From: a virus
Taxonomy: Duplodnaviria; Heunggongvirae; Uroviricota; Caudoviricetes
Virus record (IMG/VR): IMGVR_UViG_2561511241_000005
Location: 1 to 57,087 of that record
Length of the DNA stretch: 57,087 nucleotides
Reading direction: 5' to 3' (one strand)
Under the pieces are notes generated by a model, which did no database searches, had not been told where the DNA came from, and saw nothing but the letters and a program-made list of their open reading frames with translations. A program made the position numbers and the translations under genes. Positions 1-57,087 of this stretch are shown here, one piece after another. Numbering within the stretch: position 1 is the stretch's first letter; each line of letters opens with the position of its first letter.

Positions 1-1200
1 ATGCTTACAGATACCAAATTACGAAACATCCACGGCAAGCCATATGACGGCCCGGAGGAAGTCCCGGACGCGGGCGGATTGTCTGCCAGGATAAGCCCGC
101 ACGGGGTTATATCTTTCCAGTATCGCTACCGATTCAACGGCAAGCCGCGACGGATGAAGATTGGCACTTACGGAGAAATAACACTCAAAGAAGCCCGCGC
201 GGCGGTGGCGGAGCATAAGGAGGTCTTAAACTCAGGACGAGATCCATCGATCGTAAAAAGAATGAACTTGTCCCGCGTTACGACACGGGCAACAATTGAA
301 GATATTGTTAGGGAGTACATGGAATCACCGCAGGCAAGAAACATGGTCAACTATAAGCAAGTCGAGGCGATGCTAAGTAAGCACATTGTCAGACCATGCG
401 GTAGCTATATCGTCGATGATATGGACTCCATAATGTGGGAGGGGATTTTTAGAAAGGTAGCTAATGGTGGCGCGCCCGTTCAGGCAGGGATAGTCTTAAA
501 CAGGATGAAGGCGGTAATAAAATATGCCATGCGACGCCGCCGCGTGGAGCGTGACGACATATCATTGCTACGCGTGAAAGACGTAGGCAAAAACCCGGCG
601 CAAAGGAAACGCGTCTTATCAATACAAGAGATTCACCATCTAATCAGCATTATAGACAGTTCAAAAATGGCGCGGCTAAATCAGATATTGATGAAGCTGA
701 TTATATTCACCGGATGCAGAACAAGCGAACTAACAAACGCAAGGCGCGAACATTTCGATCTTGATAACTGCGTGTGGACCGTGCCGGGTGCATTGAGTAA
801 GAACAGAAATGAGTTTAAGCGCGGTTTATCCGACGTTAGCGTTGATTTATTGCGTGAAGCTATGGATTTGCACGGCTTTAATTTTATCTTCGTTCCCGTG
901 CTTTCTGGAAGGGATGAAGCGGTAGACAGGAGCGTGCCGAAAACAGCCGCAAGGGATTTGATGCTAAGGATGGGCGGCGAGCCGTGGTCGTGTCACGACT
1001 TGCGCCGCACTGTAAGGACAAACCTTTCAGCGCTTGGCATTGCGCCGCACGTAGCAGAAAAGGTTTTAGGTCATAAACTGGCGGGAATGATGGCTATATA
1101 TGATCAGTATGATTACGTGAAGGAGCAAATAGAGGCGATGAATAAACTGGCTGATTACTACATGAAGCCCATTGATTTACAAAATGAAATAACGTCCTGA
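1..1200 (+). CDS. int: P4-type tyrosine integrase
   Basis: 399 aa; N-terminus MLTDTKLR... typical of P4-like integrases; C-terminal HDLRRT...LGH...Y catalytic signature. Confidence 0.9.
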   Translation: MLTDTKLRNIHGKPYDGPEEVPDAGGLSARISPHGVISFQYRYRFNGKPRRMKIGTYGEITLKEARAAVAEHKEVLNSGRDPSIVKRMNLSRVTTRATIEDIVREYMESPQARNMVNYKQVEAMLSKHIVRPCGSYIVDDMDSIMWEGIFRKVANGGAPVQAGIVLNRMKAVIKYAMRRRRVERDDISLLRVKDVGKNPAQRKRVLSIQEIHHLISIIDSSKMARLNQILMKLIIFTGCRTSELTNARREHFDLDNCVWTVPGALSKNRNEFKRGLSDVSVDLLREAMDLHGFNFIFVPVLSGRDEAVDRSVPKTAARDLMLRMGGEPWSCHDLRRTVRTNLSALGIAPHVAEKVLGHKLAGMMAIYDQYDYVKEQIEAMNKLADYYMKPIDLQNEITS

Positions 1201-1376
1201 TAACGGTAAAGAGATCCGCCGCGCTTTAACGCTGGCATCCCATTAACAGGTTCAGGGAAAGGAGTTCCCGCATCTTTCCATTTTTTAACGAGCTTAAAAA
1301 ATGCGGACTTGCTAAGTCCGCCTAACATTTTTTGCACTTGCTCACGATTAATAAGGATTGTCCCGATCTTATCCAT
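1158..1376 (-). CDS. AlpA/Xis-like excisionase or transcriptional regulator
   Basis: 72 aa basic protein, convergent with and overlapping the 3' end of int; start overlaps stop of upstream gene (TAATG). Confidence 0.6.
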   Translation of the reverse strand: MDKIGTILINREQVQKMLGGLSKSAFFKLVKKWKDAGTPFPEPVNGMPALKRGGSLYRYQDVISFCKSMGFM

Positions 1377-2035
1377 TATCTTTTCCCCGTGTATTCAACG
1401 TGTCCGATACATCCATCAATAATTGCTTGCGCCATATTGCGATAATCGCACGAAAATTCGTTGTCGCGGTTAAAGTCAATCTCTTTTGCCGCATCCTCAC
1501 CAATAACCTTTGTAGCAAGCGCAAACGCAATTTGCGCCAGTGCTTTTTCTTTCGGATCAATATGAATTCGATACGAGTATTGTTTCCATGCAATCGGTGT
1601 TTCAATATCAGTTTCTAACTTACTGTGAGCAATAGACCACTTATCGCCAATGTAGAAAAACTTAACTACATCAATCACTCTATCACTTGCCAATCCAATA
1701 CAATCAAGCCACACGCCGCACGGCGGCTTTTCTCCCGGTTTCCATTCCGTAACTTCCGGCTTATCGCAATCATGCCGCTCATCTTCGATTAATTCATCAA
1801 TGATTTCACTTTCTTTATTCATGCCGTCATCATCCTTATTCGATAAATCATCGTATTTTTCAAATTTCCACCCTGAAGCCATAGCCGAATAAGTGCCGCC
1901 ATTGTCAGCACGAATACCCAATAAATAGTATGTTCCGAAATTATATTCTGTGCGGCATGTTGCCACCTCAAACGATGGGTAACACTCAGGGTTAGTGCGA
2001 TGGCTAATCACGCCAATTGCTTTAAGTTTATTCAT
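1376..2035 (-). CDS. hypothetical protein
   Basis: 219 aa ORF, operon-packed between a small ORF and xis-like gene. Confidence 0.6.
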   Translation of the reverse strand: MNKLKAIGVISHRTNPECYPSFEVATCRTEYNFGTYYLLGIRADNGGTYSAMASGWKFEKYDDLSNKDDDGMNKESEIIDELIEDERHDCDKPEVTEWKPGEKPPCGVWLDCIGLASDRVIDVVKFFYIGDKWSIAHSKLETDIETPIAWKQYSYRIHIDPKEKALAQIAFALATKVIGEDAAKEIDFNRDNEFSCDYRNMAQAIIDGCIGHVEYTGKR

Positions 2036-2049
2036 TTGCTTATCCTCAA

Positions 2050-2211
2050 TTACGCCACCGTTACATTGTCAACTTTGATAAAATATTCAGGATGGTTTTC
2101 TATTTCGTGCTTAAAGTGCGCATGACACAATCGCCAATCACGCGCCTGATTGTGAAAATAGTAAACGTATTCGCCATCAATCTTGTATAAAATGCCTGTA
2201 GGTTTAGCCAT
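2050..2211 (-). CDS. small hypothetical protein (53 aa)
   Basis: ATG at 2209-2211 (revcomp), TAA at 2050-2052; hand-translated MAKPTGILYKIDGEYVYYFHNQ...; fills gap between NinB and 219-aa ORF. Confidence 0.35.
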   Translation of the reverse strand: MAKPTGILYKIDGEYVYYFHNQARDWRLCHAHFKHEIENHPEYFIKVDNVTVA

Positions 2212-2225
2212 ATAATAACTAACCA

Positions 2226-2657
2226 TCATTGCCCCCAGCGTTTTATGAATTCCTCGTTTAATTTCGTATCACCCGACCATTGAACATCATGTTCAGCGCC
2301 GAACGAGTAAATCAATTCGATCAGTTCACTGAATTCTGATTTACTCATTCGACTTGTTGACGTTCCCAATACAACGAAGCCGGATTTATCCAGGTTAGGG
2401 ACGACGCCATATTTCTTAAGTCCGGCAGTGAATACCGCTTTCCAGTCTTCCGGTGACAGCTTTTTACCGTACCAATTAACCTGATCGCTAATGTCGGTTA
2501 ACAGCGCCCAAAGCAACGCATTTTGGCTTAGCGAGCGGGTTTTCTCCTGGATGGTAATTATCAGCGGGCTTTTGCTATCAGGCTGGATCTCTCTTATCTG
2601 CCTGATAGCATTTTCTTTCACGGCGTCGTTTACTATCTCAAATCTAATTTGCCTCAT
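2226..2657 (-). CDS. ninB: NinB-family recombination protein
   Basis: 143 aa; motif ...PLIITIQEKTRSLSQNALLWALLTDISDQVNWYGKK... resembles lambda NinB. Confidence 0.75.
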   Translation of the reverse strand: MRQIRFEIVNDAVKENAIRQIREIQPDSKSPLIITIQEKTRSLSQNALLWALLTDISDQVNWYGKKLSPEDWKAVFTAGLKKYGVVPNLDKSGFVVLGTSTSRMSKSEFSELIELIYSFGAEHDVQWSGDTKLNEEFIKRWGQ

Positions 2658-2851
2658 AATACACCGTTGCTATTTTTCCATTGTGCCCGTGCGTACATAA
2701 TCGCCTGCAAAGAAATTAGCCGCGAGCTTGTCATGAAAGCGCCTTTTAAATATTTCATGTCAACCGTGACAGGTTTATCAGGATCATCGCCGCGCATGTA
2801 TTCAGCAATAGTGCTTAAATCCTCCACGGTTAACTCCAAATCCTTGTTCAT
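2654..2851 (-). CDS. hypothetical protein
   Basis: 65 aa ORF, ATGA overlap with ninB start. Confidence 0.45.
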   Translation of the reverse strand: MNKDLELTVEDLSTIAEYMRGDDPDKPVTVDMKYLKGAFMTSSRLISLQAIMYARAQWKNSNGVL

Positions 2852-2860
2852 GATTCCCCC

Positions 2861-3067
2861 TTACACAATCCGCATTGTGTTTCGTAATTCACCACGCAGC
2901 GCCAGTAATGCATCGCGCATTGGCACGAAAACCCGGTTAAATTTTACGTGTTTATATTTCCGCATTAGTGGCGGTGTATACACCATTGCGTCGCATACTT
3001 CCCACGGATAATAAACACGCGTATCATCAACAAACGTTTCAACTGAATAAAAGATTACTCGTCTCAT
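2861..3067 (-). CDS. hypothetical protein
   Basis: 68 aa ORF in operon context. Confidence 0.45.
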   Translation of the reverse strand: MRRVIFYSVETFVDDTRVYYPWEVCDAMVYTPPLMRKYKHVKFNRVFVPMRDALLALRGELRNTMRIV

Positions 3068-3621
3068 AATTCTAACACCGTTTCCTCGTTAAGTTTTTCA
3101 ATCTCAAATACTGGTTTATCAGGTAGCAGGCCGTTATTTTTCCGGTATTCGTTCAGGCGGCTGTCAAAGTCAAACGCAAGATCATTAGCGTGACCAAAGC
3201 GACCAGGTTTAAACAGTGAGTAAAAATTAAGGCCGTGTTTATTGGTATCTATGCAAAGTGTTTCATCCAGTACCATTAAACGCAGCGTGCGCGAAAGATA
3301 ATTCCACGGAATACCAGTTTCCGCGCTAATGTCACGCATACGCTTTTTAACGCTGTAGTCACTAAATAATGCAGCCACACGATCGCGCCGTTGTGCATAC
3401 AAATATTTAATTCGATACCCCAATAAGCGGCGGCGCGGTCCGAAATATGTATATACACGCTCGACAATACCAGTATCAATCAAGTGTTTAATTGTCTCAG
3501 GCAAACATCCGGCTTCGTCATATTCCGCTGATAATCCGGTTTTCTGGCGTAGCTGGTGCATTGTTGCGATGCCGTCCAGTTCAAGGATATTGATAACTTT
3601 TGTTTCAAGTTCAATGCTCAT
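3064..3621 (-). CDS. hypothetical protein
   Basis: ATG at 3619-3621 preceded by GAGG RBS (MSIELETK...); track start at 3657 is GTG. Confidence 0.55.
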   Translation of the reverse strand: MSIELETKVINILELDGIATMHQLRQKTGLSAEYDEAGCLPETIKHLIDTGIVERVYTYFGPRRRLLGYRIKYLYAQRRDRVAALFSDYSVKKRMRDISAETGIPWNYLSRTLRLMVLDETLCIDTNKHGLNFYSLFKPGRFGHANDLAFDFDSRLNEYRKNNGLLPDKPVFEIEKLNEETVLEL

Positions 3622-3700
3622 TGTTTTTCGCCTCGTTTTAAGCGCGAAAACAGCCACCAGAAAGAGGTCAACTTTCCGGTAAGCCGTTTGCTCAAGTTAA

Positions 3701-5122
3701 TTAAAAAGATGCGTTATTCTGGTTATTTCGTGGGGAAAATCGGCTTGCTGCCGGACGTTGTTGCATTGACTGTATGCAGGCGGACGCCGCGCGTGCCTGG
3801 TCGCATGGTAAAATGTTGCCGTTATCGTCAAACCGCTGGTAAACAGTCCCCGTTTTCCCGTGACGGTTTTTTGAAACGATGATCTCCATGTATTCGCGGG
3901 CAACTGATTGTTCGTTGTAGTAGCCGTCGCGGTAGACCATGATGATCCGGTCTGCGTCTTGTTCAAGATTACCGGAATCACGCAGATCAGAATTGTTCGG
4001 GCGCTTGTTCGGTCGTTCTTCAACGCGGCGGGATAATTGCGCCAGCGCCGCCACTGGCACGCGCAACTCTTTCGCCATCATTTTCAATGACCACGACAAT
4101 TGCCCTACGGCGAGATCATGACGTTCGGCCTTAGCCAGCTTCATTAACCCGATGTAGTCAATCATTACCATTCCCAGGTTAGGATGATCCTGTTTCATCC
4201 GTTCGACGGTGGCGCGTATTTCCTCGACCGTTAACTGCGATGCGTCAACAATCCACACATCGAGATCGGCAAGGGCGCTCATTCCCTGGGCGACGTGCGC
4301 CCACCCTTCATCATCAAGTTTTACCGGATTGCGTAGGCAGTCGGTTGATAAATTACCAGCGCCAGCGATGGCACGTTCAGTCATCTGATCTAGTGACATT
4401 TCAAGCGTGAACAGTAAAACACCTACCCGCTGACCTTCTCCGCCAGGGTATGGACGTTCAGCCGCCGCGCGGGCAATTGCCAACGCCAACGCAGATTTAC
4501 CAGATCCAGGGCGTCCGGCGATAAGTACCAGATCAGTAGCGTTAATGCCTCCTAACATTTCGTCGAGTGGGTCGATCCCTGTTTTGATGTTGTCAGAGTT
4601 CACGCCACACTCCATGCGTTTACTTAACACTTCCGTGTACTCCTGTACCGCGTCGCGCAACAGCACCGGAATAATCTTGTCTTTCGTTACTTTTAATTTT
4701 GAATACCGGGAATCAAAATATTTCATCGTCTCCCTGACAGCTTCAAGTGTCCCGGTCTCCAGGTTGTAGCGTATATCGTCCATCAGTTCCAACATCTGCC
4801 GCCGCTGATATTCCTCCTGTAATAGCGCGGCGTACCCCTTAAGGTTGGCGGCAGATGGACACGATCGCGCCGTTTGCATTAGCGGGACAAAATTTTCGTT
4901 ACCGATTTCATCACCGACCATCAGCGCGTCAATAAGGTTTCTGTTTCTGGCTTGCGCCCGGATTATCTCAAACGCTCGTTTATATAGTGGAATGGTGAAG
5001 ACTTCAGGATCGAGCGTAGCAAGAACATCTTGCGCGTTAGGAGTAAGACCGCCCAACAGGAGGCCACCTATCACAGCCGCCTCCCGTTCCTGGCGTAATG
5101 AGTTTACTTGCTCAGTCACCAT
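3701..5122 (-). CDS. DnaB-family replicative DNA helicase
   Basis: 473 aa; Walker A GRPGSGKS, DnaB-like N-terminal domain; GGAGG RBS upstream. Confidence 0.9.
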   Translation of the reverse strand: MVTEQVNSLRQEREAAVIGGLLLGGLTPNAQDVLATLDPEVFTIPLYKRAFEIIRAQARNRNLIDALMVGDEIGNENFVPLMQTARSCPSAANLKGYAALLQEEYQRRQMLELMDDIRYNLETGTLEAVRETMKYFDSRYSKLKVTKDKIIPVLLRDAVQEYTEVLSKRMECGVNSDNIKTGIDPLDEMLGGINATDLVLIAGRPGSGKSALALAIARAAAERPYPGGEGQRVGVLLFTLEMSLDQMTERAIAGAGNLSTDCLRNPVKLDDEGWAHVAQGMSALADLDVWIVDASQLTVEEIRATVERMKQDHPNLGMVMIDYIGLMKLAKAERHDLAVGQLSWSLKMMAKELRVPVAALAQLSRRVEERPNKRPNNSDLRDSGNLEQDADRIIMVYRDGYYNEQSVAREYMEIIVSKNRHGKTGTVYQRFDDNGNILPCDQARAASACIQSMQQRPAASRFSPRNNQNNASF

Positions 5123-5140
5123 TATGGCATTTCCTCCGGT

Positions 5141-6259
5141 TTACAGAATGGAATATTCAGGGTAATAAACAAAGCGCCCGATCTCCCCGTGATCAGGACT
5201 GTAAATTATTACCGCCGCCAGCCGCCGCGACCGCCAGCCGCCATTCGTTGAATAAGCGTCTTTGCCCGCTAACGTGCCGTGGTACTCAACAACGCCCAAC
5301 GATGATTCAATCAGCCGTTGGTGATGCCAGTGCCCGCAATGAGCGTAAACCGCCGATGACTTGCCGAAATCCTCCCGCCAGTCAGAGACGCACGCAGCCA
5401 ACAAATTTTCGGGTTTTTTGATAGTGTGCCCGTGATGATAGGCAAGGAATGTTTTGCCGTACTGTGTGTGGTGGACGATAGCAGGGGATACATCAACCGT
5501 CACACGCGGTTCATCTTCGTAAAAAGCCGCCAGCGCCGCACGTAGCCAAATCATCCCTGATTGGTCATGGTTGCCGGATAACACTTGGATCTCGACGTCT
5601 TTATGATTTAGTAACATCTTCCCGACCGCCCGCCGGACAGACCGGATAGCCACATAAACAAGTTTTGCGTAGCGGCTATCTTGATCAAGGATATGACCGC
5701 TTGTTGGTGTAACCGGGATCATCCCATCAGAATGAAGTAGATCCCCACCCAACAGCAAAACAGCTTTTTCAGACATTGGCGCAGCGCCTACCGCGTAGTC
5801 AAAGAAATCATTTAGCACGCGTTCAGCGATCCCGGTGTCGTAGCTCTCACCGCATTCAGCTTTATGAGCAAGCGCACCGATATGAAGATCGAATACCGGA
5901 TAAAGGGCCAGGCTTTTTTGGAAATCAATTTCAGGCACTGGCACGGCCTCCGCGCGTGGTATCTCTTCCGTGAAAGCGTCGCAAGCCGATTGCATTAGCC
6001 TTTCCATTTCGTCGCGATCACGGGATGTTTTAATCCAGCGCATAATCACATTGCCATCCTTATCGACTAGCAATGACTCGCCATTGACGCCAAAACCAGG
6101 TGCGCGGCGCGTGGATATTAAACCGCGCTTCGCCAGCCTTGCGCCCAGGCGTTCGACGTTGCGTTTTGCCATTCCATATTCTTCGGCTATTTGCTTGTAA
6201 GTTTTACCATTCTTGTATTCAGCGATCAGTTGTTCGTCGCTGATCTTTCTTTGTGACAT
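5141..6259 (-). CDS. HTH-domain protein fused to calcineurin-like metallophosphoesterase
   Basis: 372 aa; N-terminal HTH (KTYKQIAEEYGMAKRNVERLGARLAKRG); DLHIG, GDLLHSDG, GNHD, GHWHH phosphoesterase motifs; GAGGAA RBS. Confidence 0.7.
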   Translation of the reverse strand: MSQRKISDEQLIAEYKNGKTYKQIAEEYGMAKRNVERLGARLAKRGLISTRRAPGFGVNGESLLVDKDGNVIMRWIKTSRDRDEMERLMQSACDAFTEEIPRAEAVPVPEIDFQKSLALYPVFDLHIGALAHKAECGESYDTGIAERVLNDFFDYAVGAAPMSEKAVLLLGGDLLHSDGMIPVTPTSGHILDQDSRYAKLVYVAIRSVRRAVGKMLLNHKDVEIQVLSGNHDQSGMIWLRAALAAFYEDEPRVTVDVSPAIVHHTQYGKTFLAYHHGHTIKKPENLLAACVSDWREDFGKSSAVYAHCGHWHHQRLIESSLGVVEYHGTLAGKDAYSTNGGWRSRRLAAVIIYSPDHGEIGRFVYYPEYSIL

Positions 6260-6292
6260 AACGTTATTTCCTCAGGTTTACATTTTGTATAT

Positions 6293-7012
6293 TTAACCAC
6301 AAACGAATAATTTAGTTATCCATGCTTGGCCCTTAGCAGTGAATAACGCTTGCTCATATCCATCGAAAGTTAATTTCATCTCGCCGTATCCTTTATCAAT
6401 AAACCATTGACTAAATACACGACGACGACAACGAAGATCATAAACTCCAACAGCTTCGAGCTTTCTGTTTAATTTAATCGCAGACATTCCCAGCGCTTTT
6501 CCGACTTCTGAAGCCGTGCGGTGCATGTCGTTTTTAACAATGGCATCACAGACAGCCGCTTTTGGCGCAAGCTGTTTATTAACCAGTGCAAGCCGTTCCT
6601 TTTCCTCAGCAAGATCGGCAGCAAGGCGCAACGCTTCGCTTAATGTTTGAGGAATTGCAGGAGTGTTTTGCTGTACCCGTTTTTCAAGTTCAAACCATCG
6701 ATCAATAACAGCCGTCCGGCGCTTGATGTCGTAGCCAGTTATTAAAATCTCAGTGTATCTTCTATCGAGAAGATATTCCCAGCTATTCGGATTGTTTTTA
6801 TCATATTGATTGCATATAACTGATTGATTTGTAACGTAACTCAAATCTGATTTACGAATATAATCATCAGGTTTACCGCCTAACAATGCAGAAAGCATAA
6901 CGCGAATATCACGGCATACATTAAGATGTTTCTTACCAGTTAAATCTGCAATCTCACGCGATGACATTGTTAACACTTCATTCGCGCCATTAAGCGCCAT
7001 CAATTCAGACAT
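6293..7012 (-). CDS. Antirepressor (Rha-like N-terminus, KilAC-like C-terminus)
   Basis: ATG at 7010-7012 with GGAG RBS; EVLTMSSREIADLTGKKHLNVCRDIR Rha-like region and KilAC-like C-terminal region. Confidence 0.7.
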   Translation of the reverse strand: MSELMALNGANEVLTMSSREIADLTGKKHLNVCRDIRVMLSALLGGKPDDYIRKSDLSYVTNQSVICNQYDKNNPNSWEYLLDRRYTEILITGYDIKRRTAVIDRWFELEKRVQQNTPAIPQTLSEALRLAADLAEEKERLALVNKQLAPKAAVCDAIVKNDMHRTASEVGKALGMSAIKLNRKLEAVGVYDLRCRRRVFSQWFIDKGYGEMKLTFDGYEQALFTAKGQAWITKLFVCG

Positions 7013-7143
7013 TTTATTTTCTCCGTAAAACGCGCTACAACGCAAAAACCCACCGCGTAACCCACTTGTAAGGGTGCAGTGTCTTTTTTGCGCCAGAAGC
7101 GCAATCAGGTGGCTAATTTTCGATTTACAGACTGGTAGGTAGG

Positions 7144-7245
7144 TTATGGATTGACTAGAAGGAATAAGCCGCCGAACAAAGCGACATTAACAGCTATTGC
7201 CGCAGCTATGGCGAAAGCCAGGGCGAAAACGTGTTTACTATCCAT
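7144..7245 (-). CDS. micro-ORF encoding a 33-aa hydrophobic peptide
   Basis: MDSKHVFALAFAIAAAIAVNVALFGGLFLLVNP; GAGAGG RBS; preceded on the transcript by an inverted repeat. Confidence 0.3.
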   Translation of the reverse strand: MDSKHVFALAFAIAAAIAVNVALFGGLFLLVNP

Positions 7246-7378
7246 TTTAAAATCCTCTCTGTAACGCTCTCTAACGAGCTAATCGCAAAAAGGTAGGCAA
7301 GTGTAGCACCACATGCGATTTAGCTCGCTGGTGAGGTTGTTTTGTGGGTAATTTTGGATTTTTGCGGATCGTGGTTGG

Positions 7379-8446
7379 TCAAAGAACGCCAGCGCGCGTA
7401 TCACGTAGCGTTTTTGGTTTAAGCAGGAAATCAAGTGTCGCAGTGAAGCCATTGCCGAAGTAAAAATCTGAAGCCGTGTTTTTGAACGTTTCAAAGTAGG
7501 CGACAAAGCCGTTAATGCTTTTGTCTTTCAGGTAGTCAGTGAACGCATAGATCTTGCGTTCAAGATCCCGATCCAGTTCGGCAGGTGGTAACAGACCGTC
7601 AAACGTGCTGTTAAATGCTTCCACCACGTCGGCGGCGTTTACAGTAGCTGATAGCTTGCGCCATTGTTCAGCATCAGCCAGATACCCATCGAATTTAGTT
7701 ACCCGGCAAATGTTGATAGGCTTAGGTGTTCCACCACGGCTACGCCATTGCGTTAAAGCCCACTCAATTACTAACGTGATCTCATCCTCCGTATATGCCT
7801 TACGTGTTTTTGTTTCTGTCAGTAGTTCGATGAATGGCTTAGCGTCACGACATTTGCATCCTGCTTTTTCGTTGTAGAAGGCTAAGCAACGGTAAGCTGC
7901 CTCGCTTATCTGAAAGTAACCACCCTGATTGACCGTTTTTTGTTCATTTTCGCTAATACACGAAGTGTATATATCTTTTTCTATTTCTTCTTCTAATTCT
8001 TCTTCTAATTCTAATTCATGACCCTGACATGACCCGGTCATGACCCTATCATGACCTTTTGGCGTTGGGTTGATTAACTTTTCTAATTTGAATTGTTCTT
8101 TTGCTGCATTTATAGCAGCTCTGTAACCACTCTTAGAAGTCATTGATTGGTCCAGCCTTTTCAATAACTTTAAACAAGTTATGTGTCCTTGAGAACATTC
8201 AAATAAACCAATTTCGATGAAGTATTTCATCATTTCTTCTATACGTTTTTCAGTAGATCCGACGTTTCGCGCAATGATTCTCGCGTCATGTCGTAGGTCA
8301 AAAGTCAGATTGTGCTGATCTACGTCATAAGTAATTAATTCAAGGCAATACCAGTAAAGACCGTATCCTTCCAGGCCATAATCAAGCAAAACGTTTTGAA
8401 GTTTTTCGTCGCGGTTCGCATCGCTATCATGCTTAAACCACTTCAT
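7379..8446 (-). CDS. Replication initiation / replisome organiser protein (O-like)
   Basis: 355 aa; N-terminus MKWFKHDSDANRDEKLQ...GYGLYWYCLE typical of phage replisome-organiser N domain; GGAGGA RBS; contains iterons. Confidence 0.75.
   Translation of the reverse strand: MKWFKHDSDANRDEKLQNVLLDYGLEGYGLYWYCLELITYDVDQHNLTFDLRHDARIIARNVGSTEKRIEEMMKYFIEIGLFECSQGHITCLKLLKRLDQSMTSKSGYRAAINAAKEQFKLEKLINPTPKGHDRVMTGSCQGHELELEEELEEEIEKDIYTSCISENEQKTVNQGGYFQISEAAYRCLAFYNEKAGCKCRDAKPFIELLTETKTRKAYTEDEITLVIEWALTQWRSRGGTPKPINICRVTKFDGYLADAEQWRKLSATVNAADVVEAFNSTFDGLLPPAELDRDLERKIYAFTDYLKDKSINGFVAYFETFKNTASDFYFGNGFTATLDFLLKPKTLRDTRAGVL
8017..8056. repeat. Putative origin iterons: four direct CATGACC(C) repeats at 11-bp spacing inside the replication gene
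   Basis: CATGACCC at 8017, 8028, 8039 and CATGACC at 8050, flanked by AT-rich sequence and an acidic ELELEEELEEE-coding repeat. Confidence 0.5.
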
Positions 8447-8449
8447 AGA

Positions 8450-8704
8450 TCATTCCTCCGGCAGCATTACCAGGTAAACGTCATTTACCGGGTAAGGGTT
8501 ACAAATAAATCCTTTGTGTGTTAATCCGTCGATAGCAACCATTACCGTATTTACAGGAAGTTCACACATTTTTGCGATTTCTTGGTGTGACACCCTGGCG
8601 TGGCGGCGATTATCCGCCTTTTCTGCCAACGCCATTAAGACAAGTTTTTGAATCGGGCTGTTAAGTTCCACTTTCCAGGCCTCAGTCATCATGTGCATAC
8701 TCAT
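8450..8704 (-). CDS. HTH DNA-binding protein at the cro position
   Basis: ATG at 8702-8704 with AGGAGA RBS; 84 aa; HTH-like segment SHQEIAKMCELPVNTVMVAIDGL; first gene of leftward operon. Confidence 0.5.
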   Translation of the reverse strand: MSMHMMTEAWKVELNSPIQKLVLMALAEKADNRRHARVSHQEIAKMCELPVNTVMVAIDGLTHKGFICNPYPVNDVYLVMLPEE

Positions 8705-8821
8705 TGCTTTTTCTCCTATGGTTAAAATGAACGCGAGGGCGGGTATCCCATTAGCATTAGATAGCAGTGACTGACCGCTCAACAGATCCCGCCGTTGCGT
8801 GATATTTGTTTTTCGCTTCAC

Positions 8822-9011
8822 AGCGACACCGGGTTTTTAAAGAGCTTTTAAGGTATGTGCCTTTTTGTGCTTTCCATTATCTTTTTTCTTGCATCCTTGC
8901 AAGTATGGCCTTACCTTGTCTGCAAGTTTACAGAATGGAGTTTTAAGATCAAGGCTTGAAAAATACGTTTTGTGACTTGCGTCAAACTTTTTGAGGTTAT
9001 AGGGTAGCGAC
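8822..9011. promoter_or_regulatory. Divergent promoter/operator region between cro-position gene and CI-like repressor
   Basis: 190-bp intergenic region with repeated CTTGCA(AG) palindromic elements (8888-8927) and AT-rich promoter-like hexamers. Confidence 0.4.
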
Positions 9012-9659
9012 ATGAAAACAAAATGGTATGACTTAGCAAAGCAGCTTATGCGTGCGCAAGGCATGAGCCAGGATTCATTGGCGGATCTCATGGGGATCAC
9101 GAAAGGCGGCTTATCACACTGGCTGAATGGTCGCCGTGAGCCAAATCTTGAAGACATTGCGCGGATTATGCGGGCGCTTGGTCGTCGGCAATTCACTGTT
9201 ACACACGATGGAATGGTCATAGATGATTCTGTTTCTAACACGTTACCGGGCGCGCCACCGCGTGATTTAGGCAGTTACCCGGTTGTTGACTGGAAGGACG
9301 CAGTAAACAATATGGAAGATACAAGGCGATCAACATTACCACACGTTACAACTAGCGTTATTTGTTCAGATGATAGTTATTGGCTGGTAGCTAAAGGCGA
9401 ATCAATGAACGCGCCGCAAGGATTGAGTATACCAGCTGGGACGATGATACTTGTCGATCCGCACGCGCCAGCTATTGACGGAAAACTGGTTATAGCCCAA
9501 CTGGAGGAAGGGCAAACGCCTACGTTTAAACAGCTTGTTATTGATGGAGGTCAAAGGCTTTTACGTTCGCTCAATCCGCTGTATCCGCCAATCCCTATGA
9601 ATCCAGAATCTAAAATCATAGGTGTGGTAGTGGACGCGAAGATCGTAAACCTGCCATAA
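9012..9659 (+). CDS. CI-like repressor (HTH-XRE N-domain, S24 LexA-like peptidase C-domain)
   Basis: 215 aa; HTH near N-terminus; GESM (Ser) and TFKQL (Lys) self-cleavage dyad motifs. Confidence 0.85.
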   Translation: MKTKWYDLAKQLMRAQGMSQDSLADLMGITKGGLSHWLNGRREPNLEDIARIMRALGRRQFTVTHDGMVIDDSVSNTLPGAPPRDLGSYPVVDWKDAVNNMEDTRRSTLPHVTTSVICSDDSYWLVAKGESMNAPQGLSIPAGTMILVDPHAPAIDGKLVIAQLEEGQTPTFKQLVIDGGQRLLRSLNPLYPPIPMNPESKIIGVVVDAKIVNLP

Positions 9660-9665
9660 ATATTA

Positions 9666-9690
9666 GCCGCCGGATGGCGGCCTTTCTTTG
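9666..9690 (+). terminator. Rho-independent terminator after repressor gene
   Basis: GCCGCC-ggat-GGCGGC hairpin followed by T-rich run. Confidence 0.5.
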
Positions 9691-9783
9691 CCCGTAAAAT
9701 CACCAAAACGTAAACCAAAAACGGTTTTTATCATTTAAATATCAATGATATAGAAAATATTTTAAAAAAGTATACAAAATGGA

Positions 9784-9812
9784 TTGACTCGGTATATCAC
9801 AGGGCGTATATT
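9784..9812 (+). promoter_or_regulatory. PL-like sigma70 promoter
   Basis: TTGACT - 17 bp - TATATT; recurrent GTATACAAAATGG motif immediately upstream. Confidence 0.45.
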
Positions 9813-10066
9813 GCGAATCAAAGGAAGGAGGCAGGAAACAAAAAGCGCCTTCCTGGCACTTTAAAAATCAGGCTTAACACCTTGTCAACCGTGGAGTAAC
9901 TCCCCCGATGGGGGACCGAAAGCGGCACTGATAACAAGGCGCATGGGGTGTATAAAGCGTCACATCCCCCACGAAACCGCACGCAAGGCGACGAGTCAGC
10001 TTGCTTGGAGTGAGCAGGGTCACACCGGAAACGGCGATGATTGCGGGATTAGTTGAAAGATGTTAA

Positions 10067-10106
10067 GCCATTCTTTAACAATCTGGTCAGCCGCTGGAAG
10101 TGCGGC
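10067..10106 (+). promoter_or_regulatory. nut-like site (boxA-like TCTTTAACAAT plus boxB-like hairpin)
   Basis: TCTTTAACAAT at 10072-10082 matches boxA core; GCCGC-tggaagt-GCGGC hairpin at 10090-10106; located in leader upstream of N-like gene. Confidence 0.4.
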
Positions 10107-10162
10107 AATTAACGAAGATGATTTTTTATTAAGTATCATCAAGGATATAAGGAGATCAGATC

Positions 10163-10453
10163 ATGACAGTTACAATCATGTATGGCAAATGTGACAGTAA
10201 ACTGAATGCCAGGGAACGCAGAAGAATAAAAAGAGAAAACGAAAGAAAATCATCACCTGCAATTAATAAAACAGACAATGTGGATAAAGCTATTCGCTTT
10301 GCAAACGAGGAAAGATGCAAACCAAATAGCATTAAAGAACGTCGCAAAGGATCAGTAAAATGGTATACGGAAAACGAAAGCGGCAACTACTACCACGCAA
10401 CGCAACCACGCCAACTAGGTGAAAAACCCCTGGATAAAGTCCGCTACCATTAA
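10163..10453 (+). CDS. N-like transcription antiterminator (arginine-rich motif)
   Basis: 96 aa; N-proximal NARERRRIKRENERK arginine-rich motif; AAGGAG RBS; position downstream of PL-like promoter and nut-like site. Confidence 0.45.
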   Translation: MTVTIMYGKCDSKLNARERRRIKRENERKSSPAINKTDNVDKAIRFANEERCKPNSIKERRKGSVKWYTENESGNYYHATQPRQLGEKPLDKVRYH

Positions 10454-10483
10454 TACAAAATGTAAACAGCAGGAGGTGACATT

Positions 10484-10603
10484 ATGGTTATCGAGGCGCT
10501 TCAATTCAAACTGGCTGTAGCGGAAATGCTTCACGATGCCGAAATGTGGAGCGCCGCGAATAAAGCCTTATACGTAGTGTTAACAGCGAAGGAGATTAAA
10601 TAG
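10484..10603 (+). CDS. small hypothetical protein (39 aa)
   Basis: Strong AGGAGGTGA RBS; stop overlaps GTG start of erf. Confidence 0.4.
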   Translation: MVIEALQFKLAVAEMLHDAEMWSAANKALYVVLTAKEIK

Positions 10604-11238
10604 TGAAAACAGAGTTACACAAAAAGCTGTGGACGATTCAGCAAACGCTGAACGCGCCGAAAAATCAGCGTAATAATTTTGGCGGGTATAATTACAGGTC
10701 GGCGGAGGATATTCTAGAGGCGGTTAAACCACTGCTTCAAAATATCACGCTGACTGTTAGTGATGAAATCGTCCTGATCGGCAATCGCTATTATGTGAAA
10801 GCAACGGCGACACTAAGCGACGGTGAAGACGAAATATCGGTAACTGCTTACGCCAGGGAAGAAGAAAGCAAGAAGGGAATGGACGCAAGCCAGCTAACTG
10901 GCGCGACATCAAGTTACGCGCGAAAATATGCTTTGAACGGCTTATTCTGCATTGATGACGCAAAAGATCCTGATACTGATGCTTACGCGAAACAGACAAA
11001 TCAACAGCCGCGACAGCAGAAAAACCCGCCAAAACAACAGCAGCAGAAAGCGCCGCCAAATCCTGATGAAGTATTAGCACGTTTCTGTGATGCAGCAGCA
11101 AAAGCGCCTGACGCTAACAAGTTACGCGAGATCTTCGGCAAGTGCTGGAAGCTATTGCCTAAGGATTCAGAACAACAACAGAAAGCGAAAGACGTTTATG
11201 ACATTCGCTTAAAAGAGCTTAACGGGGAGATCAATTAA
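10603..11238 (+). CDS. erf: Erf-family single-strand annealing recombination protein
   Basis: 211 aa; NAPKNQ...GGYNYRSAEDILEAVKPLL...YYVKATATLSDGE...SYARKYALNGLF closely resembles P22 Erf. Confidence 0.85.
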   Translation: MKTELHKKLWTIQQTLNAPKNQRNNFGGYNYRSAEDILEAVKPLLQNITLTVSDEIVLIGNRYYVKATATLSDGEDEISVTAYAREEESKKGMDASQLTGATSSYARKYALNGLFCIDDAKDPDTDAYAKQTNQQPRQQKNPPKQQQQKAPPNPDEVLARFCDAAAKAPDANKLREIFGKCWKLLPKDSEQQQKAKDVYDIRLKELNGEIN

Positions 11239-11654
11239 TGAGTTTAAATTCAATCACGCTGGGCGGGAATATCGGTAATGATATGGAAGTGCGCTACACG
11301 CAAAACGGGAAAGCTATTGGTAGTTTTCCGTTAGCTGTAACGAATGGCTACGGCGATAATAAGCGGGTAATGTGGATCACTTGTCTGGTATTTGGTGAGC
11401 GTGCGGAAAAATTAGCGCCGCATATCCGCAAGGGTGGAAAGATAGTGGTAAGCGGTCGCCTGGATGTTCGGCAGTTTGACCGGAACGATGGCACGAAGGG
11501 GACGGCGGTCGAAGTGGCGGTTAATGAGTTCGAATTCATGAACGTCAACCAACAAGGCCAGCAGCAAGGCCAGCAGCAGAAAGCGCCGCCGCAGCAGCAG
11601 AATAATAACGGGAATAATCCGCCGATGGACTTCGACGACGATATTCCTTTTTAG
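11238..11654 (+). CDS. ssb: Single-stranded DNA-binding protein
   Basis: 138 aa; OB-fold SSB pattern, Gln/Gly-rich linker and acidic C-terminal tail DDDIPF. Confidence 0.9.
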   Translation: MSLNSITLGGNIGNDMEVRYTQNGKAIGSFPLAVTNGYGDNKRVMWITCLVFGERAEKLAPHIRKGGKIVVSGRLDVRQFDRNDGTKGTAVEVAVNEFEFMNVNQQGQQQGQQQKAPPQQQNNNGNNPPMDFDDDIPF

Positions 11655-11670
11655 AATCAATGTGTTAGCG

Positions 11671-11949
11671 ATGAGTGATTATCTAAAACCGCCACCGCCA
11701 CCACGAACAAAAGAGCAAGTATTAAAAGAAGCCCGTGATCAAATCGATCATGGGCTTTTTTTATGCGGCACGGCAGCGGATCGGATGGCGAAAAGATTTA
11801 GTGACCTGTACGCAAAGCAAATATGGTTCGACAACTGGCAGGTAAGTTTTTACCCACTGCAAAGAAAACCGGATATGCATTGGCCTGAATATGTCGATCC
11901 ACGTATGCGCAAATATCGCGGTCGTATGGGCCAGGTTATTAACGATTAA
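11671..11949 (+). CDS. hypothetical protein
   Basis: ORF with in-frame ATG; start uncertain. Confidence 0.45.
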   Translation: MSDYLKPPPPPRTKEQVLKEARDQIDHGLFLCGTAADRMAKRFSDLYAKQIWFDNWQVSFYPLQRKPDMHWPEYVDPRMRKYRGRMGQVIND

Positions 11950-11963
11950 TGAGGTATTAAATC

Positions 11964-12188
11964 ATGGTCGAAGATAAAGAAGTCGATAAAGAAATGCCGG
12001 ACGGTGCTGATGATCTTATTACTTTTAGCGGTGGTTTGTATGAATTCGAAACGTCTGCGGGTTGGCATGATCACTGGCACTTTCCAACGCGCAAGGAATT
12101 AAGCGAACGTAAATCATTTGGCGAGGATGCCGAACGACTGGCGAATAACAAATGGCTTGATAAATTCATTGCGGAGGGCGGGAAATGA
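11964..12188 (+). CDS. hypothetical protein
   Basis: 74 aa, GAGG RBS. Confidence 0.5.
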   Translation: MVEDKEVDKEMPDGADDLITFSGGLYEFETSAGWHDHWHFPTRKELSERKSFGEDAERLANNKWLDKFIAEGGK

Positions 12189-12298
12189 ATCTTGCAAAAA
12201 TTGCCGCATTGCTTGCGGCGGTAGCGGTGGCGGTGCTGTATCTCAGCGTATCGCTTTATATTACGGTGGCGATCATAAAACTGATTACTAATATGTGA
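12185..12298 (+). CDS. micro-ORF, 37-aa hydrophobic peptide
   Basis: MNLAKIAALLAAVAVAVLYLSVSLYITVAIIKLITNM; ATGA overlap with upstream stop. Confidence 0.35.
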   Translation: MNLAKIAALLAAVAVAVLYLSVSLYITVAIIKLITNM

Positions 12299-12306
12299 GG
12301 CTAATT

Positions 12307-12429
12307 ATGAAAGTCAGTAAGGATATTGCAACGGTCGCGTTTTGCGTTATTTGCTTCCTGTTTACGGTTGTCTTTTGTGGCGCACTGGCTGCGGTGATTG
12401 GCCTTATTGGTAAAGGGGGGATGTTATGA
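12307..12429 (+). CDS. micro-ORF, 40-aa hydrophobic peptide
   Basis: MKVSKDIATVAFCVICFLFTVVFCGALAAVIGLIGKGGML; GAGG RBS; stop overlaps next start. Confidence 0.35.
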   Translation: MKVSKDIATVAFCVICFLFTVVFCGALAAVIGLIGKGGML

Positions 12430-12698
12430 CTCCGTGGAATGCAAAAGCTGGTGATCTCGTTGTTTTGCCCGCATATCGTAGTGACCCTGGGCTGGTCGTG
12501 CTGAATAAAGCATGTATAGAAATTGAGCGCCCGATCCTTGTTAAATACCTGGACGGAACAATTATAGAGCCGATCTTCTTTGACAAGATTGAACTGAAGG
12601 CCCGCAATGTTCGCGTTAAGCCGTTCCGGGCTTATGTTGAAGACCACTGGCGGAAATTGTTCGCCGGATTGAATGGGATGTTCGGCGTATGGCTATAA
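12426..12698 (+). CDS. hypothetical protein
   Basis: 90 aa ORF, translationally coupled. Confidence 0.5.
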   Translation: MTPWNAKAGDLVVLPAYRSDPGLVVLNKACIEIERPILVKYLDGTIIEPIFFDKIELKARNVRVKPFRAYVEDHWRKLFAGLNGMFGVWL

Positions 12699-12880
12699 AA
12701 TTAGTGAAGGTTAAACACCTGAAAGGCGGCGAAAAACTCCGCGCGTGGTTCGGATATGAATTTATTGCTACTGCCTTTTATTTTGGGCCAGGGGGCCAGG
12801 TGACAATTTTTGATGAAGAATACGACGAGGTTGGACAATGGCATCTTGAGCAATATGTCGAGGTGTTAAATGAAAATTAA
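12689..12880 (+). CDS. hypothetical protein
   Basis: 63 aa ORF. Confidence 0.45.
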   Translation: MAIKLVKVKHLKGGEKLRAWFGYEFIATAFYFGPGGQVTIFDEEYDEVGQWHLEQYVEVLNEN

Positions 12881-13202
12881 ATTCCATAAAGCATATGATA
12901 GCGCGACAAATAAGCTATCACTATTTATCGAATTCGAACGCCGGATCGTTGTTGTACCTTATTCGCGGCGCTTCAATGACGCTGGCGGGCGGCGACAATT
13001 CGCGATCGATATGCTGTTACGCGGCTGCGGCCTTATGCGCCCGCTATCTGATTTGAAACGAATGATGCCTGGATCGTTCGGTCAGATTGATGAAATAGAA
13101 ATAAGCCAGGAAGAACTGAAACGGGAGCGTGATTTATTCCTTTCAAGCGAAGGAAACCCGTTTAATTCAGAAACAGAAATGAAATGGCATCACCAACTAT
13201 AA
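12870..13202 (+). CDS. hypothetical protein
   Basis: 110 aa ORF. Confidence 0.5.
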   Translation: MKIKFHKAYDSATNKLSLFIEFERRIVVVPYSRRFNDAGGRRQFAIDMLLRGCGLMRPLSDLKRMMPGSFGQIDEIEISQEELKRERDLFLSSEGNPFNSETEMKWHHQL

Positions 13203-13215
13203 AAGGATAAATATC

Positions 13216-13836
13216 ATGAACGACATCAAAACAGCTTATTCACTCGGCAGCGATGGCATGTTAATCACTCGCTACACAGAAGACGCAAGTTTTCATGAAG
13301 TGGAAACTAAGGACTATCACGAAGTATTAAAAGATATGGAAGCTGGAGCGTATGACGCTGATTTGAATCTGGCGTTACAGATTGTTGATATTATGATGGA
13401 CGCATCGATCCGCGATTATGTGTCTTTAAACGCTGAAGAAAAAACGGCTGTAGCTCGTTATGTCTTCTGCCTCACTTTCGTGAAACGAATGGAAGAGGAC
13501 TATGGTCGCGTACCAGTGCCGGAAGAAATGGACCCGCTGGCGTTCGGAAGTGCTGTTATCTTCCCGTTAGATGAAAATCATATGGGTAGCGTTGCTCTGT
13601 ATTCTATGCGCGGCTTAATGAAAAGTATCTTTGAGGCTAAAGCACTACAGAAGTGCATTGATGAAGGGCACAACGAGGAAGACGTAAGGGCGATCATGCC
13701 GTTGTTTTATGGCGAAATGGTTGGTAATAACATGCGTGCAAGTGATTTAGGTGTGCAGGCGGCTATCGCTGTGCTTAATGATGCACGGAAAAACGCACAG
13801 ACGATGCCTGAACAGGGAAAACGTGTACTGCATTAA
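13216..13836 (+). CDS. hypothetical protein
   Basis: 206 aa ORF. Confidence 0.6.
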   Translation: MNDIKTAYSLGSDGMLITRYTEDASFHEVETKDYHEVLKDMEAGAYDADLNLALQIVDIMMDASIRDYVSLNAEEKTAVARYVFCLTFVKRMEEDYGRVPVPEEMDPLAFGSAVIFPLDENHMGSVALYSMRGLMKSIFEAKALQKCIDEGHNEEDVRAIMPLFYGEMVGNNMRASDLGVQAAIAVLNDARKNAQTMPEQGKRVLH

Positions 13837-13935
13837 CCGAGTGATTCCGATCACATAAATATACATTTTGTATTGTGATCGCATATCCGTTTTGTAAGCC
13901 AAAATCAAAAGGTTTACGGTGCGGAGGAAGCAAAA

Positions 13936-14154
13936 ATGGAACGCGAATTCATGCTTTATTGCGTAGAAGGTGGCGTAGGTCATGATGCCTACGTCGCCGG
14001 GAAAAGCTATCCAGCCGATGAAGTGCTTTCTAATATGCACTTCAGGGAAAATGAAAGCCAGGTGTCTGTGTGGAAGCGATGCGTTGATGGAATTGAGATC
14101 GTTAGCCTTGAAAGATATTTAGGTAAATTCGACTACGGATTAATGGAGGCTTAA
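13936..14154 (+). CDS. hypothetical protein
   Basis: 72 aa ORF with RBS. Confidence 0.5.
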   Translation: MEREFMLYCVEGGVGHDAYVAGKSYPADEVLSNMHFRENESQVSVWKRCVDGIEIVSLERYLGKFDYGLMEA

Positions 14155-14156
14155 CA

Positions 14157-14249
14157 ATGGACGACACATTGCTATTTATGTGCATTTGTTGGGGGTTTAT
14201 TGCTTTATGTTTATTTGTTAGATGGTTTATTGAATACCATATGAGGTGA
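14157..14249 (+). CDS. micro-ORF, 30-aa hydrophobic peptide
   Basis: MDDTLLFMCICWGFIALCLFVRWFIEYHMR; GGAGG RBS. Confidence 0.35.
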   Translation: MDDTLLFMCICWGFIALCLFVRWFIEYHMR

Positions 14250-14252
14250 TAT

Positions 14253-14444
14253 ATGAAAAAGGTTGGCGAATACATGATACCGGATAACGCTAAATTAGCC
14301 GGGATCGGTCAATTTGGCTGTTATTACTATAACAGTGTCGGTGATATTTATCAGGTTAGTCTTATTGGTGGTGTGCAGCATTTTCGTCTGATGCACTTTG
14401 AATTAAGCGCACTTAAAAAGGCGGTGTTAATGTATGAAGTTTAA
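14253..14444 (+). CDS. hypothetical protein
   Basis: 63 aa ORF. Confidence 0.45.
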   Translation: MKKVGEYMIPDNAKLAGIGQFGCYYYNSVGDIYQVSLIGGVQHFRLMHFELSALKKAVLMYEV

Positions 14445-14637
14445 ACACTATAAAGAATGGAAAATTCCAGAATCAGCAACAAAGGCAGCGCCAGGAAATT
14501 TTTCTGGCGTTTATTTTTATATGGATGGCAAATGGTATTTCGGCAGCAGGCCAGATCACTATTATCAGGAAATATGCAAGCCTCACGTTTGGGATATTAA
14601 AGAGCGTGTAAAAGACGGGGTGATTGAGGACGTTTAA
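14434..14637 (+). CDS. hypothetical protein
   Basis: 67 aa ORF. Confidence 0.45.
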   Translation: MKFKHYKEWKIPESATKAAPGNFSGVYFYMDGKWYFGSRPDHYYQEICKPHVWDIKERVKDGVIEDV

Positions 14638-14638
14638 A

Positions 14639-14875
14639 ATGGTTAAGAGCTTTTTAAACTGGTTGGGAGCGTGGCTTTTAGCTACGCTTTTTGTTTTCCT
14701 GGCGTTCATGGCTGTTATCGTTGTTATTATGCTGGGGGCAATGTTTATTACGTGGTCACTGCCTGAATTTAACGAAATAGGCGAGATCCTTGCCGCAGGG
14801 CGCGCTTTATTAACGGTTAGTGCATTTATCGGGTTTTGCTGGACTGCCGCGCCAGATTGGGATGATCCTTTTTAA
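14639..14875 (+). CDS. small membrane protein (two predicted TM helices)
   Basis: ATG 14639 with GAGGA RBS; hydrophobic segments. Confidence 0.45.
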   Translation: MVKSFLNWLGAWLLATLFVFLAFMAVIVVIMLGAMFITWSLPEFNEIGEILAAGRALLTVSAFIGFCWTAAPDWDDPF

Positions 14876-14877
14876 TT

Positions 14878-15111
14878 ATGGCTTTATTCAACCTGTCAGA
14901 GCCGCAATTCAACGCCGTAAAAACTGCCGCACGCGCGGCGCTTTCTGCCTGCAAAGCGGAGGTAGAAAAGAACGGATACAGCGATAAAGCCACGCGGCTG
15001 ATACTCGACAAGCATTATCGCAAGGTCGCCCCGCTAATTAGCATTGAGCGTTTTGTGTGGTTGGTGGGGTATCTAAATAACCGCTGGGGGACTGATCAGG
15101 ATTATTTCTAA
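14878..15111 (+). CDS. hypothetical protein
   Basis: 77 aa ORF. Confidence 0.45.
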   Translation: MALFNLSEPQFNAVKTAARAALSACKAEVEKNGYSDKATRLILDKHYRKVAPLISIERFVWLVGYLNNRWGTDQDYF

Positions 15112-15120
15112 GGGGGCGTA

Positions 15121-15660
15121 ATGAAAAATGATTACGGCGGAAGCCATACGCCAAAAGAAATAAAGGACTTATGGCAAACGCCAAAACCAGTTTTTAGAGG
15201 AATGGATCGTGAATTCGAATTCGTCGCGGATGTGGCGGCAAACAAGGCAAACGCATTAGTTCCGCGATATATAACCGAAGAGATGGACACACTCCATTAT
15301 CCGTGGGGAGCGGTGGCAATGCCTGGTGAGTATGTCTGGCTTAATCCACCATATTCTAATCCGGGGCCATTCGTAGATAAGGCAGCGATGGAACATCACC
15401 GAAATCATATTGGCTGTGTAATGTTGTTGCCAGCCGACATCTCTGTTAACTGGTTTATGAACGGCGTGGAGACGGCAAACGAATGCCGATTAATCACGCG
15501 CGGGCGTCTGGCGTTTATCAATGCTGCGACAGGGAAACCAGCAAGCGGAAACAATAAAGGGAGCTTGTTCTTGATCTGGCATCCACGGTGCAGACATGAA
15601 TGTATTTTCACGCAGATAACACGTAAAGAGCTATATGCAAGAGGTGCAGAAAATGACTAG
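15121..15660 (+). CDS. Phage-type DNA N6-adenine methyltransferase
   Basis: 179 aa; NPPYS catalytic motif and overall resemblance to small phage Dam-family methylases. Confidence 0.8.
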   Translation: MKNDYGGSHTPKEIKDLWQTPKPVFRGMDREFEFVADVAANKANALVPRYITEEMDTLHYPWGAVAMPGEYVWLNPPYSNPGPFVDKAAMEHHRNHIGCVMLLPADISVNWFMNGVETANECRLITRGRLAFINAATGKPASGNNKGSLFLIWHPRCRHECIFTQITRKELYARGAEND

Positions 15661-16144
15661 TGCGGCTGATTTATTACGAATTGCAGCGGAAACAATCGAG
15701 CAAAGAGGTAAACAAAACGGCTACGACAGAAAAGAGGAAAAATCAGCGCCAAAAATAGCCACTATATACAACGCTAAGAAGGGGGCAAATTTAACCCCAC
15801 TTGATGTATGGGATCTATTGATTTGTCTCAAGGAGGCGCGATTAGAAGCCATTTTGAGCAATAACAGCGATCCGACAGACACGTTAATTGATTTGATTAG
15901 CTATAACGCGCTAAAAGCGGAGCAAATATTAACGGAGCGGGAGGAAGAACAAAGAAAGAAACAGGCTGTTTTTGATATGCCGTTAAATTGCGGCTGTAAG
16001 AAAACGTCAATCCCAGGCGACTTGATCGCCAGTGGTGAAGTAACAATGAATGGCAGCTTCCAACTTGATAACGGCTGGCGGTTTAATAAAGAGGCTTTAT
16101 TGTATACACCTAAGGATCATAAAGATGAAAAGGGTGATGATTGA
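15653..16144 (+). CDS. hypothetical protein
   Basis: ATG 15653 with GAGGTG RBS; about 163 aa. Confidence 0.5.
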   Translation: MTSAADLLRIAAETIEQRGKQNGYDRKEEKSAPKIATIYNAKKGANLTPLDVWDLLICLKEARLEAILSNNSDPTDTLIDLISYNALKAEQILTEREEEQRKKQAVFDMPLNCGCKKTSIPGDLIASGEVTMNGSFQLDNGWRFNKEALLYTPKDHKDEKGDD

Positions 16145-16628
16145 CAGGTTACTGGCCTGCGTTTATGTCGCCGTTTTCGTGATCATAAATCTTATTGTTA
16201 ACCATTGCGGCCCGTGGGTAATTCCGATCACCACGGTAGCCGCCGTGTGTGTCAATATGATGATCCGTGACTTCCTGTTATATGACGGCGGCCTGAAATG
16301 GTCGGCTACAACATGCGCCGCCGCTGGCGCAATCACTGTGCTGATAAATTACGACGCCGGAATGGTGGCGATCGCGTCATTTGTCGCGGTTGTTTCCGGT
16401 GCGCTTATTTCTGGTGGCGTTTACCGGGTTTTACCTGGTGATTTCGATTCAAAACGATGGCCTGCAAATATAGCGTCCGCCATTGGTGATGCGTTAATTT
16501 TCCCGACGCTATCGTTTATGGCGTTTATGCCGGAAATATCAGCGATGCAATTCATCTCAAAAATGGCAGCGGTAACGGTGATCACCATCATCATGCGCCG
16601 CTATTTCACGTTTGAGGGCAGAAAATGA
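16125..16628 (+). CDS. integral membrane protein (about five TM helices)
   Basis: ATG 16125 with AAGGA RBS; highly hydrophobic 167 aa; stop overlaps next start. Confidence 0.55.
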   Translation: MKRVMIDRLLACVYVAVFVIINLIVNHCGPWVIPITTVAAVCVNMMIRDFLLYDGGLKWSATTCAAAGAITVLINYDAGMVAIASFVAVVSGALISGGVYRVLPGDFDSKRWPANIASAIGDALIFPTLSFMAFMPEISAMQFISKMAAVTVITIIMRRYFTFEGRK

Positions 16629-17413
16629 GCAGGGCTAAACATTGGTTAAATAATTGGCTTAGAAATTGGGTGGTATGGTCGCTGTACGACGGCAGCGGGT
16701 ACGCCGTTAAAGATTGGGCGGACGCTGGTTATAAATGTTATTGCTTCAACTATGACGGCGCTAATCACGGTGATTATGACGGTGTAAAAATAATTCATCC
16801 AAATATTGAATATGTTAACGTCTGGATTGATAGCCATTTTCTGGTAATGTTCTCCCCTGAATTGTCTGTATATCCAGATCCTGACATTATCCTGGCTTTT
16901 CCTCCGTGCGATGATCTCGCCGTGTCCGGCGCTCGCTGGTTCGCTGATAAGCGGAAGAAAGACCCTTACTTTCAGCAGAAGGCAGCGTATAACGCAAAGT
17001 TAGTAGAAACGCTGGCGAGTATGTATAACGTGCCGTGGATGGTGGAAAATCCTGTAGGCGCACTGTCAACGTTATGGCGTAAACCGGATTTTATCTTCAA
17101 TCCGTGCGCTTACGGTGGCTACCTGCCGGAAGATGATAAGCATCCCGCTTTCCCGGAATACATTGCCGACCGCGACGCCTACACGAAGAAAACTTGTATT
17201 TGGTGCGGGAATGGATTTAAGCAGCCGCTATTCCGTCCTGTGCCGATGCCAGATGAATGGGAAGACAGTAAGCAGCACGCGAAGTTAGGCGGAAAATCAA
17301 AGCGAACAAAGATGATCCGCTCACTAACGCCGCGTGGCTTCGCCCGTGCTGTATTCCTGGCTAACGACCGGGCCATCAATCGTACTACGCTCAACCGCGT
17401 TTTGCCGGACTGA
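16625..17413 (+). CDS. Putative SAM-dependent DNA methyltransferase, C5-cytosine-like motifs
   Basis: 262 aa; DGSGY (motif I-like), FPPCDDLAVSG (PC motif IV-like), MVENPVG (ENV motif VI-like). Confidence 0.5.
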   Translation: MSRAKHWLNNWLRNWVVWSLYDGSGYAVKDWADAGYKCYCFNYDGANHGDYDGVKIIHPNIEYVNVWIDSHFLVMFSPELSVYPDPDIILAFPPCDDLAVSGARWFADKRKKDPYFQQKAAYNAKLVETLASMYNVPWMVENPVGALSTLWRKPDFIFNPCAYGGYLPEDDKHPAFPEYIADRDAYTKKTCIWCGNGFKQPLFRPVPMPDEWEDSKQHAKLGGKSKRTKMIRSLTPRGFARAVFLANDRAINRTTLNRVLPD

Positions 17414-17435
17414 AGTTTACAAAATGGCGTCATTG

Positions 17436-17451
17436 TGTGATGAATGTCACA
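17436..17451. promoter_or_regulatory. Perfect TGTGA-N6-TCACA palindrome (CRP-consensus-like site)
   Basis: tgtgatgaatgtcaca in intergenic region between methylase-like gene and NinF-like ORF. Confidence 0.3.
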
Positions 17452-17572
17452 TAATGGCGCTTTACACCTTGTTAGCACGTATCCATTTTGTATACTTCAA
17501 GCAAACAAAATGCTCTTTAAAAATCCGGCAGCGCTGAAATGCGTAGAAATCACCTGAAAAGGAGAGAGCATT

Positions 17573-17749
17573 ATGCCTTTTGATAATTACCAATGGCATG
17601 ACGACTATGAACGAGAAAGCGTTATGCGTGCAATGTGCAATGTATGCAGCACGAAGAAAGGAGGCTGTAACGAGTGCAACGAATGCTTAGAACATTGGCT
17701 AAGGGCCGGACACGCCGAAAGGCTGAACGAAACAGAGAATCAAAAATAA
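17573..17749 (+). CDS. NinF-like small zinc-ribbon protein (58 aa)
   Basis: AGGAG RBS; CNVC...CNECNEC cysteine cluster; not in ORF track (<60 aa). Confidence 0.4.
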   Translation: MPFDNYQWHDDYERESVMRAMCNVCSTKKGGCNECNECLEHWLRAGHAERLNETENQK

Positions 17750-17763
17750 TCGGGGTGGTTTTT

Positions 17764-18369
17764 ATGCAAAACCCTAAAAAACCCATAAGACGCCGTTGCA
17801 AGTGCTGCGGCGTTTTTTTTGAGCCTAAATATCATAATCAAACGTGGTGCAGCGATGAATGTCTGGAAGAACTGAAGTTTGACCAGCTATGCCGCGACCG
17901 TGAGAAGGCTATGAAGGCTATGGAGCGGAAGAAACGCCGTGATAGCCAGAGGGAAGAACGCAACCGGAAGCGTAAACAGTTAAATCCGCGTAGTTATTGG
18001 ATCAAACAAGTTCAAAATGTATTTAACGCCTATATTCGCGAACGTGACGCGCGCTTGCCGTGTATATCTTGCGGGACTTACTACGGTGAGCAATGCGGGT
18101 GGGATGCAGGTCATTACAGGACGGTAGCCGCCGCCGGACATCTTCGCTTTAACGAGGATAATTGCCATAAACAATGTAGGCACTGCAACCAGACATTAGA
18201 CGGGAACATAGGAGGGTATCGCCCGGCACTGATTCGAAAAATTGGCCTCGCCAGGGTGGTGGCGCTGGAAAACAACAATGATACGCATAAATGGACGATC
18301 GCAGAATGTAAGGAGCTAATAAACATCTATCAGGCTAAATTGGACGCCTTAAGGAGAAAGGCAGCATGA
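17764..18369 (+). CDS. ninG: NinG/Rap-family recombination protein
   Basis: ATG 17764 with GGGGTGG RBS; about 201 aa; cysteine-rich CKCCG...C..C pattern and position before rusA. Confidence 0.8.
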   Translation: MQNPKKPIRRRCKCCGVFFEPKYHNQTWCSDECLEELKFDQLCRDREKAMKAMERKKRRDSQREERNRKRKQLNPRSYWIKQVQNVFNAYIRERDARLPCISCGTYYGEQCGWDAGHYRTVAAAGHLRFNEDNCHKQCRHCNQTLDGNIGGYRPALIRKIGLARVVALENNNDTHKWTIAECKELINIYQAKLDALRRKAA

Positions 18370-18773
18370 ATGAATATTCTTTTAGCCTGCCTTACCCGCC
18401 ATCGAATAATCGCTATTACCGACATTCGCGCGGTTTTCACTATATCAGCAAAGTGGGGAAGGAATACCGGGAGCAAGTAAGAGACATCATCGAGCTATTA
18501 AATTTAAACATTAACCTATCTTGCCGACTGGCAATCGCCATTTATGCCGCGCCGCCGGATAACCGGATCAGAGATCTGGATAATATCCCCAAATGCCTTT
18601 TTGACAGCCTTACTTATGCCGGATTCTGGACCGACGACGGTCAGATCGATTCTATAAAAATTGTTCGCTGCCGGAAGGCAAAAGGCGGGCGATTGTTTAT
18701 TAAGGTACGCGAGCGCGAAGACCTGTTACCGGATATTGACGAATACGCGACTAATATGTGGGGTGAGCAATGA
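18366..18773 (+). CDS. rusA: RusA Holliday-junction resolvase
   Basis: 135 aa; LPYPPSNNRYYRH...DLDNIPKCLFDSLTYAGFWTDDGQI...KGGRL matches RusA family. Confidence 0.85.
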   Translation: MNEYSFSLPYPPSNNRYYRHSRGFHYISKVGKEYREQVRDIIELLNLNINLSCRLAIAIYAAPPDNRIRDLDNIPKCLFDSLTYAGFWTDDGQIDSIKIVRCRKAKGGRLFIKVREREDLLPDIDEYATNMWGEQ

Positions 18774-18952
18774 AAAACGAAATTAAAGATCTGCAAATAG
18801 ATATTCAGCGTGACGAGCATGATTTAGCTACAGTCCGACAAATCCAGGCTTTTCATATGCGCGAATTGCTTGCATTGAAAGAGCTTGAGAGAAAGTTAGT
18901 TCAGTCTATTTCTGATCGTAAACACCTTATTGCTCGTTACGGGGGCAAATAA
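18770..18952 (+). CDS. hypothetical protein
   Basis: 60 aa coiled-coil-like ORF, translationally coupled. Confidence 0.5.
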   Translation: MKNEIKDLQIDIQRDEHDLATVRQIQAFHMRELLALKELERKLVQSISDRKHLIARYGGK

Positions 18953-19680
18953 TGAATCTGGAATCAATTCTTAAATTCCACTTCCCGAAATCACCGCGTT
19001 TGTCAGATGAAAGCCGGGGAACGTCCCCGGATGCGCTTAATACTACTGATGCGCTAACTGCCGCAGGAATGGCGCAATCGCGCGTAGAGCTTGGCTATAG
19101 CGCTTTTTTAGGGAAGATGGAACTATCACAAGCCGAAAAACATAAGGCCGTAGTTTTGCTTACAGAGCGTTTAAGGGCTATGGCAAAAGATTATGAATAC
19201 GTTATGGAACTGGACGAGGCCAAACGCAATGATCTCATTATTCTTGTTGCCGTTTTCGCGTTTCGGGATTACTGCCAGAGTGCAGCGACCGAAAAAGTTT
19301 GCCCTACGTGCTGCGGTCACGGGCATTTACCAAAACCATATGGCGAATACACATCAACAATTTGCGCACGGTGCGGCGGCAAAGGCTACGTTAAAAACCA
19401 TTGCCAACGTTGCAAGGGGCGCGGCGAAGTACCGGATAAAACAGCCAGCGAAGCGGCGGAAATGCCAGTATTCAAAACGTGCCAGCATTGCGGCGGGCGC
19501 GGGTACTCGCGTTTCCCTGTAGATCTCGTCCGGCAGGCGGTTAATCAGCTTGTTTTTCCGGTAAGCCGATCAACCTGGTGGAAGAAATACCGGGTTTTCT
19601 ATGAAGACGCCATAGCGGAGCTATTCAAAGAAGAGGCCCGCGCGGAAAGTGAGATTAAACGAGTGACACGGGGTGAATAA
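18952..19680 (+). CDS. Q-like late antiterminator candidate with four DnaJ-type CxxCxGxG zinc-finger repeats
   Basis: 242 aa; CPTCCGHG, CARCGGKG, CQRCKGRG, CQHCGGRG repeats; located after ninG/rusA. Confidence 0.45.
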   Translation: MNLESILKFHFPKSPRLSDESRGTSPDALNTTDALTAAGMAQSRVELGYSAFLGKMELSQAEKHKAVVLLTERLRAMAKDYEYVMELDEAKRNDLIILVAVFAFRDYCQSAATEKVCPTCCGHGHLPKPYGEYTSTICARCGGKGYVKNHCQRCKGRGEVPDKTASEAAEMPVFKTCQHCGGRGYSRFPVDLVRQAVNQLVFPVSRSTWWKKYRVFYEDAIAELFKEEARAESEIKRVTRGE

Positions 19681-19883
19681 TGGATAAGCTGGAAATAAAC
19701 GATCAGTTTGCTGTTATCTTATTTCAAGATAAAACAGGCGGCGCATGGTGTAAGAAAGTCACTGGTGCGGAAGCGCGTTTAATATTGGGTATGGCAAGCG
19801 CGTTAAATGAAGGCGAATTGCCAGCCATCCCTATTAAGCCTGTCAAAATTTACAAGCGGGGTGATGATCATGAAAATAATTAA
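19680..19883 (+). CDS. hypothetical protein
   Basis: 67 aa ORF. Confidence 0.45.
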   Translation: MDKLEINDQFAVILFQDKTGGAWCKKVTGAEARLILGMASALNEGELPAIPIKPVKIYKRGDDHENN

Positions 19884-20217
19884 TATTGGTTGGTTGTATT
19901 GCGAAAACTGCGACGACGACGGCATGGTCGTTAAGACTGAAAAAGGCTGCGGCTTCTTTCTGTATCAAGGAGATAAGTTTGTTTGTCCGCGATGCGGTGG
20001 TCATGGTGAGATAGAAATTATTGAAGATAACGCCGCAGCGCCAGAGCCAGAACGCATTGTTCTTGATGAAAAAATAAAAATTCATCCTGATTTATTACAA
20101 CAAATTATCGATCACGTATCGGCAGCCGCAATCTACAGTGATAACAATTATCAGCGTGAAATGAACGTCAAGCGTGCGCTTGAGCAGTATTTTAAGGGTG
20201 ACGATGATGAAGCCTAA
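19870..20217 (+). CDS. hypothetical zinc-ribbon protein
   Basis: ATG 19870 with GGGGTGA RBS; CENC...CPRCGGHG cysteine pairs. Confidence 0.5.
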   Translation: MKIINIGWLYCENCDDDGMVVKTEKGCGFFLYQGDKFVCPRCGGHGEIEIIEDNAAAPEPERIVLDEKIKIHPDLLQQIIDHVSAAAIYSDNNYQREMNVKRALEQYFKGDDDEA

Positions 20218-20476
20218 ATTAAAAGAACATCTATTTGCAAAGCTGGTTAATGATCTGACATTATCCGCGCGGTTGTGCCGTGATACACAACAATTGAGGG
20301 CGTGGATAGCAAGGGATTTAAAAAAATATATTGAGCCTGGCGGGCAAGGTGGCGAAATGACTATGGACAAGGCCATCAAGCGCCGTTCGGCTGATTGGTC
20401 AGTTAGTAATACTGGGTTAACCGGATACATTGAAGGCTATAACGACTGTTTACAGGATCATAGCGATGAAAAGTAA
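20204..20476 (+). CDS. hypothetical protein
   Basis: ATG 20204 with AAGGGTG RBS. Confidence 0.45.
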   Translation: MMKPKLKEHLFAKLVNDLTLSARLCRDTQQLRAWIARDLKKYIEPGGQGGEMTMDKAIKRRSADWSVSNTGLTGYIEGYNDCLQDHSDEK

Positions 20477-20777
20477 ACACCTGCATTTAAATTTAAAAGG
20501 AGAATACTTCCACGCTATCCGTGCGGGAAAGAAGGTGGAGGAATACCGGCTTTATAATGATTATTGGCGTAAACGCCTGGAAGGGCGGGAATATGAACGC
20601 CTGATCATTAAGCTGGGGTATCCAGCCAGCCACGAAGCACACCGGATTATAAACCTGCCTTATTTTGGCTATGAAGTTAAAACTATCACACATCCATTGT
20701 TCGGCCCTGATCCTGTTAAGGTATTCGCAATTAAATGTGATGTGAATTGGATGCTAAGAGGTGAAAATGAAAAGTAA
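20466..20777 (+). CDS. ASCH-like (PUA-fold) domain protein
   Basis: N-terminal LKGEYFHAIRAGKKVEEYR resembles ASCH domain start. Confidence 0.4.
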   Translation: MKSKHLHLNLKGEYFHAIRAGKKVEEYRLYNDYWRKRLEGREYERLIIKLGYPASHEAHRIINLPYFGYEVKTITHPLFGPDPVKVFAIKCDVNWMLRGENEK

Positions 20778-20982
20778 CCGTAAACGCCTTGTAAGGGCGT
20801 ACGACAAAGCATTAAAGGCTTTTGATGATCTACGACACAATAAACGCCAGCGCCGCAAATGGGCGCGTATGCTTGTTTATGAGTGGCATTATTCTGATGC
20901 TTTTATGGAAAGTGCGCCGCTATTAACACAAGAACAAGCCGACGAAGTAGCTAACGATAACGTTTATTATATGATGTGGTGA
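20767..20982 (+). CDS. hypothetical protein, paralog A of tandem pair
   Basis: MKSNRKRLVRAYDKALKAFDD...DNVYYMMW; paralogous to next ORF. Confidence 0.5.
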   Translation: MKSNRKRLVRAYDKALKAFDDLRHNKRQRRKWARMLVYEWHYSDAFMESAPLLTQEQADEVANDNVYYMMW

Positions 20983-20986
20983 TAAT

Positions 20987-21208
20987 ATGAAAAGTAACCG
21001 TAAGCGCATGATAAGAGCATATGATAAAGCGTTAATGGAATTTGACATACTACCACGCAGCAAGCGCCACCGCCGCCAATTTGCGAGATATATTTTTCAT
21101 ATATGGCACGATGCTGATTTCTTTTTTGATGCCAGATATATAACACAGGAAGATGCTGATAATATAGCTTACGATAACGTTTACTACATAATGAGTGAGT
21201 GTAATTAA
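20987..21208 (+). CDS. hypothetical protein, paralog B of tandem pair
   Basis: MKSNRKRMIRAYDKALMEFD...DNVYYIMSECN; GGTGA RBS. Confidence 0.5.
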   Translation: MKSNRKRMIRAYDKALMEFDILPRSKRHRRQFARYIFHIWHDADFFFDARYITQEDADNIAYDNVYYIMSECN

Positions 21209-21209
21209 T

Positions 21210-21575
21210 ATGCAAATAATCATTGATTACCTTTGCCACGCTGTAAATACTCTTTTCGGTTTTTATCAACAACCATTCCTCAAAGAATGGGATGATATGC
21301 TAAATGACATCCTCGATAAAGGCTTAATAATGGAGGTTGACGAGCTTACAATCAAATTTAATTATGATGGTGAAATTTATCTAATTTGGGTCGGGAATAG
21401 ATGGTATTCATACGGTCATATTTATTCAATTGGCAATAAATACATTAAAAGGGGGCAAGAATTCAGACCACGCTTCCGCACAATGCGCCGCCTGCATAAC
21501 CTGCATATAAATCTATTTGAAGATCAGGAAGCACGGGAATTATTCAAAATTTACGGGGGTAAACAATGGAGTTAA
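21210..21575 (+). CDS. hypothetical protein
   Basis: 121 aa from ATG 21210. Confidence 0.45.
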   Translation: MQIIIDYLCHAVNTLFGFYQQPFLKEWDDMLNDILDKGLIMEVDELTIKFNYDGEIYLIWVGNRWYSYGHIYSIGNKYIKRGQEFRPRFRTMRRLHNLHINLFEDQEARELFKIYGGKQWS

Positions 21576-21796
21576 AGATCTGGTGTGCTATTGATGTTGT
21601 TGACAACGAATTAAGCATGTTTGCAACTGATGGAAAGCGCGTGGTGATCGCTACATGGACGCGCAATCATGATGATATTGTTTTTCGTCGCAAGGCTGCG
21701 GAGTGGCTTTTCTCTGATGACGGCTACACGATGAATATCGCACAGCTTGCCAGGATGAAAGATGAAATACTGACTGACAGCTACACAACAGCGTAA
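21566..21796 (+). CDS. hypothetical protein
   Basis: 76 aa ORF with RBS. Confidence 0.5.
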   Translation: MELKIWCAIDVVDNELSMFATDGKRVVIATWTRNHDDIVFRRKAAEWLFSDDGYTMNIAQLARMKDEILTDSYTTA

Positions 21797-21806
21797 CGGG
21801 GTAAAT

Positions 21807-22037
21807 ATGCGTATCTATGAGCACAAGCGGGATAAGACCCGCTTTTTTGTTCGTGCTGGCGTTGCGTACCAGTATCACGAATGCGGATATATTGAGGCGC
21901 TTGCTTACGATCTGGACTTCGAACAAGAAAAGGAATGGTTTGATTTTAAAGTTTACCGGAAGCGTAAACCGTCGCGCGACGAGCGCCACGCTATCCGGGA
22001 CTTTTTAATCAGCATTGAACGATGGGATACAGAGTAA
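21807..22037 (+). CDS. hypothetical protein
   Basis: 76 aa ORF with RBS. Confidence 0.5.
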   Translation: MRIYEHKRDKTRFFVRAGVAYQYHECGYIEALAYDLDFEQEKEWFDFKVYRKRKPSRDERHAIRDFLISIERWDTE

Positions 22038-22330
22038 TGAGAGCGAAGAAAATGGCAGACAAGAAAGCGTTAGTTATTGCCACAACGGATGTATCGTTAT
22101 TTACGAAGGGCGAAGAAATAGATCTTAAATTGCTTTTTGGCATGTTTGAGCCACACGAAAAGCCGTGGTTCGTACATGAAGATAAACAAGGCAATATGCG
22201 CGTTGTAGTGCCGGACAAAAACAGCGACATATTTTTTGCTATTCCAGACCCATTACATGACGGTGAAATGCTGGCGGTATTGTTGGTCACTGATGCTGTT
22301 ACTTACAAGGGAAAAAAACATGAAAGTTAA
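22037..22330 (+). CDS. hypothetical protein
   Basis: ORF; start uncertain (22022, 22037 or 22052). Confidence 0.45.
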   Translation: MRAKKMADKKALVIATTDVSLFTKGEEIDLKLLFGMFEPHEKPWFVHEDKQGNMRVVVPDKNSDIFFAIPDPLHDGEMLAVLLVTDAVTYKGKKHES

Positions 22331-22547
22331 ATTCTTGCACGATCACGGTTATCCGTCACTGAAACAGGTTGTTGGTAAGGTCGTGAAAGTGGTTCATAGT
22401 GATAATGTTACTTGCATGATTAACGGTGCTGATCTAATAGCCGCTGGCGCTGATGACCATTACATCAATCCTGCGTGGTCGTATACGTTCAGCCTTGCCG
22501 ACTTCGTTGGCGACAAGGGGCGCGGGCTGGAAGTAGTCGAGGGTTAA
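22320..22547 (+). CDS. hypothetical protein
   Basis: 75 aa from ATG 22320. Confidence 0.45.
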   Translation: MKVKFLHDHGYPSLKQVVGKVVKVVHSDNVTCMINGADLIAAGADDHYINPAWSYTFSLADFVGDKGRGLEVVEG

Positions 22548-22551
22548 CATC

Positions 22552-22800
22552 ATGGACGTTTACGAAGATCTATACCTCCAGACAAACACTCGCACTTTTT
22601 ATTTCCTGAAAAACGGCGTCGTATATCGCAGTGACGACGGGGTAATAATGAAAGAGTGGTTATTCAAGCGTAAAGACCTACTCGACGATCTGGTTTTTTC
22701 CGGGATATTCCGTAAACGTCCGGCTAACCTGGAAGAAGAAATGTTGATCGAGGTAATTAAAAATGAAAATCAGGGTAAGTTATTTCCGGGCGAAAGATAA
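22552..22800 (+). CDS. hypothetical protein
   Basis: 82 aa, GAGGG RBS. Confidence 0.5.
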   Translation: MDVYEDLYLQTNTRTFYFLKNGVVYRSDDGVIMKEWLFKRKDLLDDLVFSGIFRKRPANLEEEMLIEVIKNENQGKLFPGER

Positions 22801-23014
22801 GGCAACAGGAAAGCAGGTGGCGATCCTGGTTAACGAGGCCAATTACATGTTTGTGCTTCAGCCGTGGTGCGTAGCTGACTATAACGATAATTATCGTCGC
22901 CACGGCGTGCGTGGTGCTGTAGGCATGAAAGGCTGGCAACCGCGCGACATGGAAAGCTATTGTGAATGGAAGCTGATAGCAAAATACACGGTCGATTATA
23001 AAGGGGTTTTCTGA
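22763..23014 (+). CDS. hypothetical protein
   Basis: 83 aa, GAGGT RBS. Confidence 0.5.
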   Translation: MKIRVSYFRAKDKATGKQVAILVNEANYMFVLQPWCVADYNDNYRRHGVRGAVGMKGWQPRDMESYCEWKLIAKYTVDYKGVF

Positions 23015-23016
23015 TT

Positions 23017-23232
23017 ATGTTTGCAAGATGTGTTTGTTCTGATACTCCGTTCTTTACTGTTGGGGAGTCATACAGCGTTGAGCTTCTTAATGGGTGCAAG
23101 CGCGGTGCTGGCGGTATTCATTATGTAAAAGATAATGATGGCGATGCGTGGCAATTTTACGGCGATCATGCAAAAGGGGTTGTTAAGGGTAGTTTTGATA
23201 ATCGTGTAATGGCGCGTTTCGTTAAGTGGTGA
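23017..23232 (+). CDS. hypothetical protein
   Basis: 71 aa, AAAGGGG RBS. Confidence 0.5.
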   Translation: MFARCVCSDTPFFTVGESYSVELLNGCKRGAGGIHYVKDNDGDAWQFYGDHAKGVVKGSFDNRVMARFVKW

Positions 23233-23241
23233 GGTAGTGTC

Positions 23242-23481
23242 ATGAGCCGGAATCAGAGATACCAGTGCACATATTCACGATGTAGCGCGTTTTTTAAGAA
23301 TGGCAATATCTACGAAGTCGGCGCGGCATTGGTTGACGCAAAGAATCAGGAATATATTCACGCCATTACTGACGACCAGGGCCAGCTATGGCGCTTTTAC
23401 AAAATGGGGTGCGGGACGGCGCTTGTTTATTCCCGTGCTGGTGGTGGTGCTTTTGCTGCGTTTTCGTATGTGGGGGTATGA
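23242..23481 (+). CDS. hypothetical protein
   Basis: 79 aa, GAGGT RBS. Confidence 0.5.
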   Translation: MSRNQRYQCTYSRCSAFFKNGNIYEVGAALVDAKNQEYIHAITDDQGQLWRFYKMGCGTALVYSRAGGGAFAAFSYVGV

Positions 23482-23483
23482 AA

Positions 23484-23699
23484 ATGATTTTAACGTGTCA
23501 CGGATCTGATCTTGATTGTTTCGAAGACGGTTGCCAGTACGAAGCGGAAAAGCCAGGCGGATTACCAAAAAATCCGTTTTTAGTCGTTACAGACGCTTAC
23601 GGTCACTTATGGTATGCAGCGCCCAGCAAGGCGCGCGGCTGGTGGCTGATTCAGAATGACGATCGCGATGTTGTAGTTGCCTTCAGACAGGATGAATAA
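23484..23699 (+). CDS. hypothetical protein
   Basis: 71 aa from ATG 23484. Confidence 0.45.
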   Translation: MILTCHGSDLDCFEDGCQYEAEKPGGLPKNPFLVVTDAYGHLWYAAPSKARGWWLIQNDDRDVVVAFRQDE

Positions 23700-23799
23700 A
23701 AAGCGTGATCTACTCCGCAAAGTATACAAAATGGCATTGTTACGGCAGTGCCGTTTTGTTATATATAAGTCAAGGAAAGACGGAAGTGGAGACAAGAAA

Positions 23800-23940
23800 A
23801 TGAACGCAAACGCTAAATATCCGGCCTGGGTCTTTGAACTATACGCCCGCTATTTTGAAGAACTGGCACCAGGTGAAGAAGCATTAAGCATTGACGAATA
23901 CGCGGAGTGTTTAGGATTCAAGGGGGACGAAGAAGAATAA
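23800..23940 (+). CDS. small hypothetical protein (46 aa)
   Basis: ATG 23800 with GGAG RBS downstream of inverted-repeat motif; alternative longer start at 23692. Confidence 0.3.
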   Translation: MNANAKYPAWVFELYARYFEELAPGEEALSIDEYAECLGFKGDEEE

Positions 23941-23983
23941 AACACGGGGCCGGATGGCCCCATCAAACCAGAAGGGTGTAATT

Positions 23984-24283
23984 ATGAAAAGCGCTAAATT
24001 TATTGCTTGCTGTTTTGTTGAAGTCCCTAACGATGATGTTTTCTGCAATTATGAATTTAAAGACAGCTTAGGCAGATCTCATGTTGTTGTTGGTAAGCGC
24101 GGCGATTGGTTATATATAACCGATGACGATATGATTTTTACCAGAAATCAACTATTTCACATACACTCAGTAAATAATTATGCGCCAGTTGCCGCTATAT
24201 CCACAATGGATATGCATTCTAATATGTGGCTTGAAAAGGACACCGTGCATAAAGCGCGTAGCTTACCTGGTGCGGAGTATTAA
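23984..24283 (+). CDS. hypothetical protein
   Basis: 99 aa from ATG 23984 with AAGGGTG RBS. Confidence 0.5.
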   Translation: MKSAKFIACCFVEVPNDDVFCNYEFKDSLGRSHVVVGKRGDWLYITDDDMIFTRNQLFHIHSVNNYAPVAAISTMDMHSNMWLEKDTVHKARSLPGAEY

Positions 24284-24285
24284 TT

Positions 24286-24543
24286 ATGGTTGTATTTAGA
24301 CTATGGCGCGGAGTTAGTAGGCTTGATGGTGAATACAGCCGCGTTATTGAAGATGTTAACCGTGGGCGTTTTTATGAACTGGCATACAATGAGGAATTGG
24401 AAAAAACATACTTGAATGAATCTCTCCCCATGTGGCGAAAAATGGCTGGTGAAATAGCTTTCGCAATGCTCTACGGGTTTTATACAGATCATAACACGCT
24501 AATTGACGCCGAACTGGTGACGACTCTTTACGAAGGAGAATAA
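24286..24543 (+). CDS. hypothetical protein
   Basis: 85 aa, GGAG RBS. Confidence 0.5.
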   Translation: MVVFRLWRGVSRLDGEYSRVIEDVNRGRFYELAYNEELEKTYLNESLPMWRKMAGEIAFAMLYGFYTDHNTLIDAELVTTLYEGE

Positions 24544-24546
24544 ACA

Positions 24547-24870
24547 ATGACTAAATTTATCAGCGTTAAAGTTTTCCGTGGCACTATTTCAGAAGATGAA
24601 AAAAATGGCAAATTCGCCGGGCAACCTGGCGCATGTTTCCGTGTAGCCACTGAAGACGACGCGCACGTTAAATGCTTTCACGTATCGGAGCCGCCTTTTG
24701 ATGCAAAACACCTTGAAGATCTAAATAAAGTCAGAGGCTTTGTTTTTGCTTCGCTGGTGCTTAATCCTTTCCCTGAAAACGAAGTCGAATTAATTGGCGC
24801 GGAAAAGATCGCTGAATACAAAATAACAGAATCGGAAGACGGGGGATCGAAAATTGAGCGGATTGTATAA
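24547..24870 (+). CDS. hypothetical protein
   Basis: 107 aa, AAGGAG RBS. Confidence 0.5.
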   Translation: MTKFISVKVFRGTISEDEKNGKFAGQPGACFRVATEDDAHVKCFHVSEPPFDAKHLEDLNKVRGFVFASLVLNPFPENEVELIGAEKIAEYKITESEDGGSKIERIV

Positions 24871-25102
24871 GGTGTACAAAATCCGGTGTAAGGGCGAATA
24901 CCTGGGCTTTACAACCGGATGCGAATACCTGGGCCACATTGGGTACGGCCCTTTCGGTGAGTTAGGTATGAATACGATTGATGACGAGGGCGACAGCCGG
25001 ACGATTGATCTTGATTCTGATGATTTCGAATACATCCCGCCAGTGACTTACCGTGCTGTTGATGATTTCCTGGCTGAACATGAAGACGAGGAGGATGATT
25101 AA

Positions 25103-25231
25103 ATGGAAGAGTGGTATAAAATTTTATTAATCATGTTTCTTTCTGAAAATTGGGCGCTATTTGAGCGTTTTTGCGAGGAACATGGTGAAGACCCTAACGA
25201 TATTTATCACGATCTTGGGGGTGAAGATGAT
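25103..25231 (+). CDS. small hypothetical protein (42 aa)
   Basis: GAGGAGG RBS; MEEWYKILLIMFLSENWALFERF... Confidence 0.3.
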
Positions 25232-25427
25232 TGAATGCCTTATTGCTGTGATTGTTTTGCTTTATATCGCTGGCGCGATCCTGATGTCATGTTTTATTAA
25301 GTTTAGCGGTGCCGAACCTGGTGGACTTGAGATTCCTTTTTGGCCTGTGACTGTTTTTATCGCTTTCTTCGACGCTACGGCAGAGCAAATCAGGCGAGCC
25401 ATTAAGGAGCGTAAAAATGGGAAATAG
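25227..25427 (+). CDS. small membrane protein
   Basis: ATG 25227 with GGGGGTGA RBS; two hydrophobic segments. Confidence 0.4.
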   Translation: MIECLIAVIVLLYIAGAILMSCFIKFSGAEPGGLEIPFWPVTVFIAFFDATAEQIRRAIKERKNGK

Positions 25428-25614
25428 CGACCATGAATATGATGGCGTTTATCAGTCATTGGCTACGCGAGCTTATTACCGCCTCGAAGGTGAGCACGTT
25501 TTGATGCGCCTCGGTAGTCTTGATCGGTGGCATGAGCCATTTTTACCTATGACAGCGAAAGAAGTTATCACGATGGTTAATCATAGATACTGGCGCAAGG
25601 TTGGTGATTTGTAA
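25417..25614 (+). CDS. hypothetical protein
   Basis: 65 aa ORF. Confidence 0.45.
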   Translation: MGNSDHEYDGVYQSLATRAYYRLEGEHVLMRLGSLDRWHEPFLPMTAKEVITMVNHRYWRKVGDL

Positions 25615-25676
25615 CCATAATCGCGCATAAAAAACAAATAGATTAAAATATTTCCTAACAATGCGAAATTGTAATT

Positions 25677-25705
25677 ACCCGGCACCGCGCCGGGTTTTTG
25701 CTTTG
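25677..25705 (+). terminator. Rho-independent terminator immediately upstream of lysis genes (tR'-like)
   Basis: ACCCGGC-accgc-GCCGGGT hairpin followed by TTTTT. Confidence 0.5.
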
Positions 25706-25719
25706 TTGGAGGTAAATCT

Positions 25720-25920
25720 ATGTTCGACAGAATACGGGAGGCGTGCGCGTATGTGACTGGGGCCGTAACTGCTTTTTTCGGCGCGATAACCATCAATGAT
25801 ATTGCCGTCTTTGTGGGTATCTTATCAACCATAGGCACATTTGCCGTTAACTATTACTTCAAATCACAGGAGAACAAGCGAGCGCAAGAGGAACACGACG
25901 CGCGAATGGGGAATAAGTAA
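25720..25920 (+). CDS. Class II holin (pinholin-like, two TM domains)
   Basis: 66 aa; two hydrophobic helices then charged C-terminus; GGAGG RBS; directly upstream of SAR endolysin. Confidence 0.7.
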
Positions 25921-25921
25921 C

Positions 25922-26413
25922 ATGATTAGCCAATCGCTGAAGAATAAGATTATTGCTGCGGCGGCTGGTGGGGCGATCGCTATTGCGGCGGTGATGGTTA
26001 AACCATTAGAGGGCGTGGAGTACGATCCCTATCGTGATGTTATCGGCGTATGGACAGTTTGCTATGGTCACACCGGAAAAGACATCATGCTTGGTAAGAC
26101 TTACACGCAATCAGAATGCGATGCTTTGTTAAACAAGGATCTCCACAAAACCGCAAAAGCGATTGACCCATATATTAAAGTCGAAATATCAGATTTTACC
26201 CGCGCGGCGCTTTATTCATTCGCCTATAACGTAGGCGCTACCAACTTCAAAACATCAACCTTATTGAAGCTACTCAATGACGGCAAGAAATCAGAGGCGT
26301 GCGCACAGCTTAAACGCTGGGTATACGCTGGCGGTAAGAAGTGGCAAGGCCTGGTTAACCGCCGTGATGTTGAATATGCCGTTTGCGAATGGGGTGAAAC
26401 ATGGACAAGGTGA
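25922..26413 (+). CDS. SAR endolysin (T4-lysozyme-type muramidase with N-terminal signal-arrest-release domain)
   Basis: ATG 25922; N-terminal Gly/Ala-rich weakly hydrophobic helix [17 protein letters not shown]; E-x8-D-x5-T catalytic pattern [22 protein letters not shown]. Confidence 0.85.
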
Positions 26414-26871
26414 AGACGGTAATTATCGCCGCTATCGTTTGTGTCGTTGTTGGGCTTGTTGCCGCGCTTAGTCACTGCCAGTCAGTGATAAACACAATGC
26501 AAAGCGAGCTAACTACTACACAGGGCGCACTAAAAACAGCAAGTAACACTATTCAGCAGATGAAGGAGCGAAACGCCGAACTGTCAAAACTTGATAAGAG
26601 GTATCACGATGAAATTAAAGCTATCAGATCTGACATTGCTGATCTGCGTGCTGGTATTGATAGCGGTGCTATCCGGTTGCACGTCAACGCAATACCCGTG
26701 CGAGTGTCAGACGCCACCGGAACCGCCAGCAGCATTGATGGAGCCGCCTGTAGACTCACTCCCGACGCTGAATCGGCTTATCTATCCCTCAGAGAACAAC
26801 TAAAAGAGAAAGACGCGAAGATCACCGGATTGCAGGACTACATCAAGACGCAGTGCATACGCAAAGAATAA
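26401..26871 (+). CDS. Rz-like inner-membrane spanin
   Basis: 156 aa; N-terminal TM helix then coiled-coil periplasmic domain; overlaps endolysin end. Confidence 0.75.
26609..26803 (+). CDS. Rz1-like outer-membrane lipoprotein spanin embedded in Rz
   Basis: ATG 26609 with AGAGG RBS; lipobox LSGC; proline-rich mature region; alternate frame inside Rz. Confidence 0.75.
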   Translation: MKLKLSDLTLLICVLVLIAVLSGCTSTQYPCECQTPPEPPAALMEPPVDSLPTLNRLIYPSENN

Positions 26872-36291: not shown

Positions 36292-36652
36292 GATCGCGCG
36301 ATTCAGCTACAAGGCATTAGCCACCATTTACCCAGTAACGCGTGACGACTGGACAAACTCCGATGTATACGGTGCACCATACCTGATTGATTGCTCATGG
36401 GAGCGCACAGACGGCACGGCAACAGACACAAACGGCAATGAGGTTAGCAATACAATAACCGTATTTACCGAACTGCTTCACAATATGCAGCCAGTACAGC
36501 GCCCGGAAAAAGGCTGGATGATTGCCACTGGTGACACCACTGATATTTCCGACCCGCTGGCGGCAGGGGCCAACGTTATAACCGGAATCGTTGAATGGGA
36601 CATGAGCATGTTTAACGACACGCCGGATTATAAGATCGTGACAGGGGGTTAA
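36284..36652 (+). CDS. hypothetical head-tail joining protein
   Basis: ATG 36284 with GGAG RBS. Confidence 0.45.
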   Translation: MSKIARFSYKALATIYPVTRDDWTNSDVYGAPYLIDCSWERTDGTATDTNGNEVSNTITVFTELLHNMQPVQRPEKGWMIATGDTTDISDPLAAGANVITGIVEWDMSMFNDTPDYKIVTGG

Positions 36653-36654
36653 TC

Positions 36655-37095
36655 ATGCCTATCAAGGGTGTTAAACGTGTCAGAGAACGATTAAAGCAGG
36701 AGCTAAAGGAAATTACAGATAAGAAAACTCATGAAGTGTTATGGCGTGTAGGGATGCTGGCTGGTGGCTTCGCGGCGAACATGACCCCAGTTGACACGGG
36801 TTTTTTAATTAACAGTCAATTTCAGTATATAGGAAACACGGCGGAGGGTATGCAGTTACGGCTTGGATATACTGCCCGGTATGCTGAATGGGTGCACAAT
36901 ATGCCAGGTAAATTAAAGGGACAGCCGCGCGAACATTTCGGCAAGACTAGCGAAGGGGTTGAATTCGGCGGCGGTACTGGAAAAGGTAAATATTGGGACC
37001 CAAACGCGGAGCCGGAATTCTTGCGCACAGCATTCGAAGATCCAAACAACGCCGACGATATTTATAAAGAGATTGTAGAAGGTTACAAAACATGA
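36655..37095 (+). CDS. HK97 gp10-like tail component
   Basis: 146 aa; N-terminus MPIKGVKRVRERLKQ typical of HK97 gp10 family. Confidence 0.5.
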   Translation: MPIKGVKRVRERLKQELKEITDKKTHEVLWRVGMLAGGFAANMTPVDTGFLINSQFQYIGNTAEGMQLRLGYTARYAEWVHNMPGKLKGQPREHFGKTSEGVEFGGGTGKGKYWDPNAEPEFLRTAFEDPNNADDIYKEIVEGYKT

Positions 37096-37478
37096 AACGC
37101 AGCGAAGTATACGACGAAATAAGGGATTGGATTAAATCCCACGGGTACGATAAAGGCTATATTTTGCAAGCCCGTTTCTGGAATGAAAAATCCAATTCGA
37201 ATAACGACCGATACATTGTCATTCAGCAAAACGGCGGCGCGGCTGGTGAGGAAGCAATAACCCGTGATTATTTCCGCATCCTGGTTATTTCGGCGCGTAA
37301 TGACGCAAATATCAGTGAAGTGGAAGACCTTGCCGACGCCATCCGTCAAAGTATGTTAACAGAATATAAAACTGATAAAATTACACACATGAAGCCAGTA
37401 GGCGCTATTCCTGCAATGCAGACAAGAGAAGGGCGCTTTATTTTTACCGTAGCTTTTCAAACCATCATATCTAGATAA
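37092..37478 (+). CDS. Putative tail completion / terminator protein
   Basis: 128 aa, position before major tail protein. Confidence 0.45.
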   Translation: MKRSEVYDEIRDWIKSHGYDKGYILQARFWNEKSNSNNDRYIVIQQNGGAAGEEAITRDYFRILVISARNDANISEVEDLADAIRQSMLTEYKTDKITHMKPVGAIPAMQTREGRFIFTVAFQTIISR

Positions 37479-37490
37479 GAGGTAACAAAC

Positions 37491-37967
37491 ATGTCTCAGA
37501 CTTGCGAAAAGGGATCGTTTTTGGGCCGCGACGTGGCTGTATTCTACGCTATCGCTTGTCCTAACGCTAAGCCGTTAGATGACGCTTACAAAGCGTTAGG
37601 AATGATGCGCGGTAAAACGCTTTCCGTCGAATGGGAAACCGCAGACGCCACCGCTGATAAATCAGCAGACTACACGAAAGAATCAATGGTTACTTACAAA
37701 TCCGTTTCTTTCTCCGGCGATGGTGTATCCCGTACTGAAGAAATTCACAACCAGAAGGCATTGAAACGTCACACCATTAACCCTGGCGAAACCACTGGCA
37801 ATCAACCATATGTATGGCTGAAAATTGTTTCTCCGGTTGACGTAACTGAAGGACCATTTCTTTGCACATCCTTTAAAGAAGAAGATCCGCACGATGATGT
37901 CTCAACCTGGTCTATTGAGTGTTCAAGCGCTGGCCAGGTAACGGTAGATGACATCCCGGCAGCATAA
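37491..37967 (+). CDS. Major tail protein
   Basis: 158 aa; followed by strong terminator; position. Confidence 0.6.
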   Translation: MSQTCEKGSFLGRDVAVFYAIACPNAKPLDDAYKALGMMRGKTLSVEWETADATADKSADYTKESMVTYKSVSFSGDGVSRTEEIHNQKALKRHTINPGETTGNQPYVWLKIVSPVDVTEGPFLCTSFKEEDPHDDVSTWSIECSSAGQVTVDDIPAA

Positions 37968-37983
37968 TAATCAATATTAATAA

Positions 37984-38005
37984 TCGGGGCCGTTGGCCCC
38001 TTTCT
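37984..38005 (+). terminator. Rho-independent terminator after major tail gene
   Basis: GGGGCC-gtt-GGCCCC hairpin followed by T-rich run. Confidence 0.55.
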
Positions 38006-38020
38006 TTTAGGGTGAAAGCT

Positions 38021-38701
38021 ATGATTCATGTTCGAACTGGACAATTTGCGGCTGTAGTCGATGGCAGGCGGTATGTATTTAATCCCTGTTTCGCCGCAAT
38101 GGCTAAGATCGGCAGTGACAGAGAACTGGTAGAATACTTCGCAACCATCCACGGTGGCAAATATCCATCACGATTGCCAGCAGATCCAGACCTACGCAAT
38201 CGCATTCTGGCGCGGTGTTATGGTGAGATAGTGCAAACGTCTATGCGCATCCTGAAATGTTGCTCAGAAGAGGAAACAGGGCCATTGCTTGGCGAATGCT
38301 GGTTTACTCCTTCTGGCAAGTTACGACTAAAACCCGGATTGATGCCTACTGATGACGTCATCACGCTTGCGCAGCATTGCATGTACCACGGTTTAATCGG
38401 TGATGGACCGGAAGAATACGCTGGAGAGATCCGGGAAGGTGAATATAAGCCGACATTTGACGTCCTTGAATTCGTTTATTCTGCCGTCGCTCACCTGGGA
38501 TTATCTGAATCAGAAGCATGGAATATGACAATGACCGGATATAGGGCCGCTGTGCGCGCTAAAACGCCGCCAGACGAAAGAAACGAGAGAAGCAAGCCAA
38601 ATGTTCACATAAATAAACGTGCTTATGATGAGCAAATGGAGGCCGCTAAAAAGGCACTGGAAAGAATGAAAAATCGCAAGCAAGAAAAAGCCCGGAATTA
38701 A
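38021..38701 (+). CDS. Putative tail assembly chaperone
   Basis: ATG 38021 with AGGGTGA RBS; position between major tail and tape-measure genes. Confidence 0.4.
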   Translation: MIHVRTGQFAAVVDGRRYVFNPCFAAMAKIGSDRELVEYFATIHGGKYPSRLPADPDLRNRILARCYGEIVQTSMRILKCCSEEETGPLLGECWFTPSGKLRLKPGLMPTDDVITLAQHCMYHGLIGDGPEEYAGEIREGEYKPTFDVLEFVYSAVAHLGLSESEAWNMTMTGYRAAVRAKTPPDERNERSKPNVHINKRAYDEQMEAAKKALERMKNRKQEKARN

Positions 38702-38715
38702 CCGGGCCTTTATTT

Positions 38716-39018
38716 TTATTTGTATGCTGCAAAGCGCCATCTTGCCTCTTCTAAATCATGGACTGTGTACACGTTATCGTAAAGATAAGTCGCGATCTGT
38801 GCTTTCTGTACGTCAGTTGCGTCAGAAAACTCCATGTTGACGAAAGTTAAAGCATCTATGTAGTGTTTAAACATCTTCTTGTTGACGCATAGGGCGTAAA
38901 TCAATACAGCAGGCCAACAAATCAGAGCGCCAATAAATGCAAGGAACATATTAAGATGTTTTTTCTCGGCTACAACCATAGTTACCACAAATCCAATAAA
39001 GAGAATTACTAGTTCCAT
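38716..39018 (-). CDS. membrane protein (opposite-strand cassette 1)
   Basis: 100 aa; two N-terminal TM helices; AAGGCGG RBS. Confidence 0.5.
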   Translation of the reverse strand: MELVILFIGFVVTMVVAEKKHLNMFLAFIGALICWPAVLIYALCVNKKMFKHYIDALTFVNMEFSDATDVQKAQIATYLYDNVYTVHDLEEARWRFAAYK

Positions 39019-39029
39019 GATGCACCGCC

Positions 39030-39137
39030 TTATTTACATTCGCCTTTTATTGTTAATGCCAGCACGAATACAGCCATTACATTAAAAGCCACCCATGCTG
39101 ATATATACACTTCTATGATGCTTTTGATGGTATCCAT
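39030..39137 (-). CDS. micro-ORF, 35-aa TM peptide (cassette 1)
   Basis: MDTIKSIIEVYISAWVAFNVMAVFVLALTIKGECK; GAGG RBS. Confidence 0.3.
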   Translation of the reverse strand: MDTIKSIIEVYISAWVAFNVMAVFVLALTIKGECK

Positions 39138-39148
39138 GTGCGCCTCGC

Positions 39149-39238
39149 TTAATTTTTGTTTTTAAGTGCTTTTAACATTTCTTCGATGAAGTCCGCATAG
39201 CGTTCATGTTCGTTGGGACGGTAGTTTACGTTTTTCAT
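39149..39238 (-). CDS. micro-ORF, 29-aa peptide (cassette 1)
   Basis: MKNVNYRPNEHERYADFIEEMLKALKNKN; AGAGGA RBS. Confidence 0.3.
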   Translation of the reverse strand: MKNVNYRPNEHERYADFIEEMLKALKNKN

Positions 39239-39487
39239 TTTCTTATCCTCTTTTGCTTCCTCCGGTTAATCCGGCCTTTTAAATCCCTTTGCTGTTTCCT
39301 TAGTTTTAGGGGTTTTCGCCTCCCTCGTTCCATCGGTTAGCTGTGCTTCAAGTCTTAATCCTTTATATCCTTCGACCTTCTTTTATCTCTCTCATCCTTC
39401 ACCTTCTTTATACAAAATGTATTCGTTGAAATGAAGCCATTTTGTATAAAATAGAGACATAGATCACATTTTGTATGAGGTTAAATC

Positions 39488-41827
39488 ATGGCTACCAGTG
39501 TAGGTACAATTTATTACGAGGTTGATGCAAAAACTGGTCAACTTCTCGTTGCACAACGACAGGCAGACCAGGCCTTTGACCGTATAGAGCGCGGCGCAAA
39601 ACAGGCTGACCGCCAGGTAAACACCCTGAAAACATCCATCAAAGCACTGACCAGGGTCATCCATCTGCTACTTGCTGCGGAAGCAGTGCGCCAATTTATG
39701 GATATGGCGGAACAAGCAAAAATGCTACGCGTAAAAATCAAAATGCTTACTGGCGATGCGGAGTCCGCCGGACGGGTTTTCGACGGCCTGAAAGCAATAT
39801 CGAAAGAAACAGGCCAGAGCCTGAAAGATACTGGCGAATTATGGCAAGGACTTGCCATCTCATTAAAAAACACATCCGCTACTGAAGGCCAGTTACTTAA
39901 CCTTGTTGGCACTATTCAGAAAATGGGGGCGTTAGGTGGTGCATCAGCGGAACAGATGTCTAACTCAATGCGCCAGTTCCGCCAGGCTATCGACGGCGGC
40001 GTACTCCGTGCTGAAGAATTCAACAGCCTTCTTGAGAACACCCCGACCATCGTACAGACAATGGCCCGCCAGATGGGATTATCAATGGGCCAGTTCCGCG
40101 CAGAAATGCTGGACGGCAAGATCACGGCTGAAAGGATGGTCAACGCGATCCAGGCGGCTACGCAGGAAACAAACGATAAGTTTGCTCAGTTGCCGCGCAC
40201 ATCCGGTACGGCTATCAATGAGCTTAAAGTAGAGATCATGGGCCTTGTTGAGCAGTTGGACGATCTTTTCGGCGTATCAGACGGCGTGGTATCAGCTATC
40301 GACTTAATCACGAAGGGCGTTAAAGGACTTGGCGAGGGCGCTAAATTCGCTAAAACATGCTTTGACACTCTCAAAACGGCTGGGAGTGAATTCATCGACA
40401 TGTTTGACGACGTTGCTGTTAAAGCTGGTGAGGTGGCGGAAGAGATCATTAGAATGGTAACGCCAATAAAAGCGCTAATGGATGGCTACAAATGGATGAA
40501 GGAAATTGTCGATAAACGCAAGGAAGAGCTAAACAGTAACAACGAGAAAAAATTCGGCCCTACCGTCGGCAAGGTCATGACGTTTGCAAACGATATTAAA
40601 AACGCGACTGCCGCTTATGATGAGTTCATGCAGAAACAGGGTGAGGCTAACGACGGCAAGATCACCGGATTCGATCAGCCAGTTGATAAGCCGAAAAAAC
40701 CGAAAAAAGAGAAGAAATCAGAAGCTGATCGGCTTGGTGACAAAGGCATAAGCGTTTCTGACCAGTACAACAAAGACGCCGCCGCCATGCGCAAAGCATT
40801 AGAGAACGGCAAGGCCATTGATGCTGCATTCGCCCAGGGTAAAATCACACTCCTTGAATACCGCGCCGCGCAAAAAGGGATCGGCAAAGAACTGAAGGAA
40901 GAATTAGCGCAAATCCCTGTAGATGAATTGCGTGATAAATGGTCGCAAATAGTTAGCCCGATGGACCAGCTAAAAGGCGAGGTTGACCCTATTCAGCAGG
41001 TACAGAATGAATGGGCCATTCGTAAGCAAATGCTTATCGACCTGGGGGCTACCGAAGCGCAACAGAAACAGGAATTGTTAGCCTATGAGCAACAGATCCG
41101 CGATCTGAAGTGGGAGCAGTGGCAAGCGCAAAGCGACACTAACGGCCTGATCGGTGATTGCGTTAATGGCCTTAAAGGTGGTATGAGCAATGCACTTGTT
41201 GGCCTGTTAAACGGTACTCAATCATTGAGCGATGTTTTTGCTAACTTAGGTAGCAATATCCTCGGCAATATTGGTAGCAGACTTTCAGATATAGCCGCTG
41301 ACTGGATAGCAGATCAAATCATGATGGAGACACAAAGCAAGGCCACGCAAGCAAGTACAACGGCGGGCGCGGTAGCGGCGCAAGGCCAGATTGCTGCGGC
41401 GGCGGCCCCGGCGGCGGCGGCAACAGCGGCGTCAACTGGCGGCGCATGGGCTGCGGCTGGTTCTGCGGCACTAACTGCGATCATGTCGCTGGCTACGTCA
41501 ATTTTCGGCGGTGGTCGCTTTAATGGTGGTAGCGTTATTGGTGGCAATATGTACCGCGTAGGGGAACATAACAGGCCGGAGCTATTCCAGACATCTAACG
41601 GAAATCAATATATGATCCCAGGCGAGAATGGCAGGGTTATTCCTGGGCGTGATATTGGCGGTGGCGTCGGCATTAGTATGCCTGTCAATATCAACATTCA
41701 GACCACAAACGGATTTAGCGACGAAGACAGTCGCAGACTTGAACAAACAATGGAACGTGTAGCAATGAAAATGATAACAAGGGAATCACAAAGACCAGGC
41801 GGAATATTGCAACCGCGCCGCAAATAA
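39488..41827 (+). CDS. Tail tape measure protein
   Basis: 779 aa; long alpha-helical protein with Gly/Ala-rich segment; position. Confidence 0.85.
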   Translation: MATSVGTIYYEVDAKTGQLLVAQRQADQAFDRIERGAKQADRQVNTLKTSIKALTRVIHLLLAAEAVRQFMDMAEQAKMLRVKIKMLTGDAESAGRVFDGLKAISKETGQSLKDTGELWQGLAISLKNTSATEGQLLNLVGTIQKMGALGGASAEQMSNSMRQFRQAIDGGVLRAEEFNSLLENTPTIVQTMARQMGLSMGQFRAEMLDGKITAERMVNAIQAATQETNDKFAQLPRTSGTAINELKVEIMGLVEQLDDLFGVSDGVVSAIDLITKGVKGLGEGAKFAKTCFDTLKTAGSEFIDMFDDVAVKAGEVAEEIIRMVTPIKALMDGYKWMKEIVDKRKEELNSNNEKKFGPTVGKVMTFANDIKNATAAYDEFMQKQGEANDGKITGFDQPVDKPKKPKKEKKSEADRLGDKGISVSDQYNKDAAAMRKALENGKAIDAAFAQGKITLLEYRAAQKGIGKELKEELAQIPVDELRDKWSQIVSPMDQLKGEVDPIQQVQNEWAIRKQMLIDLGATEAQQKQELLAYEQQIRDLKWEQWQAQSDTNGLIGDCVNGLKGGMSNALVGLLNGTQSLSDVFANLGSNILGNIGSRLSDIAADWIADQIMMETQSKATQASTTAGAVAAQGQIAAAAAPAAAATAASTGGAWAAAGSAALTAIMSLATSIFGGGRFNGGSVIGGNMYRVGEHNRPELFQTSNGNQYMIPGENGRVIPGRDIGGGVGISMPVNINIQTTNGFSDEDSRRLEQTMERVAMKMITRESQRPGGILQPRRK

Positions 41828-41858
41828 ACAAAGCCCCGGCATTGTGCCGGGGTTATCT
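41828..41858. terminator. Bidirectional rho-independent terminator
   Basis: CCCCGGCA-ttgt-GCCGGGG hairpin with T-rich flanks on both strands. Confidence 0.55.
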
Positions 41859-41859
41859 T

Positions 41860-42039
41860 TTATTCAATTTCATCATTTTTAAATTCGCCGTTTACATAAA
41901 GCTGTAATGCATTTATTAGTTCTGCGGCTTGCTTTTTATCTATTACGATCAATTCGCAGTCGCACTCAAGCCATAATCTTTCGTCATACTCAATGCTAAG
42001 AGTAATACGTCTGCATTCTTCCGTTTCGTTAATAATCAT
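41860..42039 (-). CDS. hypothetical acidic protein (cassette 2)
   Basis: ATG 42037-42039 with GGAG RBS; 59 aa. Confidence 0.45.
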   Translation of the reverse strand: MIINETEECRRITLSIEYDERLWLECDCELIVIDKKQAAELINALQLYVNGEFKNDEIE

Positions 42040-42077
42040 TATCAATCTCCACTGTGCTATTAATCACATAAATAAAT

Positions 42078-42248
42078 TTACTCAAAACTTGTATATCCTC
42101 TTTCAATTTTCCCGCCTCTTACACTTCTTGCAAATACTGCGTCAGTATGCTTGAAAAATGGTTCAGTATATGTGTCTCCTTTGCTATCCATCCATTTTAC
42201 GATCCAGGCCATACGTTTTACATTGCTTTTATTTGCCGGGTTTTTCAT
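42078..42248 (-). CDS. small hypothetical protein (cassette 2)
   Basis: about 56 aa; GGAGG RBS; hand-translated. Confidence 0.35.
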   Translation of the reverse strand: MKNPANKSNVKRMAWIVKWMDSKGDTYTEPFFKHTDAVFARSVRGGKIERGYTSFE

Positions 42249-42266
42249 TTTATTTTCCTCCGCAAA

Positions 42267-42359
42267 TTACAATCTTCCGTTTCTTGCTATGTAGCTGCGA
42301 GCAAACATCACTTGCCAGATGTTCCAGATCTCACGCCAGGTGAATTTATCGTCATTCAT
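42267..42359 (-). CDS. micro-ORF, 30 aa (cassette 2)
   Basis: MNDDKFTWREIWNIWQVMFARSYIARNGRL; GAGG RBS. Confidence 0.25.
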   Translation of the reverse strand: MNDDKFTWREIWNIWQVMFARSYIARNGRL

Positions 42360-42366
42360 ACCTACC

Positions 42367-42621
42367 TCACTTATGCGCACCTTTGACGCCGCAGTGCCTG
42401 TTATATTCAAGATGATCGATGATTAACCATACCTTGAGGTCTTCACTGAACAGCCGCCAATCAGGGTTGATGTCAAATTTAAAACCGTATCCGTCGCGTA
42501 ACTTTTTGGGGTGGGCTTCTTTCTTCAAAAATGCTTTAAGAAGTTCCTTGCCTTTCTTGATGATCCGGTCATGTGCGTTTTTCTGTGCTTTCAGGTTTTT
42601 GTCAATCGCTACCAGTTTCAT
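42367..42621 (-). CDS. hypothetical basic protein (cassette 2)
   Basis: 84 aa; AAGGGGGA RBS. Confidence 0.5.
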   Translation of the reverse strand: MKLVAIDKNLKAQKNAHDRIIKKGKELLKAFLKKEAHPKKLRDGYGFKFDINPDWRLFSEDLKVWLIIDHLEYNRHCGVKGAHK

Positions 42622-42788
42622 AACATCCCCCTTTGTGCAACGTCTTTCTTATTTGCTTTCTGTATACAATATGTGATTGCCAAAGTGAAGCCATTTTGAA
42701 AACTGGCTATAATCATTGTGATGAGGATCTCATTTTTCGCGTAGAATCGCGTAAAGGTATATACAAAATGTAACTTATAGGGGGATTT

Positions 42789-43142
42789 ATGCCTGAAGTG
42801 TTCCGATGGACACCACAAAGAAGCTACAGCGTAAACAGTGAGCCTAACGTGTCTGTCATTAAACTGGGTGATGGGTATGAACAGCGCCAGACAAAAGGGA
42901 TTAACCCTTTACTTGATAGCTATACGCTGGTCTTTAAAGGTACGAGCGCAGGATGCGGTGACGCCGGAAACGTAGCGCTACAGGTTGACGCATTTTTAAG
43001 AGCACGTTGCGCGGTCGAGGCGTTTTACTGGACCCCATCCACTGACGGGGTGCAAAGGCTTTTTGTATGCAGAAAGTGGAGCATGACGAAAGACGGCCCG
43101 GTATGCACTCTTAATGCAACGTTTGAACAAGTCGTCAATTAA
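42789..43142 (+). CDS. Minor tail protein M (lambda gpM-like)
   Basis: 117 aa; FRW near N-terminus, GDGY...Q motif and C-terminal FEQVVN as in lambda M. Confidence 0.8.
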   Translation: MPEVFRWTPQRSYSVNSEPNVSVIKLGDGYEQRQTKGINPLLDSYTLVFKGTSAGCGDAGNVALQVDAFLRARCAVEAFYWTPSTDGVQRLFVCRKWSMTKDGPVCTLNATFEQVVN

Positions 43143-43155
43143 TGGAGGTGTCAAT

Positions 43156-43341
43156 ATGTATGCTATTTGTGTAGTTGACCTCGCGGGCGCTTTTACATTG
43201 TTTGACGACTACGAGATCAACGACCTTACTGTAAAATCTGATAATGGTGAGACCTGGTATCTTCATGACATGGGCGACGGTTATGTTGGATGCAGATCAA
43301 GAGAAGGTAAGGAGGTCTTATTCTTACTTGACGGCGTATAA
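43156..43341 (+). CDS. hypothetical protein
   Basis: 61 aa; GGAGGTG RBS; followed by terminator. Confidence 0.45.
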   Translation: MYAICVVDLAGAFTLFDDYEINDLTVKSDNGETWYLHDMGDGYVGCRSREGKEVLFLLDGV

Positions 43342-43348
43342 ACACGAC

Positions 43349-43372
43349 CCCGCGCGAAGCGGGGTTTTACAT
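43349..43372. terminator. Rho-independent terminator
   Basis: CCCCGCGCGAAGCGGGG hairpin followed by TTTT. Confidence 0.55.
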
Positions 43373-43442
43373 TGTTGATAGCAGAATAAAAAATAATCCT
43401 ATTATTATAATAATCACTTCTAATATGTAGTGATCACACATA

Positions 43443-43691
43443 TCATAATGTTTCCCTTAAGTATGTTAACCCCTTATCAGTGACGAATGAGTGATTAACC
43501 TGGTTTTCATCCGTCATGATGATGAATAACTTTTCCTGTAGGTATTTCGCTTTTGGGTACAGTGTTAAACAGACCTGGTACAGTATCCCGCGCTCAATCA
43601 GCAAATCAATAAATTCGTGCTCATGATAACCGATGAGGCGGGCGGCCTGTTTCAACGTGTACACATAATCACCGTGATTGCGCCGCCCCAT
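43443..43691 (-). CDS. hypothetical protein, possible HTH (cassette 3)
   Basis: 82 aa from ATG 43689-43691. Confidence 0.45.
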   Translation of the reverse strand: MGRRNHGDYVYTLKQAARLIGYHEHEFIDLLIERGILYQVCLTLYPKAKYLQEKLFIIMTDENQVNHSFVTDKGLTYLRETL

Positions 43692-43696
43692 GATTT

Positions 43697-43936
43697 TTAT
43701 TCCCACGTTTCAAAAAATAGCATATCAGGCACAAAATCATCACCGCAAGCAGTTCCGTACCCTTTCACCCTTGTTCCAGAAATATCAAGCACTGTCAGCG
43801 GCACAAAGTTTAAACAGTTATCAACAGTAAAATAATTGCCAGAAGATGTTTTGAATAATGGGTATCTATCTTTTATATTAAAATCCCCCCTTTTGTTAGA
43901 TGTAACAACGAGTTTTATAATACCAATCATTTTCAT
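43697..43936 (-). CDS. hypothetical protein (cassette 3)
   Basis: 79 aa ORF. Confidence 0.45.
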   Translation of the reverse strand: MKMIGIIKLVVTSNKRGDFNIKDRYPLFKTSSGNYFTVDNCLNFVPLTVLDISGTRVKGYGTACGDDFVPDMLFFETWE

Positions 43937-43951
43937 ATATTGGCCTACTAT

Positions 43952-44305
43952 TTATTTGCCATTAAAACAGCCCAGGTTATCTATGCAGAAGTCTTTTGCC
44001 GCTTTTTCGTATTCGCGTTTTGCTTCTGGATCGTCTGCCGGGAAACCTTTTGCGTGTATTTCACCAGGGCAAGACTGATCCATAGAATCAGCAAATTCAA
44101 CATTGACGTTAAAGTTAATATCTTTCGGGTTCATCTCTTCCACCTTGTCCGGTACTTGGACCGGAGTAATATCAAAATCTCGAGCGTTAGACCAACAGCG
44201 AAGTAATTCGCGACCCTCATCACGCGCAGCTGTATATGTGTCAAATAGCCCCATGCTTTCCCATTCACATTTATCAGTCCACACGTCTAATCTGTATTTT
44301 TTCAT
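43952..44305 (-). CDS. hypothetical protein (cassette 3)
   Basis: 117 aa; GGGAGG RBS. Confidence 0.5.
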   Translation of the reverse strand: MKKYRLDVWTDKCEWESMGLFDTYTAARDEGRELLRCWSNARDFDITPVQVPDKVEEMNPKDINFNVNVEFADSMDQSCPGEIHAKGFPADDPEAKREYEKAAKDFCIDNLGCFNGK

Positions 44306-44477
44306 TTTTTGTTATAACCTCCCATTTGACAGGTTCGATCCTGTACCCCAAAACGCGTTCGTCTTCAGCGAGTAAGAGCGCGTCGGTAAGTGCCTCGCCT
44401 TCATCTTTATACAGGGCCACAGTCATTTCCCTGCCATCCGCAAGGAACACCGTCAACCTCCACACCTTATCATCCAT
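44274..44477 (-). CDS. hypothetical acidic protein (cassette 3)
   Basis: ATG 44475-44477 with GGAGGTG RBS. Confidence 0.4.
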   Translation of the reverse strand: MDDKVWRLTVFLADGREMTVALYKDEGEALTDALLLAEDERVLGYRIEPVKWEVITKNEKIQIRRVD

Positions 44478-44607
44478 ATCACACCTCCGCGCCATTTTGT
44501 TAACTGTGCTTCCGTTTGAGTAAAATATACATATTGTAAAAAGCGCGATCAACCATTTCGGTATGATTTAGCGTGACGCAGATCACAAAAAAGCGAAAGG
44601 TGATAAA

Positions 44608-45312
44608 ATGCGCAATATACCTACAGAGATGATTATTGATTCCGTGGACGCTGGTGTGGGCGCGGTGATTGACTTGTTCGAACTGGACTTGTCGCCCCTG
44701 GGTGGCGAGGTTATCCGCTTCCATTCCGGCGCGAATGGCTATTACGGCCCGGTTATCTGGAAGGGGGTAGCTTACAACAGCTACCCGATCGAGGCCACTG
44801 GCTTCGAAATGAAAAACGAAGGCGTTTATTCTCGGCCTCAAATGGTTGTAGCCAATATCGGCGGACTCATTACTGGGATGAATAACGATTTCAACGACCT
44901 AAGAGGCATGAAGGTTACACGCCGCCAGGTGGAAGTAAAATACCTGGACGCTGTTAACTTCCCTAACGGCAATCCAGATGCAGATCCATCTATTGAGGCT
45001 GTATCTTTTTACGTCGTTGAAGCAATGAGCGAGGAAACAGCGGATCAGGTGCAATATGAGCTGTCAACTCCAATTGATGCTGACAAGGCCGTTATCCCTG
45101 GGCGCACCATCCTTGCTGACGTTTGCCAGTGGCAATACAGAGGCGACGGTTGTATGTACGCTGGCGGACCAGTAGCAAACGATAAAGACGAGCCGACAAG
45201 CGATCCTAAAGCCGACAGATGCAGCCACCGCTTGAGCGGTTGTCGTTTACGTTTCCCGCGTCCAAATCCGTTACCAATTTCCTGTTTCCCTGGTTCCAGC
45301 AAGGTAGGTTAA
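44608..45312 (+). CDS. Minor tail protein L (lambda gpL-like)
   Basis: 234 aa; conserved CQWQYRGDGCMY cysteine cluster as in lambda L. Confidence 0.85.
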   Translation: MRNIPTEMIIDSVDAGVGAVIDLFELDLSPLGGEVIRFHSGANGYYGPVIWKGVAYNSYPIEATGFEMKNEGVYSRPQMVVANIGGLITGMNNDFNDLRGMKVTRRQVEVKYLDAVNFPNGNPDADPSIEAVSFYVVEAMSEETADQVQYELSTPIDADKAVIPGRTILADVCQWQYRGDGCMYAGGPVANDKDEPTSDPKADRCSHRLSGCRLRFPRPNPLPISCFPGSSKVG

Positions 45313-45314
45313 TC

Positions 45315-46046
45315 ATGGTAATGGAAGACAAAATGTTGCGTTATGCCGCCGCGCATCCGTTTGAAGAAGTTTGCGGACTGGTGATAGATAACGAATATTT
45401 TTACCCTTGCGCTAACGTGTCTGAAACGCCATACAACAGCTTTAAAATTTCGCCTGACGATTACATCAAAGCTGACGAATTGGGCGTTATAACCGCCGTT
45501 TTTCACTCTCACGTTAATGATATTCCTGTATTGTCGGCACGGGATCGACAACAGCAAGTTATTTCAGGGCTACCCTGGATTTTGTATTCAGGCGGCAAGA
45601 TAAGGAAATTCCGTCCGGTAGCGCACCTGTTAGGCAGAAAATTTGAGCACGGAAAAACAGACTGCTACGCGCTTTTCCGCGACGCCTATCACCTTTGCGG
45701 CGTGGATCTGCCTGACTTCGAGCGCCTTGATGGGTGGTGGTTGCGTGGTGAAAACCTGTATTTAAAAAACTTGCCGCTAAACGGGTTTTATCAGGTTGAC
45801 GCGCGAAGCATCAAGCCAGGTGACGTAATAATCAGGCAGCCGTTCAAAGGTGCTGACCCATGCCACGCGATGATTTACCTGGGCGATAACACTGTTTTGC
45901 ATCATGACAATGCCGGACTGCTAAGCCGCCGCGAGCAAATGCGCCCCGCTTATGTTCGACAAACGAATTCAATATGGAGATCTGATAAATGCTCAAATTT
46001 AGATTTACGGGCAATCTTCGAAGATATTACAGCAAAGTGTGTTTAA
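45315..46046 (+). CDS. Tail assembly protein K (JAB/MPN plus NlpC/P60-like)
   Basis: ATG 45315; HSHVNDIPVLSARD JAMM motif; followed by overlapping I-like gene. Confidence 0.85.
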   Translation: MVMEDKMLRYAAAHPFEEVCGLVIDNEYFYPCANVSETPYNSFKISPDDYIKADELGVITAVFHSHVNDIPVLSARDRQQQVISGLPWILYSGGKIRKFRPVAHLLGRKFEHGKTDCYALFRDAYHLCGVDLPDFERLDGWWLRGENLYLKNLPLNGFYQVDARSIKPGDVIIRQPFKGADPCHAMIYLGDNTVLHHDNAGLLSRREQMRPAYVRQTNSIWRSDKCSNLDLRAIFEDITAKCV

Positions 46047-46519
46047 ACGTTGAAACGCCAGCGCAAGGACTTCGCTTATTGACCTCACAGAATCAGGAAT
46101 TCAAGAAGGCGTTTTTAAATACCCCATTGCGCTTGCGAATTGCCGGAAAAGATTATGACGAAAAGACCGCGCCCGCAGCGGTTAACAGTAAATACCCTGA
46201 CGGGACTACTGTCATTGTTGCGCCAGTGGTGGAAGGCGGTATTGCAGGAATTGGCGTTGTAGGCTGGATTTTGATCGGTGTTTCGGTTGTTAGCGTTGCG
46301 TTCTCGATCTTTATGTCTCGCAACATGAAGATAAAAACATCAGCAGAAAGCGCACAAGATAACACCATATCTAATAACACCTACACCAGCGTTGAAAACA
46401 AGGTAGGCCAGGGTAGACCAGTGCCGATCCTATTGGGTGAAATGAAAATAGGTTCAAACGTCGGATCGTTAGGCATAGACACAAGTAATAACAAAGACGC
46501 CTTAGACGTTGTAAGTTAA
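45989..46519 (+). CDS. Tail assembly protein I (lambda gpI-like)
   Basis: 176 aa; RIAGKD and QGRPVPILLGEMKIGS resemble lambda I; overlaps K as in lambda. Confidence 0.8.
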   Translation: MLKFRFTGNLRRYYSKVCLNVETPAQGLRLLTSQNQEFKKAFLNTPLRLRIAGKDYDEKTAPAAVNSKYPDGTTVIVAPVVEGGIAGIGVVGWILIGVSVVSVAFSIFMSRNMKIKTSAESAQDNTISNNTYTSVENKVGQGRPVPILLGEMKIGSNVGSLGIDTSNNKDALDVVS

Positions 46520-46533
46520 CAGGAGAAAAGGCC

Positions 46534-49500
46534 ATGAGTAGCGGCGGCGGCAAAGCCAAAACACCAACATTATTAAACGATAACCTGTATCATAAACAGT
46601 TTTATCGTGTTTTAGACATTCTCAGCGAGGGGCCGATATACGGCCCGGTAAACCAGAAAGCGCCATTAAACAGCGTAATGCTTAATGACACACCTGTAAC
46701 TGACGCGAACGGAAATACATCAATCCCGGGGATTAGTATAGCCTGGCGCAATGGCACGGCTGACCAATCGCCGATTAATGGTTTTAACGCTATCGAATCA
46801 ACAGTTATTGTCAACGCAAAGGTAACTCACGATACGCCAATAATCAGGACTGTTTCAGATCCAAACGTTAACCGCGTAAGGCTGAATGTTGGCGTTGATG
46901 CTCTCGTTCAGTCAGATGATAAGGGCAATCAATATAACACGTCAGTCATGTTAATGGTTGATGTTAAGCCATCATCATCATCTACGTGGTCGCTGGTTAA
47001 AAACATTACAATCGGGCCTGGTAAACAGAGTGGTGAATACCTTGAAGCTCACGTTATCAACGCGCCGGATGAAAAGCCGTTTGATATTCGCGTTCGTCGC
47101 GTAACGCCAGACAGCAAAAGCGATCTTCTTCGTAATGATACGCGGTGGAGCAGTTACAGCGAGATAATCGACGATAACCTGTCTTACCCTCATACCGCTG
47201 TAGCTGGCGCGGTAATTGACCATGACCAGTATACTGATACTCCTACCCGCACCTATCACCTGCGTGGGCTGATTGTTGATGTGCCGGACAACTATAACCC
47301 TGAAACGCGCGCGTATTCCGGTTTATGGCTTGGTGGCTTTAAAAAAGCGTATACCAATAACCCTGCATGGCTTTTCCGGTATCTGGTTAAAAATGAACGT
47401 TTCGGACTTGCTCGCCACGCTGGTTACATTGACGTTGACGACGGCGCATTATATACGCTTTCTCAATACTGTGACCAGTTGGTTGATGATGGCTACGGTG
47501 GCCTTGAGCCTCGCATGACGCTTAACGCTTACATCACAGAGCAAATGAGCGCACGCGACTTACTGGACAATATCGCCGGGATGTTCAGGGGTATCGCATT
47601 ATGGGACGGGCAACGCCTTACCGTGATGATTGATGCACCACAAGACCCGATCGCCACCATTACAAATGCAAACGTCGTTGATGGCGAGTTTACTCGTTCA
47701 AGTATCGCCCGCGCAGAATGCTACAACGCAGTGATCGTATCATGGACTGACCCGGAAAACGGATGGGAGCAATCAAAAGAGTATGTGGCAGACGATGAGC
47801 TGATCGCCCGTGATGGTTACAACGAAACCACGTTAGAGGCGTTCGGGTGCACATCACGCGGGCAAGCATACCGCGCGGGCAAGTGGCTGATAGAAACAGC
47901 AAAACGCGAGCCGTCAAAATTCACGTTTAAAATGGCCCGTGACGCGATTCACTTTACGCCAGGGGATATTATCGAGATACTCGACAATAACCGCGCAGGC
48001 GCTCGTTTAGGCGGTCGCATCGTGGCGAACAATGGCAAGGTGATAACGGTCGATAAGGTTGATTCGGAATACATCACCGCAGGCGATACCATTAGTTTGC
48101 TTGATAGTGATGGCAAATTTAAGAAACACCAGATCACCGGGGTGAGCGGAAACAAAATCACACTGGCGGCGGCCCCGTCATGGATTCGAAACGGCACTGT
48201 TTTTGCTGTATCGACTGAATCTGCAAAACCTGTTCTGTGTCGAATTATCAGCGTGGCAGAAACAGAAAATAATAGCGTGTACACCATCGAGGCCGCACAG
48301 CACGACCAAAACAAGCAAGCTGTAGTCGATGAAGGCGCAATCTTTGAGGTCAACAACGACACGCTTAATCACTTCCGCGTGCCGAACATTGAAAACCTGA
48401 AGGTGTTAAATGTTGGTTCTGAAACTGTTCAATGTCGCGCTACATGGGAAACACAGACGACAACGCATCGCCTGACCTTTGAGATCCGCGTATATAACGA
48501 CGAAGGCCGCGTGGTGGCAGCTTATGAAACAACGAATTACCGCTATGATTTTTATGGCCTCGACGCTGGCAGCTACACGCTTGGTATTCGCGGGCGTAAT
48601 GACACTGGCATGAAGGGTGCGGAAAGTATTGTGGATCTGGTTATTGGTGCGCCAGCGGCCCCGATTGGAGTCAATTGGGTTTCCGGCGTCTTCCAGGCAA
48701 CGGTATATCCGATCAGCAAAACAACCCTGACCACTGATACAGCATACGAGTTTTATTACTCAGGTGAAAACCAGATCACAGACCCATCAAAAGTAACCAC
48801 GCTGGCGCAATTCACCGGGCGCGGATACCAATGGACTTTTGGCGGCATGAACACGGGCCATAAATATTACGTTTATGTGCGCACGCGTAACGCTTTCGGT
48901 GTGTCAGACTTCGTTGAGGCATCAGGCAAACCTACAGAAAACTTCGACGAAATCAGCGACTACGTGATGAAGGATGTCATGGAGTCAGAACAGTTTAAGG
49001 ACATGATTGGCGATATTAAAGATCTTGGCGACCGTGCCGACCTTATCGAAAGCGCTACCAATGACCTTAAGACTGCTACTGACAACCTCAAAACTGCAAC
49101 TGATAACCTGACAAACATCACTGACGAATTGAGGGTTGACACGGACAACCTGACAAACATCACTGACGAATTGAGGACTGATACGGACGGCCTAATCACA
49201 GAAACTGGGGCCATAAAAGCTGACACGGACACACTGAAAAAAGAAACGGAAGATCTCTATAAAAAGGTTGAGGAAAACGCCGACGATATTGGACAGCATG
49301 AGGCAAGAATAGATTCTCTTGAGGTATCTAGCGAAAAAGTTGGCAGTGAACTGGCGCAAGCAAAAGCAAGCCTGCAAAACGCGTCATTGGCGCTTATCAA
49401 TAACTCACTTGCACAGACCAACACGCGGGTTACTCTCACCGCTCAGTACAAGAAAGGTAGGACAGAAACGAAGGCCGAAATTGACCGCATTGACAACGTT

Positions 49501-51576
49501 ATTGCTGAAGAGAAAAAGGCAACGGCTGAATCACTGAAAACCATCACGGCAGAAATGAACACGATGGATTCTAACCTCAAAGGTCAGATCTCAAACGTGG
49601 AACACGCAGTGGCTGACGAGGCCAGCGCCCGCGCTGAAGCCATTAACGGTGTGAATGCTTCAATAGGCAATCTCGACAAGAAAACCGACGCCAGCATCAA
49701 TAGACTTGATCAAGCTATTGCAGACGAAACGAACGCCCGCACACAGGCAGTCAGTGACGTTAACGCGAGTATCTCATCGCTCGACAAGAAAACAGACGCC
49801 AGCGTTAAACGCTTGGATCAAGCAATAGCAGACGAAACCAGTGCAAGAACTGAAGCTATCAGCAGTGTTAACGCCTCAATAAACAGCATTGACACTAAGG
49901 TTACAAGCAACGTAACACGTATTGATAAAGCCATCGCAGACGAAACGAAGGCACGCACAGACGCGATCAGCGGCGTCAAAGCAAGTATTGACACACTTGA
50001 AGGTAACACCAATTCAGAAGTTAAACGCCTGGACCAGGCAATTTCTGACGAGGCCAGCGCACGCAGCCAGGCGGTGAGCGATGTTAAAGCGTCAATAAGC
50101 AATCTTGAAAGCAAAACTGACGCAAGTGTTTCCCGTCTCGACAAGGCTATCGCTGACGAAACACAGGCAAGAAGCGCTGCAATAACAGATGTTAAGGCTG
50201 ATTTGACAACGCTCGAAAACAGCACAAACGCCAGCGTCAAACGACTTGATCAGGCGATTGCCGACGAATCAAGCGCACGCGCTGAAGCAATCTCAGGCAT
50301 TAACGCAGAGATCGGCAGCATTGAAAACAACGTTGACAAAAACAGCGATGATATAAATCAGACCAAAGCAAGCCTGCAAAACGCTTCGATTGCGCTTATT
50401 AATAACTCAATCGCTCAAACCAACACTCGCGTTACCCTTACGGCCCAGTACAAGAAAGGTCGCAAGGAAACAAACGCGCAGATTGATCGTATTGACAGCG
50501 TTATCGCTGAAGAGAAAAAGGCTACAGCCGAAGCAATTGGCGTGGTAAAAGCATCGATCACGGATCTCGACAAGAAAACCAACGCCAGCGTTTCACGTCT
50601 CGATAAGGCCATTGCAGACGAAACCAACGCACGCAGCGAGTCAATCAGCGGTGTTAACGCAAGCATTAACACGCTTGAAAGCAACACAGAATCAGAGGTT
50701 AGCAGACTGGACCAGGCAATTGCTGACGAGGCAAGCGCCAGAGCACAAGCCATCAGTGGCGTGAATGCGTCAATTTCAACCCTTGATGGCAAAGTTACAA
50801 GCAACGTGACCCGTATCGACAAGGCCATCGCTGACGAAACGAAGGCCCGCACTGACGCGATAAGTAGTCTTAACTCATCGCTTACCAGTACGATTAATTC
50901 GAAAGTATCTGAAGTATCCACAGCACTTTCTACGCATGAAGCATCAAGCGCGGAAAAATTCAACCAGATCTCAGCGTCTTTCGAAGCGGTAAACTCAAGC
51001 ATCACAGAATGGTCGCAGACCATGACAACGGCGGACGAGGCATTATCAACCAAAATTGATCAGCTGACAGTGACCGTTAACGGGAACACCACGGCGATCG
51101 AGACAACATCTAAAGCGTTAACCGACTTCAAAGGTAACGTTGATGCGTCATTGTCAATCAAGATTGCCACCGACAACAACGGCATGAAATACGCAACAGG
51201 TATGTCACTTGGCCTGACTGGTAGCGGTACTAACGTTCAATCGCAGTGTATTTTCCTTGTTGACCGCTTCGTGTTAATGACTGCGGCAAACGGCACATAT
51301 ACAACGCCTTTCTATGTGTCTAATGGTGCAATGTATGTGAAAGAAGCGTTTATTAAAGACGCCTCGATCACTAACGCGAAAATAGGTTCATACATCCAGT
51401 CAAATAACTATGTTTCCGGCAGCACTGGCTGGAAACTGGATAAATCAGGGACGTTTGAAAACTATGGCGCGGTAAGTGGCGAAGGTGCAATGAAATTAAC
51501 TAATACCACTATCTCGGTAAAAGACGGCAACGGGCGTTTACGCGTACAAATTGGTAGGATTACAGGATCATGGTAG
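46534..51576 (+). CDS. Central tail fibre / host specificity protein J-like with long repetitive coiled-coil insertion
   Basis: 1680 aa; N-terminal 800 aa align with lambda J (LSEGPIYGPV, FGCTSRGQAYRAGKWL); internal 36-aa repeats. Confidence 0.9.
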   Translation: MSSGGGKAKTPTLLNDNLYHKQFYRVLDILSEGPIYGPVNQKAPLNSVMLNDTPVTDANGNTSIPGISIAWRNGTADQSPINGFNAIESTVIVNAKVTHDTPIIRTVSDPNVNRVRLNVGVDALVQSDDKGNQYNTSVMLMVDVKPSSSSTWSLVKNITIGPGKQSGEYLEAHVINAPDEKPFDIRVRRVTPDSKSDLLRNDTRWSSYSEIIDDNLSYPHTAVAGAVIDHDQYTDTPTRTYHLRGLIVDVPDNYNPETRAYSGLWLGGFKKAYTNNPAWLFRYLVKNERFGLARHAGYIDVDDGALYTLSQYCDQLVDDGYGGLEPRMTLNAYITEQMSARDLLDNIAGMFRGIALWDGQRLTVMIDAPQDPIATITNANVVDGEFTRSSIARAECYNAVIVSWTDPENGWEQSKEYVADDELIARDGYNETTLEAFGCTSRGQAYRAGKWLIETAKREPSKFTFKMARDAIHFTPGDIIEILDNNRAGARLGGRIVANNGKVITVDKVDSEYITAGDTISLLDSDGKFKKHQITGVSGNKITLAAAPSWIRNGTVFAVSTESAKPVLCRIISVAETENNSVYTIEAAQHDQNKQAVVDEGAIFEVNNDTLNHFRVPNIENLKVLNVGSETVQCRATWETQTTTHRLTFEIRVYNDEGRVVAAYETTNYRYDFYGLDAGSYTLGIRGRNDTGMKGAESIVDLVIGAPAAPIGVNWVSGVFQATVYPISKTTLTTDTAYEFYYSGENQITDPSKVTTLAQFTGRGYQWTFGGMNTGHKYYVYVRTRNAFGVSDFVEASGKPTENFDEISDYVMKDVMESEQFKDMIGDIKDLGDRADLIESATNDLKTATDNLKTATDNLTNITDELRVDTDNLTNITDELRTDTDGLITETGAIKADTDTLKKETEDLYKKVEENADDIGQHEARIDSLEVSSEKVGSELAQAKASLQNASLALINNSLAQTNTRVTLTAQYKKGRTETKAEIDRIDNVIAEEKKATAESLKTITAEMNTMDSNLKGQISNVEHAVADEASARAEAINGVNASIGNLDKKTDASINRLDQAIADETNARTQAVSDVNASISSLDKKTDASVKRLDQAIADETSARTEAISSVNASINSIDTKVTSNVTRIDKAIADETKARTDAISGVKASIDTLEGNTNSEVKRLDQAISDEASARSQAVSDVKASISNLESKTDASVSRLDKAIADETQARSAAITDVKADLTTLENSTNASVKRLDQAIADESSARAEAISGINAEIGSIENNVDKNSDDINQTKASLQNASIALINNSIAQTNTRVTLTAQYKKGRKETNAQIDRIDSVIAEEKKATAEAIGVVKASITDLDKKTNASVSRLDKAIADETNARSESISGVNASINTLESNTESEVSRLDQAIADEASARAQAISGVNASISTLDGKVTSNVTRIDKAIADETKARTDAISSLNSSLTSTINSKVSEVSTALSTHEASSAEKFNQISASFEAVNSSITEWSQTMTTADEALSTKIDQLTVTVNGNTTAIETTSKALTDFKGNVDASLSIKIATDNNGMKYATGMSLGLTGSGTNVQSQCIFLVDRFVLMTAANGTYTTPFYVSNGAMYVKEAFIKDASITNAKIGSYIQSNNYVSGSTGWKLDKSGTFENYGAVSGEGAMKLTNTTISVKDGNGRLRVQIGRITGSW
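49105..49188 (+). repeat. 42-bp perfect-to-near-perfect tandem duplication inside J
   Basis: aacctgacaaacatcactgacgaattgagg(g/a)(t/c)tga(c/t)acggac twice. Confidence 0.8.
49577..50890 (+). repeat. Array of about 11 in-frame 108-bp (36-aa) repeats plus a duplicated 170-bp block (49363-49533 and 50364-50532)
   Basis: Repeated LDKKTDASVxRLDQAIADETxARxxAISxVNASIxx units visible in translation and DNA. Confidence 0.8.
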
Positions 51577-51584
51577 AATTAAGG

Positions 51585-51610
51585 GGCCGACTTGTTCGGC
51601 CTCGGTTTTT
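51585..51610 (+). terminator. Rho-independent terminator after J
   Basis: GGCCGA-cttgt-TCGGCC hairpin followed by TTTTT. Confidence 0.55.
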
Positions 51611-51627
51611 ATTAATGAGGTGTAATT

Positions 51628-51939
51628 ATGGCTACTTTCGGCATTGCAACATGGGACGCCAACGGAAACGCTAATAACTATGGGATCAAACCTTCCGTCG
51701 TGGTTGGTTATATTTCCCTATCTTCCGGGCAAGTGTCCGGCACGTATAATTTTACAGTTCCTACAGGATGTAAATTATCTTATGCCATGACGCTTGATCA
51801 TGGCACAACATCAACGACGCGCAGAAAGATCAGCATTTCAGGTGGCACCGTTTCCATTTCCTCAGCAGGGAATACAGTAGGCGCTAATATATGGCCCGCG
51901 TCACAGTGTGAAATTGTTATATTTGCGGAGGTGGCTTAA
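51628..51939 (+). CDS. hypothetical protein, single copy of MATFG domain
   Basis: 103 aa; N-terminus MATFGIATWDANGNAN. Confidence 0.5.
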   Translation: MATFGIATWDANGNANNYGIKPSVVVGYISLSSGQVSGTYNFTVPTGCKLSYAMTLDHGTTSTTRRKISISGGTVSISSAGNTVGANIWPASQCEIVIFAEVA

Positions 51940-52571
51940 TGGCAACTTTTGGCGCTTATCTGCTTTTAAGTAACGGCAATGTATTTGTCACGCCCGACGC
52001 TACGCCTATGTGCCTTTACACAAGACAGCAAATATCTTGTCCATCAACGCAAAACACATCAAAATACATTACAGTCCCAACAAATAAGCCTGTAATGGTA
52101 TTTGTAAAGACAAGTATAGGCGGTGTTACAGCAAGCGTTAGCAGGGCTAACTCTGGACAAATACTTTGCGCTTTTGGTAGAGATGTCAACAATACCTATA
52201 CTGCAACTGTATATGTATTTTCTATTTTTTCTCCCCCCCTCCCCAAATGGGGTATGGCTATATGGAATTCATCGGGTGAGCTTGTTTTGACAAATGAATC
52301 AAGAATATTAACTGACATCATCACGGTGGGTTCTCCGGGTAATGGAGGCGGGATAAATATAGATCAGACACTTTCAGGATCATACGCAATTTGCCCGCAA
52401 TTGTTGGGCGCGGTTGTTGGGCAAGGTTCAGCATCGATTTATGCTGCCGCATACTATAACGGCAGCAAAACAAGGATCTATGGTGTTACGGCTGGTGGCG
52501 TATATAATCCTACTGGCTACATAAACCACGGTAACGCCATAACCGCCATTAAAACCGATGCCTATGATTAA
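51939..52571 (+). CDS. hypothetical protein with two copies of the MATFG domain and internal T6/C7/C4 homopolymer tracts
   Basis: 210 aa; MATFGAYLLLSNGN... and internal ...WGMAIWNSSGEL...; poly-C at 52231-52244. Confidence 0.5.
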   Translation: MATFGAYLLLSNGNVFVTPDATPMCLYTRQQISCPSTQNTSKYITVPTNKPVMVFVKTSIGGVTASVSRANSGQILCAFGRDVNNTYTATVYVFSIFSPPLPKWGMAIWNSSGELVLTNESRILTDIITVGSPGNGGGINIDQTLSGSYAICPQLLGAVVGQGSASIYAAAYYNGSKTRIYGVTAGGVYNPTGYINHGNAITAIKTDAYD

Positions 52572-52807
52572 TTCAGTTCCGGGCAATCCGTTTTATTGAA
52601 GTGGTCAACGCTTACCCATTGGAAGTTAAACGGATACCCGGCCTTAACCATTTTATGACCGCCAACATCCGCGACACCGAAGACTGCAACCGCATACTCA
52701 TTACCGCCAGTTTGATAAGTTGCCATGCATTCACGTTTCGGCATATCAGCGCAACCAACCAGACCAGCGACCATTGCAGCGATAGCGATATTTTTAAAGC
52801 CTTTCAT
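52568..52807 (-). CDS. Small lipoprotein (possible Cor-like superinfection exclusion protein)
   Basis: ATG 52805-52807 with GGAGGG RBS; signal peptide MKGFKNIAIAAMVAGLVGC with lipobox; opposite strand between J and tail fibre. Confidence 0.55.
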   Translation of the reverse strand: MKGFKNIAIAAMVAGLVGCADMPKRECMATYQTGGNEYAVAVFGVADVGGHKMVKAGYPFNFQWVSVDHFNKTDCPELN

Positions 52808-52966
52808 TGTCTTACCCTCCATTGTTAAGTTGGTTGTAGTATCCATAAACAGCTTTTTAACAACATTGACATAAATCAATAAATACATTTTGTGCGCGTC
52901 AAAAATGTAACATAGATCACAAAATGGTAGAATTATTCCGTTAATTAACATAATGGAGTCATTGCG

Positions 52967-57087: not shown

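What the first reader, a model, noticed from the sequence alone, without database searches (positions are those of the whole stretch)
39407..39480. Recurrent ACAAAATG / CATTTTGT-centred motif, often as inverted pairs, in at least seven intergenic regions
A conserved core ACAAAATG(G) (or its reverse complement), usually preceded by GTATAC or GATC, recurs in non-coding gaps: 9770-9782 (GTATACAAAATGG, abutting the PL-like -35); 13861-13873; 17419-17426 plus inverted partner 17483-17495 (ATCCATTTTGTATACTT, a 17-mer whose reverse complement occurs at 9766-9782); 23721-23734 with inverted partner 23750-23759; 39407-39420 / 39438-39450 (perfect 11-bp inverted arms TATACAAAATG ... CATTTTGTATA) plus 39461-39474; 42690-42698 and 42761-42773; 52881-52892 and 52909-52925. 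The 12-mer ACATAGATCACA precedes the motif upstream of both the tape-measure gene and the tail-fibre gene, and GAAGCCATTTTG is shared between 39433 and 42687. Several copies contain GATC, and the phage encodes its own Dam methylase. The distribution at the early promoter, at module boundaries and at divergent promoters of the opposite-strand cassettes suggests a dispersed operator or activator site family for a phage regulator, possibly methylation-sensitive, rather than chance.
Basis: seen in the sequence. Interest (0 to 1): 0.75.

Follow-up and report, generated by a model that had tools for sequence, protein, structure and literature searches.

The report
Dispersed CI repressor operators in prophage
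The recurring ACAAAATG motif is most likely the binding site (operator) of this E. coli prophage's lambda-type CI repressor, but about 20 copies lie in 12 gene gaps, including among the tail genes, instead of the usual two places.

Summary
ACAAAATG occurs 21 times against 4.2 expected, and 16 copies lie in the 10.6% of the window that is intergenic (0.5 expected there).

The window is an mEp021-group (mEpimmI) prophage of E. coli UMNK88. The motif is the conserved core of a 15-bp pseudo-palindrome, TATACA-AAA-TGTATA.

The same sequence forms the three cro-cI operators in all 45 distinct intergenic regions of lambdoid phages whose CI shares this prophage's recognition helix. In 75 of 80 such loci it also forms a pair exactly 25 bp apart at the PL-type promoter.

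A matrix built only from those foreign operators finds 14 sites here (3.6 expected), 12 of them intergenic. Two complete lambdoid control genomes have sites essentially only at their OL and OR regions, apart from one matrix hit inside a gene.

Here the sites reproduce lambda's OR1/OR2 geometry (centres about -16 and -41) at:
- the immunity region
- the promoters ahead of nutR1 and nutR2
- four junctions where opposite-strand cassettes meet tail genes

Five sites abut ribosome-binding sites inside operons.

The best reading is a genome-wide operator set for CI. Binding itself is inferred, not shown. Methylation sensitivity has no support. This is a new variant of a known kind and of moderate interest.

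The parts
9012..9659 (+). cI: HTH_3 + Peptidase_S24 repressor (WP_000853269; Rep021 homolog), the proposed binder
   Evidence: Pfam HTH_3 3e-13 and S24 2e-19. It is 96-98% identical to the mEp021-group repressors. Its recognition helix ITKGGLSHWLNG compares with ITKGAVSHWLNA in lambdoid CIs that have canonical TATACA operators.
8927..8941 (.). S1 operator TTTACAGAATGGAGT (OR1-like); overlaps the -10 of the leftward early promoter
   Evidence: The leftward promoter is TTGATC (8952-8947), 16 nt, TAAACT (8930-8925), followed by nutL at 8849-8809. The site centre is about -16. MagusPhagus has the perfect ACAAAATG here. It is 100% conserved in mEp021 and mEp515.
8962..8976 (.). S2 operator AATACGTTTTGTGAC (OR2-like)
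   Evidence: It scores 11.8 bits with the foreign matrix. It is centred at -43 from a predicted leaderless cI start: TTGCGT-17-TAGGGT at 8977-9005, with +1 at the A of the ATG at 9012. S1 lies 35 bp away; the lambdoid OR1-OR2 spacing is 33 bp.
9015..9029 (.). S3 weak site AAAACAAAATGGTAT in cI codons 2-6 (possible OR3 analogue, +10)
   Evidence: It is conserved in mEp021, mEp515 and MagusPhagus. It scores low with the foreign matrix, so its status is uncertain.
9771..9785 (.). O2 operator TATACAAAATGGATT at the gp17 (N-like)/nutR1 promoter
   Evidence: It scores 12.0 bits. Its last 2 nt are the first 2 nt of the -35 hexamer in TTGACT-17-TATATT (9784-9812). Its centre is at -41. It is 100% conserved in relatives, whereas the promoter spacer varies.
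9796..9810 (.). Candidate O1 ATCACAGGGCGTATA at the same promoter (weak)
   Evidence: It lies exactly 25 bp from the O2 centre and overlaps the -10. Its reverse complement TATACG-CCC-TGTGAT resembles lambdoid OR2/OR3 variants. It scores below 6 bits, and its left half varies among relatives.
6277..6291 (-). Operator TATACAAAATGTAAA inside the leftward early operon, about 3 nt 5' of the ribosome-binding site of the exonuclease-like gene
   Evidence: It scores 16.9 bits. It belongs to a 34-nt repeat shared with 10453-10486 (I3). A homology break point lies at 6293-6295 against mEp021 and MagusPhagus.
10452..10466 (+). Operator AATACAAAATGTAAA between gp17 (N-like) and the gp18-like small ORF, about 4 nt 5' of the ribosome-binding site
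   Evidence: It scores 15.4 bits. It is 100% conserved in mEp021 and mEp515. No promoter features were found.
13860..13874 (.). Near-perfect palindromic operator TATACATTTTGTATT, flanked by inverted GATCACA / TGTGATC
   Evidence: It scores 19.1 bits.
17416..17430 (.). Half-type site TTTACAAAATGGCGT upstream of the CRP box
   Evidence: It forms an extended inverted repeat with 17480-17497 (I7).
17480..17494 (.). O1 operator TATCCATTTTGTATA overlapping the -10 of the promoter ahead of nutR2
   Evidence: It scores 13.4 bits. The promoter is TTGTTA-16-TATACT at 17469-17496. boxA TGCTCTTTAAAAA lies at 17511-17523. It is 100% conserved in relatives.
23723..23762 (+). PL-type module: O2 TATACAAAATGGCAT, -35 TTGTTA (23737-23742), O1 GTGCCGTTTTGTTAT (23748-23762)
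   Evidence: The operator centres are 25 bp apart. The region is absent from mEp021 and mEp515, so it is an accessory insertion. Both sites score low with the foreign matrix: each has one good half-site and the centre only.
39409..39477 (.). Three operators upstream of the tape-measure gene: 39409-39423 (19.1 bits), 39434-39448 (half-type), 39463-39477 (11.1 bits; overlaps the ribosome-binding site)
   Evidence: The centres are 25 and 29 bp apart. Predicted back-to-back promoters are rightward TTCGTT-17-TATAAA (39422-39450) and leftward TTCATT-17-TATAAA (39435-39407). Both arms are present in 43 IMG/VR relatives. A homology break recurs at 39395.
42663..42774 (.). Operators 42663-42677 (13.7 bits), 42688-42702 (half-type) and 42760-42774 (16.3 bits; 5 nt 5' of the tail-protein ribosome-binding site)
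   Evidence: This region is a paralogue of the 39404-39444 unit (D16). The first two sites are 25 bp apart, with TTGCCA-16-AAAACT (42677-42704) and a TATAAT at 42708-42713.
44489..44540 (-). Operators 44526-44540 (16.9 bits) and 44489-44503 (half-type) at the head of the leftward four-gene cassette
   Evidence: The leftward promoter TTGATC-17-TATATT (44552-44524) has the operator centred at -16. The second site abuts the ribosome-binding site of the first cassette gene.
52882..52930 (.). Operators 52882-52896 (10.6 bits) and 52916-52930 (half-type) between cor and the tail-fibre gene
   Evidence: The centres are 34 bp apart. An extended -10, TGGTAGAAT (52925-52933), overlaps the second site.

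Best explanation
**What it is.** ACAAAATG is the conserved core of a 15-bp pseudo-palindromic operator, TATACA-AAA-TGTATA. The core covers the end of the left half-site, the A-tract centre and the first two bases of the right half-site. The proposed binder is the prophage's lambda-type CI repressor (HTH_3 plus S24 domains, 9012-9659).

**How it is arranged.**
- *Immunity region.* Three sites lie between the leftward early promoter and cI, or just inside cI. S1 covers the -10 of the lytic promoter. S2 sits at -43 of a leaderless cI promoter. S3 sits at +10.
- *PL-type modules.* Four rightward promoters carry the module seen in lambdoid relatives. One operator is centred at about -41, and its last two bases start the -35 hexamer. 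A second operator lies 25 bp away and covers the spacer and -10. The four modules are at 9771-9812 (before nutR1 and the N-like gene), 23723-23765, 39409-39450 (before the tape-measure gene) and 42663-42704.
- *Single -10-covering operators.* These guard the promoter ahead of nutR2 (17480) and the leftward cassette promoter (44526).
- *Sites next to ribosome-binding sites.* Further strong sites sit 1-6 nt upstream of ribosome-binding sites inside operons (6277, 10452, 42760, 44489, 39463).

**Proposed mechanism.**
1. In the lysogen, CI dimers occupy all these sites. Pairs 25 bp apart bind cooperatively.
2. Bound CI occludes RNA polymerase at many promoters.
3. Bound CI may also block stray elongation at the intra-operon sites.
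4. When CI is lost, all units fire together.

**Shown here:** the sites, their enrichment, their geometry, and their identity with the operators of homologous CIs.

**Inferred:** that this CI binds them, that the predicted promoters are real, and what each site does.
For: 1. **Enrichment.** ACAAAATG occurs 21 times against 4.2 expected. In intergenic DNA alone the counts are 16 against 0.5, and 12 against 0.13 for TACAAAATG.

2. **An independent definition of the operator.**
   - L046 is a lambdoid contig with a divergent cro and cI, a cII, an O-like replication gene and an N-like gene. It has three TATACA-NNN-TGTAT sites between cro and cI. It also has a promoter-plus-pair module followed by a boxA.
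   - 80 IMG/VR loci with that type of CI give 45 distinct cro-cI regions. Each has exactly three such sites, at -81, -48 and -22 from the cI start, while the flanks vary.
   - 75 of the 80 loci have an OL-side pair exactly 25 bp apart, with the -35 overlapping the last 2 nt of the distal site.

3. **Protein link.** The window's CI is 46% identical overall to the L046 CI and about 60% identical over the first ~70 residues, the N-terminal DNA-binding domain. The recognition helix is nearly identical. Klebsiella phage KPP5665-2 has a CI 52% identical to the window's. It has AATACA-type sites at OR, including AATACAAAATGG. The operators annotated in the HK620 GenBank record share the ATAC/GTAT half-site.

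4. **Cross-prediction.** A matrix built from the 41 unique foreign operators finds 14 sites of at least 10 bits in the window, against 3.6 +/- 1.7 in shuffles.

5. **Geometry.**
   - Testing the operator-over--10 geometry, strong sigma-70 predictions arise at 8927(-), 17480(+) and 44526(-). The background probability is 0.0032 per position.
   - Four modules have 25-bp spacing.
   - The three early promoters each precede a published nut site (PMC11893012).

6. **Controls.** Complete genomes of Midgardsormr38 and KPP5665-2 have sites only at OL and OR, apart from one matrix hit inside a gene in Midgardsormr38. mEp021, mEp515 and MagusPhagus have 10-11 dispersed hits each.

7. **No competing homologue.** The window has no homologue of the lambdoid Cro or CII that could otherwise own the sites.
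Against: - There are no binding, ChIP or transcript data. The protein-DNA link is by homology only.
- About half of the copies (the ...AAAATGG class, including S1, the presumed OR1) have a poor right half-site. They score under 10 bits with the foreign matrix.
- In that class the base after TG is G in 10 of 20 sites and never A. Simple decay of a half-site does not explain this. It could mean a second specificity or a second protein.
- A -10-like TATAnn is built into the half-site, so 'operator overlaps -10' is partly automatic. Only three predicted promoters are strong. The -35 hexamers before the tape-measure gene are weak.
- A single strong operator at -41 would not obviously repress the gp17 promoter. 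Its partner at 9796-9810 is weak and varies among relatives.
- All 48 known group members share one CI (PMC11893012). No test of co-variation between site and protein was therefore possible inside the group.
- Conservation of the sites is 92-93%, against 88.7% for other intergenic DNA. This is only slightly higher, because the relatives are close.
Confidence: 0.77

Rival explanations
1. The motif is simply the shared -10/spacer core (CCATTTTG-TATACT) of a family of sigma-70 promoters copied around the genome. No dedicated regulator is involved.
For: In the reverse orientation the flank reads T(95%) A(80%) T/A A C T, which resembles a -10 hexamer. Several copies have a -35 at 16-17 bp and point at downstream genes. 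The units at 39.4 kb and 42.7 kb are paralogous (D16). Two copies supply the TG of an extended -10.
Against: - The conserved block lies at -20 to -13, where sigma-70 reads no sequence.
- T at -7 is present in only about 55% of copies.
- Many copies cannot be promoters. Some sit 1-6 nt from a ribosome-binding site, and others point antisense with no -35.
- The same sequence occurs as a triplet at canonical operator positions in 45 distinct lambdoid cro-cI regions. There both halves of the palindrome are conserved while the flanks drift.
Confidence: 0.08
2. The sites, or the ...AAAATGG subclass, are bound by a regulator other than CI. Candidates are the cro-position HTH_36 protein (8450-8821), the Rha/Ant protein (6293-7012), or a host factor such as CRP.
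For: - The G subclass has its own conserved feature, TGG, and a poor right half.
- In phiKO2, CB and Cro have different operator preferences (PMC4997575).
- GATCACA variants resemble CRP half-sites, and a perfect CRP box lies at 17436-17451.
- The window lacks the Cro of its lambdoid relatives, so some other lytic regulator must exist.
Against: - None of these proteins has any link to this sequence, whereas CI homologues are consistently flanked by it.
- Klebsiella KPP5665-2 has an ...AAAATGG site in the OR2 position.
- The motif does not fit TGTGA-N6-TCACA.
- G-class and T-class copies pair at the CI-type 25-bp spacing.
Confidence: 0.12
3. The inverted copies act as RNA hairpins (terminators, processing sites or attenuators) in the transcripts.
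For: - 39400-39460 folds at -17 kcal/mol (z = -6.2).
- 17410-17500 folds at -36.7 kcal/mol (z = -7.1).
- 13845-13885 folds at -11.2 kcal/mol (z = -4.0).
Against: - The paralogous unit at 42655-42715 does not fold better than shuffles (z = 0.27).
- Most copies are single.
- The arms are always the same word rather than co-varying pairs.
- No U-tract follows the hairpins.
- There is no Rfam match.
- Hairpin potential is an automatic by-product of two inverted operators.
Confidence: 0.03
4. The motif is a recombination linker, that is, a boundary sequence at which gene cassettes are exchanged between phages.
For: Homology with mEp021, mEp515 and MagusPhagus breaks within 40 bp of a site in 8 of 102 break points, against 3.1% expected. 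Recurrent breaks lie at 39395, 6293-6295 and 52865-52879. Sites flank the variable opposite-strand cassettes.
Against: - The enrichment is modest, and most break points lie elsewhere.
- 13-15 bp is short for homologous exchange.
- The idea does not explain the operator triplets in immunity regions or the fixed 25-bp spacing.
- It is better seen as a consequence: cassettes travel with their regulatory ends.
Confidence: 0.05
5. The sites form a Dam-methylation-sensitive switch.
For: The phage encodes a Dam-type methylase at 15121-15660. GATC overlaps the variant half-site GATCACA in three operator sites and in a decayed copy at 44581 upstream of the tail L gene, and flanks a fourth operator, 13860-13874. 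It also lies in the -35 hexamer TTGATC of two leftward promoters.
Against: - The conserved core has no GATC.
- Most sites, including all the strongest, lack one.
- GATC density is 4.1 per kb in intergenic DNA against 5.4 per kb in coding DNA.
- The lambdoid operators of the same family carry none.
Confidence: 0.04

Closest known systems
Lambda-type OL/OR operator systems (lambda, 434, P22, HK620): an HTH + S24 CI repressor binding 14-18-bp pseudo-palindromes
   Same: - The repressor architecture is the same.
- The site is pseudo-palindromic.
- There is a triplet in the immunity region, with one site over the lytic -10 and one near -42 of the cI promoter.
- Pairs 25 bp apart sit at about -16 and -41 of a PL-type promoter, with the distal site sharing bases with the -35. 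This is the OR1/OR2 layout known for lambda (my own knowledge). It is seen directly in 75 of 80 lambdoid relatives.
- The HK620 operators annotated in GenBank share the ATAC/GTAT half-site.
   Different: - Lambda-type phages have five or six operators at two loci. For comparison, N15 and phiKO2 have five at two loci (PMC4997575). Midgardsormr38 and KPP5665-2 also have sites only at OL and OR.
- Here about 20 sites occupy 12 intergenic regions over 47 kb. They include the late tail-gene region and positions next to ribosome-binding sites inside operons.
- The right half-site is weak in half of the copies.
- There is no Cro homologue.
Stoperators of Cluster A mycobacteriophages (L5 gp71 type)
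   Same: The repressor has numerous binding sites distributed across the phage genome in short intergenic gaps, beyond the early lytic promoter (PMC9283540 abstract). Several of the sites here lie inside operons just upstream of genes, where a bound repressor could stop elongation.
   Different: - Those repressors are monomers that read an asymmetric site (PMC9283540). By my own recollection of Brown et al. 1997, the sites have one orientation relative to transcription.
- Here the protein is a lambda-type dimeric CI and the site is pseudo-palindromic.
- Both orientations occur.
- Many copies are classical promoter operators.
- Blocking of elongation is untested.
P22 immI / Midgardsormr38 Arc-Mnt-antirepressor region embedded in the late operon
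   Same: A regulated, partly opposite-strand cassette interrupts the structural genes just before the tape-measure or tail genes. The Midgardsormr38 layout is; the P22 layout is from my own knowledge.
   Different: There the cassette has its own repressors (Arc, Mnt). Here the cassette junctions carry the operators of the main immunity repressor.

Membership tests
Lambda-type CI operator system | The phage encodes a repressor with an N-terminal Cro/CI-type HTH and a C-terminal S24 (LexA-like) domain | tested here: met
   Pfam HTH_3 3.3e-13 and Peptidase_S24 2.4e-19 for the protein encoded at 9012-9659. Rep021 of the same group confers immunity (PMC11893012, section 3.3).
Lambda-type CI operator system | The operator is a 14-18-bp (pseudo)palindrome | tested here: met
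   The 15-bp form is TATACA-NNN-TGTATA. It is fully symmetric in 13860-13874 and 39409-39423 (19.1 bits). The right half is weak in about half of the copies.
Lambda-type CI operator system | Several adjacent operators lie between cI and the divergent lytic promoter and overlap the promoter elements | tested here: met
   S1 (8927-8941) lies over the -10 of TTGATC-16-TAAACT. S2 (8962-8976) is at -43 of the predicted cI start. S3 is at +10. S3 is weak.
Lambda-type CI operator system | Homologous repressors in other phages are flanked by the same site at OR and OL | tested here: met
   45 of 45 distinct cro-cI regions carry three sites each. 75 of 80 loci carry an OL pair 25 bp apart. Midgardsormr38 and KPP5665-2 fit the same pattern.
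Lambda-type CI operator system | The repressor binds the sites directly (EMSA, footprint or ChIP) | not testable with these tools
   No experimental data were found. The 2025 group paper does not define operators. The 2023 Gp17 paper could not be read.
Lambda-type CI operator system | Operators are confined to the two early-promoter loci (OL and OR) | tested here: not met
   Sites occupy 12 intergenic regions from 6.3 to 52.9 kb, whereas the control lambdoid genomes have two loci. Hence this is a variant, not a plain member.
Cluster A mycobacteriophage stoperators | Many repressor sites are dispersed through the genome in short intergenic gaps | tested here: met
   About 20 sites are present, 12 of them scoring at least 10 bits in intergenic DNA.
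Cluster A mycobacteriophage stoperators | An asymmetric site is read by a monomeric two-domain repressor of the gp71 family | tested here: not met
   The repressor is HTH_3 plus S24, and the site is pseudo-palindromic.
Cluster A mycobacteriophage stoperators | Sites are oriented one way relative to transcription | tested here: not met
   Both orientations occur within the rightward operon, for example 13864(-), 17484(-), 39438(-) against 10455(+), 42763(+).
Cluster A mycobacteriophage stoperators | The bound repressor stops transcription elongation | not testable with these tools
   This is only suggested, by five sites lying 1-6 nt 5' of ribosome-binding sites inside operons.
Sigma-70 promoter element family | A -10 hexamer with A at -11 and T at -7, a -35 at 16-18 bp, and orientation toward a gene | tested here: inconclusive
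   3 of 42 site-orientations pass a strict test (background probability 0.0032). Several more are marginal, and many fail.
CRP binding sites | TGTGA-N6-TCACA dyad | tested here: not met
   The motif itself does not fit the dyad. One separate perfect box lies at 17436-17451.
Dam-methylation-controlled sites | GATC lies inside the protein-binding site and is conserved there | tested here: not met
   The core lacks GATC. There are 25 GATC in intergenic DNA (4.1 per kb, against 5.4 per kb in coding DNA), and only three operator sites overlap one.

The most novel reading that the evidence does not exclude
A lambda-type CI acts as a genome-wide silencer in a coliphage. It represses at least eight promoters, including repressor-controlled promoters directly upstream of tape-measure and tail genes and of opposite-strand cassettes. 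It also serves as an elongation roadblock at operators placed against ribosome-binding sites. This would be a convergent counterpart, in a dimeric CI, of mycobacteriophage stoperators. Copies at -41 beside weak -35 hexamers might also let CI activate some units, as at lambda PRM.
Probability: 0.3. Interest if true: 0.75.

Novelty: new variant of a known kind. Interest (0 to 1): 0.55.

Why it matters
The mEpimmI phages are reported to be as common in human gut isolates as lambdoid phages. They were recently proposed as a new family (PMC11893012), yet their operators and promoters have not been defined.

- **Testable map.** This analysis gives a concrete operator sequence and a map of about 20 predicted repressor sites and about 10 promoters. 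The published Rep021 plasmid could be used to test them.
- **The third nut site.** It offers an explanation for the group's puzzling third nut site. nutR2 appears to have its own repressor-controlled promoter, which also looks CRP-assisted.
- **Tail-gene cassettes.** It suggests that the opposite-strand cassettes within the tail genes, and the tail genes that follow them, are wired to the immunity repressor rather than only to Q-dependent late transcription.
- **Wider significance.** If confirmed, this would be an example in E. coli of distributed repressor control by a classical CI. It would be useful for studies of prophage silencing, DNA looping and moron regulation.

Tried and rejected
- **Q-binding element.** Rejected. 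The late promoter/terminator candidate at 25600-25700 has no motif.
- **Host-factor consensus sequences.** IHF, Fis, TyrR, DnaA, LexA and CRP were compared from memory. None fits. A LexA-box search found nothing above chance.
- **CTTGCA-N4-TGCAAG as the operator.** This palindrome at 8888-8903 occurs only once.
- **Literature search for the word itself.** It returned only unrelated primers.
- **The 2023 Gp17 paper.** It is not held in the library.
- **Phylogenetic footprinting.** Comparison with mEp021 and mEp515 is weak because the genomes are about 87% identical. The 43 IMG/VR loci are biased, because the search required exact arms.
- **Co-variation with the repressor.** Impossible inside the group, because all members share one CI.
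- **Half-site-only matrix.** At 9 bits it is not enriched (39 hits against 31 expected). Only high-scoring copies or full sites are informative.
- **Cassette gene functions.** PHROGs gives only 'unknown function'.
- **Rfam.** No match.
Full report
**Origin of the window.** The window is identical to E. coli UMNK88 (NC_017641.1, 1617020-1674106). It is a prophage inserted in abgT. It is 85-90% identical to phages mEp021, mEp010, mEp013, mEp044, mEp515, mEp554 and MagusPhagus. These make up the recently described Nus-dependent, non-lambdoid 'mEpimmI' group (PMC11893012). That paper reports the following:
- a lambda-like repressor (Rep021) that is about 96% identical in all 48 known members
- an N-like antiterminator (Gp17) acting at three nut sites

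It does not define operators or promoters.

ACAAAATG or its complement occurs 21 times, against 4.23 +/- 1.88 in shuffles.
- Using the RefSeq gene calls, 16 copies lie in the 10.6% of the window that is intergenic. It is the most over-represented 8-mer there. TACAAAATG occurs 12 times in intergenic DNA and once in coding DNA.
- Shuffling each intergenic region separately controls for their low G+C content. It gives 0.50 and 0.13 expected copies.
- Seven further members were missed: 6277, 8927, 8962, 9015, 10452, 44489 and 44526.

**Anatomy of the motif.** Aligning 20 intergenic copies shows a conserved block, (A)(G/T)TATACAAAATG(G/T), with little conservation beyond it.
- Half of the copies continue TGTA. 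This makes a 15-bp pseudo-palindrome, TATACA-AAA-TGTATA.
- The other half continue TGG and have a poor right half.
- Copies occur in both orientations relative to the surrounding genes. That argues for a DNA-level rather than an RNA-level role.

**The key comparison.**
- *A different phage with the same motif.* An exact search of IMG/VR for the two-arm unit returned 43 relatives of the same group and one different phage, L046. L046 is a lambdoid contig with an O-like replication gene, cII, cro, cI and an N-like gene.
- *Its cro-cI gap.* The gap holds three sites: TATACATTTCGTATC, TATACAAAATGTGTC and AATACAAATTGTATG.
- *Its PL-type promoter.* TTGCAT-17-TATATT is followed by a boxA. It carries one site over the spacer and -10, and a second site 25 bp upstream whose last bases begin the -35.
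- *The protein link.* L046's CI is 46% identical overall to the window's CI and about 60% identical over the first ~70 residues (the N-terminal domain). The recognition helix is ITKGAVSHWLNA, against ITKGGLSHWLNG in the window.

**Extending the comparison.**
- 80 IMG/VR loci encode that type of CI. They give 45 distinct cro-cI regions. Every one has exactly three TATACR-NNN-YGTRT sites, at -81, -48 and -22 from the cI start, amid diverged flanks.
- 75 of the 80 loci have an OL-side pair exactly 25 bp apart, with the same -35 overlap.
- Klebsiella phage KPP5665-2 has a CI 52% identical to the window's. It has three AATACA-type sites in its cro-cI gap, the middle one reading AATACAAAATGG.
- HK620, a more distant relative, has annotated operators of the form AATAC-N7-GTATT.

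**Cross-prediction.** A symmetric matrix was built only from the 41 unique foreign operators.
- It finds 14 sites of at least 10 bits in the window, against 3.6 +/- 1.7 in shuffles (maximum 8).
- With intergenic-only shuffles the figures are 11 observed and 0.43 expected.

**Controls.**
- The complete Midgardsormr38 genome has sites only at OL (three) and OR (three), plus one hit inside a gene.
- KPP5665-2 has them only at OL and OR.
- mEp021, mEp515 and MagusPhagus each have 10-11 dispersed hits.

Dispersal is therefore a property of the mEpimmI group.

**Layout in the window (coordinates verified).**

*Immunity region.*
- S1 (8927-8941) covers the -10 of a leftward promoter, TTGATC-16-TAAACT, that leads to nutL.
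- S2 (8962-8976) is centred at -43 from a predicted leaderless cI start (TTGCGT-17-TAGGGT, with +1 at the ATG).
- S3 (9015-9029) lies at +10.

*Four rightward modules that copy the lambdoid PL design.* Each has operators 25 bp apart, with the distal one overlapping the -35 by 2 nt.
- 9771-9812, ahead of nutR1 and the N-like gene. Its proximal operator is weak.
- 23723-23765
- 39409-39450, ahead of the tape-measure gene
- 42663-42704

*Single operators over a -10.*
- TTGTTA-16-TATACT (17469-17496) lies 8-15 nt upstream of the nutR2 boxA.
- TTGATC-17-TATATT (44552-44524, minus strand) heads a four-gene leftward cassette.

*Promoter test.* The operator-over--10 geometry was tested against all intergenic positions. 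Three cases are strong sigma-70 predictions, where 0.13 would be expected by chance.

*Sites next to ribosome-binding sites.* Five sites (6277, 10452, 42760, 44489, 39463) lie 1-6 nt upstream of ribosome-binding sites inside operons. They have no promoter features.

**Interpretation.** The best-supported reading is that these are operators of the CI repressor. In the lysogen CI would shut three nut-linked early promoters. It would also shut promoters at the junctions between the opposite-strand cassettes and the tail genes.

The sites next to ribosome-binding sites could be any of the following:
- roadblocks, an idea borrowed from mycobacteriophage stoperators (PMC9283540)
- looping partners
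- remnants of older modules

This cannot be decided here. Binding by CI, the reality of the predicted promoters and the direction of regulation are all inferred.

**Points that do not fit neatly.**
- The TGG subclass, including S1, scores poorly with the foreign matrix. The base after TG is G in 10 of 20 sites and never A.
- The gp17 promoter has only one strong site, at -41.
- The -35 hexamers upstream of the tape-measure gene are weak.

**Rivals.**
- *A pure promoter-core family.* This fails for the many copies that cannot be promoters. It also fails to explain why both halves of the palindrome are conserved in foreign immunity regions.
- *Another binding protein.* This cannot be excluded for the TGG subclass. 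However, the window lacks the lambdoid Cro and CII, and the cro-position protein is an unrelated HTH_36 protein.
- *RNA hairpins.* These are a by-product of inverted operators. One paralogous unit does not fold (z = 0.27), and Rfam finds nothing.
- *Recombination linkers.* Homology break points are modestly enriched near the sites, at 8 of 102 against 3.1% expected. This looks like a consequence of cassettes moving together with their regulatory ends.
- *Dam sensitivity.* There is no support. The core has no GATC, and GATC is not enriched between genes.

**Comparison with known systems.** It works like lambda's OL/OR system and meets every defining feature that could be tested, except confinement to two loci. 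N15 and phiKO2 have five operators at two loci (PMC4997575), and the two control lambdoid genomes behave the same way. It resembles Cluster A stoperators only in dispersal. The protein family, the site symmetry and the orientation rule all differ. I therefore file it as a new variant of a known kind. On the evidence of the searchable literature, the operators of this phage group have not been described.

Noticed in passing
17436-17451 (with 17469-17523): A perfect CRP core, TGTGATGAATGTCACA, is centred about -59.5 to -61.5 from the start of TTGTTA-16-TATACT. That promoter lies just upstream of the nutR2 boxA. The half-sites are kept while the spacer varies in mEp021 and mEp515. nutR2 may therefore have its own CRP class-I-type promoter, which could explain why this group has a third nut site.
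   Followed up: partly
8977-9014: cI looks leaderless, as at lambda PRM. TTGCGT-17-TAGGGT places +1 on the A of the ATG at 9012, and an operator is centred at -43.
   Followed up: partly
27689-28606: About ten tandem tiny ORFs (22-52 aa, each a single hydrophobic helix) lie on the + strand between the lysis genes and terS. RefSeq does not annotate them.
   Followed up: partly
25600-25700: A candidate Q-dependent late promoter, followed by a strong terminator hairpin (25677-25695), lies just before the holin gene. It carries no copy of the motif.
   Followed up: partly
9665-9784: The 17-mer at 9768-9784 is the reverse complement of the nutR2 promoter core (17481-17497). Read leftward, it offers a TATACT -10 with no -35. 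It could yield an RNA of about 90 nt ending at the bidirectional terminator at 9665-9682.
   Followed up: no
2027, 39230, 42240, 52799: A repeated gene-start sequence (reverse complement GAGGATAAGAAAATGAAAAAC) heads several small minus-strand genes, including cor. An unannotated 28-aa ORF starts at 39238 on the minus strand.
   Followed up: no
8947-8952 and 44547-44552: Two predicted leftward promoters use the -35 hexamer TTGATC, which contains a Dam site.
   Followed up: no
49598-50882: Repeats with a 108-bp period (36-aa units, 60-80% identical) lie inside the 1680-aa tail tip fibre gene.
   Followed up: no
whole window: Intergenic DNA is more conserved against mEp021 and mEp515 (about 88.7% identity) than coding DNA (about 86.2%).
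   Followed up: partly
L133 (Midgardsormr38) 10441-12777: The lambdoid relative with the same CI type carries an Arc/Mnt/antirepressor cassette just before its tape-measure gene. That is the same position as the operator-flanked cassette at 38.7-39.5 kb in the window.
   Followed up: no

Follow-up and report, generated by a model that had tools for sequence, protein, structure and literature searches.

We analyzed a stretch of viral DNA of 57,087 nucleotides, which is referred to below as the window, and focused on a cassette of four small genes that all lie on the minus strand between the tape-measure gene and gpM. The first-pass annotation had described four minus-strand ORFs at this site, each with a ribosome-binding site, and had singled out a basic protein of 84 aa and an acidic protein of 59 aa; all four were located, each with a Shine-Dalgarno site, and the isoelectric points calculated for the two proteins (A and D) agree with the charges that had been assigned to them. 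The genes and their flanks are as follows.

39488-41827, plus strand: tape-measure gene, the left flank of the cassette
41860-42039, minus strand: gene D, 59 aa, acidic, pI 4.3
42078-42248, minus strand: gene C, 56 aa, basic, pI 9.9
42267-42359, minus strand: gene B, 30 aa from ATG, Trp-rich (MNDDKFTWREIWNIWQVMFARSYIARNGRL), pI 10.0
42367-42621, minus strand: gene A, 84 aa, basic, pI 9.8 (calculated)
42789-43142, plus strand: gpM, the right flank (Pfam Phage_min_tail, E = 5e-29)

The Shine-Dalgarno-like sites are found 4-8 nt 5′ of the ATG codons (GGGGGA for A, GAGGT for B, GGAGG for C and GGAG for D), with a gap of 4 nt between GAGGT and ATG in B and of 8 nt between GGAGG and ATG in C, and B starts 7 nt past the stop codon of A. 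The GC content of the cassette is 0.37-0.42, compared to 0.46-0.57 for the tail genes. A further ORF of 66 aa with a TTG start (42618-42818, minus strand) overlaps both the start of gpM and, by ATGA, that of A; it falls within conserved intergenic control DNA, where no gene is annotated for the relatives in RefSeq, and it is probably not a gene.

The region shares ~83-87% nucleotide identity with the mEp021-group (mEpimmI) coliphages mEp044, mEp010, mEp554, mEp515, mEp013 and mEp021, as well as with the phage MagusPhagus, and matching prophages were present in 19 of 5,426 complete E. coli genomes. Judged by its sequence, the window represents an mEp021-like (mEpimmI) prophage of E. coli. A protein identical to A is deposited as GenBank AEE56357.1. 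The paper that defined the mEpimmI group comprised 48 genomes, a UMNK88 prophage (55.8 kb) among them, and nothing on the cassette genes A-D is contained in its main text or supplements (PMC11893012).

A set of 84 related loci, drawn from phages in GenBank, E. coli genomes and IMG/VR, represented 46 distinct cassette sequences, and we calculated dN/dS by the Nei-Gojobori method for 12-34 distinct relatives per gene, in the annotated frame and, as controls, in the two shifted frames.

Gene A: dN/dS 0.08 in frame; 1.1-1.4 in the shifted frames
Gene B: dN/dS 0.04 in frame, with synonymous sites saturated; 1.4-1.6 in the shifted frames
Gene C: dN/dS 0.14 in frame; 1.4-2.4 in the shifted frames
Gene D: dN/dS 0.17 in frame; 1.1-1.3 in the shifted frames

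Since the ratios are low in frame and above 1 in the shifted frames, this pattern of substitution indicates that A, B, C and D, including the 30-aa B, are true protein-coding genes under purifying selection. The first-pass annotation had named unconserved reading frames, or confident homology to ordinary tail-assembly components, as grounds for refuting it; in-frame ratios of 0.04-0.17 show the frames to be conserved, and no match of A-D to a tail or chaperone family was found in Pfam, PHROGs or NCBIfam. The genes are all very short and their site is inside the tail cluster, as might be expected of chance reading frames or of ordinary tail-assembly components, but this explanation is hardly credible: the former is opposed by the frame-specific constraint and by the ribosome-binding sites, and the latter by the missing tail-family match, by the opposite strand and separate terminator, and by the presence of A-D varying among phages that share their tail genes.

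Control signals and the three antisense cassettes

The cassette and its right-hand neighbor are delimited by the following elements.

41832-41854, both strands: bidirectional intrinsic terminator, common to the tape-measure gene (plus) and the cassette (minus)
42622-42660, minus strand: operon 5′ leader with the junction left by the loss of a gene, Z (from alignment to relatives; see below)
42661-42689, minus strand: promoter-like element of the cassette, TTCACT (42689-42684), a 17-nt spacer and TATACA (42666-42661)
42685-42788, plus strand: gpM control region, with GTGAAG, 17 nt and TATAAT (42708-42713)
42734-42756, plus strand: CGCG hairpin motif, conserved, within the gpM control region
42760-42771, plus strand: TATACAAAATGT, 5′ of the gpM ribosome-binding site

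The bidirectional terminator that had been proposed for the left boundary was borne out, as the stem-loop scores on both strands, carries a T-rich tail on both, and has folding energies of -19.5 kcal/mol (plus strand) and -18.2 kcal/mol (minus strand), far below shuffled controls (z = -4.8 and -3.8, respectively). In addition, ARNold terminators are annotated at the equivalent site in mEp044 and mEp515. The promoter-like region with a perfect TATAAT that had been placed at the right boundary held up only in part: the TATAAT belongs to the plus strand and is directed toward gpM, whereas the cassette strand carries the weaker TTCACT-17-TATACA. This element is a weak match to the consensus, with no T at -7, and falls under the scan threshold. 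Nevertheless, it probably starts cassette transcription; the hexamers TTCAC[A/T/G] and TATA[C/T]A are conserved across 83 loci, which comprise 25 distinct sequences, and the spacer measures 17 nt in all of them while its letters vary.

The divergent control region common to the cassette and gpM spans 167 bp, and the part that controls gpM is nearly invariant in eight relatives. The hairpin motif within it, TTTTCGCGTAGnAnCGCGTAAA (a 4-bp CGCG stem and a 6-nt loop), has two copies in the window compared to 0 expected, both on the plus strand, one at 30618-30640 just upstream of a 464-aa gene (start 30641) and the other at 42734-42756 upstream of gpM. It is invariant in the eight relatives and, in the leaders of late genes, may act as an RNA or protein-binding signal. 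The second motif, TATACAAAATGT, had been noted as recurrent, and is indeed enriched across the window, with 22 sites at two or fewer mismatches compared to 7.8 expected (for instance at 6280, 9771, 10452, 13863, 17483, 23723, 39409, 39437, 39466, 42663 and 42760). The sites are mostly intergenic and just 5′ of ribosome-binding sites, in early and late regions alike, and those at 39409 and 39437 form an 11-bp inverted repeat. A scan of 38.5-45 kb against Rfam returned two chance-level matches and no family.

The tail cluster contains three cassettes in antisense orientation (minus strand), of which this is one. All three have a bidirectional terminator at their end and are preceded by AAATGG and a promoter-like element of common geometry.

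38716-39333, minus strand: cassette 1, terminator at 38686-38711, promoter-like element TTCATT-17-TATAAA
41860-42621, minus strand: cassette 2 (genes A-D), terminator at 41832-41854, promoter-like element TTCACT-17-TATACA
43443-44495, minus strand: cassette 3, terminator at 43347-43365, promoter-like element TTGATC-17-TATATT

Cassettes 1 and 2 have control regions that are 78% alike across 41 nt, and one gene of cassette 3 encodes a KilAC/ANT antirepressor domain (Pfam E = 4e-7).

Gene A and the variable genes downstream of it

The first-pass annotation had recognized no family signature in any of the four proteins. This did not hold for A, which matches the Pfam family PF24732 (ParE_like) above the cut-off (E = 6e-11, 42.6 bits, cut-off 24.4, residues 19-75) and phrog_1525 as well, and some copies of which are labeled "ParE family toxin-like protein" in RefSeq. 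The name of PF24732 is a curator's label, and we know of no member of the family that has been tested. Structure prediction, which had been suggested as a check on the 84-aa protein, gave an AlphaFold2 model (20-sequence alignment) with a mean pLDDT of 88.4, consisting of a beta hairpin, a long helix (18-32), three strands and a short helix (70-77). The best structural matches to this model were toxins of the RelE/ParE superfamily, with moderate scores; they were top-listed by Foldseek, weakly (E of at least 0.14, TM 0.41-0.49). Searches of PDB sequences with A alone and with an A profile returned nothing meaningful and matched no solved toxin, and the NCBIfam toxin models did not match A. R56 and H70, at positions typical of the RelE/ParE superfamily, are invariant across the PF24732 family, and the C-terminal His83 is conserved within the mEpimmI phage clade only. 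We conclude with moderate confidence that A is, on the basis of its predicted model, a minimal, trimmed protein of the RelE/ParE toxin fold.

Like the type II toxins of this superfamily (YoeB-YefM, YafQ-DinJ, RelBE, HigBA and the prophage-borne PaaA2-ParE2 of E. coli O157), A is small and basic, and it is equal in length to the 84-aa E. coli YoeB chain 2a6q_E. These toxins have an N-terminal helical hairpin, whereas A has one long helix and an extra N-terminal beta hairpin, and the resemblance, moderate in structure, does not extend to the sequence level for any solved toxin. The other PF24732 proteins, found in phages and prophages of Kosakonia, Aeromonas and Enterobacteriaceae, are 72-73 aa long and match the Pfam model with E = 1e-18 to 1e-21; the "HigB-like protein" of Serratia phage vB_SspS_OS31 is an example that has both the Pfam family and the carriage by a phage in common with A. 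They share the motifs HP.K, W-RLLS and H..YN with A, but are without its N-terminal hairpin and C-terminal GVKGAHK. In HK97-like phages, and in prophages across Enterobacteriaceae, their genes are found on the main strand within early or nin-like regions, translationally coupled to variable neighbors (three or more kinds upstream and several kinds downstream), in contrast to the antisense tail-cluster cassette of A. Relatives also occur in ~140-kb viral contigs, where Z is absent, and relatives of A in other phages and prophages are without D. An exhaustive representative search with A yielded two real distant relatives only (P0104 and P0106); P0105 and P0107 are repetitive proteins and were judged spurious, and a profile search of genome contigs with the A alignment gave no match.

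The settings of these relatives could suggest that A is a non-toxic or lytic-cycle-only protein with a RelE/ParE fold, for instance a host-takeover or regulatory factor, and that the cassette is expressed in lytic development rather than in lysogens and so has no need of an antitoxin. The early or nin-like arrays of HK97-like phages and the ~140-kb contigs, with their variable neighbors, are consistent with this, as are the occurrence of weak D relatives in the early-gene arrays of virulent siphophages and the recurrence of the control-region motifs upstream of many phage genes. However, a position antisense to the late tail operon, together with a separate terminator, is the layout typical of prophage-expressed morons and noncontiguous operons, and the invariance of R56 and H70 across the family argues against a non-toxic protein, so that we regard this explanation as quite unlikely.

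Comparison of the 46 cassettes revealed 16 architectures between constant tape-measure and gpM flanks. Unlike the genes downstream of it, a core formed by Z and A is nearly universal. B is present in 32 of the cassettes, C in 25 and D in 16, with a divergent form of D (D′) in six more, which brings the cassettes with D or D′ to 22 of 46; an extra 49-aa gene occurs in six, and an HNH endonuclease gene is found on the cassette strand in two and on the opposite strand in one more, while the cassette of mEp021 contains zinc-ribbon genes. By this distribution, each of B, C and D is a module of its own, gained and lost among related phages. No antitoxin family was recognized for any of the three in Pfam, PHROGs, NCBIfam or PADLOC, and the last of these, which covers known and candidate defence proteins, returned no match to any of the four proteins at E <= 1 and thus no known defence family. 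C gave sub-threshold family matches only and no match to PDB sequences, and among sequenced phage records it is confined to mEpimmI phages. D is predicted to form three beta strands followed by one helix, in which no antitoxin-like family or fold was recognized; a homologue search with D defined a narrow family in E. coli prophages only, and its weak relatives lie in early-gene arrays of virulent siphophages in which the A-family search found no A.

These results bear on the suggestion of the first-pass annotation that A (basic) and D (acidic) could be partners, as toxin and antitoxin or as defence and anti-defence. The opposite charges (pI 9.8 and 4.3), the common operon and the toxin fold of A all speak for such a pair. 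Nonetheless, D or D′ is missing from 24 of the 46 cassettes that carry A, B and C stand between the two genes, D has no antitoxin-like family or fold, and an A-like gene without a D-like one, or the reverse, is found in unrelated phages, among them the virulent phages with D-like genes in which no A was detected. Because the neighbors of A are variable both here and elsewhere, neither A and D nor A and any other gene of the window make a fixed pair, and we consider the A-D pairing highly improbable.

Two further observations concern the individual modules. Codon 8 of B, normally Trp, is an in-frame stop in two IMG/VR loci (L020 and L034), which looks like occasional pseudogenisation. The HNH gene is located between A and the 49-aa gene in mEp515 (L003 3729-4235) and L041, and between gpM and Z, on the opposite strand, in L023 and L081; the different insertion points in different phages suggest that it is a mobile homing endonuclease for which the cassette is a landing site.

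Gene Z and its relation to A

Z encodes an acidic protein of 51 aa (pI 5.1) on the same strand as A, ~18-22 nt upstream of it, in all of the GenBank and RefSeq relatives inspected. It is present in 44 of the 46 related cassettes, between the operon leader and A, and A adjoins it in all 42 of the loci that were retrieved via Z. Its only match was to phrog_29810, as searches of Z against Pfam, antitoxin families and, with a Z profile, the PDB gave none, and its homologues form a narrow family in E. coli prophages only. The annotated gene mEp044_99 (109 aa, L001 5145-5474) is apparently Z annotated with too long an N-terminus, which reads across the conserved control region; all other relatives fit the 51-aa form that begins with MERYVVV.

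A tblastn search of the whole window with Z found nothing, and alignment to the relatives showed that ~175 nt are missing, with the leader fused to the start of A. The layout is identical in 24 of 24 contigs that encode the exact A protein, with no gene called between gpM and A, and a second Z-less lineage, L009 (94.5% nucleotide identity, architecture A-B-C), has the identical junction, indicating that the loss of Z is no assembly artefact. As read from these alignments, Z has been lost from this lineage and A is now the first gene of the operon. No inactivating mutations were found in A of the Z-less lineages, each of its residues is also found in Z-carrying relatives, and between the window and L009 it differs by eight synonymous and two non-synonymous changes. 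Intact, free of private residues and with few non-synonymous changes, A has thus stayed constrained without Z. Furthermore, the three Z-less loci are the sole ones with TTCACT at -35 (the others have TTCACA or TTCACG), together with a divergent spacer, which could be a compensatory down-regulation.

The small acidic gene ahead of A in the operon of the relatives is a further likeness to RelE/ParE type II systems; these have antitoxins of known families, whereas none is recognizable in the window and Z is of no known family. One explanation is that Z and A are a genuine type II toxin-antitoxin module acting in addiction or abortive infection, and that the window carries an orphan active toxin, tolerated through Z, or an antitoxin that cross-reacts, provided from another site in the host, through replacement of Z by B, or through expression lowered at the promoter. 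This would be consistent with the strict linkage of Z and A, with eight cassettes in which the two stand alone between the promoter region and the terminator, with the -35 hexamer and spacer unique to the Z-less loci, and with the retention of B in both Z-less cassettes. Several findings are at odds with it. Z matches no antitoxin family, Pfam family or PDB sequence, PADLOC and NCBIfam gave no match, and Z and A do not co-vary, since one and the same Z protein can accompany A alleles with just 62-63% identity to each other's type. Moreover, the Z-less prophages amount to at least 24 contigs and a second diverged lineage, their A is intact and under purifying selection with no private substitutions, and PF24732 relatives occur in many phages and prophages without a fixed neighbor. 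We therefore hold an orphan active toxin to be unlikely. It is similarly doubtful, and in our estimate improbable, that Z and A are an unrecognized two-gene toxin-antitoxin or defence module, universal in mEpimmI phages, with Z (phrog_29810) as a new antitoxin family and an antisense site that couples activity to late transcription; if they were, a Z-less lineage with an intact, constrained A would mean that the toxin is conditionally active, for instance triggered by superinfection.

A moron-type operon as the favored explanation

The explanation that we favor, with moderate confidence, is that the cassette is a moron-type operon, accessory and modular, that encodes four separate small proteins, the first a solitary effector of the RelE/ParE fold, with no toxin-antitoxin pair. 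Of the features that mark a moron, it has its own terminator, a presence/absence polymorphism and a deviant base composition, while a recognizable cognate antitoxin gene adjoining A, the mark of a type II toxin-antitoxin system, is absent in the window. The operon would be autonomous and antisense within the tail-gene cluster of an mEpimmI prophage, with transcription starting from the weak promoter-like element in the 167-bp control region divergent from gpM and ending at the bidirectional terminator common to the tape-measure gene; convergent late tail transcription may damp its expression in lytic growth. A would be a conditional or mild effector against the host or rival phages, for instance by blocking translation or gyrase in a RelE-like or ParE-like manner, Z would not be strictly needed for its activity to be tolerated, and the cassette products would probably serve phage-host or phage-phage conflict. 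The observation made in the first-pass annotation is thus confirmed, and its interpretation is partly supported.

If the moron-type reading is true, the Z-less lineage is a natural experiment, in which a RelE/ParE-fold gene without its usual partner is nevertheless intact and under selection, and it would bear on whether phage-borne ParE_like (PF24732) proteins are real toxins and on the role of Z. These findings overturn no current ideas, and the cassette seems to be an ordinary phage add-on with a toxin-fold gene, whose natural loss of a partner is its one modestly notable feature; it is also a small and easily testable system.

The closest parallels that we considered are architectural, and no homology is claimed for them. 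Defence morons of late operons, such as HK97 gp15 and JBD26 Tab, are likewise small genes added between structural genes, and they have in common with the cassette a separate terminator, a promoter-like element, a lower GC content and a variable presence. Tab of the P. aeruginosa phage JBD26 is an 83-aa moron in the late operon with a cognate counter-defence partner, anti-Tab (PMC10884400). The likeness is one of architecture, and the cassette differs in being made up of four opposite-strand genes. In phi80, taiEcA, which encodes a 26-kDa protein, lies antisense within the Q-dependent late operon, with atiEcA, and is expressed in the lysogen and damped by late transcription (PMC11364771). An opposite-strand gene likewise interrupts a late morphogenetic transcription unit in this noncontiguous operon, although phi80 has one antisense gene in its late operon and the phage of the window has three antisense cassettes. 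With a layout of the phi80 type, the antisense gene could be expressed in lysogens and be subject to interference by late transcripts reading through. The mEpimmI phages are a published coliphage group that is functionally unannotated, and their tail operon, split by three antisense cassettes with one promoter geometry, resembles in its layout the noncontiguous operons that are used for prophage defence.

Two other genes of the window were noted. Directly 3′ of gpM, a conserved gene of ~61 aa (43156-43341, plus strand; phrog_3249, E = 2.5e-20) is present on the tail strand in all relatives. The J-like gene of 1680 aa (46534-51576), for the central tail fibre and host specificity, contains diverged repeats at 49600-50900 with a period of 108 nt (36 aa).

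Follow-up and report, generated by a model that had tools for sequence, protein, structure and literature searches.

In lambdoid phages, a moron in the Hendrix/Juhala sense is an extra gene, equipped with its own promoter and terminator, that sits between late genes; lambda itself has nothing between its tail genes M and L. The 'ant moron' of P22-like phages, i.e. the immunity I region with mnt-arc-ant-sar, sieA and others (PMC2629481), is on our best reading the system closest to the antisense cassette analysed here. In Listeria, the isolated ANT/KilAC domain of AriS suffices, when overexpressed, to suppress the SOS response (PMC9043618). The phages of the published mEpimmI (mEp021-like) group carry a KilAC-like gene in the core gene list of 48 genomes and are reported to be mostly not UV-inducible (PMC11893012); that paper describes no operators, promoters or cassette genes of the region treated here beyond the listed KilAC-like core gene. 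Among E. coli of the human gut, mEpimmI phages are reportedly found as often as lambdoid phages, and little is known of how they are regulated.

The window (57,087 nucleotides, positions 1 to 57,087 of IMG/VR virus record IMGVR_UViG_2561511241_000005) derives from an E. coli prophage of the mEpimmI group, with nucleotide identity of ~86% to mEp021-group phages. Between its tail genes gpM and gpL, four tightly packed minus-strand ORFs (67, 117, 79 and 82 aa) occupy positions 43443-44477, as the original prediction had it (Table 1), and GC skew goes negative over 43400-44600. The block interrupts the M-L-K-I-J series, again as predicted: the flanking genes match the M and L families, while ORF-A to ORF-D matched no tail, structural or lysis family in Pfam, PHROGs or NCBIfam. 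In all relatives compared these ORFs, where present, lie on the minus strand, and so are not standard tail genes that relatives encode on the plus strand. Two further opposite-strand blocks, at ~38716-39333 and 41860-42621, bring the tail module to the expected three; both of these slots hold widely different cargo from phage to phage, and the adjacent one includes a ParE-like toxin-domain gene.

The stretch from gpM to the terminator holds a conserved gene, X, on the plus strand, which the original prediction overlooked. Its start is the Met behind GGAGGTG, the mechanical ORF opening at 43114; it was found in 13/13 loci, with alignments beginning at residues 12-13, and is a 186-nt CDS in the annotations of mEp021 and relatives.

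Table 1. Features of the M-L interval and its flanks (window coordinates)
Feature	Coordinates	Strand	Match or basis
gpM, minor tail protein, left flank	42789..43142	+	Pfam Phage_min_tail PF05939, E=4.6e-29
gpX, small conserved gene after gpM, 61 aa	43156..43341	+	phrog_3249, E=2.5e-20
Bidirectional intrinsic-terminator hairpin, ACCCCGC-GCGAA-GCGGGGT	43347..43365		Terminator scan
ORF-D, 82-aa ANT/KilAC domain protein	43443..43691	-	PF03374, phrog_5689
ORF-C, 79-aa optional gene, GC 34.6%	43697..43936	-	No family match
ORF-B, 117-aa acidic two-part protein, pI 4.6	43952..44305	-	phrog_38567
C-module, predicted nested in-frame ORF-B product, 60 aa from Met58	43952..44134	-	Predicted internal start
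ORF-A, 67-aa acidic protein, pI 4.8, first operon gene	44274..44477	-	phrog_29559
Divergent control region, ORF-A to gpL, 130 bp	44478..44607		Comparison of 13 loci
Rightward promoter candidate, TTGTTA-18-TAAAAT, overlapping the leftward candidate	44497-44526	+	Consensus scan
Leftward sigma-70-like promoter candidate, TTGATC-17-TATATT	44524..44552	-	Consensus scan; predicted start near 44517
11-bp palindrome TACATATTGTA (family TACAWWWTGTA), candidate operator	44528..44538		Overlaps promoter -10 regions
CRP-like palindrome, CGTGA-N6-TCACA	44572..44587		Centre ~62 bp upstream of predicted leftward start
gpL, minor tail protein L, right flank	44608..45312	+	Pfam Phage_tail_L PF05100, E=4e-72

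Because the ORFs are small, and the Shine-Dalgarno (SD) sequences before ORF-B and ORF-C weak, the interval might be suspected of coding for nothing and having ORFs by chance, or of holding misread tail genes of the plus strand. Across 12-13 related loci, all four reading frames are retained, and pN/pS computed from these loci is far under 1: 0.13 for ORF-D, 0.37 for ORF-A, 0.43 for ORF-C (n=3), and for ORF-B 0.42, 0.30 and 0.11 over residues 1-57, 58-75 and 76-115, compared with 0.11 for M, 0.055 for L and 0.20 for X. The cassette genes are thus subject to purifying selection. The proteins have hundreds of database members, confident AF2 folds and, in ORF-D, a Pfam domain, while plus-strand ORFs in the interval lack support and an Rfam scan of 38500-45000 matched no family. 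The comparative data have already refuted the non-coding and misreading accounts, to which we attach next to no probability.

The cassette occupies the same place in 7/7 sequenced phages of the mEpimmI group and in 33/34 complete E. coli genomes with this type of gpL, and the gene order M-X-terminator-D-(C)-B-A-L is the same in all 13 loci compared. One contig in an NCBI E. coli assembly has the same four-gene arrangement with an ORF-B identical at every residue. Such presence across the lineage points to an ancestral conserved feature and away from recent insertion. The pS values of ORF-D and ORF-B (0.31-0.54) are similar to those of M and L (0.40-0.47), so the cassette has co-diverged with the flanking tail genes. 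The lone genome in which M adjoins L, that of E. coli MS 21-1, has a deletion of X through A at a TTGTTA microhomology and retains the cassette promoter region; judged from these sequences it is a secondary deletion, not an ancestral empty site, and the cassette can evidently be lost by a prophage.

The original prediction had also proposed that three separate insertions in one tail module imply a hot spot for accessory genes, which for recent events would mean three independent acquisitions specific to the window prophage or a few relatives. The edges of the cassette do vary, and the cargo of the other two slots is very different among relatives. The constant backbone, the tail-like synonymous divergence of D and B, the KilAC gene listed in the group core, and the secondary origin of the sole 'empty' site speak against such a history, which we hold to be quite improbable; for the M-L cassette the comparative sequences largely refute it already. 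Hot-spot behaviour is real yet limited: it comprises gain or loss of ORF-C, a swap of ORF-A, several types of the ORF-B N-half, a fifth gene behind ORF-D in some prophages (loci L019-L022) and one clean deletion, on a backbone constant in 13 loci. Gene sets thus differ among relatives, as is expected of morons, and we read the slot as an old, lineage-defining accessory operon that has been remodelled at its edges.

ORF-D, in which a possible HTH had been foreseen, contains an HTH-like segment and matches the ANT/KilAC domain (PF03374, E=3.6e-7). Its score of 30.9 bits exceeds the gathering cut-off of 25.3, and the match spans positions 23-105 of the 108-position profile. The protein has 82 aa from its ATG, or 87 aa from an upstream GTG, and is 89-96% identical in 12 relatives. 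Orthologues are annotated as 'putative antirepressor' or 'KilAC domain-containing', the RefSeq name being 'phage antirepressor KilAC domain-containing protein'. ORF-D consists of the KilAC domain alone, with no N-terminal AntA/AntB, Bro-N, pRha or KilA-N domain; its farther tblastn relatives are C-terminal parts of larger Ant/Rha proteins, and its identity to the KilAC portions of Ant/Rha proteins from enterobacteria and Vibrio is ~32-41%. A comparison with PDB sequences found no relative among solved structures.

ORF-B has two parts: residues 1-57 form a variable N-domain of beta-beta-alpha-beta topology, and residues 58-117 an acidic C-module that hardly varies. The AF2 model of the protein has pLDDT >90 at residues 1-50 and <60 in the C-half. 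Its 57 protein clusters are from E. coli or phages only. The synonymous divergence of the C-module is normal (pS 0.37, pN/pS 0.11), so the module is conserved at the protein level; a DNA-level constraint as the cause of its invariance was ruled out on the same grounds. The C-module is probably also translated alone from an internal start at Met58. That residue is nearly invariant, an SD-like AGGTGGA/GAGGTGG lies 5-7 nt before it in every locus, and the SD-like site is kept even in a distant homologue with differing residues there. P0113, a free-standing 56-aa homologue of the C-module, begins at the equivalent Met, and in E. coli MFDS1019527 stop codons interrupt the ORF-B N-half while the C-half ORF is intact. 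Full-length ORF-B homologues occur also in unrelated phage contexts; these and the C-module homologues lie within arrays of small same-strand genes.

ORF-A is acidic and 67 aa long, as had been predicted. Its ATG lies 6 nt past a GGAGGTG, and its 3' end runs 32 nt into the beginning of ORF-B; this is a long C-terminal variant, many relatives having 51 aa and no overlap with ORF-B. It has 49 protein clusters, and in two prophages (2/13 loci) an unrelated 52-aa ORF takes its place. The RefSeq label 'transporter' was rejected for a protein that is 51-67 aa, acidic and soluble. The AF2 model (pLDDT 80) has the same order of secondary structure, beta-beta-alpha-beta, as the ORF-B N-domain, and hhalign of ORF-A against the ORF-B N-half gave P=9.5e-4 over 46 columns at an HHalign probability of 22%. 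From this alignment and the common topology, ORF-A and ORF-B are probably paralogues built on one mini-domain. ORF-C was found in 3/13 loci (the window, mEp021 and E. coli FAH), always in this same slot, and is missing from the 10 others; it has just 5 protein clusters in 5.8 billion.

Domain searching with the 117-aa ORF-B, which the original prediction had named as a check, turned up no informative family, and the same was true of ORF-A and ORF-C (Pfam, NCBIfam, PADLOC and PHROGs, the last giving 'unknown function' families only); 40 ORF-B and 30 ORF-A homologues searched against Pfam at E up to 5 likewise gave nothing informative. Profile searches placed no ribbon-helix-helix (RHH) or other regulator family in ORF-A, ORF-B or ORF-C. 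ORF-A to ORF-D matched no toxin or antitoxin family in Pfam, NCBIfam or PADLOC, and eight cassette proteins had 0 matches to defence-system models (PADLOC-DB 2.0, E up to 0.1). The BFVD fold search found, at marginal E-values, DUF7336, DUF2188 and uncharacterised mini-proteins, including many phage proteins of 50-70 aa. A profile search of 1.8 billion representatives returned 15 hits only, so remote homology was of no help.

On the gpM side the cassette ends at the hairpin of Table 1, a few bases from where the original prediction had drawn its terminator (43349-43372). The mEp021 annotation has a terminator on either strand at the homologous position (TERM_11/12), and for mEp013/044/515/554 one is predicted by ARNold. 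On the other side, what had been called a motif-containing region (44490-44595) proves to be a divergent spacer of high conservation. It has blocks invariant in 13 loci, including those in which ORF-A is replaced, and a ~40-nt element that recurs in the spacers preceding the two other antisense cassettes. Both promoter-candidate hexamer pairs are conserved in relatives, and the leftward one matches consensus at 9/12 positions; promoter-like sites as a whole are not in excess in the consensus scan (15 vs 12.3 expected from shuffled sequence), and no rightward promoter common to all three cassette spacers could be defined by eye. From these signals the cassette is predicted to be a transcription unit of its own, with a promoter-like site and a terminator, both conserved.

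Two palindromic motifs recur. The window has 6 perfect TACAWWWTGTA sites against 0.18 expected, with one in each of the three cassette spacers at positions conserved in mEp021, and for a related 12-mer 22 sites were counted where 7.8 are expected. TGTGA-N6-TCACA at ≤1 mismatch has 8 sites against 1.59 expected, a count reached by 0/100 shuffles; at ≤2 mismatches there is no enrichment (28 sites vs 23.7 expected). The half-sites of the CRP-like palindrome before the M-L cassette are invariant, and its spacer variable, across 13 loci.

With a confidence only slightly above even, we favour reading the cassette as a lineage-conserved 'M-L moron' of the mEpimmI temperate siphophages, an autonomous leftward operon for which a regulatory or host-modulating role is proposed. 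Transcription would run leftward, antisense to the late tail operon, from the sigma-70-like promoter candidate that the 130-bp spacer ahead of gpL contains, and would end at the bidirectional hairpin behind gpM/gpX, which would also end the M-X transcript. Its products would be small, soluble, non-virion proteins, making up a regulatory or host-modulating module with no part in tail assembly. ORF-D may act like the KilAC half of antirepressor/AriS-type proteins, with a repressor, a RecA/SOS component or DNA as its target, and ORF-A and ORF-B may be small binding proteins, the variable N-domains following a variable partner and the invariant C-module contacting a constant one. From their position, the terminator and convergent transcription may gate how much late transcription reads through into L-K-I-J, an effect that has been proposed for the P22 ant moron, and the M-L cassette would probably be co-regulated with the two other antisense cassettes via the common promoter/palindrome element. 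Several points count against the M-L moron: the leftward promoter is an imperfect consensus match overlapped by a rightward promoter-like site; ORF-D, distant from the Listeria KilAC, is without the N-terminal domain seen in every characterised antirepressor/AriS; and near-universality suits a function integrated in the life cycle better than a dispensable lysogenic-conversion moron.

The same proteins could serve an early lytic host-takeover or anti-defence operon, on after infection or induction and before late transcription arrives, in which A, B and the C-module inhibit host defence or enzymes and ORF-D inactivates the repressors of resident prophages. A and B are small, soluble, acidic (pI 4.6-4.8) and devoid of enzymatic domains; the highly variable ORF-B N-half beside an invariant C-half resembles an arms-race interface; and the small-gene arrays of unrelated phages and the BFVD matches to phage mini-proteins fit as well. 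However, no known anti-defence protein was matched, and pN/pS of the variable half, not >1, looks like type swapping and not point-wise positive selection; we consider this account unlikely, if worth taking seriously. Somewhat less likely again is a defence or superinfection-exclusion moron that the prophage expresses: transcription in the lysogen would shield it from other phages or bring the host some other benefit. Its attractions are the moron-like anatomy with promoter-like site and terminator, the low-GC optional cargo (ORF-C), the ParE-like gene in the neighbouring cassette, exclusion lipoproteins elsewhere in the group's genomes (PMC11893012), and a CRP-like site at a position typical of class I activation. 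They are set against the PADLOC result, the lack of membrane or secretion signals and of nuclease, NTPase or other effector-type domains, the tiny size of the proteins, and a distribution that is unusual for defence cargo, with D conserved almost throughout the lineage and A in the greater part of it.

The ParE-like gene, together with the overlap of the A and B frames, as in many coupled pairs, might also bring to mind a toxin-antitoxin or addiction module, with ORF-A/ORF-B as antitoxin-toxin pair and ORF-D as transcriptional regulator. This is very improbable, since no such family was matched, ORF-A and the ORF-B N-domain appear to have the same fold, the shorter ORF-A of many relatives does not overlap ORF-B, and A has been swapped for an unrelated protein, and the N-half of B pseudogenised, with the rest not lost. 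A bolder and doubtful idea is that the three antisense cassettes form one regulon, under a phage factor at TACAWWWTGTA and cAMP-CRP at TGTGA-N6-TCACA, with the M-L cassette as its regulatory core; the minimal, KilAC-only protein would dampen RecA/SOS signalling or the inactivation of repressors, acting together with a nested-gene pair (full-length ORF-B and its C-module) and the paralogous ORF-A. Such damping would explain why mEpimmI prophages mostly resist UV induction, and the one-regulon arrangement would amount to a second immunity or induction-control centre, concealed among tail genes in a phage family that is gut-prevalent and newly recognised.

The M-L cassette is one of the conserved, uncharacterised non-structural operons of mEpimmI phages. 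If its KilAC-only protein controls SOS or repressor inactivation, it bears on prophage induction in the gut, and ORF-D would be the most compact natural form of an antirepressor domain that is widespread but little understood. The common promoter/palindrome element offers a handle on how antisense accessory genes stay compatible with late transcription.

Like the cassette, the P22 ant moron is a block inside the late virion-gene operon beside tail genes, often has an antirepressor-family gene, and has been remodelled in content by indels around an apparent single ancestral insertion; it is non-morphogenetic and independently expressed, as is predicted for the cassette, and has been proposed to influence how far late transcription carries on into the tail gene that follows (PMC2629481). 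The cassette differs in lying wholly on the opposite strand of a lambda-like siphovirus tail cluster, between M and L, and in having as its antirepressor-family protein an 82-aa KilAC domain only; in contrast to immunity I, no Mnt/Arc-type RHH repressor (Pfam) and no sar-like RNA (Rfam, 38500-45000) was found. P22-like phages have morons at one location only (PMC2629481), whereas the tail module of the window has three blocks. ORF-D shares the Pfam family PF03374 with P1/P7 Ant1/Ant2 and Listeria phi10403S AriS (PMC9043618). In contrast to these two-domain Ant/AriS proteins it is without an N-terminal AntA/B, Bro-N or pRha domain; at 82 aa it is shorter than the Listeria domain construct (~115 aa), to which its similarity is remote, and unlike AriS it is encoded in a tail module.

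In common with classical morons, the cassette appears to be a promoter-gene-terminator unit between late genes that are adjacent in other phages, with partly deviant base composition and variable cargo. It departs from them in having four genes, not one, in being present in essentially every member of its lineage, and in the constraint on two of its genes, which is as strong as that on M (pN/pS 0.11-0.13 vs 0.11). Its direct orthologues are mEp021_71-74 and the equivalents in mEp010/013/044/515/554 and MagusPhagus, in identical order, with 81-96% protein identity for ORF-D/B/A of the mEp phages and MagusPhagus and 75% for ORF-C, which among sequenced phages is in mEp021 only. The cassette is thus already sequenced and annotated in phages of the group, and on sequence grounds it is a feature of a known kind, a moron, with a predicted role.

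Four tightly packed minus-strand ORFs (ORF-D, ORF-C, ORF-B and ORF-A) occupy the slot between tail genes gpM and gpL, with coordinates, sizes and a possible HTH that the original prediction had right, as borne out by ORF mapping and by the PF03374 match of ORF-D. That inventory had overlooked a small plus-strand gene, gpX (X), which every relative keeps between gpM and the terminator; we know of no gene at this position in lambda. GC skew is negative over the cassette and positive in the tail genes on either side. No Rfam family matched in a scan of the region.

Features of the gpM-gpL slot, with the ParE-like gene upstream of it and the positions of motif sites across the window
Feature	Position	Strand	Details
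ParE-like gene	42367-42621	-	84 aa; PF24732, E=6e-11; spacer 42622-42788
gpM	42789-43142	+	Pfam Phage_min_tail
X	43156-43341	+	61 aa, acidic, phrog_3249; between gpM and hairpin
G+C-rich hairpin	43347-43365		both strands annotated as terminators at this spot in mEp021
ORF-D	43691..43443	-	82 aa counted from ATG
ORF-C	43936..43697	-	79 aa
ORF-B	44305..43952	-	117 aa, pI 4.6
ORF-A	44477..44274	-	67 aa, pI 4.8; GGAGGTG before ATG
Rightward site TTGTTA-18-TAAAAT	44497-44526	+	-10 overlaps leftward -10
Leftward sigma-70-like site TTGATC-17-TATATT	44552-44524	-	promoter scan
Perfect 11-bp palindrome TACATATTGTA	44528-44538		spans both -10 regions
CRP-like palindrome CGTGA-N6-TCACA	44572-44587		half-sites invariant, N6 varies among relatives
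gpL	44608-45312	+	Pfam Phage_tail_L
TACAWWWTGTA, 11-bp sites	6279, 10454, 13862, 39411, 42762, 44528
Related 12-mer, sites	9771, 17483, 23723, 39437, 39466, 42663
TGTGA-N6-TCACA sites	8971, 10009, 13840, 17436, 42053, 42717, 44572, 52906

All four cassette ORFs are genuine genes. Pooled pairwise pN/pS (Nei-Gojobori counts, 12 loci) was 0.13 for ORF-D, 0.37 for ORF-A, and 0.42, 0.30 and 0.11 for ORF-B residues 1-57, 58-75 and 76-115, with 0.43 for ORF-C (three sequences); the flanking genes gave 0.11 (gpM), 0.055 (gpL) and 0.20 (X). The reading of these ORFs as non-coding and unconserved, which the original prediction had named as its refutation, thus did not hold (pN/pS 0.11-0.43). Since pS of the cassette genes (0.31-0.54) is similar to that of gpM and gpL (0.40-0.47), the cassette co-diverged with the tail genes.

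The region is ~86% identical to Enterobacteria phages mEp021 and mEp010/013/044/515/554 and Escherichia phage MagusPhagus; mEp021 and its relatives form the mEpimmI group of recently described Nus-dependent, non-lambdoid temperate coliphages (PMC11893012). An NCBI E. coli assembly has, on a 325-kb contig, an ORF-B with every residue identical and with the four genes arranged in the same way, and the window is therefore a prophage. The mEp021 orthologues (mEp021_71-74) are annotated as a 'putative antirepressor' and three hypothetical proteins; GenBank genomes of this published group already include the cassette, with annotations.

Thirteen loci were compared, from the window, six phages and six E. 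coli prophages, and every one shows the gene order M - X - terminator - D - (C) - B - A - L. A gpL gene of this kind is carried by 34 of the 5426 complete E. coli genomes, and the cassette query matches the same 34. gpM is followed directly by gpL in only one of these 34, that of strain MS 21-1 (NZ_CP146670.1, 2541856-2541979), through a natural 1.1-kb deletion of X, the terminator and ORFs D-B-A, with a junction at a TTGTTA microhomology between the X start region and the ORF-A 5' UTR. This deletion is secondary, because the conserved control region is still there. Judged from these sequences, the cassette is ancestral and no recent insertion; a separate insertion had been proposed. Its content does vary: (i) ORF-C (GC 34.6%) is present in 3/13 loci and forms just five clusters, invariably in the M-L slot, and family searches with it gave no match; (ii) two prophages have an unrelated basic 52-aa ORF in place of ORF-A, and in a third ORF-A has diverged strongly; (iii) a fifth gene (67 aa) lies downstream of ORF-D in some prophages; and (iv) the types of ORF-B N-domain (residues 1-57) are shuffled among relatives. 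The proposed hot spot for accessory genes thus fits the whole tail module and the cassette edges, and not the cassette core of ORF-D and the ORF-B C-module (residues 58-117).

Gene content changes far more in the other two antisense slots. In the slot ahead of the tape measure gene (window 38716-39333, minus strand), the distal cargo of the window is two predicted membrane proteins of 100 and 35 aa; mEp021 and MagusPhagus have instead a 138-aa signal-peptide protein, and MS 21-1 has a TagO-like (T6SS-associated) gene, while the promoter-proximal 29-aa ORF and spacer are 86-94% conserved. Between the tape measure gene and gpM, a conserved 84-aa ParE-like gene lies beside variable cargo: mEp021 has zinc-ribbon genes there, mEp013 a 1.3-kb gene and mEp515 an HNH gene. 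In relatives the ParE-like gene follows a 51-aa gene (mEp021_68, WP_001329613) that is missing from the window, where the control region is kept and an apparently orphan toxin-domain gene is left. In mEp021 a further HNH endonuclease gene separates gpI from gpJ (7463-8029 of its locus) and is absent at window 46519-46534; homing-type genes therefore also populate the tail module. gpJ itself (46534-51576, plus strand, 1680 aa) includes a long series of similar ~30-residue segments (~49100-50500; ..KRLDQAIADE[TA]xAR[TS][EQ]AISxVNASI..), suggesting a repetitive coiled-coil or fibre region, which may be the source of the 'centrosome-associated protein' annotation in the mEpimmI paper.

ORF-D is an ANT/KilAC domain and nothing else, scoring above the gathering score of PF03374 and covering nearly the full profile. 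Its closest relatives outside mEpimmI form the C-terminal parts of larger Ant/Rha-type proteins encoded by phages of Vibrio, Cronobacter and Hafnia (32-41% identity); no sequence relative was found among solved structures. A 'KilAC-like antirepressor' is listed, from manual analysis, as a core gene of all 48 mEpimmI genomes (PMC11893012); beyond this listing, that paper is silent on the cassette genes, promoters and operators described here.

ORF-B has 57 homologue clusters, exclusively from E. coli or phage. The domain search that had been suggested for it returned no Pfam domain; a two-part architecture emerged instead from alignment, with an N-half of several very different types and a near-constant C-half (..ADSMDQSCPGEIHAKGFPADDPEAKREYEKAAKDFCIDNL..) whose conserved residues include two Cys and one His. 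In the AlphaFold2 model residues 1-50 form a beta-beta-alpha-beta domain with high confidence (pLDDT above 90), and the C-half shows one helix at low confidence. ORF-A (49 clusters; 74-98% identity inside the main type) has the same predicted order of elements, with nearly equal boundaries, and aligns end to end with the ORF-B N-half in profile-profile comparison (P=9.5e-4 but probability only 22%); on these grounds the two are probable distant paralogues. The RefSeq name 'transporter' for ORF-A orthologues is not credible for an acidic soluble protein of 51-67 aa with no hydrophobic segments; a misannotation has probably been propagated. None of the cassette proteins matched a PADLOC or NCBIfam model.

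The sequence distribution of the C-module marks it as an independent unit. Among 1.8 billion representatives, a profile search found free-standing 56-aa C-module proteins that start exactly at the Met58 position, one of them with small genes as neighbours in an unrelated phage whose portal is of Mu type; a full-length ORF-B homologue lies in another unrelated phage-like contig, next to small acidic proteins. In E. coli MFDS1019527 two stop codons interrupt the N-half while the C-half ORF is unbroken. An SD-like AGGTGGA/GAGGTGG lies 5-7 nt upstream of Met58 in every locus, and is kept even in a distant full-length homologue with different residues there. The free-standing proteins, the intact C-half and the conserved SD-like site make a nested in-frame 60-aa product (43952-44134, minus strand) likely.

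The 130-bp spacer between ORF-A and gpL (44478-44607) shows block conservation in all 13 loci, including those with ORF-A replaced. It carries divergent putative promoters, although the promoter scan taken whole showed no enrichment over shuffled sequence. A ~40-nt element, TATACAWWWTGT-N13-AASCCATTTYG, is common to the spacers of all three cassettes (other copies at 39404-39444 and 42658-42698), and we read it as -35 / 17 bp / -10 on the minus strand in each. The window contains six copies of TACAWWWTGTA (0.18 expected), one per cassette spacer and others in the early region, with three positions conserved in mEp021; for the related TATACAAAATGT the count is 22 (7.8 expected), and sites of both are nearly all intergenic. 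The palindrome, not mentioned in the mEpimmI paper (PMC11893012), is a candidate operator of a phage regulator. Often adjoining it is TGTGA-N6-TCACA (≤1 mismatch; 8 sites against 1.6 expected, a number reached in 0/100 shuffles; all intergenic), which in the three cassette spacers lies ~60-70 bp upstream of predicted leftward starts and could be a binding site for host CRP or serve as a phage operator. As sequence patterns, the shared element and motifs suggest that the three cassettes are co-regulated.

The cassette would form a leftward autonomous operon, convergent with late transcription; late (Q-dependent) transcription would have to pass the hairpin and then cross the cassette antisense before reaching L-K-I-J. 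ORF-D may bind repressor, RecA or DNA, while ORF-A and ORF-B may be small binding proteins combining a variable target-facing domain with a constant effector module. We regard the KilAC domain as the sole experimentally grounded functional lead: the isolated ANT/KilAC domain of AriS from Listeria phage phi10403S suppresses the SOS response, probably at the RecA level (PMC9043618). The domain is also part of the P1/P7 antirepressors. Given these precedents, and since mEpimmI phages are reported to be mostly not UV-inducible (PMC11893012), a non-structural function with a regulatory or host-modulating role is favoured. Service in host defence, or against it, remains a rival account of the same small proteins, while a toxin-antitoxin or non-coding reading is disfavoured or refuted. 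The leads that lend themselves best to testing are the KilAC-only protein, the nested ORF-B C-module and the palindrome common to the three cassettes.

By analogy, the cassette is best described as a moron (independently expressed extra genes inside a phage operon) or secondary-regulatory cassette in the late operon. The closest described system is immunity I, the 'ant moron', of P22-like phages: a variable block without a morphogenetic role, expressed independently, that lies in the late operon beside the tailspike gene and often includes an antirepressor gene. Indels around a single ancestral insertion have shaped it, and it affects read-through into the tail gene (PMC2629481). P22-like phages have no morons elsewhere in their morphogenetic clusters (PMC2629481), and compared with that single location three antisense blocks in one tail module are indeed unusual, as originally remarked. 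Unlike the ant moron, the mEpimmI cassette lies on the opposite strand in a lambda-like M/L setting, encodes a KilAC-only mini-protein and has no Mnt/Arc/sar-type controllers.

Follow-up and report, generated by a model that had tools for sequence, protein, structure and literature searches.

Introduction

The described systems closest to the fibre analysed here are the J protein of phage lambda, the central fibres of the F-type pyocins and the J proteins of the mEp coliphages. The shaft architecture of the pyocins was published in 2026: residues ~907-1084 of the F2-pyocin fibre form a trimeric coiled-coil shaft which bears the side fibres, docked at a kink, and leads into a distal beta-prism (bioRxiv 10.64898/2026.02.24.707460; PMC13455828; PMC12874032). 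In the F7 pyocin, the coiled coil formed by fibre residues 921-1083 is converted into a beta-prism on firing, and He et al. predicted fold switching for many siphophage fibres (PMC12874032).

For the mEp group, a sentence in a 2025 paper already mentions repeats in the J proteins (PMC11893012). Receptor use in this group follows the C-terminal tip and not the number of units, and mEp021 and mEp515 are viable isolates which infect E. coli and both require OmpA (PMC11893012). The 36-aa unit, the segmental duplication and the deletion separating mEp515 from mEp021, all described below, are not resolved in that work. Published electron microscopy of mEp phages reports tails of ~130 nm; it does not mention a long central fibre and gives no fibre length.

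We analysed the J-like gene carried by a window of 57,087 nucleotides, that is, the whole stretch of DNA under study (IMG/VR virus record IMGVR_UViG_2561511241_000005, positions 1 to 57,087). An original prediction, made by a model from the letters and their open reading frames, had proposed that this gene contains an extensive in-frame repeat architecture. New here are the anatomy of the fibre at the level of the units, the segmental duplication, the recombination event between mEp021 and mEp515, and the link of a phage fibre to the pyocin shaft.

Results

A lambda-J-like central fibre gene in an mEpimmI-type prophage

The window is a prophage, with an integrase at its start and the chromosomal gene abgT at its end. 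The gene and its two non-repetitive parts are the following.

46534..51576, plus strand: J-like central tail fibre gene, 1680 aa (open reading frame; Pfam; PHROG central tail fibre J; PDB lambda J)
46534..49023, plus strand: lambda-J-like hub, aa 1-~830 (FNIII-A, Phage-tail_3, Ig_J and Ig_J_second)
51094..51507, plus strand: Phage_Tail_Tip domain, aa 1521-1658, the distal beta part of the fibre (Pfam PF09327, DUF1983; E = 5e-40)

The hub domains were recognized by Pfam with E-values of 6e-37 to 2e-15, with FNIII-A_GpJ at aa 88-214, Phage-tail_3 at aa 335-492, Ig_J at aa 609-707 and Ig_J_second at aa 709-811, and the lambda J structure PDB 8iyk matched aa 1-851 of J with E = 9e-183. These matches bear out the proposal that the N-terminal ~800 residues are lambda-J-like. 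The hub domains and the Phage_Tail_Tip region are common to J and lambda gpJ (PDB 8iyk, 8xcj), and the long coiled-coil insert of J starts at the place of the central straight fibre of lambda, formed by residues 808-998 (PMC13455828). Nevertheless, J is not the lambda equivalog itself, since its score of 709 bits against the NCBIfam model lambda_TipJ stays under the 1950-bit exception cutoff.

Directly 5′ of J, at 44608-46519, PHROG matches identify minor tail protein L, a K-type protein and tail assembly protein I, and this L-K-I-J order is common to the J-bearing relative loci which were compared (L001-L012). The closest relatives are the mEpimmI coliphages (mEp021, mEp044, mEp554, mEp010, mEp013 and mEp515), MagusPhagus and some E. 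coli prophages, with DNA identities of 87-90% over 63-84% of the J gene. The J proteins of the mEpimmI phages have the same gene order, the same type of unit and the same block architecture as the studied J, and that of the mEp021 type corresponds to it unit by unit; the studied J carries a short tip of 223 aa after its last unit, ending in GRITGSW. Lipoprotein or DUF6453 genes come after J in the mEp phages, whereas in the studied prophage J is followed by two plus-strand ORFs (51628-51939 and 51939-52571) and by a Cor-like lipoprotein gene, which hints at FhuA as the receptor. The two ORFs had no match in Pfam or NCBIfam; by analogy with the pyocins they are possible tip adhesins like PA0642 or PyoF11-12. 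The identical 1680-aa protein was found on at least 24 contigs (49 index blocks), including the complete genome CP002729.1. As far as its sequence tells, J belongs to an mEpimmI-type prophage lying beside abgT in E. coli and is its central tail fibre, of the lambda J kind.

Anatomy of the repeats

From N to C terminus, the protein is laid out as the hub, an acidic heptad zone, block A with seven units, a short linker, block A′ with three units, a conserved stretch and the tip. The repeated elements are the following.

49045..49362, plus strand: acidic heptad zone, aa 838-943, with a period of 7 aa (21 bp) and a net charge of -16; lags 7, 14, 21 and 28 dominate
49105..49188, plus strand: tandem duplication of 42 bp (14 aa), two copies (Tandem Repeats Finder: 2.0 copies, 92% matches)
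49363..49533, plus strand: block A, aa 944-1000, the 5′ copy of the duplicated block (repeat finder), with a predicted helix break at aa 973-979
49579..50334, plus strand: array 1, aa 1016-1267, made of seven canonical units of 36 aa (108 bp), with a degenerate unit in front (aa 980-1015)
50365..50535, plus strand: block A′, aa 1278-1334, the 3′ copy of the duplicated block (repeat finder), with a predicted helix break at aa 1307-1312
50581..50904, plus strand: array 2, aa 1350-1457, made of three canonical units of 36 aa, with a degenerate unit in front (aa 1314-1349)

All four elements named in the original prediction were recovered in frame, at most 3 bp from where it had placed them. The 42-bp tandem duplication was confirmed, with an exact core of 30 bp, and Tandem Repeats Finder reported further periods of 21 bp, just upstream of this duplication, and of 108 bp. 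Families of repeats spaced by 108 bp were also returned by the repeat finder. The block of 170 bp said to be duplicated 1 kb apart corresponds to two copies of 171 nt each, 81% identical and spaced by 1002 bp. As to the 36-aa repeats, their existence stood while the count of "about eleven" did not: there are ten canonical units and two degenerate ones. The canonical units start in perfect register at aa 1016, 1052, 1088, 1124, 1160, 1196 and 1232, and again at aa 1350, 1386 and 1422, and the degenerate units (starts at aa 980 and 1314) lie inside the duplicated blocks. Self-comparison of the protein, which had been suggested as a check, revealed strong periodicity and not its absence, the amino-acid autocorrelation at lag 36 being 0.322 as compared to 0.088 ± 0.011 in shuffled sequences (z = 20.6). 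The helical shaft as a whole runs from ~49045 to ~51120 and thus exceeds at both ends the interval 49105-50890 initially assigned to the repeats.

The shaft is predicted to be a long coiled coil

The structure of the repeat region was predicted by AlphaFold in two runs, both of the monomer and with a mean pLDDT of ~67. With an alignment of 72 sequences, helices were predicted at J 934-972, 980-1155, 1161-1306 and 1313-1471; the interruptions at aa 973-979 and 1307-1312 fall inside blocks A and A′, and a third one is located at aa 1156-1160. From the single sequence, one helix was predicted at J 1341-1530, with a pLDDT of 86-95 up to ~aa 1509, which dropped beyond this point to 76 and then to 58 by aa 1530. 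The hydrophobic periodicity was 3.60 for the arrays, so that a 36-aa unit equals 10 helical turns at 3.6 residues per turn, and 3.52 for the heptad zone; no proline was found in aa 838-1535 (~700 residues). These data, together with the homology to the F-pyocin shaft described below, support the assignment of the repeats to the coiled-coil type.

Position-specific statistics were obtained from 59 distinct units taken from ten alleles. The positions found every 3.6 residues (4, 7, 11, 14, 18, 22, 25, 29, 32 and 36) are mostly occupied by Val, Leu or Ile, while Glu14 and Arg18 are invariant among the 59 units. In the heptad zone, several core positions are occupied by Asp or Glu. In the repeat part of the protein, NCBIfam and Pfam gave only weak, sub-threshold matches to long helical families (SMC, SF-assemblin). 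A Foldseek search of PDB with the monomer model gave only weak matches to SU10 and to lambda open-state fibres (TM < 0.25); as the model consists largely of long single helices, this result is uninformative. A fold-back, antiparallel arrangement of the shaft was also considered and appears unlikely: some alleles have one break of the block type and others two (mEp515 and mEp010, for example), and with an even number of segments the tip would face backwards.

Relationship to the F-type pyocin fibre and to other fibres

Residues 1363-1642 of J aligned with residues 912-1187 of the F2-pyocin fibre (PDB 25vf_A) with E = 3e-33. As in the central fibre of the F-type pyocins (PA0641 / PyoF10), a J-like hub is followed by a helical shaft and then by a distal beta part, an order which for J is deduced from the sequence and the predictions. 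Furthermore, both proteins have the SxSxxMxxLxS motif, a Glu-Arg pair in the core and a dual alpha/beta prediction near the prism. The two shafts differ in size and regularity: that of the pyocins comprises ~165-180 residues, for which no regular 36-aa array is described, whereas that of J comprises ~650-700 residues, with 12 units and the heptad zone. The repeats of J are best understood as an enlarged form of the pyocin shaft, and we infer from this relationship that the shaft of J is trimeric.

By the same analogy, the shaft is probably also a platform for side fibres, although the docking analogy is without sequence support. Features of J that bear on such docking are the helix breaks predicted in blocks A and A′, in view of the kink of the pyocin shaft, and the acidic heptad zone. 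The N-terminus of the side fibre of the studied prophage resembles the anchor domain of a Klebsiella phage depolymerase, and homology of this N-terminus to the pyocin side fibre was not detected. An electrostatic docking of the side fibre as in F7 found no support, the net charge of the N-terminal 100 residues of the side fibre being -3.

A further relative is chain S of PDB 9l9p, a "putative tail fiber protein" of 1172 aa, whose C-terminal 143 residues are near-identical to those of J (domain E = 1.4e-43). Related helical repeats precede its C-terminal domain, but according to the alignment they are few and have a period of ~33 aa, and the protein is 500 residues shorter than J.

Shaft length differs between alleles by whole units

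Since the original prediction had proposed that recombination between the repeats would change the length of the fibre, and suggested comparing J among relatives, we counted the units of ten alleles (the studied one and nine relatives) with a profile of the 36-aa unit. The counts for array 1 and array 2, degenerate units included, are the following.

Studied allele: 8+4
mEp044, mEp554 and mEp021: 8+5
mEp010: 5+5
mEp515 and MagusPhagus: 5
mEp013: 4+1
WCHEC025970: 9+3
MIN12: 8+3

The ten alleles thus carry 5 to 13 units, which are spaced by 36 aa throughout and differ in number by whole units only. Among the relatives, the length of the heptad zone varies by 14 or 35 aa, both multiples of 7. That of mEp010 lacks exactly one 14-aa copy, the 42-bp duplication being single in this phage, and 35 aa are missing both from that of mEp013 and from that of MagusPhagus, but not at the same place.

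The J genes of mEp515 and mEp021 differ by a single clean and recent event: the former is the latter minus exactly 1002 bp (334 residues), with 100% identical flanks of 3395 nt on the 5′ side and 792 nt on the 3′ side of the deletion. Of the exact direct repeats in the mEp021 shaft, the two longest measure 35 and 29 bp, both are spaced by 1002 bp, and the junction of the deletion is located at the edge of the 35-bp repeat. The whole-unit differences among the ten alleles and this deletion support the view that recombination alters the length of the fibre. Since mEp021 and mEp515 are both viable and both use OmpA, a change of 334 residues in the shaft is tolerated without a change of receptor.

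Occurrence of long arrays

No homologue above ~1306 aa came out of a word-indexed search of proteins, although the J protein of mEp044 has 1828 aa. Because long homologues were missed in this way, long arrays were surveyed by a profile search of cluster representatives. Arrays of at least ten units are rare, being present in a handful of 77 matching clusters among 1.84 billion representatives. One to five copies of this type of unit are, on the other hand, common and widespread in J-like proteins.

Discussion

A probable spacer shaft built by layered duplication

We propose that the repeats encode a very long trimeric coiled-coil shaft which arose by layered in-frame duplication and whose length is altered by recombination of whole units, an explanation that we regard as probable. 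The shaft, of ~650-700 residues, would join the hub (aa 1-~830) to the distal beta tip (aa ~1530-1680) and would keep the receptor-binding tip at a distance from the end of the tail. Three layers of duplication would have contributed: units of 7 and 14 aa giving rise to the acidic heptad zone, tandem amplification of the 36-aa unit with its core residues every 3.6 positions, and a segmental duplication of ~1 kb producing the second block with its array. Unequal homologous recombination between units or blocks would then add or remove whole units and leave the reading frame and the tip intact. Fully extended, the shaft would measure ~95 nm, a value derived from the residue count only at 0.148 nm per residue, and its length might have functional effects.

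Alternative readings of the repeats

The features which bear on other readings of the repeats are the following.

50953..51123, plus strand: segment aa 1474-1530, predicted by AlphaFold as beta with the alignment and as helix without it; it aligns to part of the fold-switching coiled coil of the pyocin
49818..50240, minus strand: spurious antisense ORF, 140 aa, a low-complexity mirror of the repeats
50415..51053, minus strand: spurious antisense ORF, 212 aa, open in the same antisense frame and likewise a low-complexity mirror of the repeats

The homology to the pyocins raises the possibility that the shaft, its 36-aa arrays included, is a metastable spring: on binding of the receptor the coiled coil would refold as a trimeric beta-prism and so open the tip of the tail, as has been shown for the F7 pyocin, and the number of units would set the stored energy and the size of the prism and not merely the reach. 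The switching segment of F7, pyocin residues 921-1083 (PMC12874032), indeed aligns with J aa ~1372-1536, and the dual prediction for aa 1474-1530, although made on monomers, is the deep-versus-shallow signature described by the pyocin authors. This dual prediction is, however, confined to ~57 residues situated 3′ of the arrays, and for the 36-aa units themselves both AlphaFold runs predicted helices. The published SxSxxMxxLxS pattern of small and hydrophobic residues occurs in each 36-aa unit once reversed (positions 2-12) and once forward (positions 17-27), giving 41 matches in aa 830-1530 as compared to 10 ± 3 in shuffled sequences; but the pattern is loose and also expected of an alanine-rich coiled coil, the counts are not independent because the units are homologous to each other, and the spacing of 15 and 21 residues seems to differ from that of F7, which is ~25 judging from the numbers of the mutated residues. 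The invariant Glu14 and Arg18, core residues four positions apart, resemble the buried Glu1039-Arg1043 pair of F7. Positions 12 and 27 of the unit are alanine in 88-96% of cases and small residues in 99%, although they are probably exposed in the coiled coil. Against the spring, the viable deletion of 334 residues in mEp515 suits a spacer better than a tuned spring (PMC11893012), and lambda and T5 do not switch according to He et al. (PMC12874032). Taken together, these data make a spring unlikely. Quite unlikely is the stronger form in which the whole 36-aa array is a modular fold-switching element, each unit being a beta-hairpin-in-waiting within ten turns of coiled coil. If this were true, each unit gained or lost by recombination would adjust how much energy is released and how large a beta-prism forms at firing, and the fibres would represent a natural series of springs of 5 to 13 units.

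Two further readings concern the DNA of the repeats rather than the fold of the shaft. The whole-unit variation among the relatives and the 42-bp duplication with its 30-bp exact core would fit a contingency locus, in which frequent slippage or recombination generates length variants within one population as a strategy of host range or immune evasion. In the studied allele, however, the DNA identity of the units is only 45-75%, and beyond the 30-bp core of the 42-bp duplication the longest exact direct repeat is one of 20 bp, in the blocks. The units having diverged, recombination events should be rare, and with such short exact repeats and an allele found unchanged on at least 24 contigs, frequent variants at the level of the population are not expected, except perhaps for the loss of one copy of the 42-bp duplication. 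The common use of OmpA by mEp021 and mEp515 in spite of their difference of 334 aa (PMC11893012) also speaks against the contingency reading, which we consider very improbable. The studied locus is an occasionally recombining structural repeat and not a hypervariable one; the variants most likely to arise in future would have lost one 14-aa (42-bp) copy or, by a deletion between the blocks, 1002 bp. As to the long minus-strand ORFs, their lengths of 140 and 212 codons could suggest real genes nested antisense in the fibre gene. Yet all long minus-strand ORFs in the J gene fall in one antisense frame, where stops are scarce: by codon arithmetic, a stop arises in this frame only where the sense strand has a Tyr, His or Gln codon and the codon before it ends in a pyrimidine, and Tyr codons are absent from the arrays and number three in the whole shaft. 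In the relatives the open stretches are broken at different places, the first by a stop at the position of J aa 1167, and the second at the position of aa 1429 in mEp044 and mEp021 and of aa 1393 in mEp554. It is hardly conceivable that they are genes; the shared frame, the mirrored composition of the products and the stops in the relatives agree with the original proposal that these ORFs are a by-product of the repeats.

Significance

The fibre taken alone is ordinary though unusually long, and its value lies in the natural experiment that it belongs to. Close viable phages have the same hub and the same tip joined by shafts of 5 to 13 like units, and one pair among them differs by a clean deletion of 334 residues. 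[quoted passage not shown] For engineering, the alleles offer a rule to change the length of such fibres, namely to cut and join at the boundaries of the 36-aa units.

Fibre tip and genes downstream of J

The C-terminal domain of the window's J, the 1680-aa lambda-J-like central tail fibre (aa 1536-1680), is almost identical to that of PDB 9l9p chain S, a 1172-aa 'putative tail fiber protein' whose structure has been solved, and both proteins end in ...RLRVQIGRLTGSW. The helical repeats of 9l9p chain S have a period of about 33 aa, which differs from that of the window's J. The near-identical domain and the different repeat period point to tip exchange among fibres whose shafts differ.

Two small ORFs lie 3′ of J, followed by a Cor-type gene and the side tail fibre gene:

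51628-51939, +, 103-aa ORF (PHROG 557), directly downstream of J
51939-52571, +, 210-aa ORF (PHROG 425), following the 103-aa ORF
52568-52951, -, Cor-type lipoprotein gene for phage exclusion (match to NCBIfam lamb_exclu_cor, E = 3e-14)
52967-55492, +, side tail fibre, 841 aa, carrying an intramolecular chaperone domain (Peptidase_S74) at the C-terminus

Searches of Pfam and NCBIfam gave no match for the 103-aa and 210-aa ORFs. Neither lies downstream of J in the mEp coliphages or in either of the E. coli prophages that were examined, WCHEC025970 and MIN12; in all of these the site is occupied by minus-strand genes (lipoprotein, DUF6453 or hypothetical). F-type pyocins, which have a J-like central fibre, carry separate tip-adhesin genes (PA0642 / PyoF11-12) at the same position. 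The N-terminal ~100 residues of the side tail fibre show homology to the corresponding end of a depolymerase (PDB 7vyv, 7lzj; E = 1e-31), which is a Klebsiella phage enzyme.

Genes upstream of J and prophage ends

Two genes upstream of J, one in the window and one in relatives, stand out (L002 and L007 are the mEp021 and mEp515 loci, with local coordinates):

45219-46046, +, K-type C40 peptidase, longest ORF 275 aa
L002 2437-3003 and L007 2937-3503, HNH endonuclease gene, ~190 aa, inserted between I and J

The longest peptidase ORF shares about 90 nt with the end of L, and its start is annotated inconsistently among the relatives (243 versus 275 aa). The HNH gene is restricted to mEp021 and mEp515, being absent from the window and the other relatives.

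The window comprises the entire prophage:

1-1200, left end, integrase
55642-57087, right end, host gene abgT

The attachment site therefore adjoins abgT.

Cor-type gene and receptor

Since gene callers give the Cor-type gene 68-79 aa, its true start is probably internal to the 52568-52951 ORF. Cor genes are a typical feature of FhuA-dependent phages; the prophage may therefore use FhuA as its receptor, in contrast to LamB or OmpA for the mEp relatives.

Follow-up and report, generated by a model that had tools for sequence, protein, structure and literature searches.

The window analysed here, a stretch of 57,087 nucleotides in total, covers the tail region of a lambdoid prophage that adjoins the chromosomal gene abgT. 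Its features from the central tail fibre gene onward are as follows.

46534-51576, + strand: J-like central tail fibre or tip attachment protein, 1680 aa (Pfam FNIII-A_GpJ, Phage-tail_3, Ig_J, Ig_J_second and PF09327)
Residues 1521-1658 of J: C-terminal Phage_Tail_Tip domain, the presumed docking platform
51583-51612, + strand: terminator-like hairpin with a T-run in the gap between J and ORF1 (pattern scan; RNA fold -18.4 kcal/mol, z -3.0)
51628-51939, + strand: ORF1, a small beta-sandwich protein of phrog_557, 103 aa
51939-52571, + strand: ORF2, a two-domain "hand-like" protein of phrog_425, 210 aa, candidate receptor-binding protein (RBP)
52568-52807, - strand: cor, superinfection-exclusion lipoprotein, 79 aa from M49 of a 127-aa ORF (52568-52951)
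52967-55492, + strand: side tail fibre ending in an S74 intramolecular chaperone (assigned by Pfam PF13884 and by PHROGs of tail fibres)
55642-57087: abgT, coding for a transporter of p-aminobenzoyl-glutamate; 98-99% identity to the E. coli gene

The coordinates and frames that the earlier note had given for the two plus-strand ORFs are correct, and the MATFG N-terminus that it described as common to their products is present in both. ORF1 and ORF2 are joined by a one-base stop/start overlap (TAATG) that is conserved in relatives. The cor gene is convergent with ORF2, with a 4-nt overlap at the stops, and was recognized by NCBIfam NF047972 (lamb_exclu_cor, 52.8 bits at a cut-off of 31), by phrog_1119 and by the lipobox LVGC. 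Both the Cor homology and the lipoprotein signal (MKGFKNIAIAAMVAGLVGC) start at M49 of the mechanically called 127-aa ORF, and the relatives are annotated as 79 aa; the 48 codons upstream of M49 are probably not translated.

Several other properties of the region were recorded. The J protein is 1680 aa long versus 1172 aa in T1, the extra length being a long alpha-helical insertion of ~36-aa repeats with the pattern D-x-A-I-A-D-E-x-x-A-R..., for which the region of note is ~49000-51000; TRF detected repeats in the J gene at 49672-49874 (period 108 nt) and at 49064-49188 (21/42 nt). The prophage ends just past the side tail fibre, which is its last gene, and positions 55493-57087 are flank. A related prophage of E. 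coli MFDS1019527 abuts mppA, not abgT.

The cassette between J and cor

The gene content and order in the window, J followed by phrog_557, phrog_425 and a convergent cor, agree in every element with those of the FhuA-type cassette. In T1-like, Dhillonvirus and phi80/HK-type phages, members of the ORF1 and ORF2 families always lie between a J-like gene and cor. Carriers of the cassette include T1-like Drexlerviridae, Dhillonvirus, phi80, HK225, HK75, mEpX2, ES18 and phages of Klebsiella, besides prophages of E. coli. It was also present in 13 enterobacterial genomes, where it belongs to prophages of Buttiauxella, Kosakonia, Enterobacter, Citrobacter and other hosts. Phages PeterMerian, JakobBernoulli and LeonhardEuler, the receptor of which is FhuA (PMC8594841, S5 Table), all carry homologues of both ORFs. 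According to PMC13164509, the FhuA phages T1, HK022, N15, ES18 and phi80 have the cassette, and a FhuA-type locus is attributed to Wietzorrek 2006 as cited in that paper. The locus downstream of gpJ has been assigned to receptor specificity (Maffei 2021, PMC8594841; also bioRxiv 10.64898/2026.04.02.716166).

Compared with these FhuA-type loci, the window has the same genes in the same order and orientation, with the same stop/start overlap, and its ORF2 shares 45-67% identity with copies from phages and prophages. It differs in being an E. coli-like prophage with an unusually long J that contains 36-aa repeats, in an ORF2 N-domain that is 13 residues longer, as otherwise seen in no more than a few prophages (P0001, P0002 and P0005), and in a run of seven cytosines that is private to this copy. 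Over its last 200 residues, J shares 44% identity with its counterpart in the FhuA phage PeterMerian and 34% with that in the LptD phage Oekolampad; the J C-termini are homologous between FhuA- and LptD-type phages.

The gap between J and ORF1 carries a hairpin of 8 bp, 6 of them GC, followed by GGTTTTTATT, and this element sits between the J stop codon and the ribosome-binding site of ORF1. The hairpin also occurs in close relatives, a different stem occupies this position in PeterMerian, and distant relatives have a J/ORF1 overlap, TGATG, in place of the hairpin. Since the ORFs follow J either through this overlap or, in the close copies, across the hairpin gap, ORF1 and ORF2 appear to be expressed with the tail genes, with cor convergent to them. 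The hairpin is possibly an attenuator reducing downstream gene dosage, and it may set the J:RBP stoichiometry.

Two rearranged fragments are described here for completeness. In P0108, the J C-terminus reads in frame into the ORF1 N-terminus (…RLTGCSDMAYGIQTWDASG…); this fusion was rejected as Rosetta-stone evidence, being a single short metagenomic fragment that may be an assembly error. In P0105, residues 1-53 of an ORF1 homologue are joined to side-fibre sequence, and the arrangement looks like a deletion remnant lacking ORF2 and cor.

The pyrimidine tract at the interdomain junction

Another question is whether ORF2 is subject to phase variation. The earlier note had described a tract of T6-C7-T-C4 in the linker of the larger protein and regarded it as a substrate for slipped-strand mispairing that could switch the downstream domain in or out of frame. 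A tract does exist at this place, with a slightly different reading.

52225-52244, + strand: pyrimidine tract T6-C-T-C7-T-C4, codons 96-102 of ORF2, judged incidental

The tract encodes I96-F-S-P-P-L-P102, and the C7 run falls exactly at the interdomain junction. A computed slip of -1 or +1 in the tract would yield a product of 116 or 113 aa that keeps only the first, N-terminal module and is close to ORF1 in size. Both facts fit a phase-variable RBP in which slippage at T6/C7 would switch the C-domain of ORF2 and give subpopulations with a full-length or a ~115-aa protein.

Homopolymer-driven phase variation is characteristic of classical contingency loci, e.g., surface genes of Haemophilus, Neisseria and Campylobacter. 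The tract resembles these in being a poly-C run within the coding sequence of a surface-recognition protein, and it differs from them in that the run is short (7), unconserved, not length-polymorphic and not over-represented, with no off-phase alleles found.

The tract comparison drew on 22 loci from relatives plus a single metagenomic contig. The relatives comprised three E. coli prophages and T1-like phages, four viral contigs and 13 enterobacterial genomes, and further relatives were contigs encoding 95%- and 91%-identical proteins; metagenomes and viral contigs were also pattern-searched for the junction with a gap of variable length. The relatives in genome contigs came from an alignment-based scan (13 found, versus 0 with a single-protein scan), and a search of complete E. 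coli genomes returned only three copies, at ~84% identity, so that no near-identical alleles entered the tract comparison.

No homopolymer at the junction exceeds 5 in any of the 22 loci or in the metagenomic contig, the runs being interrupted by A, T or G, so that the C7 run is unique to the window. The closest relatives (91-95% amino acid identity) read TTTTTCCCCCACCCCTCCCC, TTTTCTCCCCTTCGCTCCCT, TTTTCCCACCTTCGCTCCCT and TTTTTCCCCAAACCCTCCCC, all of the same length and in frame. The junction peptide, I-[FY]-P-x-x-x-P-x-W-G, is conserved in all relatives and is the most conserved part of ORF2; the DNA encoding it is not conserved. Neither length variants nor frameshifted alleles were seen at the junction in the 22 loci and the one contig, and the ORF2 gene is intact in 22 of 22 relatives, with products of 197-225 aa. 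Moreover, C/G runs of at least 7 occur once in the 57 kb against 2.2 expected under a first-order Markov model of the window, i.e., below chance. In view of these results, a phase-variable RBP is extremely improbable. A programmed frameshift at T6/C7 giving an N-domain-only product was likewise discarded, as the slippery sequence lacks conservation.

The earlier note had itself named an invariant tract, in deep reads and related genomes, and a match to a known constitutive tail component as the outcomes that would count against switching. By genome comparison, relatives show no variation in tract length, and the genes correspond to a constitutive component already known from tail loci; slipped-strand switching is thus not borne out. 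As far as sequence comparison goes, the C7 tract reflects a codon choice specific to its lineage at a conserved Pro-rich junction and has no regulatory role. The ORF1/ORF2 locus is of an already described type, present here as an ordinary prophage copy with no phase switch.

A recurrent motif and the folds of ORF1 and ORF2

ORF1 was assigned to phrog_557 (E 3.7e-29, residues 3-101 covered) and ORF2 to phrog_425 (E 3.4e-57, full length; 60 homologues), and tblastn detected ORF1 homologues in 345 phage records. Neither protein matched Pfam (E up to 1) or NCBIfam, and PDB sequence and profile searches with either of them gave nothing meaningful. Exhaustive HMMER searches also returned the Cna_B-repeat adhesins P0076, P0091 and P0115 as apparent relatives of ORF1 residues 6-35; this was rejected as a chance match. 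Such Gram-positive adhesins score up to E 2e-16 against ORF1 because they repeat the short string 'AYDANG.AYKYEV' 11-22 times, and the spurious match ('AYDANG.AYKYEVKE') is a caution for exhaustive searches.

The earlier note had proposed three tandem copies of one domain, one in ORF1 and two in ORF2. What recurs is a motif of ~20 residues with the pattern aromatic-G-h-x-h-x4-G, present once in ORF1 and twice in ORF2, the internal copy being KWGMAIWNSSGEL (ORF2 residues 103-115). The segments that hold it are listed below.

51628-51693, + strand: motif segment 1, ORF1 residues 1-22, MATFGIATWDANGNANNYGIKP
51939-52004, + strand: motif segment 2, ORF2 residues 1-22, MATFGAYLLLSNGNVFVTPDAT; pLDDT below 50, highly conserved
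52230-52304, + strand: motif segment 3 at the interdomain junction, ORF2 residues 98-122, SPPLPKWGMAIWNSSGELVLTNESR; pLDDT below 50, similar to the N-terminal motif of ORF1 (P 3.2e-5)

Segment 1 is the best-conserved part of the ORF1 family, with 5 of the 7 columns that are conserved at 90% or more (Fisher p 0.005), and has the lowest pLDDT of the model. Likewise, the motif segments of ORF2 are the best-conserved parts of the family (p 1.5e-5), segment 3 being its most conserved stretch, yet they are the lowest-confidence parts of the model.

To assess the homology of the three units, profiles of 41 ORF1 relatives and 24 ORF2 relatives were compared. By BLASTP, 14 residues of ORF1 and ORF2 align (E 0.039), and nothing further. 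Profile-profile comparison (HHalign) of ORF1 with the C-half of ORF2 gave P 3.2e-5 over 13 columns, and that with the N-half gave P 0.0027 at a probability of 11% over 79 columns; the two halves of ORF2 showed no significant similarity to each other. When ORF1, ORF2-N and ORF2-C were compared with one another and with three segments of the DUF6453 family described below, only the short motif shared by ORF1 and ORF2-C was significant, so that a triplication of the whole domain is not proven by sequence alone.

Structure prediction gives indirect support for a common fold. The AlphaFold models of both proteins are soluble beta-sandwiches (pLDDT 85.7 for the ORF1 AF2 model). The strands of ORF1 (15-17, 24-31, 38-41, 48-56, 65-71, 74-81 and 94-102) and those of the ORF2 N-half (15-17, 24-34, 40-45, 52-58, 65-71, 74-79 and 87-96) have a similar layout, and the first two short strands recur at +100 in the C-half. 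The recurrence of the motif thus stands, and the models make three copies of a motif-plus-sandwich module plausible; triplication of the entire domain, as claimed earlier, is unproven.

A Foldseek search of BFVD with ORF1 gave only weak matches, among which was a 105-aa protein of Pseudomonas phage 98PfluR60PP that is discussed in PMC12309495. The fold of ORF2 is that of a solved and experimentally proven RBP, the RBP of phage Oekolampad/Bas18 (9rpt_C). This protein (bas18_0025, DUF6453/PF20051; PDB 9rpt, 9rpw and 9rqi) is likewise encoded with an exclusion lipoprotein; it differs from the pair described here in being a single polypeptide, encoded on the strand opposite to J, that binds LptD instead of FhuA. 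No Pfam match of ORF1 or ORF2 to DUF6453 was found at E up to 1, and HHalign against a 31-member alignment of that family gave P ~0.05. Since sequence and profile similarity to the Oekolampad RBP is undetectable, ORF1 and ORF2 fall outside its Pfam family.

The two systems are alike in another respect. Residues 1-25, 113-142 and 206-234 of RBP_Oeko are missing from the cryo-EM density (bioRxiv 10.1101/2025.07.07.663478). These three segments are ~100 residues apart and carry the same G-x7-G type of motif (in order, GAGILIDYNDG, NAGLLVANSTD and GTGITMTNxxGQ in the DUF6453 consensus). Of the 49 columns with at least 90% conservation in the 31-member alignment, 31 fall within these segments (Fisher p 2e-9). 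The motif segments of ORF1 and ORF2 are similarly of low confidence (pLDDT) yet best conserved.

Receptor recognition versus exclusion

The earlier note left two functions side by side for the ORFs, a receptor-binding accessory and an exclusion function. The literature is likewise divided. In PMC12309495, the corresponding proteins are termed "Ig-like" (~11 kDa, ORF1-type) and "hand-like" (ORF2-type), and the hand-like protein is modelled on the spike tip and bound to FhuA. AlphaFold3 models in a 2026 preprint (bioRxiv 10.64898/2026.04.02.716166) support RBPs encoded by the locus. In PMC13164509, the search for structural homologues of the pair was negative, and the authors guessed that the pair assists Cor exclusion. 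PMC10373560 takes the RBP to be J and is uninformative on the present genes. The C-terminus of J could not be resolved by cryo-EM of T1 (PMC11945409).

A role of both ORFs as membrane-associated accessories that help Cor to block FhuA would account for their strict co-occurrence with cor in FhuA phages, is assumed in PMC13164509 and agrees with the PHROG labels of the pair ("outer membrane protein" as well as "membrane associated protein", category "moron"). We consider it very unlikely on the evidence of the proteins and of the locus. Neither protein has a signal peptide, a lipobox or a transmembrane or hydrophobic segment (maximum Kyte-Doolittle(19) value 1.0-1.1), and the N-termini, MATFGIATWD and MATFGAYLLL, carry no signal; nor do the models, which are soluble beta-sandwiches, show a beta-barrel. 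The pair lies on the J strand and is translationally coupled to J in distant relatives, with cor convergent, and strictly lytic phages keep both genes at the end of the tail genes. The match of the fold to a proven RBP also argues against an accessory role. Exclusion is the job of the neighbouring cor; the suggestion that the two ORFs themselves exclude is not upheld, and the suggestion of a receptor-binding role at the tail tip gains support from the protein families, the synteny, the assignment of the locus in the literature and the fold.

How the work of recognition is divided between the two proteins can be read in another way as well. ORF1 could be the real tip, an H-type-lectin-like homotrimer that caps J and binds the receptor or an LPS sugar, with ORF2 serving as an adaptor, an assembly factor or an alternative cap. 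PMC12309495 claims for ORF1-like proteins the receptor-binding Ig-like domain of the lambda gpJ C-terminus, and it is a hypothesis of the same paper that an ORF2-type alternative cap leads to two virion subpopulations. We regard this division of labour as unlikely.

On balance, ORF1 and ORF2 probably form the receptor-recognition module of a phi80/T1-type tip, with FhuA as the probable target and the motifs as putative docking elements for J. Both would be expressed along with J, as late tail genes. ORF2 would be a two-sandwich hand-like protein and ORF1 a single sandwich, probably acting with ORF2. The hairpin motifs would fold only on a conserved partner, the trimeric J tip, and we infer that their three copies could fit the module onto the three chains of that tip. 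The sandwiches would carry the receptor specificity and diverge with the receptor. In such an arrangement, ORF1 and ORF2 (313 aa together) would be the split counterpart of single-chain three-module RBPs, e.g., that of Oekolampad (321 aa). An arrangement of this kind is known from T5, in which a separate monomeric RBP, pb5, sits on the trimeric pb4 central fibre, and a cognate periplasm-side lipoprotein, Llp, blocks the same receptor, FhuA (PMC9586334).

The receptor is most probably FhuA, because a cognate FhuA-blocking Cor, expressed by the prophage, is encoded tail-to-tail beside ORF1 and ORF2. The BtuB-type locus of phage KarlJaspers/Bas06 (bas06_0024/0025/0026; L026, 5655-6815, minus strand) bears on this assignment. 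Its distant ORF2 homologue, 204 aa long (BLASTP 7e-7), has both motifs and also ends in ...KYD; a distant homologue of ORF1 measures 91 aa (HHalign 95.5%), and the third gene encodes a lipoprotein. The locus differs from the window in that the whole unit is inverted relative to J, the lipoprotein belongs to the same operon and the receptor is BtuB. Given this relative, the family is not tied to FhuA alone, and cor and the nearest characterised relatives (57-60% identity) are therefore the main grounds for the receptor assignment. The FhuA, BtuB, LptD and YncD RBP families were called unrelated in the 2026 preprint (bioRxiv 10.64898/2026.04.02.716166); the KarlJaspers homologues contradict this for the FhuA and BtuB families.

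A broader reading is possible, and we hold it only tentatively as rather doubtful: three G-x7-G hairpins would plug an asymmetric, pseudo-threefold RBP module onto J, and the FhuA, BtuB and LptD RBPs would form one superfamily. Its members would consist of three "hairpin + sandwich" modules, either as a single polypeptide (DUF6453, 321 aa) or divided 1+2 between ORF1 and ORF2 (313 aa). If true, it would provide a general rule for receptor swaps, namely, to keep the hairpins and exchange the sandwiches.

The role of the "membrane protein" pair beside cor, whether as an RBP or as an exclusion accessory, is disputed in papers of 2025-2026. A role as an RBP is supported by the proven-RBP fold of the hand-like protein and by the coincidence of the conserved motif segments with the parts of RBP_Oeko that are disordered off the phage. 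Together, the fold and motif data suggest the site of the fibre-docking interface, which would be useful for re-targeting T1/phi80-type phages or for predicting receptors from prophage sequence.
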